31,661 bases of DNA from an uncultured Candidatus Saccharibacteria bacterium (GTDB lineage Bacteria > Patescibacteriota > Minisyncoccia > Phycocordibacterales > CSBR16-119). Numbering within the stretch: the first letter of the stretch is position 1; each line of letters starts with the position of its first letter. Both the position numbers and the translations under genes were made by a program. The stretch is taken from positions 1 through 31,661 of the forward strand of contig CAZJZW010000002.1 of NCBI GenBank assembly GCA_964550665.1, read 5' to 3'. The notes below the pieces were generated by a model. It searched no databases, had not been told where the DNA came from, and was given only the letters and a program-made list of their open reading frames with translations. This document shows positions 1 to 31,661 of the stretch, piece by piece.

Positions 1-386
1 TCGTAACAGGTTACCAATCCAGCGTTGGAAACCGTCGTATCTTTGGTCATCCAATCATCGATATCGCTATCACGGTAGGCGAAACCTTTCTTGAAACAGT
101 CGGCCGTTTTCACAGCCGAGAAAGATGGCATACTGATACCAGACTTCACGATCTTCAGGAAAGTAGTGACTACTTTTTTGACGGGAGATACTTTTTCCCA
201 GTCTATTTGCTCTTTTCGGAGAAACAATCGGAGATTCTTCATCCAATTTACTCCATCACTTCCTGTCAGTTTCTCAATGAGGTCCACGAGAGTTGCGAGA
301 TAATCTTCTCGAACTGTCACGAGTAACCTTACGATTTTACCGAGCATGTTATCCATGGTCAGATTTGTGTTGGTTATACCGGGCAT
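1..386 (-). CDS. Hypothetical protein, N-terminal part only (runs off the left edge)
   Basis: Manually translated open frame from ATG at 386: MPGITNTNLTMDNMLGKIVRLLVTVREDYLATLVDLIEKLTGSDGVNWMKNLRLFLRKEQIDW..., no stop before the window edge; preceded by a consensus promoter. Confidence 0.75.
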   Translation of the reverse strand, partial: MPGITNTNLTMDNMLGKIVRLLVTVREDYLATLVDLIEKLTGSDGVNWMKNLRLFLRKEQIDWEKVSPVKKVVTTFLKIVKSGISMPSFSAVKTADCFKKGFAYRDSDIDDWMTKDTTVSNAGLVTCY

Positions 387-479
387 TATGCCACAGCTTT
401 TAACCTTCTTTTCTAAAAAAGCTAAAAGCTATGGCAAAACAATTTTAATCCTTAGATTTTAAGGAACTTTTACCTGTAT

Positions 480-509
480 ATTATAGCACAAATTATAGCT
501 TTTTGTCAA
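480..509 (-). promoter_or_regulatory. Sigma70-type promoter TTGACA-N18-TATAAT
   Basis: Minus strand reads TTGACA aaaagctataatttgtgc TATAAT, upstream of the partial CDS. Confidence 0.7.
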
Positions 510-538
510 GCTAAGGTTTATCACCTACATATTAAAAA

Positions 539-584
539 CAAAAAACTAAATTGTATCGATATATCGATACAATTTAGTTTTTTG
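539..584. repeat. 46-bp perfect palindrome with no loop, probably the terminator of the RluA gene
   Basis: caaaaaactaaattgtatcgata|tatcgatacaatttagttttttg, 15 nt past the RluA stop. Confidence 0.8.
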
Positions 585-599
585 ACTTAATGAACAGCT

Positions 600-1436
600 T
601 TATAATTTAGAAATTAAATTTACAAAATCTTCCGGAAAGGGCGCTTCAAAAGTCTTTTTACCATTTTCTGGTATCTCAATAGTTAAACTTCGGGCGTGGA
701 GAGCGACTCTTTCAAAGCCTAAAACATAAGGTCTGTTTTCTGCATACAGAGTGTCGCCAACTATTGGATTATTTAGATATTTCATATGAACTCTGATCTG
801 GTGAGTTCTTCCAGTTTTCGGTCTGACTTCCAAAAAGACAAATTTCTCTCCATCTTCCTCAAAACGTGAAAGAACTTTGTATTCTGTAACAGCTTCTCGA
901 AGCTGACCTCTCGCGCCTCGTGTCGCACTCCACTGTCTAAAATCTTTTCCATTCCTCCCTATCGGCGCATCTACTATCCCCTTATCATTTTTAATATTTC
1001 CCCAGACAACCGTGTTGTAAACTTTTTCTACATTTCTATTTTGGAATTGTTCTTTCAGAAAAGAAAAAGTGTCTTGGTTTTTTGCGAGGATAATCACACC
1101 CGTTGTTTCTCGATCAAGCCGGTGAACTATTCCTGGTCGCAGAATAGTTATAAAGTTATCATGTTGAAAGTCATAAGGCTCTTTATCTCCATCAATTCCT
1201 TTCTTTATAACTTTATGACTTTCAACTTGGAGCTTCATGGGTTCGCCAACGTTTTCCATTTCTGGATATTTCTCTAATACCAAGTCACACAAGGTTTTCT
1301 CTCTTGCTTGCCCCGCATCTGCGTGGGTCTTTCCGTCCGCCTTTTTAAGGCGAGACAGGTCACCATGAACAACAAGCCCTGCTGGCTTGTTTAGAACTAA
1401 TACATTTTCATCTTCGTAAATGATTTCTGGAAACAT
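600..1436 (-). CDS. RluA/RluD-family RNA pseudouridine synthase (no S4 domain), with two in-frame repeat-derived insertions
   Basis: Motifs NKPAGLVVH, RPGIVHRLDRETTG (catalytic Asp), PKTGRTHQIRVH, PIVGD and LHA. Confidence 0.95.
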   Translation of the reverse strand: MFPEIIYEDENVLVLNKPAGLVVHGDLSRLKKADGKTHADAGQAREKTLCDLVLEKYPEMENVGEPMKLQVESHKVIKKGIDGDKEPYDFQHDNFITILRPGIVHRLDRETTGVIILAKNQDTFSFLKEQFQNRNVEKVYNTVVWGNIKNDKGIVDAPIGRNGKDFRQWSATRGARGQLREAVTEYKVLSRFEEDGEKFVFLEVRPKTGRTHQIRVHMKYLNNPIVGDTLYAENRPYVLGFERVALHARSLTIEIPENGKKTFEAPFPEDFVNLISKL

Positions 1437-1445
1437 ACTTAAAGA

Positions 1446-2069
1446 TTATATCTGCATTCCTGTTATTAATTCAAAAACAAAATAAATAACCGGTGAGATA
1501 AATTTCCAAAGGAAAAATATAAAGAAAAGTAAAATAAATAAAGAGTACTTCGTAGAAAAAGATTCTAGTTTTCTACCATAGTTTCCTAGAAAAGAAAAAA
1601 GTATTTTAGATCCATCAAGCGGTGGAATCGGAATTAGATTAAATACTGCCAAAACAATATTTAGAAGTACAACTATTGAAGCCAGACTTATGAAAGATGG
1701 TCCGAGTATTCCGGTAAAAACAGAAAGTCTTATTACAAGACCGAAGAATAGGGCGATTGCTAAATTAACTAATATCCCAGCTGAAGCCACCCAAATAACA
1801 CCCTTCTTTTGGTCTCGCAGGTTTGCTGGATTATATGGAACCGGCTTTGCCCAACCAATCAAAAACGGAGCATTGCTAATAACCAATATAAGCGGTAGGA
1901 TAACCGAACCGAATGGATCTAAGTGTTTTAGAGGGTTTAATGTTAATCTCCCTGCATACTCAGCTGTTTTGTCCCCAAAATAAAGGGCAGCATAACCATG
2001 CGCTACCTCGTGTATTACCACAGACATTATAAGTACGACTATATAGAAGATTGAATTTAGGTCTTGCAT
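1446..2069 (-). CDS. Site-2 protease (M50 family intramembrane metalloprotease)
   Basis: HEVAH zinc motif, LTLNPLKHLDPFG, and FNLIPIPPLDG; start placed at MQDLN (2069) because the upstream in-frame extension overlaps rpmB. Confidence 0.93.
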   Translation of the reverse strand: MQDLNSIFYIVVLIMSVVIHEVAHGYAALYFGDKTAEYAGRLTLNPLKHLDPFGSVILPLILVISNAPFLIGWAKPVPYNPANLRDQKKGVIWVASAGILVNLAIALFFGLVIRLSVFTGILGPSFISLASIVVLLNIVLAVFNLIPIPPLDGSKILFSFLGNYGRKLESFSTKYSLFILLFFIFFLWKFISPVIYFVFELITGMQI

Positions 2070-2102
2070 GTTTATAACCCATATGATAGCATAAGGAAAC
2101 TT

Positions 2103-2345
2103 ATGGCAAAAACATGTCCAATAACTAAAAAAACGCGCAACGTAGCTGGAAAATACAGTAACCGTGTTCGTGCTACACAATTCAACCCAACAGGCACAAG
2201 AATCCAAAAAGTAAACCTTCAACGAAAGAAGATTTATGTTCCAGAAACAGGTCAAACAATCAGACTTGAAATCTCAACAAAAGCTATCAAAACGATAAAC
2301 AAAAACGGGGCATTCAAAACACTCAAGAAAGCAGGGATTATCTAA
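2103..2345 (+). CDS. rpmB: 50S ribosomal protein L28
   Basis: MAKTCPITKK...NLQRKKIYVPETGQTIRLEISTKAIKTINKNG: basic 80-aa protein with the L28 pattern. Confidence 0.9.
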   Translation: MAKTCPITKKTRNVAGKYSNRVRATQFNPTGTRIQKVNLQRKKIYVPETGQTIRLEISTKAIKTINKNGAFKTLKKAGII

Positions 2346-2437
2346 TAGCTTATAGTGATTAGTGAATAGTTTCTAGAGAAATCCGCCGAAGGGCGGATTT
2401 CTTTTACCTAAAAGCTGGAAGCTAATCACTAGCCACT
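2342..2437. repeat. Inverted heptamer arrays (NNNNTAG)x5 and (CTNNNNN)x4 flanking a hairpin
   Basis: Left: ctaatag cttatag tgattag tgaatag tttctag. Right: ctaaaag ctggaag ctaatca ctagcca. tgattag and ctaatca are exact reverse complements. Confidence 0.7.
2377..2402. terminator. Intrinsic terminator between convergent rpmB and the ComEC MBL gene
   Basis: agaaatccgcc-gaag-ggcggatttct followed by a T run. Confidence 0.85.
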
Positions 2438-2439
2438 CT

Positions 2440-3297
2440 TTATTTCCTCCATATATTTATTCCATCTGTTTGAAACGTTATTGTTCCCTCTTTAGAAGTT
2501 TCAAGGATTTCTGAGCTAACTTTTTTTAAATTATCTAAAACGCTTACATGAGGGTGTCCGTAACTATTGTTGTAGCCTGCTGAGATAATGGCAACATCGG
2601 GAGTAACAGCTTCCAAAAATAAAAGACCTGACGAAGTTTTTGACCCGTGGTGACCAGCTTTTAAAATGTCTGCATTTAATAAATCGCCGTCAGAATATAC
2701 TAAAATATTTTCAATTGCTTTTGAGGCATCACCCGTTAATAAGAAGCTTGTATCTCCATAGACTAACCGACCAACAATCGACATATCATTGGTTTCTTTG
2801 AAAGAAAAATCTTTACTTGGCGCTAACACTTGAAAATAAACTTTTTCTTTTTTATCTAAAATAATAGACAGACCCCTAATTGCCTGCACATAGTTTGAAC
2901 CTTCGAAAGAAACTCGTTCCATTAAAGAAAGATAGGTGCCCGTATCACCTTTTTTACCATTGTCGATATAATGCATAACCTCAAACCTATCAAATATTTC
3001 AGGAAGTCCACCGATATGGTCGCCATCTGGATGAGTTGCAAGCACAATGTCTATTTTTTTATCTTGAAAACTGATCTGCTCTGAAAGAGCTGAAAGTACA
3101 GAACTGTTTTTACCACCATCAATCAGTAACTGTCTACCGTTTGGTGCTTCGATAAAAATAGAGTCCCCTTGCCCAACATCAAGAAAAGAAACGGTTAGAA
3201 ATCCAGTAGAAACTTTTGGAATATACGTCCAAATAAAAATATTCACTCCGGCAAGAATAAATATAAAGACTATTAAAATTTTATGATCTTTCTCCAC
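2440..3297 (-). CDS. ComEC/Rec2-related metallo-beta-lactamase fold protein (separate C-terminal ComEC domain)
   Basis: FLDVGQGD, LIDGG, THPDGDHIGG, LLTGD, GHHGSKTS and YGHPH motifs; N-terminal TM segment; overlaps the end of comEC. Confidence 0.93.
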   Translation of the reverse strand: MEKDHKILIVFIFILAGVNIFIWTYIPKVSTGFLTVSFLDVGQGDSIFIEAPNGRQLLIDGGKNSSVLSALSEQISFQDKKIDIVLATHPDGDHIGGLPEIFDRFEVMHYIDNGKKGDTGTYLSLMERVSFEGSNYVQAIRGLSIILDKKEKVYFQVLAPSKDFSFKETNDMSIVGRLVYGDTSFLLTGDASKAIENILVYSDGDLLNADILKAGHHGSKTSSGLLFLEAVTPDVAIISAGYNNSYGHPHVSVLDNLKKVSSEILETSKEGTITFQTDGINIWRK

Positions 3298-4744
3298 TGC
3301 TTTTAATTTTATAATGTTTATATAAAATCCAAAAGATGAGTGTATAAATAATCAAAACTAAAAATATTGAGAAGCTTCTCACTTCTATAGATGAAAAAGA
3401 TAGCGCCGAAAAGGTTTTAACAATAAATATTTCAAATTTTAAAAGCAGGTTTGAAATAAAACCAAAAGGCATCGCCAAAGTTTCTGATAAAAGACCAATA
3501 ATTCCAGTAATGAAACCAAAAAACATTGTCGTCGGAATAAGTGGTAAGACAATAAGGTTCGTAATCGGCGCGATAAGAGAAAGTGTCCCCATTTTATACA
3601 AAATAAAAGGAAGAACAAAAATCTGGGTAGCGATCGTCGCCGAAGCTATCTCGCGAAGTCCAGCTTTTTTCGGAAGCCACATAAAATATTTTTCAAACAA
3701 CGGAGAAAGATAGATAAGACCGATGGTTGCCAAGAAAGAAAGTTGGAAAGAAAGATCAAAATAAAGAATATATGGATTTTGCAAGACCATTAAAAATCCG
3801 GCGATACAAAGCGCTCTTGATATATTGAATGCGTTACCTGTTGCCCGAGCAATGAGCGCTAATATCGCCATCACGCTCGCCCGAAAGATCGTAGCCCCTG
3901 CTCCAGTCATCAGCGCAAAAAAGACTATTGAAAATGATCCGACTGTAATACCGAGCGTCAGGGGTAAAAAAGATAAAAATCTCATGATCGCTTCAGCAAT
4001 AATCGTCACGTTATACCCGGACAAAACAACAATATGAACAAGTCCGGTATCGACGAAATTTTGTTGCAACTCCTGACCCAAGGATTGTTTCGTCCCAAGT
4101 AAAAGTCCTCCCAAGAGTGAACTTTGTGGTGGAGGAATAACAGATTCTATAGTTTCAAGAAACTTATTTTTTGTTTTTAGTAAAAAATTTATAAAAGTAT
4201 TTCCATGAGAAGAAGAAACAAAAGAAACTTTAGCAAAGGATATAGTGTAGTAGATACTATCTTTTGATAAATAATGAATGTAATCAAATTCTTTACCAAT
4301 ATCTGTTTTAAAGTTTTCTGGTTTTTGCAGTGTTCCAGAAACTTGGAGTAAATCTCCGTAAGTAAATTCTGGATAGAGCTCCGTACTAACCAAAACCCGA
4401 ACATTTTCAAATCCAACCACAAGTCTTTGACTGTTCTCTCTTCTGTCAGGTTCACGTAACACAACTCCTTCAAAAGAAATTTCCTGCTGAACCAAGTCGT
4501 CAAAAACATTTTTCGGCTCACGCACATCTTTATAGTGATAACGAAATATCCCGAGCAAAATACAAATGAGAGAAATAGAAATAAATAAGATATTTTTATT
4601 TTTTATAAACAAAAAACCAAGAAGTAAAATAAAAGAAACGATTCCAAATATCCAAAAATACAATGTTGGTACAAACAAAAACGAGCGCATAAAAACGCCC
4701 GCTAAAAAAGAGAAGATGCTTATAAAAATAATTTTATCCCTCAT
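3281..4744 (-). CDS. comEC: Competence protein ComEC, membrane domain (DUF4131/OB plus Competence domain)
   Basis: GLVHIVVLSGYN, FRASVMA and DLSFQLSFLAT motifs; many TM helices. Confidence 0.93.
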   Translation of the reverse strand: MRDKIIFISIFSFLAGVFMRSFLFVPTLYFWIFGIVSFILLLGFLFIKNKNILFISISLICILLGIFRYHYKDVREPKNVFDDLVQQEISFEGVVLREPDRRENSQRLVVGFENVRVLVSTELYPEFTYGDLLQVSGTLQKPENFKTDIGKEFDYIHYLSKDSIYYTISFAKVSFVSSSHGNTFINFLLKTKNKFLETIESVIPPPQSSLLGGLLLGTKQSLGQELQQNFVDTGLVHIVVLSGYNVTIIAEAIMRFLSFLPLTLGITVGSFSIVFFALMTGAGATIFRASVMAILALIARATGNAFNISRALCIAGFLMVLQNPYILYFDLSFQLSFLATIGLIYLSPLFEKYFMWLPKKAGLREIASATIATQIFVLPFILYKMGTLSLIAPITNLIVLPLIPTTMFFGFITGIIGLLSETLAMPFGFISNLLLKFEIFIVKTFSALSFSSIEVRSFSIFLVLIIYTLIFWILYKHYKIKSSGERS

Positions 4745-4749
4745 GTTTA

Positions 4750-5457
4750 TTAACTAATCCATTCTTTGATAGTTTTTTCTTCGTCTTCTTTTGAAAGTGT
4801 TTTCTTGAATCGTGCTTTTTTACCTTTCACCCTAGCTTCACATTCGCCCCACGTTGCGTGTTTTTCTACTTTTCCATCGATCATACTTATGTACGAATAT
4901 GCTTTAGCACTTGATTTAGACTTGGCTTTTTGTAAATAAGCTTCTTCGTTTTTACTCATATCTAAAAGATTTACAGAATAATCTTTTAAATCTCCTTTAA
5001 ATAGAGGGATTTCTTTTCCACGAGCAAAAGAATTGGCGATCACATCAACTCGTTCATTCCCTGCGATACCAACATGACCTTCAACATGTTTCCATTCGAT
5101 CTCTTTATCTTTTGTTACATTAATCAATTTTTGCCATAGGTCTTTATTTAAAACATCTGTTTTATTTTTTGTTTTCCAATCGTTTTTCTCCCATCCAAAC
5201 ACCCACTGTGTAATTCCGGTGATGGTGTACTTTGAGTCAGAATAAACGGTAATAAGCCCATCTGGAGCATTTTCCAGAGCTTTTATGATAGCCATCATTT
5301 CCATCCGATTGTTTGTTGTCTTATCCTCTTTCCCAGCAAGTTCAATAACTTTTTTTGAAGTCTCATCGAAAACGACGGCTCCCCAACCACCAGGACCAGG
5401 ATTACCTATCGCTCCACCATCGGTAAATATTTTTATCTCTTGTATATTTTGTGACAT
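4750..5457 (-). CDS. rnhA: Ribonuclease HI with a C-terminal viroplasmin/hybrid-binding-like domain
   Basis: IFTDGGAIGNPGPGGWG, TNNRMEM, SDSKY, NKDLWQKL and HVEGHVGIAGNERVD; start at MSQNI, 7 nt after TACAAT. Confidence 0.93.
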   Translation of the reverse strand: MSQNIQEIKIFTDGGAIGNPGPGGWGAVVFDETSKKVIELAGKEDKTTNNRMEMMAIIKALENAPDGLITVYSDSKYTITGITQWVFGWEKNDWKTKNKTDVLNKDLWQKLINVTKDKEIEWKHVEGHVGIAGNERVDVIANSFARGKEIPLFKGDLKDYSVNLLDMSKNEEAYLQKAKSKSSAKAYSYISMIDGKVEKHATWGECEARVKGKKARFKKTLSKEDEEKTIKEWIS

Positions 5458-5489
5458 TAAAGCCATTGTACCAAAGAAAAAGACCAGTT

Positions 5490-5741
5490 TCAAAACTGGT
5501 CATGAATGTGAGCCATCTGCATGGTTTTATTGAAATTAGTGTTTTGTTTTTTAGTTCTCTTACTGCGTGAAAGGGTGTTCCTTATGTGTGTTTTCACCTG
5601 AGAGAACAAGCGTGGCAAACTAAAAACAACATCGCAAATCTTCAAAAGCAGAAGAATTATCTCCGCCAAGAAAATAAAACGAATTGCTAACAAAAAGGAC
5701 AAGACTAGTGCAAACAGAACGAGAAATGGTATGTGTTCCAT
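5490..5741 (-). CDS. Possible small membrane-anchored protein
   Basis: MEHIPFLVLFALVLSFLLAIRFIFLAEIILLLL followed by a basic tail; fills the gap between recJ and rnhA; no family recognised. Confidence 0.35.
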   Translation of the reverse strand: MEHIPFLVLFALVLSFLLAIRFIFLAEIILLLLKICDVVFSLPRLFSQVKTHIRNTLSRSKRTKKQNTNFNKTMQMAHIHDQF

Positions 5742-5773
5742 GTCGCAGATTTTTAAATACAATAGCACCCCTT

Positions 5774-7477
5774 TTAGGAAACTTCAACAATCCGAAGTCT
5801 TATCTCCTCTTTCCAACCAAATGTAGATTTTTCTATATGGGCTTTTAGATTTATCTTTTTTCCATCTCGGACGTGGTCTGGCAAACTATCGAACGACTTA
5901 AAAAACTGAATAGCTTTTACTTCTCTACCTTTAGAATTTTCAAAACACAGCTCTATGTGTTCATTATTTTTACCAAACGTTCTCACTTGTTTAACTAAAA
6001 TATTATCAAAAGCAAAAACTGGTTTCGGATTTGCTACACCAAAAGGAGCGAGCATGTTTACTTCATTCCAAACATCTCTTGTAACTTCGTTTATGGATAG
6101 ATGAGCATCTACTAATACTCCTTTATCTGAATCAATAATTTTTTTGGTACATTTTTTATACGCATCTTCAAGACGTTCTCCTAGGAAATGTATCTCTTCT
6201 CGAGAAACAGAAAAACCCCCAGCCATTTCGTGCCCTCCAAACTCGAGCAAACTTTTTTCTGGTAAAAGAGCCATCATATCAACTAGGTTAACTTCTCCGG
6301 AAGACCGACACGATCCTTTTATAATCTCACCTCCTTCAAGCCCCCAAACAAATGATGGCTTTTTATATTCATCAGTAATCTTCCCTGCTACAAGTCCTAA
6401 AACTCCTGCTCGCCATTTCGTGTCACCAATAAAAATAACCGAACTTTCTTCTTTCCGAGATTTAACTTCTTTATGAACTGTTCGCATCATCGTCGCCACG
6501 AGAGTTTTTCTTTCATCATTTATTTTCGTTAAATAATCTGCATATTTTCCAGCGTCAGCGTCATTATCCGCCGCCAAAAGATCAAAAGCGAAACGAGGGT
6601 GATCCATTCGCCCAGCTGCGTTAAGTCTCGGGCATATTGTAAATGTTACATCTTCGTCCTGAAGAGATTCTGGTTTTAGATTTGTTTTTCTAAAAAGTTT
6701 CAAAAGTCCAAGTCTTTTTGTTTTCTTTAAAACTTTCATTCCGTAGTATGCAAAAACCCTATTCTCCCCAACCAGTGGAACCATGTCAGCCAGTGTCGCA
6801 AGACCCACCATATCAAGTAACCATTTTTCATATCCATCTGGTATCTCAAATTCTTTTCCGTGTCGCTTTAGAAAACCTTGAACAAATTTAAAGGCCACTC
6901 CAGAACCACACAACATGTCATAAGGGTACGAATCATCTTTTTGTTTTGGGTTTAAAATAAAAAGCGCATCTGGAACTTTTTCTTGTGGTTGGTGGTGATC
7001 AGTGATTATCACATCCATCCCGAGGCTTTTTGCATATTCTGTTTCTTCGACAGCAGTAATACCGAGGTCGAGCGTTATCAAAAGCTTTACTCCATTATCT
7101 GCAATCTGTTTGAGCGCCTCCATATTCAAGCCATACCCTTCTTTATGTCTGTCAGGAATATAGATTTCAAAATTTGTATATTTTATTTTTTTAAACAAAT
7201 CGTTCATTACAACAGCACCTGGAATACCGTCACAATCATAGTCAGAATACACAACTATTTTTTCATTATTTTTTATTGCTGTATAAACTCTTAAAACAAC
7301 ACCTTCCATATTCAGCATTAAAAATGGATCATGAGTGTCATCTTCATATGAAGGAAACATAAAAGCTCTCGCCTCTTCTTCTGTCTTTATACCTCGATTA
7401 AAAAGCAACCTTCGCAAAAGTGGAGAGTAGCGAGCAAGTTCTTTATCAAATTCTTCAGGTATTTCGGCGATTGTCAT
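5774..7477 (-). CDS. recJ: Single-stranded-DNA-specific exonuclease RecJ
   Basis: DYDCDG, YIPDRHKEGYG, ITDHH (DHH), ADMVPL, PRLNAAGRM, GSCRS and GGHEMAGG. Confidence 0.97.
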   Translation of the reverse strand: MTIAEIPEEFDKELARYSPLLRRLLFNRGIKTEEEARAFMFPSYEDDTHDPFLMLNMEGVVLRVYTAIKNNEKIVVYSDYDCDGIPGAVVMNDLFKKIKYTNFEIYIPDRHKEGYGLNMEALKQIADNGVKLLITLDLGITAVEETEYAKSLGMDVIITDHHQPQEKVPDALFILNPKQKDDSYPYDMLCGSGVAFKFVQGFLKRHGKEFEIPDGYEKWLLDMVGLATLADMVPLVGENRVFAYYGMKVLKKTKRLGLLKLFRKTNLKPESLQDEDVTFTICPRLNAAGRMDHPRFAFDLLAADNDADAGKYADYLTKINDERKTLVATMMRTVHKEVKSRKEESSVIFIGDTKWRAGVLGLVAGKITDEYKKPSFVWGLEGGEIIKGSCRSSGEVNLVDMMALLPEKSLLEFGGHEMAGGFSVSREEIHFLGERLEDAYKKCTKKIIDSDKGVLVDAHLSINEVTRDVWNEVNMLAPFGVANPKPVFAFDNILVKQVRTFGKNNEHIELCFENSKGREVKAIQFFKSFDSLPDHVRDGKKINLKAHIEKSTFGWKEEIRLRIVEVS

Positions 7478-7518
7478 TTTCCAATTCTACCACACATAAA
7501 ATATGTTAAAATTGAGCC

Positions 7519-7914
7519 ATGAAAACAATATTTGAGAAAATAATAGATAGAGAAATCCCAGCAGTTTTTGTATACGAAGATGAAAAAGCCTTTGCTATCA
7601 TGGATAAATTCCCAGCTATTTCTGGACAGGTTTTGATTATCCCAAAAAAGGCCGTTGATTATGTTTTTGACTTAGACCAAGAAACTTACGAGTATATTTT
7701 TAATTTAGCAAAGAAAATCGGTCCTGCGATGCATAAAGCTTTTGATGCCCAGCGTGTTTGTATGTTGGTGGAAGGATTCCACGTTCCGCATGTACACATA
7801 AAAATGTATCCGGTAAGAAAAGACGAAAAACTTGAAATCCATATGGGACTAGAAGTTAGTGATGAGATATTGGTAGAACAAGCGGAGAAAATAAAGAAGT
7901 GCATTGATAAATAA
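7519..7914 (+). CDS. HIT family nucleotide hydrolase
   Basis: TIFEKIIDREIPA at the N-terminus and the histidine-triad motif HVPHVHIK. Confidence 0.92.
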   Translation: MKTIFEKIIDREIPAVFVYEDEKAFAIMDKFPAISGQVLIIPKKAVDYVFDLDQETYEYIFNLAKKIGPAMHKAFDAQRVCMLVEGFHVPHVHIKMYPVRKDEKLEIHMGLEVSDEILVEQAEKIKKCIDK

Positions 7915-7941
7915 TATTATTTTTTAAAAAGTTTGAATTAT

Positions 7942-8676
7942 ATGATAGAAAAAATACAGAAAGCTTTAAAAGAAAAAGAGAAAGAGAAAGTTACAAAAAA
8001 ACCTTTGAAAAGATGGACCGCTGAAGAAATCTCACCACTCATTGGAAACTTACTTCTCTTAAAAGATACTGATAATCTAAAAGAAAGTCCTGAAGATTAT
8101 AATAGGAGAGCAATCGAAACTTTTGAAGAGGTCCAAAAGTTGATAGAAGATAATGGTGGAGAATTCCATGAAGATGTGTCTGAAATATATAATAAATACA
8201 ATACAACTAATCCTGTCATTGTGAGACGTGAGGATCCAGTAAGGCTAAGCCGTTTAATTAATGGAGAAAATTTAGAAATGTTTTTTGACCCAGATGTTGT
8301 TTTTGGAAATGGTGACAAATATGCAAATTCTGCCTTGTGGCCTTATGGTCCAGAAGAAAAAACTGGGGGCATTGCTAATGCATTTTTAGAAGGTAGAGGT
8401 AATGCTGGACCAATAGTAATTCTGGGCGGATACAACACAGATGGAGAAATGATGGAAATAGTTAAGCCTGAAATAAATGAAGAGATGGTTGGAACATTAG
8501 ATAGACACAGTGTAAGAATACTTTCTGGGGAAATAAAACCTGAGGATCTAGAATTTGTAATCATAAGAATAGCATCTTCTTTCTTTGATAAATCAAAAAT
8601 GACAACAAGGGAACTTGAGAGATTAGAAAAAGGACAGCAAAAACAAATATTCAGAGGTTATTCATTTAAAAAATAA
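7942..8676 (+). CDS. Hypothetical protein (about 244 aa)
   Basis: Long ORF with normal composition followed by a terminator; no family recognised. Confidence 0.75.
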   Translation: MIEKIQKALKEKEKEKVTKKPLKRWTAEEISPLIGNLLLLKDTDNLKESPEDYNRRAIETFEEVQKLIEDNGGEFHEDVSEIYNKYNTTNPVIVRREDPVRLSRLINGENLEMFFDPDVVFGNGDKYANSALWPYGPEEKTGGIANAFLEGRGNAGPIVILGGYNTDGEMMEIVKPEINEEMVGTLDRHSVRILSGEIKPEDLEFVIIRIASSFFDKSKMTTRELERLEKGQQKQIFRGYSFKK

Positions 8677-8703
8677 GAGGTGGATACCGTACGGCACCAC
8701 CTC
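8677..8703. terminator. Hairpin between convergent genes
   Basis: gaggtgg...ccacctc stem with an inner ccg/cgg pair. Confidence 0.6.
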
Positions 8704-8705
8704 TA

Positions 8706-8999
8706 TCAAGTTTGTCTTTTTTTGTCGCATGGAACACATGCGAGTGCTGCAGGGACAAGAATCAACCTCTCTCTTGATATCTCAGCACCACAAACTACAC
8801 AAAGACCATACTGACCGGCATTCATTCTATCAAGAGCTTGGTGTAGATATCTGGTGACCGTTTCAGTCTTGTAGCGTTGATATGGTGTCAAATCCCCCAA
8901 GCTGTCTAACTGCTCTTTAACAGTGTCAACGTTATTATACCTATTGATTCTTTCCTGGATTCGTTCTCGTTGCTGTTCTTCAAATGATCTTTGATCCAT
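8706..8999 (-). CDS. DksA/TraR-family C4 zinc-finger protein
   Basis: ALDRMNAGQYGLCVVCGAEISRERLILVPAALACVPC; start at MDQRS, downstream of the promoter at 9017-9045. Confidence 0.88.
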   Translation of the reverse strand: MDQRSFEEQQRERIQERINRYNNVDTVKEQLDSLGDLTPYQRYKTETVTRYLHQALDRMNAGQYGLCVVCGAEISRERLILVPAALACVPCDKKRQT

Positions 9000-9016
9000 C
9001 TTTAGGGGTTTTTTAT

Positions 9017-9045
9017 ATACTAACATTAAAAAATTAATATGTCAA
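9017..9045 (-). promoter_or_regulatory. Promoter TTGACA-N17-TAGTAT
   Basis: Read directly on the minus strand upstream of the DksA/TraR gene. Confidence 0.6.
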
Positions 9046-9047
9046 GC

Positions 9048-9071
9048 AAAAAACACCTTTCGGTGTTTTTT
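9048..9071 (-). terminator. Terminator after the tRNA-Arg/tRNA-Val pair
   Basis: aaaaaacacc-tttc-ggtgtttttt. Confidence 0.75.
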
Positions 9072-9078
9072 CTTTTTG

Positions 9079-9151
9079 TGGGCGATAGAGGACTTGAACC
9101 TCTGACCTTTCCAGTGTAAATGGATTGCTCTACCAACTGAGCTAATCGCCC
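9079..9151 (-). tRNA. tRNA-Val(TAC)
   Basis: GGGCGAT acceptor stem, D arm AGCTCAGTTGGTAGAGC, anticodon loop TTTACAC, T loop TTCAAGT. Confidence 0.95.
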
Positions 9152-9202
9152 TTATAAAAACTCTACAAAATATACATTTATTTGCAAAAAACCGCAAACT
9201 TG

Positions 9203-9274
9203 TCCCCTCGGCAGGAATCGAACCTACATCGAGACCTTAGAAGAGTCCTGTTCTATCCATTGAACTACGAGGGG
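9203..9274 (-). tRNA. tRNA-Arg(TCT)
   Basis: CCCCTCG/CGAGGGG acceptor stem, anticodon loop CTTCTAA, T loop TTCGATT. Confidence 0.93.
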
Positions 9275-9349
9275 TAACTTTTGAAATATACCATAAACGG
9301 CTTAAATATCAAGCTTATAAGGTGCCAATAAGGTCACTCTGGGTTTTTG

Positions 9350-9718
9350 TTAATTTAAAAAATGGTTTCCAGATTTTTTAACCGAAGATGTTGGGAACAT
9401 TTTACCTTCATCTTTTTCTATATCAAAATTATTAACCCCTTTCTCTACAACAGCAAGATTATCTAGATCATAGCTAGCAGTATAAAAATAATCTTCGTCA
9501 CCTGTAAAATATCCTTGAACAAAATCGTGAGGCAACCCAGAGTTTAACAAAATAAAATTAATATGAACCTTTTGCATGTTCTTTTCTTTTATTTTTTCCA
9601 TCAGCGCATTCACTTTTTCTTTTTTAGCATTGTCTAGTCTTTCAATATCAGAAAGAACACTGTCTTTTGTTTCAGGGCTTATTCTTTTTCTAATTCTTTC
9701 TATTGGGCTTCCTTCCAT
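9350..9718 (-). CDS. Hypothetical protein (122 aa)
   Basis: ORF with TAAAAT 7 nt upstream of the ATG; no family recognised. Confidence 0.7.
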   Translation of the reverse strand: MEGSPIERIRKRISPETKDSVLSDIERLDNAKKEKVNALMEKIKEKNMQKVHINFILLNSGLPHDFVQGYFTGDEDYFYTASYDLDNLAVVEKGVNNFDIEKDEGKMFPTSSVKKSGNHFLN

Positions 9719-9728
9719 ACACTTTATT

Positions 9729-10598
9729 TTAACTTATTGCCGAGCCTAATGCTAACGCGTATAAAACAGACTCTTCTTTTGTGACTGGTGGCAATTCCCC
9801 TCTTTTTAAGTGAAAATTTACGAACACATCAGCTTCTTGAATAGGAAGTCTGGTTTCTTTTGATAGATAGTTTACAAACGATATATCACAAACCAATGAT
9901 CCAGTAACAAAAAAGTACCCTATTTTATCGTTTGATAGTTCATAAAAGTCTTGATACGTCTCTTTTATTAGGCGAGGGATTTTTTCTTTTTCAAAAGAAC
10001 CTCCAATTCCCTTGAATCGATTGAAAGGGCTAAAGATAGCCACGTCAGTTCTCATTGATTCAGTGTTTATAACCATACTGTTTACTATCTCACCTTCTCG
10101 AATACAAGATGAAAGCAAGGCATCTTTGTGACTGACCAATTTCTTTACATTTAAACCTGAGTTTACAAAAACACTTTTCAAAAAATCTACGTTGTCTCGT
10201 GAAGAAATAAAAACATTGTAGAAATCCCTTTCATTTATCGATTCAAATTTTTCATAGTACAAGATTGATTCGCCATGATAAAACAAACTCTTCTCTCTTA
10301 ATCGAAATTCTATCTCATGACCAATGTCTTTCTTAATAGAAGAAGAAATAGAAACTGTTTCTGGTCGAACAAAATCCGTTGGAAAAGAAATCTGTACATT
10401 ATTTTCTTTTGTTTTAAAGATAATATTTCGCAGAGCTGAAAGAAGTGCGTTTCTTGGTTCAACCCGTGCGATTTTTTCTTCTCCACATAGCAAAACAGTG
10501 TTTGAGTTTTCACTTTTCGAAACGAGAGCATAGCGAATATACTCCTCTGTGATATCAAGGCCAAGAATTTTTCTTCTTGTAGAGAATAAAGAAAACAT
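9729..10598 (-). CDS. PilM-like (actin/FtsA fold) type IV pilus assembly protein, divergent
   Basis: N-terminal ILGLDITEEYIRYA, a FFVTGS motif, and C-terminal LYALALGSAI resemble PilM. Confidence 0.65.
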   Translation of the reverse strand: MFSLFSTRRKILGLDITEEYIRYALVSKSENSNTVLLCGEEKIARVEPRNALLSALRNIIFKTKENNVQISFPTDFVRPETVSISSSIKKDIGHEIEFRLREKSLFYHGESILYYEKFESINERDFYNVFISSRDNVDFLKSVFVNSGLNVKKLVSHKDALLSSCIREGEIVNSMVINTESMRTDVAIFSPFNRFKGIGGSFEKEKIPRLIKETYQDFYELSNDKIGYFFVTGSLVCDISFVNYLSKETRLPIQEADVFVNFHLKRGELPPVTKEESVLYALALGSAIS

Positions 10599-10639
10599 TA
10601 ACTAAATTTTAACAGGTTTTTGAAAAGAGCAAAGAGAAA

Positions 10640-11239
10640 TTAGCGGAAAAGGAAGAAAGTAATACCAACAAGAAGCAGAACAACTACTATTGAAATAATA
10701 TTGAGATGTTTGTAAACGATTTTAGCGATACGATCACCAAATATTTTCATCACGAAACCGACAGAGAAAAACCGAAGGGATCTTCCAAGAGAGTATGCCA
10801 AAAGAAAAATAGGAATATTGAGTTTGAATAGACCAGAAGCTAGATTAAAAACCTTATCAGGAAGTGGAGTAAAGGAAGATACGAACACCGCCCAGAATGC
10901 ATTGTTATTAAAAATCAAAGAAACCTTATCAAAATCTGCCTGCATGTTATAGAAATCAATAATCTTTTGACCGACAGTATCAAAGAATAGAAAACCGATC
11001 ATATAGCTCGTAATACCTCCAAGTACAGAAAAGAGAGATGTGAGGAATGAGTAGTAAGCCCAGCGTTTTGCTTTATTTGAAGCCAGGATTGCCATCAAAA
11101 AAAAGTCGGGTGGAATCGGAAAAAATATTGCTTCTAAATAAGAAATAACACACAGAGCTATAATAGATTTTCTCGAATCTCCGTGTTCTATAAACCAGGC
11201 TTTTAGATTTTCTTTTTTAAAAAAGTGAAGAATTTTCAT
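10640..11239 (-). CDS. DedA/YqaA-family (VTT domain) membrane protein
   Basis: ISYLEAIFFPIPPD, SVLGGITSY, FTPLPDKVFNLASG and GRSLRF. Confidence 0.9.
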   Translation of the reverse strand: MKILHFFKKENLKAWFIEHGDSRKSIIALCVISYLEAIFFPIPPDFFLMAILASNKAKRWAYYSFLTSLFSVLGGITSYMIGFLFFDTVGQKIIDFYNMQADFDKVSLIFNNNAFWAVFVSSFTPLPDKVFNLASGLFKLNIPIFLLAYSLGRSLRFFSVGFVMKIFGDRIAKIVYKHLNIISIVVVLLLVGITFFLFR

Positions 11240-11357
11240 CCCGTTAGAAGCAGGTCACGGTTATCCGCTTTCCCACCATAGCTTAAGTAATAATTGTTTT
11301 TCTATATCATAACCCAGTTAGATTTTGTCATCTAGTGACCGTGGCTTCTAACGGGAT
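11238..11357. mobile_element. MITE-like element with 14-bp terminal inverted repeats
   Basis: atcccgttagaagc (11238-11251) and gcttctaacgggat (11344-11357), inner ggtcac/gtgacc; ATGAA repeated on both flanks (minus strand). Confidence 0.6.
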
Positions 11358-11364
11358 TCATATC

Positions 11365-11724
11365 CTACCTTGCCTTACTTCCGTTTGGGACATCTGTTTC
11401 TGGAATGAGAAAAATCGGCTGATTTTCAACGCCGTCGACTGCCACAACCATACCCTGACTTTCAAGACCTCTTATTACTCTTGGTTCTAAGTTTGAAACA
11501 AATACTAGTTTTTTCCCAATAAAAAATTCTGGGTCATTATAATATTCTCTGATAGCCGAAAGTATTTGTCGTTGATTCTCTTCTCCTAAATCAACCATAA
11601 ATTTATATAGTTTGTCTGCTCCTTCTACTATCTCTACAGACACGATCTTACCGACTCTCATTTCAACTTTTTTAAATTCTTCGTAACTTATCATCTTTTT
11701 TTCTTCTGTTTTAATTTCTTCCAT
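11365..11724 (-). CDS. Standalone tRNA-binding OB-fold protein (Trbp111/CsaA/MetRS C-terminal-like)
   Basis: ISYEEFKKVEMRVGKI, KLYKFMVDLG, RQILSAI, NLEPRVIRGLESQGMV and VPNGSK. Confidence 0.9.
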   Translation of the reverse strand: MEEIKTEEKKMISYEEFKKVEMRVGKIVSVEIVEGADKLYKFMVDLGEENQRQILSAIREYYNDPEFFIGKKLVFVSNLEPRVIRGLESQGMVVAVDGVENQPIFLIPETDVPNGSKAR

Positions 11725-11734
11725 ATTATTTTAT

Positions 11735-12139
11735 TTATTTTTTAAATTGTTTTTTATCTAAAAACCTTTGGAGGATAAGTGCTGCTGCAGATTCATCTTT
11801 TTTGGGTTCTTGTTTTTGTTTTGTTTTTCGAGCGATAGGTTTTGTCTTGGTAAACATATCGGTATGGAGTGAAGTCATAAACTCTTTTTCAAGAAAAACC
11901 TGAAAACCTTCTTTTTTTAAAATTCCCATGAAAAGTAAAACTTCTTCTTTTATATCATTCTCTCCTGGATCGCCTAAAACAATGTCCGTAAAATCCTCTT
12001 TTTCTCTTAACTCTTTAATGATTTCGATCAGATTTTTCTTGTTTTCTAAAACAGCATACGGAAAAGCTATTTTTGAATCATCGTCAGAAAGTGCCACACC
12101 TATTCTTTTTTTACCATAATCAAGGCCTAAGGTTTTCAT
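11735..12139 (-). CDS. ruvX: YqgF/RuvX family pre-16S rRNA nuclease
   Basis: LGLDYGKKRIGVALSD, EKEFMTS and DESAAALILQRFLD. Confidence 0.9.
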   Translation of the reverse strand: MKTLGLDYGKKRIGVALSDDDSKIAFPYAVLENKKNLIEIIKELREKEDFTDIVLGDPGENDIKEEVLLFMGILKKEGFQVFLEKEFMTSLHTDMFTKTKPIARKTKQKQEPKKDESAAALILQRFLDKKQFKK

Positions 12140-12213
12140 ATATATAGAGAGAATAGCATAAAAAGTGCTTTTAAAAAGCTTTGCCAAAGATAGTTTTATG
12201 GTAAAATATGCAC

Positions 12214-12447
12214 ATGTTAGGAATGGAACAATTTATAAATATGCCAAGCGGTAAATTAGCTTTGATGCTTATTATTATCTGGAGCTTGATCTGGAAAGGT
12301 TTTGCGCTTTGGAAAGCCGCACGAGTTGGCTCAAAGCCTTGGTTTGTAATTATTTTAGTCTTAAATACACTTGGAATACTTGAAATAATCTATCTATTTG
12401 CTGTTAAACCAAGAACGACTCTAGATTTTAAAAATACTGAAAAATAA
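12214..12447 (+). CDS. DUF5652-like small membrane protein
   Basis: WSLIWKGFALWKAAR...WFVIILVLNTLGILEIIYLF. Confidence 0.85.
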   Translation: MLGMEQFINMPSGKLALMLIIIWSLIWKGFALWKAARVGSKPWFVIILVLNTLGILEIIYLFAVKPRTTLDFKNTEK

Positions 12448-12474
12448 AATCGCCGAGAATGGCGATTTTATTTT
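12441..12474 (+). terminator. Intrinsic terminator
   Basis: aaaataaaatcgcc-gagaat-ggcgattttatttt. Confidence 0.8.
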
Positions 12475-12493
12475 TAACTGGTATACTGGAGTA

Positions 12494-12943
12494 GTGAGTG
12501 AGTATAAAAGAAAACCAAATACACAATGTATTGTCTGTAGTAAAAATATTTATAGAAGACCAGTTGAAATAGAAAGGAGTGGTGGCAAATCTTTTTGTAG
12601 TATGAAATGCTATGGAATATCTTGCAGGAAAGAGCTCCCCTGTATAGTTTGCGGTAAGCTAATTTTGTCTGGGTTTAATAAAAAGACCTGTAGTAGATCT
12701 TGTTCTAATAAAAATAGAATTGGAATTCAATATAAAATAAATAGACCAAAAGATAAGGTAGTTTCTTTTAGAAGAATCAAAATGCGTTTAATGAATGTTC
12801 GCGGTTTTATTTGTGAAAGATGTGGTTATAATAAAACTAAGATTTTAGAGGTTCATCATAAAAACAGAGATAGAAAAAATAATAATTTTGAAAATTTAGA
12901 AATTCTTTGTCCGAATTGCCATTCAGAAGAACACTTACTTTAG
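12494..12943 (+). CDS. HNH endonuclease with two N-terminal Cys4 zinc-finger repeats
   Basis: CIVC...FCSMKC, CIVC...TCSRSC, then CERCGY...LEVHHKNRDRKNN...NLEILCPNCHSEEH. Confidence 0.9.
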   Translation: MSEYKRKPNTQCIVCSKNIYRRPVEIERSGGKSFCSMKCYGISCRKELPCIVCGKLILSGFNKKTCSRSCSNKNRIGIQYKINRPKDKVVSFRRIKMRLMNVRGFICERCGYNKTKILEVHHKNRDRKNNNFENLEILCPNCHSEEHLL

Positions 12944-13003
12944 ATGTTTGAATTTATAAATCAATCATGCTAGTATTCCATATTGTAGAGAAGTAAAACA
13001 AAC

Positions 13004-13088
13004 GGAGGCGTGGCAGAGTGGTCTATCGCACTTGTCTTGAAAACAAGAGTCCTGAAAGGGACCGGGAGTTCGAATCCCCCCGCCTCCG
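13004..13088 (+). tRNA. tRNA-Ser(TGA)
   Basis: GGAGGCG/CGCCTCC acceptor stem, anticodon loop CTTGAAA, long variable arm GTCCTGAAAGGGAC, G discriminator. Confidence 0.95.
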
Positions 13089-13091
13089 CAT

Positions 13092-13125
13092 AAACAAAAA
13101 ACCGGATTAATCCGGTTTTTTGTTT
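13092..13125 (+). terminator. Intrinsic terminator
   Basis: aaacaaaaaaccgga-ttaa-tccggttttttgttt. Confidence 0.85.
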
Positions 13126-13179
13126 TTCAATACACACATCTCGTGGGTCGTTTTGAGTTAATCTGATAAAATGTAACCA

Positions 13180-13650
13180 ATGGAAAGAGACAAAATTCTT
13201 TTAACGTGGGAGGCCTTTGAATATCAAGACAAAAAAAGAAAACCTGATTGGTTTTGGGCTCTTGGTATTATTGCTGTTGCTGGTAGTGCGGTTTCTTTTA
13301 TTTATGGCAATTTCCTTTTTGGCATCTTCATCATTTTAGCTGGCGCAGCAATGTTTTTCTTTGGAACAACAAAACCACACAAGATAAAGCACCGAATAAC
13401 CACCGAGGGGGTGGTTTTTGATGGGCGACTTTATCCTTACGAGAGACTAAAATCTTTTTGGATGGAAGAACTGGCTGGAGAAAAGAGGCTTATCATAAAG
13501 TCAGATAAAACGTTTATGCCGATAATGGTTATGCCGTTTGAAGACGACGAGACCGGTGAAGATATTTATTCGATACTTTCTGAGGTTCTCGAACAAGAAG
13601 AAATCCATGAATCCTTTGCTCATAAAATAATGGATCGACTTGGATTCTAA
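13180..13650 (+). CDS. Conserved-looking membrane protein (two TM helices plus a PH-like soluble domain)
   Basis: LTWEAFEY..KRKPDWFW, TM hairpin, then ITTEGVVFDGRLYPYERLKSFW. Confidence 0.8.
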   Translation: MERDKILLTWEAFEYQDKKRKPDWFWALGIIAVAGSAVSFIYGNFLFGIFIILAGAAMFFFGTTKPHKIKHRITTEGVVFDGRLYPYERLKSFWMEELAGEKRLIIKSDKTFMPIMVMPFEDDETGEDIYSILSEVLEQEEIHESFAHKIMDRLGF

Positions 13651-13680
13651 TAAAACACCCATTTTCGTGGGTGTTTTATT
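13649..13680 (+). terminator. Intrinsic terminator
   Basis: aataaaacaccca-ttttcg-tgggtgttttatt. Confidence 0.8.
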
Positions 13681-13710
13681 TTTGGGTAAAATATTGTACT
13701 ATCACCTTGA

Positions 13711-13782
13711 GCTCTCGTCGTTCAATGGATAGGACATGACTTTGCGGAAGTTAAAATGTAGGTTCGATTCCTACCGGGAGCA
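13711..13782 (+). tRNA. tRNA-Arg(GCG)
   Basis: GCTCTCG/CGGGAGC acceptor stem, anticodon stem TGACT/AGTTA, loop TTGCGGA, T loop TTCGATT. Confidence 0.9.
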
Positions 13783-13805
13783 CAAAATGAATATAATGAA
13801 TTTTG

Positions 13806-14018
13806 TATTCCGGTAGGAATCGAACAAGAAGGGGGTCGGGGAAACATTTGTTTCCCCGTAGAGGAAAACAGTGAGCTTTGCTCGTGTTAGAAACCGTGGG
13901 TTTCTAAATAGCAAGCTTCGCTTGCGAGTAAGATAGCCTGCCTGCCGGTAGGCAGGCGAAGCGTCCTACCGGGAGCACAGATGAATGAACGAAATGAGAG
14001 GCGATTCCTATCGGAATA
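13806..14018. mobile_element. tRNA-Arg-associated hairpin-rich element bounded by copies of the tRNA T-arm/3' end
   Basis: Inverted T-arm copy at 13810-13825, direct 3'-end copy at 13964-13979, degenerate third copy at 14002-14018, and four internal hairpins. Confidence 0.6.
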
Positions 14019-14044
14019 ACCCATTAATTTTAAAAGTACATAAT

Positions 14045-14614
14045 ATGAAAAATATTGTAATAATAGGAGCAATAGTAGTATTAGTTTTAGCTTTCTTTGT
14101 CTCAAAAAAAATTACACCAGGGAGAGAACAGCCTGTGAGCGAAGAAGTTGTTGCTACCCCGTCAGAGGAAGTTATCGTAGAAAATAAAGGCGCCAGTGAA
14201 ACAACTACAACAGAAAAACCCGTGGTAGATAACAAATATTCTTATACAAATTCTGAATTTAAGTTTGCTGTTGATTTACCGAGTCTAGTCGCTACAAGAA
14301 AAACTGACACACCAGAATACATAACAGCAACCTTTACATTTGGGGCTGGAGACCAGTCAGGCATAGCGGAAGAAAAGCGTATACCAAATAGTATGGCTTT
14401 ATATATTTGGAATGATAATTCTGAGTTTAAAAAAATGACGGCTGAAGCAACAGAGCTTCCTGGTGAAAAAATAAATGGGACAAACTTTGAGGTGTATTCT
14501 TTTTCAAATGAAGGAGAGACTATATATCACTATACTTTAGAGGTTGGTAATAAAATATACGATGTTGGTGTTAGAGAAAAGCAGACTATGAATAAGTTTT
14601 ACATGTTAAAATAG
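14045..14614 (+). CDS. Membrane-anchored or secreted hypothetical protein
   Basis: MKNIVIIGAIVVLVLAFF signal anchor, E/T/P-rich linker, then a globular domain. The upstream ATG at 13985 lies inside the repeat element. Confidence 0.8.
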   Translation: MKNIVIIGAIVVLVLAFFVSKKITPGREQPVSEEVVATPSEEVIVENKGASETTTTEKPVVDNKYSYTNSEFKFAVDLPSLVATRKTDTPEYITATFTFGAGDQSGIAEEKRIPNSMALYIWNDNSEFKKMTAEATELPGEKINGTNFEVYSFSNEGETIYHYTLEVGNKIYDVGVREKQTMNKFYMLK

Positions 14615-14661
14615 ATTTGGGTCAAAAAGACATTATTATATAGAAATATAGTTTTAAAAAT

Positions 14662-14997
14662 ATGGCAGATATTAATCCAGCAGCAGCAGAAATAAAAAAG
14701 AAGTTACAGGAGTACGAACTCGAGATGAATAAAATGAAGACAGATAGAGAATCAAAGAGGAATAAACTAAGAACTGCAGAACAAAACATAGACAAGGTTA
14801 GACGAGAAGGACAAAGTAAGGAGGCGGAGGCTGAGAGAGAGTATAAAATGAAAGTAGACAAAATAAGATCAGACTCAAAAAGAAATTTAGACACAGCAGA
14901 ACAAGAAAAGAATGTGGCAAAAGAAGCATTCGAACAAATAGAGAAAAGTATCCAAGAAATTCAAATAGAGATGTCACGACTCTCAAATGCTAAATAA
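14662..14997 (+). CDS. Coiled-coil hypothetical protein (111 aa)
   Basis: E/K/R-rich helical sequence with an internal repeat (LRTAEQN / LDTAEQE). Confidence 0.75.
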   Translation: MADINPAAAEIKKKLQEYELEMNKMKTDRESKRNKLRTAEQNIDKVRREGQSKEAEAEREYKMKVDKIRSDSKRNLDTAEQEKNVAKEAFEQIEKSIQEIQIEMSRLSNAK

Positions 14998-15027
14998 TAA
15001 AAATCCCCTTTCGGGGATTTTTATTAT
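14994..15027. terminator. Bidirectional terminator
   Basis: ataataaaaatcccc-tttc-ggggatttttattat between convergent genes. Confidence 0.85.
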
Positions 15028-15281
15028 TATTTAGTTATCTTTGAAAGAAGTGATTTTCTTCGAGATGCTGTGTTTGTCGCTATTACTCCTTTTTTGTTTG
15101 CTTTATCAATAGCTTTGTATGCTTTTGAAAGAAGTTTCTTTGCTTCGTCTTTCTTTCCAAGCTTTACAAGTTTCGAGATTTCTTTCACAGACTCTTTCAT
15201 TGTTTTTCTTCGTCTGTCATTTACGATTCTTTTTCGAGCAGATACACGAAGAGATTTTTTTGCTGATGCTGATATTGGCAT
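15027..15281 (-). CDS. rpsT: 30S ribosomal protein S20
   Basis: MPISASAKKSLRVSARKRIVN...AYKAIDKANKKGVIATNTASRRKSLL. Confidence 0.96.
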   Translation of the reverse strand: MPISASAKKSLRVSARKRIVNDRRRKTMKESVKEISKLVKLGKKDEAKKLLSKAYKAIDKANKKGVIATNTASRRKSLLSKITK

Positions 15282-15433
15282 AATATAAAAATTTAATTTG
15301 TAAGTTTTTTGCGCGACACGCTTTTCACGAACCCCGTCATAATACCAGAGGTTTTTAGAAAACACAATAGCGTGATTAAGTGTCCTGAAAATGTTAAAAT
15401 GATATCAGTAAGACGTATTCAACTTACTTTCTA

Positions 15434-15470
15434 CCCGCCTCGACTCGCAAGCTCGTCGACGCGAGGCGGG
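15434..15470. repeat. GC-rich REP-like palindrome
   Basis: cccgcctcg...cgaggcggg, 9-bp stem in an AT-rich intergenic region upstream of ruvA. Confidence 0.6.
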
Positions 15471-15502
15471 ACCACTACACACTAGTAACTATTCACCATC
15501 TT

Positions 15503-16075
15503 ATGATTGCTCACATCCAAGGAAAAATTTTAGAAAAAAATACTAAGTTTTTAGTTATTGAAGCTAATTCTGTCGGCTATCTTGTTTTCGTTTCGACTGG
15601 AACACTTTCCTCTTCCCCATCAATCGGAGAATATTTTTCTCTTTGGACATATCTAGCAGTCAGAGAAAACGCACTCGACCTTTATGGATTTACGACGATC
15701 GATGAGAAAAATTTCTTTGAACTTTTGATTAGCGTTTCAGGTATCGGTCCGAAGAATGCTCTCTCGATACTTTCTATCGCCCCGATGGAAACTTTGAAAA
15801 AAGCTATCGCAACCGGTGACATGTCATACATGACAAAAGTTTCTGGTATCGGCAAAAAAACTGCAGAGAAAATCGTCGTCGAACTTCGAGACAAACTCGC
15901 AAGTCTCGGGCACAACGATGAGACTGGATCGCTCCGTGGTGAAGCTGATGTGATCTTAGCTCTCATCTCTTTGGGTTACAGCCAAAGTGAAGCGAGAAAT
16001 GCGACAAAGGAAATAGACCACACACTTTCAACAAATGAAAAAATAAAAGAGGCTTTGAAGATTCTAGGGAAATAG
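15503..16075 (+). CDS. ruvA: Holliday junction branch migration protein RuvA
   Basis: MIAHIQG, GYLV, VRENALDLYGF, VSGIGPKNAL, VSGIGKKTAEKIVVELRDK and ALISLGYS. Confidence 0.97.
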   Translation: MIAHIQGKILEKNTKFLVIEANSVGYLVFVSTGTLSSSPSIGEYFSLWTYLAVRENALDLYGFTTIDEKNFFELLISVSGIGPKNALSILSIAPMETLKKAIATGDMSYMTKVSGIGKKTAEKIVVELRDKLASLGHNDETGSLRGEADVILALISLGYSQSEARNATKEIDHTLSTNEKIKEALKILGK

Positions 16076-16104
16076 TTGAAATCCCAAAACACATCTGTTA
16101 GAAT
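16076..16104 (+). promoter_or_regulatory. Promoter TTGAAA-N17-TAGAAT
   Basis: Begins immediately after the ruvA stop codon. Confidence 0.55.
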
Positions 16105-16138
16105 GTCTGGGAGTCGCACAAGTGATTCGCCAAAGCAG

Positions 16139-16240
16139 ATGAAAACCATGGATAACCCGCAAGCTCGAGGATCTCCAAGCATCAACAAGGCGAAGAACAA
16201 AAAGGCGCGCCAAATGCGGACAACTGCCAAGAAGGCATAA
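16139..16240 (+). CDS. Possible 33-aa basic peptide (or part of an sRNA)
   Basis: MKTMDNPQARGSPSINKAKNKKARQMRTTAKKA*, lying between its own promoter and terminator; below the ORF-track cutoff. Confidence 0.45.
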   Translation: MKTMDNPQARGSPSINKAKNKKARQMRTTAKKA

Positions 16241-16252
16241 ACGTCCCCACAG

Positions 16253-16291
16253 GCAAGAGCGCGGATCCCACATCAGGGATCCGCGTTTTGC
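16253..16291 (+). terminator. Intrinsic terminator
   Basis: cgcggatccc-acatca-gggatccgcg followed by ttttgcttttt. Confidence 0.8.
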
Positions 16292-16327
16292 TTTTTAAGA
16301 AAGTAGTCACTATAATCAAAACACACT

Positions 16328-17266
16328 ATGCCAGAATTACCAGAAGTTGAAACAACTGTAAGAGGTCTTAACCAGACAGTTAAGGGTTTAATTATTAAAG
16401 AAGTTTGGAGCGATCTCCCAAAGAAAAACCACGCCCGAAAAGATGAAATAAAAAATCTGGCTTTTTGGAAGAGCTTCCAAAAAAATGTTGTTGGAGCAAA
16501 AATCCTAAAAACAGAGCGACACGGTAAAAACATTTTCATAAGACTTTCAAACGGTTACACAGTCCTGATCCACATGAAAATGACAGGTCACCTTCTTTTC
16601 GGCAAATACAGAATTGGTAAACAAGAAGACGGAGAGGCTCACCATAACTGGACGTGGTGGCCAGAGAAAGACACTTCCCTTCAAGACCCATATAACAGAT
16701 TCATCCATTTCTTAATTCATTTTACAAATGGAAAGCATCTCGCTTTTTGTGATTCAAGGAAATTTGGAAAGGTAACACTCATAAAAACAGACGACTCAAC
16801 TGCGAAACATATTAAAGATTTGGGAGTAGACGCTCTTAACCCTTTGATGAATTACAATCTATTTAAAGAAAAGATCGGCAAGAAACCAAACGGAAGAATT
16901 AAAAATGTTTTAATGGATCAGAGTTTAATCACTGGCATCGGAAATATTTACTCTGACGAGATGCTGTGGCTTTCGGGTATTCATCCAGAAGAACCTGTGA
17001 GAAACATCCCAGAAGAAAAAGTGAAAAAGATGTTTCTTTCGATGAAGCCACTCTTAGAAAAAGGAATAGATTTTGGCGGAGACTCGATGTCGGATTATAG
17101 AAACATTCACGGAGAAAAAGGTAAGTTCCAAAACAAACACAATGTCTATGGAAAAAACAGAGAGCGGTGCGGGAAGAAAAATTGTACCGGTGTTATAATA
17201 AGGAAAGTAGTCGGAGGTAGAAGTGCACACTTTTGTCCGGTTCATCAAGTTTTAGAAAATAAATAG
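16328..17266 (+). CDS. mutM: Formamidopyrimidine-DNA glycosylase / AP lyase
   Basis: N-terminal MPELPEVE, HMKMTG, DSRKFG, H2TH motif GIGNIYSDE, and C-terminal zinc finger CGKKNC...CPVHQ. Confidence 0.97.
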   Translation: MPELPEVETTVRGLNQTVKGLIIKEVWSDLPKKNHARKDEIKNLAFWKSFQKNVVGAKILKTERHGKNIFIRLSNGYTVLIHMKMTGHLLFGKYRIGKQEDGEAHHNWTWWPEKDTSLQDPYNRFIHFLIHFTNGKHLAFCDSRKFGKVTLIKTDDSTAKHIKDLGVDALNPLMNYNLFKEKIGKKPNGRIKNVLMDQSLITGIGNIYSDEMLWLSGIHPEEPVRNIPEEKVKKMFLSMKPLLEKGIDFGGDSMSDYRNIHGEKGKFQNKHNVYGKNRERCGKKNCTGVIIRKVVGGRSAHFCPVHQVLENK

Positions 17267-17278
17267 AAAAAATAATTT

Positions 17279-17449
17279 ATGATGGTAGATGTTTTAAAAT
17301 GGTTTCTGATTATGTTCTTCGGACTTTTTATTCTTTGGGTTATCACAGGGGGTCCAGAGCGAGGTGGCGGAACAACTCCGATTATCTCTGCTCCGACAGG
17401 AATAGGTAGTCCAGGGTTTATACCACAATCAAATCCTTCGGGAAACTAA
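17279..17449 (+). CDS. Small single-TM protein (56 aa)
   Basis: Manual translation MMVDVLKWFLIMFFGLFILWVITGGPERGGGTTPIISAPTGIGSPGFIPQSNPSGN*; exactly fills the gap between mutM and the TrmH gene. Confidence 0.65.
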   Translation: MMVDVLKWFLIMFFGLFILWVITGGPERGGGTTPIISAPTGIGSPGFIPQSNPSGN

Positions 17450-17919
17450 ATATTTAAAATTCGAAAAAGTGCGACACCAGTTGCCACAGAAATATTTAAA
17501 GATTCTTTCTTCCCTTTCATTGGTATTTCCGCCACAACGTCAGAGAGCTCTAACATTTCTTTCTCTACTCCCATAACTTCGTTTCCTACGATAAAAACAT
17601 TTTTCCCCCCTATCACAACCTTTTTATAGTCGACAGAATTTTCTGTTTGTTCGATAGAAATGATTTTAAAATTTTCTTCTTTAAGTTTTTTTAAAGTCTC
17701 TATTATATTTTCTGAGAATTCCCAAGCGATAGATTCTTCGGCGCCAAGAGCTGACTTGGCAATATCACCTCTCTTTCTTCCAAAGCGATCCGTGGGCATC
17801 GGTGAGTAACCAGATAAAAATATTTTTGAAATTCCACACGCGTCAGCCGTACGAAAAATAGCTCCGACGTTTTGAGCGCTTCGGATGTCATGAAGAATTA
17901 AAATATTTTCTGTTTTCAT
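17446..17919 (-). CDS. TrmH/SpoU (SPOUT) family RNA methyltransferase
   Basis: LHDIRSAQNVGAIFRTADACG, IVGNEVMGV and IPMKGKKESLNISVATG. Confidence 0.93.
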   Translation of the reverse strand: MKTENILILHDIRSAQNVGAIFRTADACGISKIFLSGYSPMPTDRFGRKRGDIAKSALGAEESIAWEFSENIIETLKKLKEENFKIISIEQTENSVDYKKVVIGGKNVFIVGNEVMGVEKEMLELSDVVAEIPMKGKKESLNISVATGVALFRILNI

Positions 17920-18014
17920 TAGAAGCATATTACACCAATTGACCAAAAGATAAAAGTTGTGTATATTCGTATAGTATTTTTAATCTCTTATTTGAGATTT
18001 TAAAGTATCCTCTT

Positions 18015-18059
18015 CCGCCGACGCATCTGCTCTGGCGAGACAGGCTCCGCTCAGTGCGG
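18015..18059. repeat. GC-rich REP-like sequence upstream of tRNA-Lys
   Basis: ccgccgacgcatctgctctggcgagacagg...; shares cgcatctgc and ggcgagacagg with the insertion in the RluA gene (1314-1359). Confidence 0.55.
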
Positions 18060-18070
18060 TGAAAAAACAT

Positions 18071-18143
18071 CCTCTCGTAGCTCAGTTGGTAGAGCAGCTC
18101 CCTTTTAAGGAGACGGTCGTTGGTTCAATTCCAACCGAGGGGA
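18071..18143 (+). tRNA. tRNA-Lys(TTT)
   Basis: CCTCTCG/CGAGGGG acceptor stem, D arm AGCTCAGTTGGTAGAGC, anticodon loop CTTTTAA, T loop TTCAATT. Confidence 0.95.
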
Positions 18144-18144
18144 C

Positions 18145-18188
18145 AATAAGAAAAATCTCTGACTTTTTAGTTAGAGATTTTTCTTATT
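18145..18188 (+). terminator. 19-bp stem hairpin after tRNA-Lys
   Basis: aataagaaaaatctctgac-ttttta-gttagagatttttcttatt. Confidence 0.75.
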
Positions 18189-18193
18189 GATTT

Positions 18194-18293
18194 CCGAGGG
18201 AGGAATTGAACCGAAGGCGCCCATTTTTAAAGAGTGAAGCGATTATAAAAATGGAGCGTTTCGACCAAAGGGAGAGGCGATTCCAACCGAGGG
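18194..18293. mobile_element. tRNA-Lys-associated element bounded by copies of the tRNA T-arm/3' end
   Basis: Inverted ggaattgaacc at 18202-18212; direct attccaaccgaggg at 18280-18293 (equals tRNA 18128-18141). Confidence 0.55.
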
Positions 18294-18389
18294 TATAAAA
18301 ATTATAGATTTTTGTGAGATTTATTTTTCTTGCCAAACACCTCTAAAAAACATAAAATTAAGAAATTAGCAGGTAATCTTAAATATTAA

Positions 18390-18842
18390 ATGAACAAACA
18401 AACATTGATTTCAGTAATCGTTATCTCCGTAGCAGCAATCATCGGACTTGTTATCTTGCAACAATCAAGTAACAAGGAGGCTGGTAAACCAGGACAATAC
18501 AACTCCCTAGCAACATGTCTTGGAGAAGCAGGTGCAAAGTTCTATGGTGCATTTTGGTGTCCACATTGTAATAACCAAAAGAAAGCTTTTGGAAAATCGA
18601 GTGAATTACTTCCTTATGTAGAATGTTCTACTCCAGATGGAAAAGGTCAAACACAAGTTTGTTTAGACAACCAAATCCAAAGTTACCCGACATGGATCTT
18701 TGCTGACGGAACACGACTTACAGGGGAACAAACACCACAAGCTCTCGCAGAGAAAACAGCTTGTGAGGCAACATTACCTGCAAACCCAACAGAGGAAGTT
18801 GACCTAGAAAAAAATACATCTTCAGAGGCACCCCTAAGTTAA
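18390..18842 (+). CDS. Membrane-anchored thioredoxin-fold disulfide oxidoreductase (VKOR-partner type)
   Basis: N-terminal TM segment, GAKFYGAFWCPHC, LPYVEC and IQSYPTW (cis-Pro). Confidence 0.88.
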   Translation: MNKQTLISVIVISVAAIIGLVILQQSSNKEAGKPGQYNSLATCLGEAGAKFYGAFWCPHCNNQKKAFGKSSELLPYVECSTPDGKGQTQVCLDNQIQSYPTWIFADGTRLTGEQTPQALAEKTACEATLPANPTEEVDLEKNTSSEAPLS

Positions 18843-18843
18843 T

Positions 18844-19371
18844 ATGGAAAATCTAGCAAATACAACAAATATTTTACTCAGTATTGGTACACTATTTATT
18901 CAAATCGTTTCTGTTTTGCTCTTAGTAATGATTTTTACTAAAGATAAAGGGCCTTTGGCAAAATGGTTTAGTGATAAGTCTTTGTTTTTGGTCTTTATAG
19001 TAATGGCTGGATCAATGGTGGCAAGCTTATTCTATTCTGAAGTTATCGGCTATCTACCATGTCTTATGTGTTGGTATCAAAGAATCGCAATCTACTCTTT
19101 GGCAATAATATCTTTTGTGGCTATCGTTAAAAAAACAAGCCAAGATGTTTGGAAATATATAAGTACATTGGCTTTCCTCGGTGCTATAGTTGCCGCTTTC
19201 CACGTGTTCTCACGAACAACAAATAGTGAGATCTTTGACTGCTCTGCTGTCGGCCCATCTTGTCTTCAAGAACTATTTACGAAGTTTGGATACATTGATA
19301 TTCCAGTAATGTCCCTGACAGCTCTCATCTTCGTACTCCTTATCGTGGTAAACAGAAAAAGATTTAACTAA
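18844..19371 (+). CDS. DsbB/BdbC-family disulfide bond formation protein
   Basis: SLFYSEVIGYLPCLMCWYQRIAIY, second Cys pair CSAVGPSC, FGYIDIPVMSL; multiple TM helices. Confidence 0.9.
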   Translation: MENLANTTNILLSIGTLFIQIVSVLLLVMIFTKDKGPLAKWFSDKSLFLVFIVMAGSMVASLFYSEVIGYLPCLMCWYQRIAIYSLAIISFVAIVKKTSQDVWKYISTLAFLGAIVAAFHVFSRTTNSEIFDCSAVGPSCLQELFTKFGYIDIPVMSLTALIFVLLIVVNRKRFN

Positions 19372-19384
19372 GTAGGGGCCAAAT

Positions 19385-19408
19385 AAAAAATCCCGCAAGG
19401 GATTTTTT
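19385..19408 (+). terminator. Intrinsic terminator
   Basis: aaaaaatccc-gcaa-gggatttttt. Confidence 0.85.
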
Positions 19409-19449
19409 AGTTGAATCAAATCCTCTGACGCTTAAAATATATCGTTAAG

Positions 19450-19563
19450 AAATTTATTTGATTTGCTTTAGAAACTGATGCTGTTTGACTATGTAAATAA
19501 AGTGTCTAAACACTTTATTTACATAGGAGTTCATCTGTTTCTTAGCCAAAATCGAATAAATTT
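19450..19563. repeat. 114-nt imperfect foldback with a 17-bp perfect core
   Basis: Core ctatgtaaataaagtgt-ctaa-acactttatttacatag (19489-19526); outer stem aaatttatttgattt / aaatcgaataaattt. Confidence 0.7.
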
Positions 19564-19633
19564 TAGAATATATTTTTCCGCGTCTTGGCTTTTTGCTTAC
19601 TTTTTTGCTAAGAAAAAAGTAAGAGGACCTTAG

Positions 19634-19680
19634 TTATCCACAAAAAACATTTTGTCCTTTATGTCCTTTAGAAGTATAAT
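19634..19680 (+). promoter_or_regulatory. DnaA-box-like TTATCCACA followed by promoter TTGTCC-N17-TATAAT
   Basis: TTATCCACA at 19634-19642, -35 at 19652-19657, -10 at 19675-19680. Confidence 0.6.
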
Positions 19681-19685
19681 AAAAA

Positions 19686-19985
19686 CGTTCGAGGATTTAG
19701 AAGAACTAAGAGATACATAGTCGCCCACTTTTTGGGTCCACAATAAATTAAGTATCATCATATTCTCGCAAACATTCGAACAGCAAAAGCCTGATCAAAT
19801 TCGTACAGGGGAACGAAAAACAATTAAATAGAATCTAGTCGACGGACTACTAAACGTGGATTTGTACATTTGAAGAAGTTAAGTTTGTTCTTTCCTAGAC
19901 GTAACCATTCGTCACACGCCGTTATAGGCGACAATTTTAGATGAAGCAAAGACCTGAACGTATTTTATTTAGTTTGGGTCTTTCG
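19686..19985 (+). ncRNA. Candidate standalone non-coding RNA (about 300 nt)
   Basis: Own promoter, no credible ORF, several hairpins, and a terminal hairpin with G-U pairs on +; family not identified. Confidence 0.4.
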
Positions 19986-20028
19986 CATTTTTGGGGCACT
20001 TTTACCTTATTTTGTAAGGTTTTTTTAT

Positions 20029-20742
20029 TTAAAGAGTCTTGAGTATAAAAAGCTCTAGATCTGTAGCCAGATTTTCACCTCGACGATCATCGTGATATAA
20101 AAATACTAGATTTTTCAAAGCATTTTTAAGCTTTTCTTCTTCCCAAACCTTCGAAGCTCCGATTGTCTTTTTAAAAACAAAAGGATTTAGACCTGTTTTT
20201 TTAATATCTTCATCACTGGAAGTCTTTCCTTTCACTAAAATCAAGTTTTTTATAGACCAAATTAAAATATTTGCCACATCCATCGCTGGAACATTGTTTT
20301 TCAAAGCTTTTTGAAGTAAAACCCAAGTTTGCTTCTTATCTTTTCTAGAAAAAGCATCTGTTAGAGAGAAAATATTGAATTTATCATCCTTTTTTAAGGT
20401 GACATCAAAAAAGTTAATGTTTTTAACCTTTTTTTCAATAGGCTTCAGGTCTGTTTTGGTCAGACCAGACTCGAGAAAGAAGAAAACGTTCTCTGAGCCT
20501 TCAATTTCTTTAGCTTTCTTGAAAATAACAGACCTGTTAGATTCGTCAGATAAGACAGAGTCTAATATAAGAGCGGTTTTTGTCCCAAACAAACTTTGGC
20601 TTTCTATATAGTTTTCAAACTCCGCGATATTAAACGTATTTTCATCCATATAAACCTTGTCGTATAGAGAAAAGCGCTTGAAATCTAATTCAAACGCTTT
20701 CTTTTTATTTTCAAAGTTTTTCCCAGAGTATACGTATATCAT
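20029..20742 (-). CDS. holA: DNA polymerase III delta subunit (HolA)-like, short form
   Basis: YIESQSLFGTKTALIL, FNIFSLTDAFSRKDKK and ELFIL C-terminus. Confidence 0.75.
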   Translation of the reverse strand: MIYVYSGKNFENKKKAFELDFKRFSLYDKVYMDENTFNIAEFENYIESQSLFGTKTALILDSVLSDESNRSVIFKKAKEIEGSENVFFFLESGLTKTDLKPIEKKVKNINFFDVTLKKDDKFNIFSLTDAFSRKDKKQTWVLLQKALKNNVPAMDVANILIWSIKNLILVKGKTSSDEDIKKTGLNPFVFKKTIGASKVWEEEKLKNALKNLVFLYHDDRRGENLATDLELFILKTL

Positions 20743-20755
20743 CGCCTTTTTTAGA

Positions 20756-21223
20756 CTACAACCACTTTCTCACTTTACTCTTATATTCTTTATACAGGTC
20801 ACCATGTCTCTCTTCAAGAAGAGCCTCTTCTTTACCTAAAAAGTATATATTAACGATAATTCCAGAAAGGATTGATGTTCCGATAATAAAAGGAGTGTTT
20901 AAAATAAGCCCAAGACCAATTAAAAGGAAGCTAAGACCCAGATATTTAGGATTTCGAGTATATTTGTATGGTCCACTACTAAAATCATCTACGTGTCCCA
21001 CGTTCTTCGATTTTCTCTTGTGAGAATACTCCTCGCCGTGTTTTTCTGCAGAATAGATAACCAATGTAGCAAGAACTACTAATGCCAGACCAATATACTG
21101 ATTCAAAGGTTCAGCCATAAATCTCATTGGGAAGAAAATATCGAGCAAAACTCCTAAGAAAAGCCCTAGGGCAAAAACTGAAATCGAATATGAACTTAAA
21201 TGTGATACGCTATTTTTTTCCAT
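20756..21223 (-). CDS. Isoprenylcysteine carboxyl methyltransferase (ICMT/PEMT)-family membrane protein
   Basis: SGPYKYTRNPKYLG and EEALLEERHGDLYKEYKSKVRKWL. Confidence 0.85.
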   Translation of the reverse strand: MEKNSVSHLSSYSISVFALGLFLGVLLDIFFPMRFMAEPLNQYIGLALVVLATLVIYSAEKHGEEYSHKRKSKNVGHVDDFSSGPYKYTRNPKYLGLSFLLIGLGLILNTPFIIGTSILSGIIVNIYFLGKEEALLEERHGDLYKEYKSKVRKWL

Positions 21224-21274
21224 AACTTCATTATACCAAATATTTTCTTCTAGCAAATTTAGAAGGGTTAAAAC

Positions 21275-23653
21275 TTATTTAAGCTCTCCCCAATTATTCC
21301 CTATCGCAAAATTCACATTAAGAGGAACCTCTGGAATATATTTAATAAAAGAATTTTCTAACACATGTTCCATCGTATCTTCGATAATCTTTGAGGCTTT
21401 CTCTGCGACAGATTCTTCTATTTCATAGATTAGTTCATCATGAATTTGTAAAATCGGGAAAACTTTGTCGTTTAAGCCTTCCTTATCGATTCGCCCATCT
21501 ATCATCTTCATTGCAAGCTTGATAATATCTGCAGAAGTCCCCTGTATCGGCGCATTGATAGCCATTCGCTCTGCCATCGCACGAATAAATGGAAGTGTGG
21601 AGTTTATCCCTCCAAAGTAACGCCGTCGCTTAAAGAGTGTTTCTGTATACCCGAACTTTCTAACAAAGTTTTTCGTATCATCTAAATAATTTTTGATTGA
21701 ACCAAACTGCTCAAAATATTCATCATAAAACTTTTGCGCTTCTTCTTTACTTGTTCCAATATTTTTCTTTAAAGCTAAAACTCCCATTCCGTAGAGAATC
21801 CCGAAGTTTATGATTTTTGCCATTCGTCTCATTTCTCTATCTACTTTATCCTCTGTTACATTAAAAACTTTTGCTGCAACTGCCGCGTGAATGTCTTTTC
21901 CTTCATTAAACGTTTTTATCATATATTCGTCCCCGGCAAACATCGCCGCGATCCGAAGCTCGATTTGAGAATAATCAAATGAAACAAATTTAAAGCCGGG
22001 TGCTGCGACAAAAGCATTTCTTATAGCGCGACCCAGATCACTTCGTGTAGGGATATTTTGCAAGTTTGGATTGTTCGAAGAAAATCTACCAGTCGAAGAT
22101 CCGTGTTGAATAAACTCTGCGTGAAGTCGCCCATCTTCTCTTACCAAGTCCGGCAACACATCTATATAAGTAGACAGAAGCTTTTGAAGTTCACGAAAAT
22201 CCATTATTTTTTTTATAATCTCATATTCATCTTCTAGTTTTTCAAGAGTAGAAATGTCTGTTGAATATCCTCCGCTAGCTGACTTTTTAATTCCCTTCGT
22301 CGGGAGAGCCATTTTAGTAAACAAAATTTCTGAAAGTTGCTTAGGAGACTTTATGTTAAATTCTTCACCAGCTATTTTATAAATGTCTTTTTCTAAAACA
22401 TCTAATTTTTTGTGATAGTCTTTGCTTAAAACTTTTAAATATTTTGTGTCGAGTAGAACTCCTCGGTCTTCCATTTTTTTAATCACAGGAATGATCGGCG
22501 CTTCGATTTCTTCATAAACTTTTTCAAGATTTCTTTTCTTCACTTCTTTCCAAATAATCTTCTTTGCTTCATCAAAACTTCTCGTTTTTGCAAAGTCTAA
22601 AATATCATCAATTTTTGGATTGGTTTTTTCAGAGTCAATAAGCCAAAGTGCAATAGAAACTTTTCGGAGTTCTTCATCGCTAACACTTTGCGTTTCCTGC
22701 TGATCTTCTATAGCTTCAACTTGAGTATTTTCTCCGGTTATCACTTTTCTAAACCGGCTACCCAAACTTTTAAATTCAAATCTTTCAAAAACTTTTTCAA
22801 TATGTTTAAAATCCACTGATTCTTTCCAGTGTTTTTCTGGTAAAGAAAACTCCACCGGAACATCTCGCATGATAGTCGCTAGCGTTTTTGAAAACAGAGC
22901 TTCTTCTTCTCCTTCTTCGAGAAGCTTAACTATTCGGTCGGTGATTCCAGCTTTCTTGAAAGCCTCTTTACTCTTCTTTAATTTTTTATAGATATCTTCA
23001 ATGCTTCCAAATTCTGTGATGAGTGTTGTCGCTGTTTTTTCTCCAATCCCAACAATCCCGATTATGTTATCTGATGGATCACCTCGAAGACCTTTATAGT
23101 CTGGCAACATTTTTGGACCAAAACCAAACCGGTCTTTCACTGCTTTTTCATCATACAAAACAGTGTCAGTAAGACCACGCTTTAAGGTGAAAACCTGGAC
23201 TTGTTTTTTATCTACAAGCTGAAGGGTATCCATATCACCTGAGGAAATTATCACTTCGTTGTCGTTGTCTTTTTTTAAAATCTCAGCCAGTGTTCCTAGT
23301 AAATCATCAGCTTCATACCCTTTCTTTTCGTAATACGGAATAGAAAATGCATCCATCAGTGCTCTCGACTTTTTTATCTGATCATTTAATTCGTCGTCGT
23401 TTTTCTTTCTGTTTGCTTTGTACGTCGAAGCCTGCTCACTTCGAAATGTTCCACCCGGCATATCGTAACAAGCAATAATATAGTCTGGATTCAAAGTACT
23501 TGCGATAGAGAGAATCATCGTAGATAGTCCGTAAAGCGCACCGGTAGGCTCGCCACTGGCGGTAGAAAAATCAGGCAAGGCGTGATAAGCGCGATGAATA
23601 ATCGCATGTGTATCAAGTAAAACTATTCTTTTTTTATTTTTTAAGTCAGGCAT
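21275..23653 (-). CDS. polA: DNA polymerase I (5'-3' exonuclease plus polymerase; proofreading domain reduced)
   Basis: LLDTHAIIHRAYHA, YEADD, GDPSDNIIG, TGRFSSNNPNLQNIP, DYSQIELRI, INFGILYG and QIHDEL. Confidence 0.97.
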   Translation of the reverse strand: MPDLKNKKRIVLLDTHAIIHRAYHALPDFSTASGEPTGALYGLSTMILSIASTLNPDYIIACYDMPGGTFRSEQASTYKANRKKNDDELNDQIKKSRALMDAFSIPYYEKKGYEADDLLGTLAEILKKDNDNEVIISSGDMDTLQLVDKKQVQVFTLKRGLTDTVLYDEKAVKDRFGFGPKMLPDYKGLRGDPSDNIIGIVGIGEKTATTLITEFGSIEDIYKKLKKSKEAFKKAGITDRIVKLLEEGEEEALFSKTLATIMRDVPVEFSLPEKHWKESVDFKHIEKVFERFEFKSLGSRFRKVITGENTQVEAIEDQQETQSVSDEELRKVSIALWLIDSEKTNPKIDDILDFAKTRSFDEAKKIIWKEVKKRNLEKVYEEIEAPIIPVIKKMEDRGVLLDTKYLKVLSKDYHKKLDVLEKDIYKIAGEEFNIKSPKQLSEILFTKMALPTKGIKKSASGGYSTDISTLEKLEDEYEIIKKIMDFRELQKLLSTYIDVLPDLVREDGRLHAEFIQHGSSTGRFSSNNPNLQNIPTRSDLGRAIRNAFVAAPGFKFVSFDYSQIELRIAAMFAGDEYMIKTFNEGKDIHAAVAAKVFNVTEDKVDREMRRMAKIINFGILYGMGVLALKKNIGTSKEEAQKFYDEYFEQFGSIKNYLDDTKNFVRKFGYTETLFKRRRYFGGINSTLPFIRAMAERMAINAPIQGTSADIIKLAMKMIDGRIDKEGLNDKVFPILQIHDELIYEIEESVAEKASKIIEDTMEHVLENSFIKYIPEVPLNVNFAIGNNWGELK

Positions 23654-23655
23654 AT

Positions 23656-24111
23656 TTAATATATTATTTTTCTTTCGTCACCTTCTCCGTGCTCGATTTT
23701 TATTTCTATCATACCGGCTGGTGCATTTTCCCAAATCTGATTCGGCCACTCTACAAACAAAATATTTGAATTATCATTTTTATAATCTTCCCATTTTATA
23801 GCTTCTAAACTTTTCTCATCTTCTAGTCTGTATAAGTCCATATGAACCAATCTTTTAAACTCGTGATTTTCCTTATGTCTATTTTCTTCGGTTATTTCAT
23901 ATATCTTTTGAATAACAAATGTCGGACTTAAGATAGTTTCTTGTACTTCAAAAAACTCTGCGACGCCTTTCATAAAAGTAGTCTTTCCTGCGCCCAGCTC
24001 CCCCACGAGCCCAACAAAAATGGGACCTTTTTTCTGCCTAGAAATAATATCTTTTATAATCTCCTCTGCCACTTTTTTAGTTTCATTGGGAGAGTTTGTT
24101 ATGTATTCCAT
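23656..24111 (-). CDS. tsaE: tRNA threonylcarbamoyladenosine biosynthesis ATPase TsaE
   Basis: GELGAGKTT, SPTFVI, HMDLYRL and FVEWP. Confidence 0.95.
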   Translation of the reverse strand: MEYITNSPNETKKVAEEIIKDIISRQKKGPIFVGLVGELGAGKTTFMKGVAEFFEVQETILSPTFVIQKIYEITEENRHKENHEFKRLVHMDLYRLEDEKSLEAIKWEDYKNDNSNILFVEWPNQIWENAPAGMIEIKIEHGEGDERKIIY

Positions 24112-24125
24112 GAGTCTATTTTAAC

Positions 24126-24158
24126 ACAAAAGCCCGACGCTTCGCGTCGGGCTTTTGT
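24126..24158. terminator. Palindromic terminator, copy 1
   Basis: acaaaagcccgacgc-ttc-gcgtcgggcttttgt. Confidence 0.8.
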
Positions 24159-24176
24159 TTCTATTTTATTAGCAAT

Positions 24177-25691
24177 TTACTTAGCTATTTTAATTCCATC
24201 TTCCTTCTTTTCTTCCTCTTCTTTTTCTTCCTTATCTTTAGATAATTTTCTAGCGATAAGTACGATCATGAAGATAACAACTACAATCAGTAACCATCCA
24301 ACAATAGAAGTTGGGAAGAATTTTCCTGCAAATATCGAAGTTGCAGATTGGTTAGGATTTCCTCCAACAACTGCAATAATTGAGTAACTTAGTGAGTCAA
24401 CTTTTGTTCCTGAGATTGTAGGATGATCGTGAACACCTAAAAGCGAAGCGATAAGAATAGTTTCTGCTCCTGCTGCCTTTGGCACATTAACCACAATAAA
24501 GAATTCTCCTTTTATGTCTTTCGGTAATGTTTCAATAGAAAGCACTACTGTATGACTTGGTTTTGAATATACACCTAGAGTTGAACTTTTAAATTCAGTT
24601 TCTTTTGCAAGCTCGACTTGAATTGTTACATTATTTAGATCTTTTCCAGACATGTTCTTGTAAGAGATCGTATAGGTAATAGTATCTCCTACTTCAACCT
24701 TATCTACATTAGAACTAATATCAAGCGCTAAGAAATTTTCGTTAGTTACCGTAGTAACAACTGGAGTTTCTGGCTTTGGCTCACTTGGTGTAACTGGTGG
24801 TTTTGGAGTTGTTGAACCAGTGTTAGTAGGCGCTGTATAGCCACTTGTTTTAAAGGTTCTAATATCACCATAGAATGTTCCTTCGTCATTTTGAACAACA
24901 AATTTGAAGTAATAGGAAGTGTTTGGAGATAGGTTTAGTATTTGTCTTGAAATACTATGTGAACCTGTTCCAATGGATTGATTTGGAGTTCTATTTCCCA
25001 TTGCAGTCGTTACTCCATATTCAAACCAAGAGTTACCTGCTCCACCATCATTGATGATAGAAAGCCCATTTAGGTAAGCCATGTTTGTACTTACGCCAGT
25101 GGCATATGAAGTGATCGCAGTAACATCATCTTGAGTTCCATTTCCATTTCCATTGTTATTATTGTCATCGTCGTCATCATCATTGTCGTTGTTATTATTG
25201 TCATCGTCTGTTGTAAACGATCTTACAGAACCAGAGCTATCGTTTGTACAAGCTCGGAAATAGTATGTTTCATCTGAATCAAGTCCAGAAACTGTTCGAG
25301 AGAATTCATCTCCGTCATCAAAATCTCCTGAAACACTGTACTCGAGGTCATCGTCTGAACAAGAAGGTGTTGAGTCATTGTCATCTAAAACAAACCAAAC
25401 ATCTACATTGCTTCCGTTTGTAACTTCTCCTTGAAGTTTTGCAGAATCTTCATCGATACTTGTTGCAGAATATGTCGAGACTTGGTCGTCTCCGTCATTA
25501 TCATTGTCGTTGTCGTCGTCATCATCATTGTCGTTGTTTCCGTTATTAGATGAACCGCCGCCGAAATCAATGTCCACTAATTCTGACCCGTTCCAATATG
25601 TTGCACCATGCGTAGTATTAGCAAATAAACCAGAGAAAGAGAACACCAGTACGAATGCGAAAATATTTAGTTTTTTGATTGTATTTTTCAT
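24177..25691 (-). CDS. Cell-surface protein: signal peptide, D/N-rich tracts, two FN3-like domains, DUF11-like Ig domain, C-terminal TM anchor
   Basis: Repeated module ..ATS..A.L.G.V....W(F)......YYF(RA/KF); VEVGDTITYTISYKN; WLLIVVVIFMIVLIARK. Confidence 0.85.
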   Translation of the reverse strand: MKNTIKKLNIFAFVLVFSFSGLFANTTHGATYWNGSELVDIDFGGGSSNNGNNDNDDDDDNDNDNDGDDQVSTYSATSIDEDSAKLQGEVTNGSNVDVWFVLDDNDSTPSCSDDDLEYSVSGDFDDGDEFSRTVSGLDSDETYYFRACTNDSSGSVRSFTTDDDNNNNDNDDDDDDNNNNGNGNGTQDDVTAITSYATGVSTNMAYLNGLSIINDGGAGNSWFEYGVTTAMGNRTPNQSIGTGSHSISRQILNLSPNTSYYFKFVVQNDEGTFYGDIRTFKTSGYTAPTNTGSTTPKPPVTPSEPKPETPVVTTVTNENFLALDISSNVDKVEVGDTITYTISYKNMSGKDLNNVTIQVELAKETEFKSSTLGVYSKPSHTVVLSIETLPKDIKGEFFIVVNVPKAAGAETILIASLLGVHDHPTISGTKVDSLSYSIIAVVGGNPNQSATSIFAGKFFPTSIVGWLLIVVVIFMIVLIARKLSKDKEEKEEEEKKEDGIKIAK

Positions 25692-25739
25692 ATATTGTGT
25701 GTCCTGTTTTTCACAGGTCTATTAATTTATAACAAGTAT

Positions 25740-25768
25740 ATTATAGCACTTTACAAAACTTTTGTCAA
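25740..25768 (-). promoter_or_regulatory. Consensus promoter TTGACA-N17-TATAAT
   Basis: Read directly upstream of the surface protein gene. Confidence 0.75.
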
Positions 25769-25931
25769 GTACTATTTTCTTCAAATCAGCCATTTAAACC
25801 TTATAAATAAAGGGTTTTTATTAAAAACATTTTTAAATGTTCGATATTTCTATCAAAAACTTAATAATGTGGGGAAGGCTTTGCGCCTTCCCCGACCTCC
25901 AAATCCGGAGGATTTCACTATTTTCTTCGTG

Positions 25932-27932
25932 TTAGCGACGCTTTGGGCCAGAATTTGACTGACGCATGGGCTTCGCTTGAAGCTGTTGTGGTGCTGACCT
26001 CATCGGTTTAGCACTCCTTTGTTGTGTCCTTTGTGGAACACTGACGTTTGGAGCACCTCCGCGCTGTGACCCTCGCTGTTGTATCTGCGGCTTTGAACCA
26101 CCTCCTCGATTAACGTTTCCACCATTCCTTTGTGAAGGTTTCGTGTTTCCGTAAACCGAAGTGTTGTTCATACTTCCCTGGTTACGATTTGGCTTAGTTT
26201 GCACCCTATTACTAGAGACGCTCACTTGACCATTTCTATTACCGCGAGAAGGTGTGTTAGCCACACGACCAGAACTCATACCGCTACCAGGTTTTGTGTT
26301 CGGTGCACTTTGCACTGAATTGTTTCCCTGGCGACGATTACTGCTAGTCGAAGCGAACTCATTGTTGCTATTTCCAGCAGGTTTGACCGGCTTGGTAGCA
26401 CCATGAGAACGCGGAAGAGTGACACTACTCCTATCATCATTTACTGGCTTGGCTCCACTATTACTAGCGGTGCGTCCACCAATTGTTGATGAATGAGAAG
26501 CAGGAAGCTTCAACAAAGGAATGTCACGACTTGCCATAGGCGGGTCGATCCGTCCTTCTTTAGTCTGTGGCGTTGTTTTTGAAGACGACGCCGTCAGATC
26601 TTTCGTTGGAGCAATATCCATCAAGCTTTCAGTCCGCAGGGACTTGTTACCAGAGGCGGGAACAGCGAAGGACTTCTCGTCAGCCGAAGCCAATTCGTAA
26701 TCCTGTTCTGTTTCTACAGCGGAGTTGTCAGTGACGACGTTGGATTTCCATACGCCGTAACCATTGTTATATCCACCACCATATCCTGCAGGACTCCAGC
26801 CAACACCAGAACCGAGCCAGTTGATACCGGTGATTCCGTTCGCTGTCCAAACAAATGATGTACTAGATCCACCGTAACCGTAGTTTGGCTGACAGAAGTT
26901 GTTATTGACATATCCACAGCCTGAGCTCCAACCGAAGTTGATACCGAAGCCAGCAGAGAAACCACAACCGCCATAGCCGTAGCCACCACCCCAACCACCT
27001 CCATACACAGGAGTGTAGTAAGGATAGTAAGTCGACGCCATTATAGGTGTTGTTACCAAACCCCAGCCACCATCGTAAAAACCATTGCGGGTTTTCCACG
27101 ACATATCGTTACGATAAGGCCAGCGTGAACGACGCCCGTCATATGCCACTTCATACATACCCGTTGTCGGATTGTAGAAACTGAGCACATCACGTTTTCC
27201 AAGGTTGTCCTTGCGCACAAGCTCTGGAGTATAAGTGCTGTCGGACTTCGTTGTGTCAGCCTTTGCAGATTTCTCCGCCCCAGTTGAACCAGCTGAAGCT
27301 GCAGCACCTCCTTCAACCTCTTCAGAGGGTACGAAGGATTTAAAGATGCGACTCGTTCCCACCTGATCGGACTTCGTTGTGTCAGCCTTTGCAGATTTCT
27401 CCGCCCCAGTTGAACCAGCTGAAGCTGCAGCACCTCCTTCAACCTCTTCAGAGGGTACGAAGGATTTAAAGATGCGACTCGTTCCCACCTGATTGGCTTG
27501 GAGCAAGAAACCAAGATCTCCTTCGTCCTCTGATGCAATGCGCACCCAGTTCGAAAGGTCCAAAATAGCATATTCCAGGATGGTATCCTGAAGCACTACC
27601 TCGGTCACAGTACCCGCAGAAGAGACTTCTGAAAGGGTGTGAGTTCCGGGTCCCACATTTGAGGAAAACCTCATTTCGGTGTTCTGCTCGGTCAACATCG
27701 ACTCGAACGCTTTCCCTTTCAGAGGGATTTTAGTTCCGTCGATTGCCAATGAGTTGGTGTATGCATATGCCTTGGATGTTTCCAATGCATGCTTGAATTC
27801 CTTGAGCATGACGTTCTTTTGTGCCTTGCTCTTGAATTCAATCGGTGTAACGGACTTGCGGTCCGATTGTTGCGCCGATACTGGCTTAGCCAGCATCATA
27901 AACGCGAAGAAAATGACAAGGAGCTGTTTCAT
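25932..27932 (-). CDS. Secreted low-complexity protein (666 aa; G/Y/W-rich middle, S/N/Q/R-rich tail)
   Basis: Signal peptide MKQLLVIFFAFMMLAKPVSA|QQ, own promoter and downstream hairpins; visibly more GC-rich than its neighbours. Confidence 0.8.
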   Translation of the reverse strand: MKQLLVIFFAFMMLAKPVSAQQSDRKSVTPIEFKSKAQKNVMLKEFKHALETSKAYAYTNSLAIDGTKIPLKGKAFESMLTEQNTEMRFSSNVGPGTHTLSEVSSAGTVTEVVLQDTILEYAILDLSNWVRIASEDEGDLGFLLQANQVGTSRIFKSFVPSEEVEGGAAASAGSTGAEKSAKADTTKSDQVGTSRIFKSFVPSEEVEGGAAASAGSTGAEKSAKADTTKSDSTYTPELVRKDNLGKRDVLSFYNPTTGMYEVAYDGRRSRWPYRNDMSWKTRNGFYDGGWGLVTTPIMASTYYPYYTPVYGGGWGGGYGYGGCGFSAGFGINFGWSSGCGYVNNNFCQPNYGYGGSSTSFVWTANGITGINWLGSGVGWSPAGYGGGYNNGYGVWKSNVVTDNSAVETEQDYELASADEKSFAVPASGNKSLRTESLMDIAPTKDLTASSSKTTPQTKEGRIDPPMASRDIPLLKLPASHSSTIGGRTASNSGAKPVNDDRSSVTLPRSHGATKPVKPAGNSNNEFASTSSNRRQGNNSVQSAPNTKPGSGMSSGRVANTPSRGNRNGQVSVSSNRVQTKPNRNQGSMNNTSVYGNTKPSQRNGGNVNRGGGSKPQIQQRGSQRGGAPNVSVPQRTQQRSAKPMRSAPQQLQAKPMRQSNSGPKRR
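27241..27492. repeat. Perfect 126-bp in-frame tandem duplication
   Basis: 27241-27366 equals 27367-27492, encoding QVGTSRIF...TTKSD twice. Confidence 0.95.
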
Positions 27933-28000
27933 GATTCTCGGGTTTTATCGTGATTTGTTGAGTTTCTGATTGTCTGAGTCCAAGACTCATTTCTACATAC

Positions 28001-28029
28001 AATATAGCATATTCGAGGACTTTTGTCAA
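28001..28029 (-). promoter_or_regulatory. Promoter TTGACA-N17-TATATT
   Basis: Upstream of the 666-aa gene. Confidence 0.7.
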
Positions 28030-28108
28030 GCGGTTACCCCTGCTCTGCCTTTTGATTTTCCCCTTATAAAATAGGCTGTTTTTTTGACTTACTATATAAT
28101 ATTCTGGT

Positions 28109-29830
28109 ATGACGCTCTTATTTAACGAAGATAAACAACAAAAACAAATCCAGATTCTTCGTATTAACGAAGAAGAAGATTTGGCTAAAACTCTGGCCAG
28201 CACAAAATACCACATTCCTTACATAGACTTAACGAAAGTTGTGATTGAAAATGATGCACTTCAGACCGTACCAGAAGAAGAAGCCAGAGAAATCGAAGTC
28301 GCGCCTTTTAATATTGCTGCAAAAAAAGTTTTGATCGCTGTTCATGCTCCAGAGAGAATGGAAGTGATTAATCTTAAAAAAACACTCGAGCGAAAAGGCT
28401 ACCAGGTAATCTACTTCATGGCTTCCAAAAAAAGTTTAGAGAAAGTTTGGGATAGATACCGAGAAGTTTCTCAAGCGGAAAAATTAAAAGCAGGGAGCCT
28501 CAGTATTTCTGGAGAAACACTTTTAAAAACTGCAGAGAAAATAAAAAAACTTGAAGATATTGAAAAAGAAGTTCAAAATATTTCTGACACAACATCAACA
28601 CATAAAGTTTCGAAAATTATTGAAGTTATTTTCGCAGGAGCAATCGCTCTGAAAGCTTCTGATGTTCACATCGAGCCAGAAGAAGATCATGTTCAAGTGC
28701 GAATCAGACTCGATGGAATATTACATGAGGTTTTAAAACTCGATGAAAGAACTTACAACCTTATCAACTCAAGAATAAAATTAGTTTCAGGATTGAAGCT
28801 TTCAAAAAACCAAGCTCAAGATGGAAGATTTTCTATTTGGCTTAACGAATACGAAGTTTCGATGAGAACTTCTGTGATCCCTGGAGCGTACGGCGAAGGA
28901 ATCGTGATGCGACTTCTTAATCCTCAATCAATCATGGTTCCGATGGAAGAACTTGGTATTGAGAAAAAACTTTTTAGCATCATCGAACGTGAAATTGCAA
29001 AACCAAATGGACTTATTATCATCACTGGTCCGACAGGTTCAGGTAAAACAACAAGTCTTTATACTTTTCTTCAAAGAATATATTCTCCAGAAATTAAAAT
29101 CCTAACTATAGAAAACCCTGTTGAATATCACCTAGAAGGTATCACTCAAACACAAACCGATCATAAAAAAGGTTATGGATTCCTTGAAGGGCTTCGAAGC
29201 GCACTTCGACAAGACCCTGACGTTATCATGATCGGAGAAATCCGAGATGGCGAGACAGCTAAGATTGCGGTCGAGTCTTCTCTAACAGGACACATGGTGT
29301 TCTCGACACTTCACACCAACAACGCTGCTGGAGCTGTTCCACGACTTATTGATCTTGGAGTAAACCCAAAAATCCTAGCCTCTGCCTTATCTCTTTCTAT
29401 CGCTCAAAGACTCGTCAGAAAACTCTGCGTTCACTGCAAACAAAAAAGAGAAGTGACAAAAGAAGAAGAAGAAATTATCCGAAAAGTTTTAGTTGGCGCA
29501 CAAACTCTCGGAAAAGATTTAGCTTCTTATGGAGTAAAAGCAGATCAGAAAATAGAACTTTGGAAACCGGTTGGATGTGAAAAATGTAACAATATCGGAT
29601 ACAAAGGACGTATAGGTATTTTTGAAGCGATCTTATCTGACGACGCTATCATTGACGTCATGCCGATGAATCCAAGTGAAGACGAAATTAAAGCAATCGC
29701 AAACAAACAAGGAATACTTGATATGAAAGAAGATGGTTTGGTGAAAGCTGTAGCGGGTATCACGACAGTCGAAGAGGTGAAGAAGGCAGTAGATATTTAT
29801 GAAGAGATTGAAGTAGTAAAAGAGGCGTAA
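28109..29830 (+). CDS. PilB/GspE-family type IV pilus or secretion assembly ATPase
   Basis: ASDVHIEP, QDGRF, Walker A GPTGSGKTT, LRQDPDVIMIGEIRD, TGHMVFSTLHTN, and a Cys tetrad CVHC...CEKC; N-terminal MshEN/N1D-like region. Confidence 0.95.
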   Translation: MTLLFNEDKQQKQIQILRINEEEDLAKTLASTKYHIPYIDLTKVVIENDALQTVPEEEAREIEVAPFNIAAKKVLIAVHAPERMEVINLKKTLERKGYQVIYFMASKKSLEKVWDRYREVSQAEKLKAGSLSISGETLLKTAEKIKKLEDIEKEVQNISDTTSTHKVSKIIEVIFAGAIALKASDVHIEPEEDHVQVRIRLDGILHEVLKLDERTYNLINSRIKLVSGLKLSKNQAQDGRFSIWLNEYEVSMRTSVIPGAYGEGIVMRLLNPQSIMVPMEELGIEKKLFSIIEREIAKPNGLIIITGPTGSGKTTSLYTFLQRIYSPEIKILTIENPVEYHLEGITQTQTDHKKGYGFLEGLRSALRQDPDVIMIGEIRDGETAKIAVESSLTGHMVFSTLHTNNAAGAVPRLIDLGVNPKILASALSLSIAQRLVRKLCVHCKQKREVTKEEEEIIRKVLVGAQTLGKDLASYGVKADQKIELWKPVGCEKCNNIGYKGRIGIFEAILSDDAIIDVMPMNPSEDEIKAIANKQGILDMKEDGLVKAVAGITTVEEVKKAVDIYEEIEVVKEA

Positions 29831-29831
29831 A

Positions 29832-29864
29832 ACAAAAGCCCGGCGCTTCGCGCCGGGCTTTTGT
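29832..29864. terminator. Palindromic terminator, copy 2
   Basis: acaaaagcccggcgc-ttc-gcgccgggcttttgt. Confidence 0.8.
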
Positions 29865-29867
29865 TTT

Positions 29868-30114
29868 TAAACTTTAAAAAGATCCACAAACCTCCAAATA
29901 ATCCTTTTTCTTCCAAGGAAGAAAAGTAATAAAATCTCAAAGGATAGCCGCAGTAACTCCGCCGAAGCGGTAACCATTGCGTCCTTATTAAAGTTATAGA
30001 GACAGAGCCTGATTACTTAGAGGTTTCTAAACCCTTATCAAAGTGGGATGTTAATATATCACGAGCACAATTCTTGTAAAGTACTCTTGTCAGACGGCGA
30101 TAAAATAAAGTTCT
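29868..30114 (-). ncRNA. Candidate structured non-coding RNA
   Basis: 16-bp long-range stem, C(UUCG)G-capped apical stem, and further hairpins whose G-U pairs work only on the minus strand; boundaries approximate. Confidence 0.5.
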
Positions 30115-30231
30115 TACATTGCTGTAAAAACCTGAAATATCCTTATGTTTAAACAAAAAATCACAAAAGTGATATAATGTTTACAACGTCTTTAATTAAC
30201 TACTTTTAAAGATTAGCATAAAAAAACTAAT

Positions 30232-31224
30232 ATGTCAAGCGATACACCTAAAAATGAAGAAATAAAGAATGACAACTTTTTAGATAACACATTGCGACCT
30301 CGTACATGGGACGAGTATATTGGTCAAGAAAAAATCAAACAAAACTTAAAAATTTTAATCCAAGCAGCAGAAGAACGTAATCACGTTCCTGAACATATTC
30401 TTTTTCACGGACCTCCTGGACTTGGAAAAACTACTCTTGCCCACCTGATCGCCAAAGAATCGGGTAAACAAATGAAAATAACATCAGGTCCTGCGATAGA
30501 GAAAGTTGGCGACCTCGCATCAGTCCTGACAAACCTCGCGCCTGGTGATATTTTATTTATCGACGAGATCCACCGACTAAATAAAATGGTAGAAGAGATA
30601 CTTTACCCTGCGATGGAGTCAGGAGTACTCGATATTATCATCGGTAAGGGCCCATCGGCTAGAACCATCCAACTCGACCTTCCACCTTTTACTCTTATCG
30701 CCGCAACGACTCGTCCAGCGCTCATCTCTTCCCCGCTTCGGTCACGCTTCTCTGGTGGAGTTCACCGGCTTGAATTTTACACTCACGAAGAAATGAAAGA
30801 AATTGTAAAACGTGCAAGTCGTCTTTTAGGAACAGAAGCTGACACAGGAGCGGTTGAAGAGATAGCGAAACGTTCTCGATTTACACCAAGAACGTCAAAC
30901 TATTTCTTGAAACGTGCTCGAGACTACGCTCAAATACACAAAGAAGATCTGACCAAAGAAAACGTACAGAAAGCACTGGAACTTTTAGGAGTAGACGAGC
31001 TTGGACTTTTTGAATCAGACAGAGCGGTACTCCGAACAATCATTGAAAAATTCAACGGTGGGCCGGTGGGCCTCGGAACTCTGGCTGCCGCGACAAGCGA
31101 AGAAGAAGCAACGATAGAAGAAGTGATCGAGCCATATTTACTTCGGCTTGGACTTCTTGAAAGAACTCCTCGCGGACGAACAGCAACAGAAAAAGCTTAT
31201 GAGCATTTAGGAATTAGTAGGTAG
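30232..31224 (+). CDS. ruvB: Holliday junction branch migration helicase RuvB
   Basis: LRPRTWDEYIGQ, GPPGLGKTT, FIDEIHRL, LYPAME, ATTR, LRSRF and LERTPRGR. Confidence 0.98.
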   Translation: MSSDTPKNEEIKNDNFLDNTLRPRTWDEYIGQEKIKQNLKILIQAAEERNHVPEHILFHGPPGLGKTTLAHLIAKESGKQMKITSGPAIEKVGDLASVLTNLAPGDILFIDEIHRLNKMVEEILYPAMESGVLDIIIGKGPSARTIQLDLPPFTLIAATTRPALISSPLRSRFSGGVHRLEFYTHEEMKEIVKRASRLLGTEADTGAVEEIAKRSRFTPRTSNYFLKRARDYAQIHKEDLTKENVQKALELLGVDELGLFESDRAVLRTIIEKFNGGPVGLGTLAAATSEEEATIEEVIEPYLLRLGLLERTPRGRTATEKAYEHLGISR

Positions 31225-31246
31225 CTGTTAGCCTTTAGCTATTAGC
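31225..31246 (+). repeat. Heptamer array upstream of the four-helix-bundle gene
   Basis: (aggtag) ctgttag cctttag ctattag c. Confidence 0.75.
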
Positions 31247-31255
31247 AAAAACAAA

Positions 31256-31615
31256 ATGCAATCATATAAAGATTTACAAGTTTGGAATAGATCGATGGCG
31301 CTTGTTAAAGATATCTATTCCCTAACAAATAAATTTCCTTCTTCTGAACGATTCGGACTAACAAGCCAAATGCAGAGAAGCGCCGTCTCGATTCCATCTA
31401 ATATCGCAGAAGGTAGATTACGGTCCGGAGAGAAAAGTTTTATTCAATTTCTCCTTATTGCTCTCGGCTCATGCGCAGAGTTACAAACGCAGATTATAAT
31501 TGCAAGAGAAATAGGATATAGTAAAGACCTTGAAACTAAAAAGATCGAAGAAGAAATTGAAGAGATTATGAAAATGATTAATAGTTTAATCAAGAAGCTA
31601 AAGGCCAATGGCTAA
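31256..31615 (+). CDS. Four-helix-bundle protein (TIGR02436 / 23S rRNA IVP / Avd-like)
   Basis: SYKDLQVWNRSMALV..IY.LT.KFP.SERFGLTSQMQRSAVSIPSNIAEG and ALGSCAELQTQ. Confidence 0.95.
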   Translation: MQSYKDLQVWNRSMALVKDIYSLTNKFPSSERFGLTSQMQRSAVSIPSNIAEGRLRSGEKSFIQFLLIALGSCAELQTQIIIAREIGYSKDLETKKIEEEIEEIMKMINSLIKKLKANG

Positions 31616-31631
31616 AAGCTCGAAGCTAAAA
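31597..31631 (+). repeat. Heptamer array at the 3' end of the four-helix-bundle gene (inverted relative to the upstream array)
   Basis: gctaaag gccaatg gctaaaa gctcgaa gctaaaa. Confidence 0.75.
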
Positions 31632-31661
31632 AATGGGATCATCACACAAAAAACAAGGAAA

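Follow-up and report, generated by a model that had tools for sequence, protein, structure and literature searches.

The gene for tRNA-Arg(GCG) in the genome of an uncultured Candidatus Saccharibacteria bacterium (0.59 Mb; G000 below) is followed by a short tract of hairpins and repeated pieces of the gene's own 3' end, which raises the question of what this tract is and how it came to carry copies of its neighbor. The locus lies in a stretch of 31,661 nucleotides, referred to here as the window. The first-pass annotation had proposed a non-autonomous element of about 200 bp with ends copied from the host tRNA, and this description holds: the unit recurs in many genomes, with arms that follow the adjacent tRNA. 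The unit is one member of a family of DNA modules, widespread in the ultra-small CPR bacteria, that are short, rich in hairpins, and protein-less. No published description of the family was found in the literature searched, and it is apparently undescribed there.

Anatomy of the unit behind tRNA-Arg(GCG)

The target gene is intact (13,711-13,783, + strand; ARAGORN, and Rfam RF00005 at 58.1 bits), and the copies derived from it, all read on the + strand, were delimited with a repeat finder. The gene's own 3' end, from nt 60 to the discriminator plus CA, constitutes the first direct copy (s1, 13,769-13,784) and is followed by a trailer, spacer X (13,785-13,809), that contains no terminator. The antisense arm (13,810-13,825) is a perfect reverse complement of tRNA nt 53-68 (13,762-13,777), lies 32 nt away from that match, and ends at its 3' side with the complement of G53. 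The motifs ACAAAAT and ATTTTGT at the two ends of spacer X lengthen the hairpin between s1 and the antisense arm past a 4/3-nt internal loop (GAGC/ATT).

Behind the antisense arm is the type-1 conserved core (13,826-13,934, + strand), which was delimited by its match to the covariance model R1, by copy alignments A1 and A2, and by pair counts. The model match itself covers 13,816-13,929 (105.7 bits, E = 8e-25). The core is made up of purine-rich joining strands and the stems P2 (13,837-13,858), P3 (approximately 13,872-13,884), P4 (13,887-13,907), and P5 (13,911-13,925), and its tail reads GTAAGAT, where the consensus is GTGAGAT. The features that define type 1 are all present in the window copy: stems P2 and P4, the strands GGGGUC and GGAGGA, and arms derived from the adjoining gene. 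Four hairpins had been listed at first (13,837-13,858, 13,887-13,907, 13,911-13,925, and 13,936-13,957); all are present, and the small P3 hairpin is a fifth.

The hairpin at 13,936-13,957 is a 22-nt G+C-rich palindrome, delimited by BLAST and copy comparison, which interrupts the AGCGAAGCG mini-hairpin of the core tail. It is treated as a separate, nested palindrome because it is missing from every other type-1 copy and recurs elsewhere. Dispersed G+C-rich palindromes of 20-22 nt and the same CCTGCC..GGCAGG type occur in this genome at C19:144-164, C7:4645-4670, C38:169-196, and C29:4998-5017, as well as in genomes of other families (G011, G022, G032, and G037), where they are partly 100% identical, and the palindrome is twice found nested in hairpins of other elements.

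The unit closes with a perfect sense copy of the tRNA 3' end (s2, 13,964-13,979), identical to 13,769-13,784 at 16 of 16 positions and comprising the last 14 nt of tRNA-Arg plus CA. Both arms thus match tRNA-Arg over 16 nt, as the first-pass annotation had stated for the reverse complement and the direct copy alike. Immediately downstream is the remnant of a second element (13,980-14,032, + strand; repeat finder), whose right end, GAGAGGCGA, is shared with a type-2 element behind tRNA-Lys in the window. In the remnant, GAGAGGCGA is followed by a decayed third copy of the tRNA end (s3, 14,002-14,018) and then by a flank that mirrors 13,792-13,822. Since s3 follows the same GAGAGGCGA as in the tRNA-Lys unit, it marks the right end of another unit, most of which has been lost. 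The third copy had been described before as one side of a near-perfect terminal inverted repeat with 13,806-13,822; the copy is there, and its pairing extends over 31-nt arms (14,002-14,032 with 13,792-13,822) at 77%. What had been overlooked is the conserved core family, the nested character of the palindrome at 13,936-13,957, and the second-element remnant behind the third copy.

In the predicted fold, pairing between s2 and the antisense arm closes the core, so that the arms would bound a multi-helix junction; the fold of the unit has a z of -6.3 relative to shuffled sequences. With the tRNA included, the antisense arm is predicted to compete for the T-arm of tRNA-Arg.

Misassembly of the unit, a doubt raised in the first-pass annotation, is unlikely because Logan contigs of four runs, all from one study that is perhaps the window's own source and therefore not independent, reproduce 13,749-14,500 without a difference or an alternative joint. 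A search for transcript evidence found the locus only in DNA runs of one study, and runs in which a small share of the locus was matched probably matched the tRNA itself.

Several known features were considered for the unit and set aside. Rfam was searched with 13,500-14,200, both with gathering scores and with E values as high as 10; only the tRNA was above threshold, and no other match was relevant. A 12-bit match to the permuted tmRNA was regarded as noise, and the genome has a normal tmRNA. A small open reading frame in the core, in which a Shine-Dalgarno-like GGAGGA precedes GTG, was rejected because the P3 region differs in length or is missing among copies, and no reading frame is therefore kept. 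Integron attC sites need IntI and an imperfect hairpin that has R''/R' sites (RYYYAAC ... GTTRRRY) at its inner foot. In this case, the hairpin formed by tRNA and antisense arm has GTT/AAC at its outer end, nt 53-56 are missing from the sense arm, and the one tyrosine recombinase of the genome is the Xer-like enzyme described below; an attC origin was dropped.

The tRNA itself is of some interest. The usual anticodon of bacterial CGN arginine tRNAs is ACG, and in this genome it is GCG, which is conserved in at least five related genomes. The retention of GCG among relatives suggests, from the gene sequences, that A34-to-inosine editing is not used in this lineage.

A conserved core with arms matched to each target

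When 13,784-14,032 was compared by BLAST with 40 relatives, only the middle (approximately 13,812-13,937) was matched, often several times per genome, and the type-1 core was found in this way in 23 of 41 relatives. The covariance model R1 of the ~105-nt core was built on the 30 copies of alignment A1 and used to search 151 genomes of the order, of which 65 carry the core in 1-14 copies each; among 150 further genomes, a sample from the remainder of the phylum, 11 have it. Hundreds of loci that differ in their repeats have this core in common. The first-pass annotation had proposed both a covariance model of the internal hairpins and a survey of other tRNAs and genomes, and the recurrence that it anticipated is what was found.

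The core stems are kept by compensatory changes. Among 59 distinct copies, 98% of cells in the two modeled stems are paired, and cells changed on both sides of a stem number 49, compared to 13.8 in shuffles, none of 500 of which reached the observed value; slid controls were also far lower. Conservation also extends to core sequence beyond the stems, across more than 50 families. In P2, G.U pairs on the + strand outnumber A.C mismatches by 11 to 4, a weak hint of selection on + strand RNA, and some P2 loops are GNRA; the same count for P4 is unreliable, as the register of that stem shifts. Similarity between cores is 0.75 at different targets within a genus, 0.71 at the same target across genera, and 0.67 at different targets across genera.

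Fifty-eight copies were read in detail, of which 42 lie 19-67 nt behind a co-oriented tRNA, with 16 tRNA identities represented. The BLAST matches had each been found some 50-60 nt downstream of a different tRNA, namely Lys, Arg (GCG, UCU, and CCU), Ala, Met, Leu, Glu, His, Gly, Asn, Gln, Asp, and Thr. At these 42 loci, the longest exact match of an arm to the tail of its own tRNA has a median of 13 nt for the antisense arm and 16 nt for the sense arm, compared to medians of 6 and 5 nt (95th percentiles of 11 and 8) for the tails of other tRNAs. The expectation that the copies would vary with the adjacent tRNA is thereby borne out, and it is seen at the level of a single nucleotide in G013, where C66 of the tRNA has changed to T (along with G7 to A) and the matching change is present in both arms. 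The remaining copies are stacked behind other units, or lie behind tmRNA, at the 3' ends of protein genes, or at two gene 5' ends. The 3'-end group consists of rpsI (contig C4 of this genome, G002, and G036), rpmG, and rplL, and the 5' ends belong to an HMA-domain gene and a glycosyltransferase gene; at all of these sites, too, the arms are taken from the adjoining gene. All 42 tRNA-linked copies and all five copies at ribosomal-protein 3' ends are co-oriented with the gene, and the two 5'-end units are divergent to theirs. Copies are solitary or in stacks of 2-3, and no arrays were seen. One truncated type-1 copy behind tRNA-Glu (L020, G012:C60) is followed, in the last ~25 nt before the contig end cuts it off, by a CUGAUGA..GACG stretch that, judging by the motif, looks like a hammerhead ribozyme core.

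The junctions between arms and core are fixed across copies. On the left, the arm stops with the complement of G53; on the right, it starts from nt 57. The last letters of the core, GUGA, face the left-arm GAAC to give two Watson-Crick pairs and a tandem G.A. The spacer is conserved in places as well. The Arg(GCG) unit of genus g4 keeps the spacer design of the window, including the GAGC/ATT internal loop, and this non-complementary block breaks the tRNA:antisense hairpin in three genomes. In most copies, the stretch from tRNA to unit contains a terminator-like hairpin that has a T-run. The direct repeats often extend into trailer and terminator, reaching lengths of 27-71 nt, with 70 of 71 positions identical in the youngest copy, and these long repeats look like on-site duplication in which the core occupies the joint. 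The hairpins that flank the unit on its two sides are, at many tRNAs, unrelated in sequence.

Other units are present in the same genome. About 11 of some 32 scorable tRNA/tmRNA genes have a downstream copy of their own 3' end of 13-26 nt, which is more than chance because the longest exact match in an upstream-flank control is 8-9 nt; two thirds of the tRNAs have no element. The unit cores are of at least three unrelated types. The type-1 core occurs only at the Arg locus of the window and at the rpsI locus. Behind tRNA-Lys(UUU) (18,071-18,144) is a unit (18,145-18,290) consisting of a terminator, a partial antisense T-loop arm, a core, and a sense copy. Its core of ~70 nt is unrelated to type 1, ends in GAGAGGCGA, and is followed by a 14-nt copy of the tRNA 3' end, and in G001 and G005 the tRNA-Lys locus holds a type-1 core instead. 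A third core type is common to seven other loci of this genome, and its antisense arm is split by a hairpin. Within this genome, neither long-range copies of tRNA ends that could bracket cargo nor two sites with near-identical copies were found. A further dispersed intergenic repeat, of ~100 nt, was observed just upstream of promoters (L002 ~1600-1720, which is G000 C4:30250-30370); it occurs at many loci of genus g1, with several copies per genome in G001, G005, G006, and G007.

Occupied and empty sites and the search for a partner protein

The tRNA-Arg(GCG) site differs among members of the same genus. It is empty in G001, G004, and G005, holds a type-1 unit in G000 and G007, is truncated in G006, and carries another core type in G002, and the element is therefore dispensable and turns over quickly. 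The empty site of G004 contains the outer parts of the G007 tRNA-Arg spacer. In the contigs of the four runs, which drop rare variants, neither an empty allele nor a circle joint of the window unit was present, and no insertion or excision event was seen directly.

The rpsI locus gives the clearest boundaries. In G007, which is empty at this site, the gene is followed by its terminator and then by unrelated DNA. In G000 and G002, the same terminator is present, and antisense arm, core, and sense arm come directly after its T-run. As the empty site keeps the terminator, the terminator is host DNA and the insert is arm-core-arm; insertion at this locus took place downstream of the host terminator and not by crossover within the gene end. 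The arms of these two rpsI units carry an older gene sequence that is still found in G001, G003, and G005 and is not the present sequence of G000, and they were therefore copied from the gene at that time.

These boundaries bear on the earlier suggestion of a minimal attL/attR island, with which they do not agree. One trait of such islands, a direct repeat of the gene 3' end on both sides of the insert, is present in the window and at the 42 tRNA loci. Crossover inside the gene end, with the original trailer after the distal repeat, is absent at rpsI and tRNA-Arg, as is an integrase in the element or tied to it. The statement that no integrase is nearby was correct: the sole Phage_integrase-family match of the genome is Xer-like and lies on contig C1, with none in the window, and the genome's one serine recombinase is on contig C21, not near the unit.

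A partner encoded elsewhere was sought by co-occurrence in 41 genomes. The IS110 DEDD domain (PF01548) was found in none of them, with control genomes positive, and neither was the Nop domain (PF01798), although a divergent Tas may escape that model. TnpB (PF07282) was found in two, neither of this family. Y1 transposases (PF01797) were present in 19 of the 41 and in none of the eight genomes of this genus, and neither a tRNA nor a core adjoined the four Y1 loci examined. Group-II-like reverse transcriptases occur patchily in 16 of the 41. This genome has two free-standing group-II-intron-like reverse transcriptase genes, at C21:1003-2145 (+, 380 aa) and at C25:6679-7671 (-, 331 aa), the latter adjoining rplS and a LAGLIDADG endonuclease gene; they were dropped as partners, their homologues being patchy among relatives. 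No gene beside the copies examined was seen as a partner, and no co-occurrence pattern (IS110, TnpB, Y1, Nop, or reverse transcriptase) fits, so that the recombinase or reverse transcriptase suggested in the first-pass annotation as a possible companion does not track the family.

Possible routes of spread and relation to known systems

The arrangement to be explained is a ~105-nt core between an antisense left arm and a sense right arm of a gene end. The arms pair with each other, and arm-core-arm is therefore one long stem-loop; the left arm is also able to pair with the T-arm of the tRNA itself. The account that we favor, and hold to be somewhat probable, is a non-autonomous element spreading by copy-choice synthesis at hairpin-forming, heavily transcribed gene ends, its arms being written from the target. 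The arms would be made from the target on arrival of the core, the likely route being template-switch (copy-choice) DNA synthesis by host enzymes. The gene end would thereby come to stand in three copies, direct, inverted, and direct, the first joined to the second by a hairpin and the second to the third by the core; later switching among the repeats may keep the three copies alike, and recombination of the two direct copies may lead to clean loss. Such a triplet is a signature of template switching, which is why copy-choice spread is favored. Template switching can create, maintain, and re-perfect hairpins (PMC8794818) and can yield direct-inverted-direct triplications at short inverted repeats (PMC4689423, PMC10766183). 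Beyond the observed anatomy, specificity, turnover, and rpsI boundaries, both the act of switching and the origin of the core in each event are our inference.

Several observations count against copy-choice spread. It does not account for where the core comes from at each new site. The conserved GAGC/ATT block looks selected, and a simple snap-back origin of the antisense arm, which fits rpsI and loci with a fully palindromic spacer, fails where a non-complementary block separates the arms. The hairpins around the unit are unrelated at many tRNAs, unlike a fresh duplication, and cores of one genus resemble each other only slightly more than do cores at a shared target in different genera. Conservation outside the stems is not explained by template switching and points to a sequence-specific partner or a function as RNA. 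A broader formulation, to which we give tentative weight as the less likely of the two, is a new, self-addressing kind of mobile element, in which the folded core is inserted at hairpin-forming gene ends with freshly templated antisense and sense copies of the target. Its terminal repeats would be written anew from every site, either by host replication and repair alone or by an unrecognized enzyme that reads the conserved T-loop GTTC.

The unit may instead, in line with the alternative folds suggested in the first-pass annotation as possible regulators of tRNA maturation, be a functional part of the tRNA transcript, as a 3' trailer whose alternative folds control processing, stability, or termination, or from which a small RNA is released in the manner of rtT RNA in the E. 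coli tyrT operon, with its spread as DNA secondary. The shared orientation of the tRNA-linked and ribosomal-protein 3'-end copies fits such a role, as do the missing terminator in the window, the modeled fold and the predicted rivalry of the antisense arm for the T-arm, core sequence and stems conserved across an order, the + strand G.U excess, the GNRA loops of some P2 stems, and arms that alter in step with the tRNA in G013. This is nevertheless unlikely: same-genus loci are empty, truncated, or occupied by an unrelated core, two thirds of tRNAs have no element, a terminator-like hairpin with a T-run stands between tRNA and unit in most copies, the two 5'-end copies are divergent to their genes, and the rpsI arms are out of step with the gene. 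Less probable still is a guide-bearing non-coding part of nucleic-acid-guided recombination, in which the arms would address both target strands for an enzyme of an unrecognized family, encoded elsewhere or by a phage or plasmid. The fixed T-loop junctions and a conserved scaffold abutting antisense and sense arms of 11-20 nt to adjacent target parts speak for guides, as does the sharing of one scaffold by many different targets, and CPR systems with guides pairing both strands are known (PMC12045711). Against this are the protein searches above, in which IS110 DEDD and Nop were found in 0 of 41 genomes and TnpB in 2, and the lack of a gene beside the copies examined; moreover, known guides do not overlap and pair as the two arms do, the sense arm often continues 27-71 nt into the trailer, and a fixed guide cannot give arms matching each new target unless it is rewritten at insertion. 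That the unit is the scar of an integrase-mediated element, with attL and attR at the tRNA 3' end and an interior deleted down to ~200 bp as in a CIME, is highly improbable. It would account for a tRNA 3'-end direct repeat that begins in the T-loop, for the stacking of units in tandem at some loci (L023), and for the choice of targets, yet the interior is a conserved core found at hundreds of loci with different repeats, the antisense arm is left without explanation, the rpsI filled/empty pair puts the host terminator before the insert and not after the distal repeat, and the genome's one Xer-like tyrosine recombinase and one serine recombinase are not near.

Known systems resemble the modules in part. 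The 3' ends of tRNA genes, rpsI, rplL, and rpmG are classic integrase targets, used as sites by streptococcal ICEs and IMEs. Integrative elements and CIMEs share with the modules these targets and tmRNA, a gene kept whole by a direct repeat, and tandem stacking; the modules differ in having no integrase, one core at dozens of targets, and an extra antisense copy, and the rpsI module, unlike a CIME, lies after the host terminator and not within the gene. RtT repeats are structured units behind an E. coli tRNA gene, each with a copy of the tRNA 3' end. The RtT/rtT RNA of the E. coli tyrT operon (RF00391) thus resembles the modules in its repeated structured units but has no antisense arm, and it is confined to a single locus, with no dispersal with target-matched arms; a cmscan search of 13,500-14,200 gave no RF00391 match at E up to 10. 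The rtT transcript has been reported to be tied to tyrT processing (10.1101/2024.07.17.603846). The bridge RNA of IS110/IS1111, seekRNA, and TIGR guides also combine a folded non-coding scaffold with two short segments, one per target strand, but the module arms are longer, overlapping, and mutually pairing, the sense arm runs into the trailer, and there are no arrays. With respect to TIGR-Tas in particular, no Nop-domain Tas (PF01798, 0 of 41) and no dual-spacer array were found. The omega RNA of TnpB/IscB likewise has a scaffold followed by 16 nt of flank-like sequence, but no TnpB or IscB gene accompanies the unit.

REP/BIME, REPIN, and MITE sequences are, like the modules, short, protein-less, hairpin-rich, multi-copy, nested, and located after genes. 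They differ in that the terminal inverted repeats of the modules are local copies of the target and the direct repeats are long rather than short target-site duplications. Similarly, the Y1/RAYT-type transposase of REP-RAYT, IS200/IS605, and PATE elements is absent from this genus, and module direct repeats are 16-71 nt. A parallel in arrangement to copy-choice spread is found in ODIRA-type inverted triplications and tandem inversion duplications, in which the second of three copies is inverted and the junctions lie at sequences that form hairpins (PMC4689423, PMC10766183); template switching homogenizes the arms (PMC8794818). Those rearrangements are kilobase-scale and have no foreign DNA at the junctions, unlike the modules, which involve a 16-70 nt segment and always have the core at the second junction.

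In practical terms, the modules break assemblies at tRNA genes and mimic att sites and partial tRNA genes, and they are worth masking or annotating in CPR genomes. Several contigs of this genome end within tRNA genes or trailing elements, with ends that are shared (C28/C38, C29/C22, and C21/C38 of G000), and the units appear to break the assembly there. Should every insertion indeed write its arms from the target, DNA would be moved without an element-encoded protein and without ever breaking the essential neighboring gene, which would explain how genomes of only 0.6 Mb tolerate such units at one in three tRNA genes. The modules would then also be a natural case of template switching building long, perfectly paired hairpins around a conserved structured core. 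If the core acts as RNA, it would be a widespread new player in tRNA expression across a large part of bacterial diversity.

Follow-up and report, generated by a model that had tools for sequence, protein, structure and literature searches.

What kind of sequence is the stretch of about 150 bases that lies directly behind a tRNA-Lys(UUU) gene and carries pieces of this gene in both orientations? The DNA analysed here, hereafter the window, is one entire 31.7-kb contig of the genome studied (G000; assembly of 593,508 bp, ~0.59 Mb, 37% G+C, 92.9% complete), which holds 34 tRNA genes and a tmRNA gene. The comparison set comprised 61 genomes of the same order, with labels including Parcubacteria, Paceibacteria, Nomurabacteria, Yonathbacteria and similar groups, which makes G000 a member of the ultra-small CPR (Patescibacteria) bacteria; G003, G004 and G005 are congeners of G000, and G009 belongs to another genus. 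An earlier note on this DNA had described two like elements, one behind tRNA-Lys and one behind tRNA-Arg(GCG), as members of one family with a constant end joined to bases copied from the adjacent tRNA.

The tRNA-Lys gene is contiguous and uninterrupted by the element, and the genes near it are all ordinary (SpoU methylase, thioredoxin-like protein, DsbB). The element (18144-18293) lies on the same strand as its tRNA; the inserted unit begins right behind the gene, its antisense copy of the T-arm, which we call the guide, follows 58 nt downstream, and an ORF search found no reading frame inside. It is thus a gene-less, hairpin-forming insertion of ~150 bases with antisense and sense copies of the tRNA-Lys end (Table 1).

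Table 1. Features of the window at the tRNA-Arg(TCT), tRNA-Arg(GCG) and tRNA-Lys(UUU) loci
Feature	Position	Strand	Basis or detail
tRNA-Arg(TCT), empty site for type B	9202-9274	-	compared with G003, G005 and G004
Nested type C element	13810-13995	+	guide 13810-13825; core to 13963
Type C end: sense copy of tRNA positions 59-73, then displaced native flank	13964-13978; 13979-13995	+	
Type B relic at tRNA-Arg(GCG): GAGAGG and 13-nt copy of tRNA positions 56-68	13996-14014	+	one mismatch
tRNA-Lys(UUU), intact host gene	18071-18144	+	ARAGORN; Rfam tRNA, 66.2 bits
T-arm target of tRNA-Lys(UUU)	18122-18132	+	C56 = 18126
Spacer: AT-rich 21-bp hairpin right behind the tRNA, within the inserted unit	18144-18189	+	DNA fold
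CCGAGGG, 7 nt of the acceptor 3' strand in sense orientation, immediately 5' of the guide	18194-18200	+	sequence reading
Guide GGAATTGAACC, antisense copy of tRNA positions 52-62	18202-18212	+	11/11 nt, exact reverse complement of 18122-18132
Type B core helix P2, long AU-rich hairpin with tip GA-GY-GAA-GC-GA	18217-18259	+	consensus fold, n = 7 copies
Internal stem, 9 pairs	18220-18229 / 18246-18255	+	
Reduced P3 region (UUC...GAG), closing with constant GAGAGG (18272-18277)	18260-18277	+	
Sense copy, tRNA positions 56-71	18278-18293	+	15/16 matching, G at position 57

All parts that the earlier note had read at this locus are borne out to the base. The inverted T-loop copy that it placed at 18202-18212 agrees, as a reverse complement, with every base of tRNA positions 52-62, its internal stem is present with nine pairs, and its 14-bp direct copy of the Lys 3' end (ATTCCAACCGAGGG, 18280-18293) equals tRNA positions 58-71. 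When one mismatch is allowed (G for A57), this sense copy begins at C56, i.e. at 18278. The guide fits A57 of the G000 tRNA-Lys and the downstream sense copy retains G; since the relatives carry G57, A57 is the derived base. Bases 18202-18208 of the guide form the 5' strand of the helix P1 and bases 18278-18284 of the sense copy its 3' strand. In the predicted folds, the partner of the guide is either the sense copy, over 7 bp, or the T-arm of the tRNA itself, over 11-12 bp, and the element folds more stably than shuffled sequences, both alone (z = -3.6) and with the 3' part of the tRNA added (z = -8.0). The hairpin that the note had called terminator-like does exist, with 21 AT-rich pairs at 18144-18189, and may act as a terminator; a simple terminator scan makes no call there. 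Homologous spacers are present at the Lys loci of G001 and G005, where CCGAAGG stands at the position equivalent to CCGAGGG, a heptamer that may be the remnant of an older copy. At the position of the reduced P3, G009 holds a real hairpin. The element gave no match to the covariance model of type A, the commonest core type (see below), at E up to 0.01, and therefore represents a separate core type; it is a reduced, short member of type B within a family of patescibacterial tRNA 3'-end modules.

The case for a family had been built on a junction of 13 bp identical at the two loci, and GAGAGGCGATTCC is indeed found at 18272-18284 and at 13996-14008. The string GAGAGGCGATTC occurs twice genome-wide, each time behind a tRNA, and a 12-mer search of the 593,508-bp assembly returned exactly two matches even with one mismatch, its reversed control none. 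The genome search for the junction that the note had proposed as a check thus places both matches behind tRNAs; with only two of them, the real scale becomes visible through the architecture. Moreover, the ATTCC within the junction is common to both loci only because both tRNAs have such a T-arm. Nor are the two elements alike, as had been supposed: of a type B element, the tRNA-Arg(GCG) locus keeps GAGAGG and the copy only, and most of the presumed Arg element is an unrelated core, type C, which shares 83% mean column identity with elements behind the tRNA-Lys of G001 and G005. In G003, the sequence behind the orthologous tRNA-Arg(GCG) consists of the native flank, then a complete type B element and then the sense copy; the displaced flank of the window (13979-13995) matches the G003 sequence behind its tRNA. 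In the window, the order behind the gene is a new spacer, the guide, the type C core, the copy of tRNA positions 59-73, the native flank, and finally GAGAGG with the type B copy. This layout therefore means that the type C element entered between the tRNA body and the old 3' end, and that most of the type B element was lost later.

Throughout G000 the modules have one layout: immediately behind the 3' end of a tRNA or tmRNA gene, on its strand, come an antisense guide (T-loop plus T-stem), a folded core and a sense copy from C56. They accompany ~12 of the 34 tRNA genes and the tmRNA gene, with at least four core types. Scanning the flanks of all 34 tRNA genes revealed a downstream direct copy, an inverted copy or, usually, both at 10 of them, and a model search added two more tRNA ends and the tmRNA gene; the earlier note was right that coincidence is unlikely. 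The inverted T-loop copies lie 40-80 nt downstream of the tRNA, and the direct copies are mostly 13-19 nt long, 136-185 nt downstream, and start at C56. Among the exceptions, Ser-GGA has an inverted copy only, and tRNA-Pro(UGG) (contig C1:~120-210, minus strand) has an exact 34-nt copy of positions 41-74 at +59 and no inverted copy. This tRNA-Pro repeat starts in the anticodon-stem/variable region and is therefore another kind of module or attachment site.

Type A, the commonest type, has a conserved core of 105-145 nt at six of these ten loci, and folds as a three-helix junction in which P1 is formed by guide and sense copy while P2 and P3 are hairpins. Compensatory changes affect 20 of its 28 predicted pairs, and junction bases such as GAAAG are conserved. 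Its covariance model finds nine copies in G000, one of them behind the tmRNA gene, and copies in 54 of the 61 genomes of the order (1-22 per genome); outside the order, 7 of the 150 genomes of a phylum-wide sample carry it. Over 44 copies, the share of paired cells is 96.9%; shuffling lowers it to 76.6% and sliding the partners to 43.5% or less. Both sides have changed in 197 cells. G-U pairs outnumber A-C pairs (35 versus 11), and the tRNA-sense strand is therefore the folding strand. The fetched loci contain 155 type A copies, of which 96 have a tRNA or tmRNA gene on the same strand at most 120 nt upstream and 19 stand in tandem behind another copy; the hosts cover about 30 anticodons. About half of the type A copies also carry P0, a conserved 9-bp hairpin just 5' of the guide, and in 24 of 43 P0 copies it is preceded by a second guide that can pair with the 3' strand of the acceptor, so that no part of the sense copy need stay unpaired. 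Near-identical cores are found across different families of the order, and with ~93% identity, against 73-77% for the flanking genes, the cores change more slowly than their surroundings.

The type A copy behind the tmRNA gene of G000 (C17:10594-10714) starts ~75 nt behind the gene and its arms match the tRNA-like 3' end; five more tmRNA-associated cases were seen in other genomes. Two type A copies (L129:1784-1917 and L084:1730-1862, the latter on the minus strand) have neither a tRNA nor an Rfam RNA upstream. Both follow a common conserved unit of ~95 nt with its own hairpin terminator, which may be a small RNA gene serving as target.

Type B, to which the Lys element belongs, was found in nine copies, behind tRNAs for Lys, Arg-GCG, Arg-TCT and Val, in G000, G003, G004, G005 and G009. 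The closest relatives, at 88-93% identity, stand behind tRNA-Arg(GCG) and Arg(TCT) in G003 and behind Arg(TCT) in G005 and G004; in G009, the copies follow Arg(TCT), Arg(GCG), Val(UAC) and Lys(UUU). The alignment gives a single order, namely guide, AACC, long AU-rich hairpin, small or reduced third helix, GAGAGG, and then the neighbouring tRNA from C56. The family with a constant end and adjacent-tRNA bases that the earlier note had proposed thus stands, with nine copies, while the constant end itself is GAGAGG (GAGAAG or GAAGAGG in G009) and not GAGAGGCG; the CG after GAGAGG is C56-G57 of the tRNA copy. The bases that follow match the neighbouring tRNA with 0-1 mismatch over 16-22 nt in 8 of the 9 copies, as the note expected, the ninth (G009 Lys) being degenerate in its T-loop part. 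All nine type B copies share with type A the register of the sense copy, which starts at C56, and the consensus fold (n = 7) is again a three-helix junction like that of type A. In P2, three pairs have changed on both sides between the genera g1 and g3, which amounts to few independent events. Note that the weaker matches of the separate type B model that we built are mostly a bare AU-rich hairpin elsewhere.

Two type B cores of G003 (C2:98316-98407 and 102380-102471), 4 kb apart, are 100% identical over 64 nt, with spacers and arms that differ. Their identity points to gene conversion between copies or to a very recent move. The tip of the type B P2 hairpin (window 18232-18244) belongs to a pattern GA-GC-NNN-GC-GA, often GCGAAGC, which is also seen in 55 of 150 type A copies. 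GCGAAGC forms an unusually stable DNA mini-hairpin, and such tips are a weak hint at single-stranded DNA.

Comparison of orthologous loci shows the family present, absent or replaced among congeners. At tRNA-Arg(TCT), G003, G005 and G004 carry a type B insert of 119 bp with a 22-bp repeat at its borders; the insert is missing in G000, whose tRNA-Arg(TCT) runs directly into the sequence that trails the sense copy in the three others, i.e. a clean indel. The comparison of occupied and empty loci across strains that the earlier note had suggested is answered by this site. The tRNA-Lys(UUU) locus is occupied by type B in G000 and G009, by type A in G003 and by type C in G001 and G005. In G000, a type B core is combined there with a spacer and a guide homologous to the ones that belong to the type C elements of G001 and G005 at this locus. 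Newcomers are inserted behind the tRNA body, ahead of the older 3'-end copy, and push earlier elements downstream; the tRNA stays whole through insertion, replacement and loss at fixed tRNA positions. In a contig of a related strain (run X6), the tRNA, spacer and guide are kept and 18215-18319 (105 nt comprising core, sense copy and flank) is replaced by 19 nt, which is a natural decay of the element by deletion. Public contigs covering 17400-19000 contained neither an empty site, nor an excised circle, nor a joint from which the element had been removed; being contigs and not reads, they are silent on excision.

We looked for a protein that could move the modules. G000 has one tyrosine recombinase, Xer-like (Pfam Phage_integrase) and encoded on another contig; a tyrosine recombinase is present in 59 of the 61 genomes, most with exactly one, so its presence is uninformative about the element. 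The Y1 transposase (PF01797) was not found in the 92.9% complete G000. A reverse transcriptase was rejected as the mover, as it occurs in 22 of the 61 genomes against 54 with elements and does not track them, G053 having 21 copies and no such gene. The two reverse transcriptase genes of G000 (C21:1003-2145 and C25:6512-7507, the latter equal to L066:1333-2328 on the minus strand) are, at a guess, of the diversity-generating kind, because an Avd-like gene was noted at the window end. In five element-rich genomes, the spacing of 5' and 3' motifs revealed only ordinary or tandem copies and none with a protein inside. Viral contigs gave four 16-mer matches, none of them an element, and no match to the type B hairpin string. 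With permissive cut-offs (E up to 10 or 5), Rfam 15 returned only tRNAs and noise for the two loci of the window and for seven other loci. A resemblance of the type A junction to hammerhead or RNase P-like RNAs, considered by eye, was dropped as their consensus sequences did not fit. The Lys feature is real and belongs to a widespread, tRNA-matched family, of which full-text searches of the published literature found no description.

We consider it probable, if by no means certain, that 18144-18293 is a non-coding, non-autonomous insertion module of type B that was inserted site-specifically at the T-loop by means of a host enzyme. In the mechanism that we propose, the mobile unit would consist of tRNA positions 56-73, spacer, guide and core, and would enter at the T-loop between U55 and C56, either by a site-specific strand exchange of the Campbell type or by an insertion during which the target, from C56 to the gene end, is duplicated; either route would leave the tRNA intact. 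The pairing of guide and sense copy would rebuild, within one strand, a duplex resembling the 3' end of the tRNA gene, or else the guide might serve in finding the target. The chemistry would be carried out by a host enzyme, the sole tyrosine recombinase of G000 being a candidate, and deletions between repeated guides and copies could give rise to hybrids and relics like those at the two loci of the window. The tRNA-templated copying assumed in the earlier note is not needed, as target duplication on insertion or an attachment-site-like segment of identity explains the direct copy equally well. Fold-back synthesis of the sense copy on the guide was discarded, because type B has no acceptor guide and yet its copy reaches the gene end. 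Likewise, a tendency of the guide to follow the tRNA over the downstream copy (108 versus 28 sites) was set aside, since decay or small indels of the copy give the same result.

The proposed insertion has its weak points. Since two genera carry type B copies at orthologous positions, this type may be ancient and have lost its mobility, and the identical G003 cores with their differing spacers fit gene conversion as well as movement. Colonising ~30 tRNAs demands re-matching both arms each time, which the insertion model leaves unexplained. The T-loop also seems unlike an integron R box or a dif site, GTTCGAA not fitting GTTRRRY, when set against their consensus sequences. A more radical form of the model, in which insertion is guided by nucleic acid without a dedicated protein, the 11-20-nt guide, different for each tRNA, picking the target through base pairing and the folded core either exposing the junction to a housekeeping enzyme or being catalytic itself, is one that we entertain only tentatively. 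If it were true, a change of guide would redirect insertion, and the modules would be a programmable device for integration, made by nature and much smaller than all those known.

Could the modules be working RNAs instead? A transcript, made by read-through or separately, would fold into a tRNA-like minihelix of guide and tRNA 3' copy with two or three hairpins and be processed by tRNA enzymes; whether in cis or in trans, it might serve as a ribozyme, a decoy or a regulator, and the dispersal over tRNA genes would be secondary. Strong covariation, the G-U excess and the conserved junction bases agree with this, as do the P0 copies that mask the entire copy in an acceptor/T-stem-like helix; the slow evolution of the cores relative to neighbouring genes could mean a host-level RNA function, and their strong conservation keeps such a function in play. 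However, the hairpin between tRNA and element, often with a T-run, and the ~10-25 nt left for a promoter speak for a process at the DNA level, at least four unrelated core sequences have the architecture alone in common, the carriers are one third of the tRNA genes in a set that differs between congeners, and no Rfam family matches. We therefore regard a functional RNA as unlikely, though deserving attention. Spread without any enzyme, by homologous recombination of DNA acquired in natural transformation, with the conserved tRNA as left arm and the 18-22-nt sense copy as right arm, would let the cassette enter every genome with this tRNA and would account for tRNA sequence always flanking the insert on both sides, for the clean indel, for near-identical cores in different families of the order and for the failure to find an element-specific protein. 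It leaves the fixed C56 start, the guide, the conserved fold and the moves between different tRNAs unaccounted for, and an 18-nt arm is very short for RecA-type recombination; we think it improbable.

A route through RNA, in which a transcript reaching from the guide to a terminator past the sense copy would be copied by reverse transcription, have its ends joined and then be inserted, is suggested by the Met (G000) and Leu (G007) modules, whose duplication spans C56, the terminator hairpin and the T-run, like a transcript end. Yet the distribution of reverse transcriptases described above does not follow that of the elements, the guides are complementary to the gene flank and not to an added CCA, and a hairpin lies upstream of the element, which makes this route very unlikely. 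We give least credence, and very little, to the idea that the modules are scars of integrase-borne islands or prophages, i.e. attachment-site repeats remaining after internal deletion. Direct repeats of tRNA 3' ends that begin in the T-loop are reportedly the classical signature of integrative elements, as Williams is said to have described in 2002, and to this extent the modules look familiar. But the 60-130-nt cores are repeated hundreds of times, remnants of an integrase are lacking, most genomes have a single Xer-like recombinase, the viral contigs searched contain no copies, the antisense arm has no counterpart in such scars, and no complete element was found in which these arms enclose an integrase.

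Several known systems come close to the modules. Integrative elements of tRNA/tmRNA genes that cross over in the T-loop, and their cis-mobilizable remnants devoid of an integrase (CIMEs), likewise target the 3' half of tRNA genes, rebuild the gene, leave a direct repeat from T-loop to gene end and form tandem or nested arrays; the modules differ from them in being 100-200 bp long with no integrase inside or nearby and no autonomous relative found, and in adding an antisense arm, a covarying fold and arms that differ per tRNA within one core family. With the integron attC sites and the CTX-phage attP(+) hairpin used by XerCD, they have in common arrays of small units; the imperfect inverted repeats of the modules might also fold one strand into a mimic of the target duplex, on which a host or shared recombinase would act. 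Neither IntI nor an R-box or dif-like motif was recognised, however, the modules have no cargo gene or phage genome, their target is the T-arm, and their single-stranded form is putative. IS200/IS605 elements and their protein-less derivatives, the PATEs, recognise targets through a DNA guide; the modules resemble them in small size, many hairpins, the lack of a protein and a short internal stretch complementary to the target. IS200/IS605 elements make no target duplication and use guides of 4-5 nt, whereas the modules have guides of 11-20 nt and a duplication of 18-22 nt, and no Y1 transposase was found in G000. Group I and II introns and the IS110 bridge RNA resemble the modules in that a variable guide beside a conserved fold matches the insertion site; in the modules, however, the tRNA is uninterrupted and needs no splicing, the fold is far smaller, and there is neither an intron-encoded or IS110-type protein nor an Rfam match. 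MITEs and REP-like repeats are short, non-coding, multi-copy and hairpin-forming as well, but the terminal repeats of the modules copy the neighbouring gene instead of being constant, their position is fixed by the tRNA and their duplication is long. Each of the nearest systems (integrative elements, folded attachment sites and IS200/IS605 derivatives) fails at least one of the defining features tested.

If the modules are mobile, they would be the smallest site-specific insertion elements known, abundant in stripped genomes of ~0.6 Mb and with arms matched to their targets, and would raise the questions of which host enzyme acts, whether the guide chooses the target and how it is rewritten for a new tRNA. 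If they are working RNAs instead, a major phylum of bacteria would have a large class of RNAs that is missing from the catalogues. In practical terms, partial tRNA duplicates and repeats of this kind break assemblies and mislead tRNA, attachment-site and island finders in CPR genomes.

Other small repeats were seen at tRNA genes of these genomes. Partial copies of tRNA 5' parts lie upstream of Gln(UUG), Leu(CAA) and Pro(UGG) in G000 (C5:30520-30677, C29:~4980-5030 and C1:285-500, respectively), some with a palindrome inserted in the D-loop; tRNA 5' copies are likewise found upstream of Arg and Val in G009, and a whole pseudo-tRNA-Leu in G007. These copies may be the 5'-side counterpart of the 3' modules. 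A GC-rich palindrome of 20-22 bp, CCTGCCTGCC..GGCAGGCAGG, is present in the type C element of the window (13937-13956) and missing from the G001 and G005 copies. Further sites in G000 are C29:4998-5017, C38:~175-195, C7:~4645-4667 and C19:~140-163, and its settings include the tip of P3 in one type A element and, in the tRNA-Leu 5' pseudo-fragment, the D-loop; it looks like a separate tiny insertion.

Follow-up and report, generated by a model that had tools for sequence, protein, structure and literature searches.

The window analysed here is a stretch of 31,661 nucleotides from an uncultured Candidatus Saccharibacteria bacterium. Two of its plus-strand genes, one for a PilB-type ATPase and the other ruvB, are separated by a spacer (29831-30231) that holds an RNA gene on the minus strand, at 29872-30046. 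We refer to its product as the pilB-ruvB RNA. The features of the locus, from low to high coordinates and with the evidence for each in brackets, are as follows.

28109-29830, plus strand: gene for a T2SSE/PilB-type ATPase with an MshEN domain, the convergent neighbour (Pfam)
29832-29864, both strands: candidate GC-rich bidirectional intrinsic terminator, common to the RNA and the PilB-like gene (sequence reading)
29877-29903, minus strand: P1, 3' strand, ending in a U run at 29880-29876 (RNAalifold consensus; homologue comparison)
29904-29926, minus strand: P4 hairpin, CUUUUCUUCC-UUGG-AAGAAAAAG, with a conserved basal CUUUU/AAAAG (5/5 basal pairs covary class-wide)
29929-29938, minus strand: P2, 3' strand, GA ... 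UUAU, followed by the junction UA at 29928-29927 (alignments)
29941-29958, minus strand: P3 core, 3' strand, (AGUU)ACUG, four variable nucleotides, UAUCCU (alignments)
29959-29970, minus strand: apical hairpin CCGC-UUCG-GCGG, variable (5/5 pairs covary)
29971-29986, minus strand: P3 core, 5' strand, AAGGA, a bulged C, four variable nucleotides, UGGU(UA) (96 sequences)
29991-29997, minus strand: P2, 5' strand, AUAA plus UU (pairs with 29929-29938)
29999-30009, minus strand: P1a, a short hairpin, variable, within the 5' strand of the junction (alignments; local covariation in a mutual-information scan)
30011-30037, minus strand: P1, 5' strand of the closing helix, with a sequence-conserved junction-proximal part at 30027-30011, AACCUCUAAGUAAUC (RNAalifold)
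30053-30061, minus strand: predicted extended -10 box TGaTATATT, 16-nt spacer (consensus scan and conservation)
30075-30080, minus strand: predicted -35 box TTTACA (consensus scan; TTTACA or TTGACA in 17 family homologues, TTGACA at most loci of the order and the class)
30232-31224, plus strand: ruvB, the divergent neighbour (Pfam), with its own predicted promoter at 30150-30178 (consensus scan)

Further genes surround this locus. Directly after ruvB lies a gene for a 119-aa protein of the 23S_rRNA_IVP/bAvd-like four-helix-bundle type (31256-31615, plus strand; Pfam), and a 666-aa ORF without any Pfam match at E<=0.001 is divergent from the PilB-like gene (25932-27932, minus strand). The ruvA gene (RuvA_N domain, 15503-15688, plus strand) is found about 15 kb from ruvB, and the usual ruvAB operon is therefore split in this genome.

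The minus-strand promoter, of the extended -10 sigma-70 type (TTTACA-16-TATATT with an upstream TG, 30080-30053), was called by a consensus scan and is kept in 17/17 family homologues, and most homologues in the order and the class carry TTGACA-17-TGnTAnnnT in a similar place. The initial annotation, which was made from the window sequence alone, had seen no convincing promoter, and has to be revised on this point. The promoter is strong and apparently constitutive, and its spacing would place the transcription start at about 30046. A 5' hairpin (gagtac/gtgctc) that had been counted as part of the structure lies upstream of this likely start and outside the RNA; it straddles the promoter, with the -35 box in its loop.

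At the other end, the closing helix P1 together with the U run looks like a conserved 3' end or terminator, and in genus g4 the 3' end of the RNA is GGGCUUUUUU, with no further hairpin after it. The bidirectional terminator previously proposed at 29832-29864 is present in the sequence; it rests on sequence reading, and the consensus scan of 29700-30300 called no terminator. From these predicted ends the RNA would be about 175 nt long, or about 215 nt if its 3' end were at the terminator. We agree with the earlier view that the region contains no credible ORF. In several lineages (loci L047, L053, L057, L061, L065 and L066) a hairpin and then a U run are found between the RNA promoter and P1, an arrangement reminiscent of an attenuator or of a stem-loop protecting the 5' end. 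The window locus has no such hairpin between promoter and P1.

The initial annotation had proposed a highly structured RNA on the minus strand, and folding of both strands bears this out. The minus strand of 29868-30114 reached -67.4 kcal/mol in RNAfold, with z = -3.57 and 0/200 shuffles as good, and thus folds far better than its shuffles, and the plus strand gave z = -2.27. Covariance-model scores are 100+ bits in the sense direction versus 25-37 bits in the antisense direction. Several G-U pairs are invariant in the family alignment and near-invariant order-wide, and would be A-C on the plus strand; these pairs therefore fix the minus strand as the RNA strand, and the asymmetry between G-U and A-C that had been taken as a mark of the strand holds in the homologues. 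Folding z-score, promoter and covariation all agree on a structured RNA from the minus strand.

The conserved fold, as predicted from the alignments, brings P1, P1a, P2/P3 and P4 together in a compact four-way junction. The closing helix P1 comprises about 27 bp, of which the 12-15 bp nearest to the junction are conserved in sequence too, and 15/17 pairs of its core covary across the class. It includes the 16-bp long-range helix (30026-30011 with 29903-29888) that had been noticed at the outset. P1a is weak in the window copy, longer in other lineages and missing in a few. All 4+2 pairs of P2 show double compensatory changes. Here the earlier reading needed correction, since the tctc/gaga pairing at the base of the apical stem is not in the conserved register; the covarying helix is formed by AUAA at 29997-29994 with UUAU at 29932-29929.

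The most constant feature is the P3 core, AGGAC-N4-UGGU ... CUG-N4-UAUCC, in which AGGA/UCCU, with a C opposite UA, is followed by a covarying spacer of 2-4 bp and then by UGGU/ACUG. Among 96 sequences AGGAC and UGG are invariant or almost so, and the tandem U-G/G-U is found in 32-33 of the 34 order-wide sequences. Beyond the core, the apical hairpin with its C(UUCG)G cap (29970-29959) is present in the window as first described, and is missing in some lineages (L050, L061-L063). P4 (29926-29904), which had been recognized as a side hairpin, is linked to P1 by 0-1 nt, and the junction strand ahead of it carries a near-constant UA. A mutual-information scan of the 96 sequences picked up only the known helices, P1a and an extension pair of P4, with no pseudoknot or further long-range tertiary pairs.

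Homologues keep the pairing at every level examined, in line with what the initial annotation expected of a genuine structure. At the family level an independent MAFFT/RNAalifold alignment gave 54 pairs, and double compensatory changes were seen in 18 of these. The order- and class-wide alignments were fitted to the covariance model, which favours its structure: 96% of the cells were paired among 34 order-wide sequences (32/44 pairs with double changes) and 91% among 36 class-wide sequences (36/44 pairs), with slid-partner controls at 41-52% and 39-52% paired, respectively, and 0/500 shuffles reaching the observed values in either set. Independent MAFFT/RNAalifold alignment yielded identical helices.

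The distribution of the RNA was followed with BLAST and with three covariance models, one of the RNA core (R1), one built on order-wide sequences (R2) and one class-wide (R3). In BLAST searches, 16 relatives from the family each yielded a single-copy homologue, and the conserved block was exactly 30026-29888. R1 found one full-length copy in 103/151 genomes of the order, which belongs to the Parcubacteria/Paceibacteria (CPR), and R2 found the RNA in 139/151 (138/150 high-quality genomes, or 92%; 116/127 genera) and in 30 further genomes from other orders of the class. In five more genomes of the class, which had no filtered R2 match, pilB and ruvB are still neighbours; in four of the five the pilB-ruvB spacer was the best match of the locus in unfiltered R2 searches, in the antisense orientation (31.2, 29.9, 17.5 and 14.5 bits), and R3 gives the copy in G214 40 bits. 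Divergent copies of the RNA occupy this spacer in additional orders. When one genome from each prokaryotic species was scanned for the exact pattern, at least 118 contigs matched, two evident chance matches among them. Among the matches listed, the contig titles include Paceibacterota, Parcubacteria, Minisyncoccia, Nomura-, Kaiser-, Campbell- and Taylorbacteria, and 96 of 100 contigs tested were confirmed by R2 (E<=1e-8, the calibration of the covariance-model E-values being rough).

The general pattern is thus one copy per genome at a single syntenic site in more than 130 genera, with a paralogue in G038 and a tandem copy in G069 as exceptions. The G038 paralogue is divergent (L266:2513-2651; C9:70812-70950); a GAF-domain gene lies immediately downstream of it, with YqeY and rmuC, a recombination gene, close by. 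The tandem duplicate in G069 (C1:65122-65481) is inside the pilB-ruvB spacer. No second copy of the conserved RNA segments, and no complementary site for them, was found in the window genome.

Outside the class the RNA apparently occurs once. R3 detected a single relative in G190, from another class of the phylum (L265:1480-1720), which is rod-like and has no Rfam match. It keeps the long P1 and the exact core AGGAC-N4-UGGUU...ACUG-N4-UAUCCU, has its own promoter (TTGACA-17-TGATATATT), is without P1a and P4, and is not beside ruvB or pilB. Since this rod keeps only P1 and the P3 module, P1 plus P3 would constitute the functional core. The relative is flanked by a VanW-like gene and, 880 nt off, by a fragment of an IS110-family transposase, with two hairpin repeats of about 50 nt between, and at L265:1640-1690 there is a hairpin and U run like that upstream of the RNA core in the L047 group.

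The initial annotation had left the family unidentified, and Rfam likewise holds no family that matches the RNA. At gathering thresholds Rfam 15 returned five tRNAs only for the window, and a permissive scan of 29780-30280 (501 nt) and of 20 homologue loci gave weak, terminator-driven matches only. Nor did we find a published description of the RNA in the literature on SRP RNA, 6S RNA and the structured RNAs of Parcubacteria and CPR. RNase P RNA, tmRNA and 5S rRNA were rejected as identities, since each of the three has its own locus elsewhere that scores above the Rfam cut-offs (C34:3136-3483, C17:10788-11164 and C7:28045-28150, respectively).

We consider that the spacer carries a gene, single-copy and transcribed on its own, whose product is a structured RNA of about 175 nt that comes from an uncatalogued family and most likely acts in trans by binding protein; to this reading as a whole we give a probability of roughly 0.55. 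The narrower statement, that the RNA gene is real, belongs to a new family and encodes neither 6S nor SRP RNA, we make with high confidence. The alternatives concern mainly what the RNA does.

A role as a local regulator, in which strong convergent or divergent transcription of the RNA, or its pairing with transcripts that read through from pilB into ruvB, would uncouple or tune the expression of pilB and ruvB, is unlikely, even if it is suggested by the position of the gene. Place and orientation between two co-directional genes are nearly invariant class-wide: among 61 loci examined the PilB-like gene is convergent and downstream in 59 and ruvB divergent and upstream in 57, most exceptions being loci that end at contig ends, and in essentially every genome with enough flank the RNA is antisense between the two genes. 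In many genomes the RNA promoter is at most about 100 nt from the ruvB reading frame, and the terminator is common to the RNA and pilB. However, an antisense or interference role requires no four-way junction, no invariant loops and no 30+ compensatory pairs, the G038 paralogue and the G190 relative are found in unrelated contexts, and about 70 bp separate the promoters of the RNA and ruvB in the window genome, where the RNA overlaps neither gene. A cis-regulatory leader or riboswitch was rejected separately, because all that lies downstream on the RNA strand is the antisense of the pilB 3' end.

The closing stem, bubble and apical stem had initially been compared to the layout of 6S RNA. There are indeed similarities to 6S RNA (SsrS; RF00013, RF01685), which likewise stands alone, measures about 150-200 nt, is driven by a strong sigma-70 promoter and usually occurs in one copy per genome, and in which a long closing helix made from the 5' and 3' ends leads to an inner irregular arm. 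The central bubble of 6S RNA is open, though, whereas the pilB-ruvB RNA has a four-way junction that is nearly all paired: its junction strands form the hairpins P1a and P4, with 0-3 free nucleotides left, and consequently no open bubble of the 6S type. A 6S-type release switch, with the strand before P4 pairing with either strand of P1, was dropped because this strand is only 2-3 nt long once P2 is correctly placed.

The 6S model RF00013 gave no match at E<=10 in the 501-nt search, none in the whole genome and none over the RNA in the 20 homologue loci, whereas scores of 23-73 bits are reached by the phylum's true 6S RNAs. The model matches 19/151 phylum genomes and 10/151 class genomes. All class matches inspected carry GGGAGYC...CACCCACYU, and 0/19 of the phylum-sample matches lie beside ruvB or pilB. 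The signature GGGAGC/CACCCACCU, kept by the true 6S RNAs of the class, is absent from the pilB-ruvB RNA.

A search with this signature did detect a separate 6S RNA, compact at about 140 nt, in the window genome (G000), outside the window at C17:861-1001 (L246:262-402). It carries GGGAGC...GCACCCACCU, also written GGGAGC...GCACCCACCUAGG, and folds (z = -3.9) into a closing stem, an open 5' bubble strand of 16 nt, a GGGAGC/GCACCC inner stem and a 3' bubble hairpin. It is conserved as a single copy in genera g1 and g4, with 12 compensatory pairs, and aligns with the 6S RNA of G357 and with weak Rfam 6S matches elsewhere in the class; RF00013 itself gives it no score. Standard Rfam-based annotation thus misses both this compact 6S RNA and the pilB-ruvB RNA of these organisms. 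The two RNAs occur together not only in G000 and its family, but also in G357, with a full-signature compact 6S and a pilB-ruvB RNA at 104.7 bits, in G326, where the 6S RNA is above the Rfam cut-off, and in G365, G337 and G214. The compact 6S in the same genome, the co-occurrence in relatives and the lack of bubble and signature together rule out that the pilB-ruvB RNA is the 6S RNA of these organisms.

Two 6S RNAs occur in some bacteria, and the pilB-ruvB RNA might accordingly be a second, highly divergent RNA of the 6S/Ms1 type that binds RNA polymerase, with P1 as a mimic of downstream DNA and the junction as the bubble. Its size, the way closing stem, junction and inner arm are proportioned, and the near-constant UA in the junction strand before P4 speak for this. 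Against it stand the silence of the Rfam 6S model, the occupied junction, the absent signature and the co-occurrence with 6S RNA described above, and we regard such a second 6S RNA as improbable.

Equally improbable in our judgement is a trans-acting ligand-sensing or catalytic RNA, in which the junction fold would provide the pocket or active site. The compact multi-helix junction and the invariant nucleotides in small internal loops would suit such a role, as would the likely coaxial stack of P1 and P4, given their 0-1 nt linker, onto which the long arm could dock. On the other hand, no pseudoknot or tertiary pair is supported by covariation, there is no downstream gene on the same strand to control, and no ribozyme or riboswitch model matches.

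That the locus is a repeat, a remnant of a MITE/REP mobile element, a plus-strand leader of ruvB or a chance fold is very hard to sustain. The P1 strands do resemble inverted repeats about 110 nt apart, and the G190 relative lies 880 nt from the IS110-family transposase fragment. Yet more than 130 genera share a single copy per genome in the same syntenic place, which is not what a mobile remnant would leave, the internal helices covary and are preceded by their own promoter, the G-U pairs would become A-C mismatches in a plus-strand leader, and viral copies were not found. A phage origin was rejected on the same ground, the exact pattern being without matches in IMG/VR, and an IS110 bridge RNA was rejected as well, with no transposase near any Paceibacteria copy and nothing in Rfam.

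The signal recognition particle was considered because the small and large bacterial SRP RNA models of Rfam (RF00169, RF01854) returned no match for the window genome, for 21 relatives or for a set of 121 phylum genomes, which leaves one housekeeping RNA unaccounted for. The protein partners are missing too: the window genome has no match to the SRP54 M domain (PF02978) or to the SRP54-type GTPase (PF00448), and 30 relatives gave only P-loop fragments of 26-41 profile positions for the latter, in 6/30, while 14/14 control genomes score. The two subunits of the SRP are missing from many CPR bacteria according to the Vampirococcus paper (PMC8080830); the loss of Ffh and FtsY, already known for many CPR, looks complete in the present order, as judged from profile searches of 31 genomes. 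The absence of Ffh and FtsY means that there is no SRP for the pilB-ruvB RNA to serve. A regular-expression search of the genome for the SRP helix-8 motif gave one unconvincing match, on C9, and the GNRA loop and the symmetric and asymmetric loop motifs of SRP RNA are absent from the pilB-ruvB RNA.

In overall build the RNA shares with bacterial SRP (4.5S) RNA and Y RNAs a long helix closed by both ends and small, sequence-invariant internal loops close to the distal end of an arm, which are likely protein-binding sites. It differs from them in that no SRP proteins occur here and that it has neither SRP or Y RNA motifs nor a match in Rfam. With the partners missing, no helix-8 motifs, and an apical hairpin that is variable and sometimes missing, the notion that the RNA is a very divergent form of the missing SRP (4.5S) RNA can be put aside almost entirely.

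We therefore return to an RNA that works in trans. Sequence conservation sits inside helices and small internal loops and not in long single-stranded seeds; together with the strong, apparently constitutive promoter, the single copy in nearly all of these very small genomes, the lack of complementary targets and the dispensable peripheral hairpins, this is best accommodated by a protein-bound RNA. The pilB-ruvB RNA would then be either the RNA part of a ribonucleoprotein (RNP) or an RNA that sequesters a protein. The recognition surface would be formed by the invariant P3 module and the stack of P1 and P4, and the variable P1a and apical hairpins may be dispensable decoration. Being argued by exclusion, action through protein binding is put forward tentatively.

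One step further, the RNA could be the RNA subunit of an undescribed housekeeping RNP that is universal in Paceibacteria/Parcubacteria, and its strict linkage, head-to-head with ruvB and back-to-back with the gene for the pilus or DNA-uptake ATPase, might point to a part in recombination or in the uptake of DNA; we offer this as a possibility that is more speculative than protein binding as such. Such an RNP might, for example, include the RNA as a mimic of branched nucleic acids or as a cofactor for junction-processing proteins. A four-arm mimic of the Holliday junction for RuvAB, with RuvA encoded elsewhere in the window, appears doubtful, because P1a is optional.

Orphan structured RNAs that are specific to a lineage have been discovered by comparative genomics before, such as the raiA motif RNA, OLE and the '-1' RNAs named after phyla (Weinberg et al.). 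The pilB-ruvB RNA resembles them in being conserved, covarying and stand-alone, in its occurrence in one large lineage and in its recurrent gene neighbourhood. It differs in having no match in Rfam 15, in its confinement to Parcubacteria and in a far stricter synteny than such RNAs usually show.

Parcubacteria belong to the most abundant bacteria and also to the least understood; their genomes, at 0.5-1 Mb, retain little beyond the essentials, and the SRP system is missing from them as well. It is very unlikely that a strongly promoted single-copy RNA, retained at a fixed site in 92% of the high-quality genomes of an order with more than 120 genera, and also outside that order, is dispensable to them. 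The pilB-ruvB RNA joins a very short list of non-coding RNAs that are near-universal within a major bacterial lineage, and its conserved core of 140 nt, with a defined motif, provides a handle for pull-downs, structural work and annotation. If the RNA is indeed part of a housekeeping RNP of the largest CPR class, its standing there would be comparable to that of 6S, SRP and RNase P RNA elsewhere.
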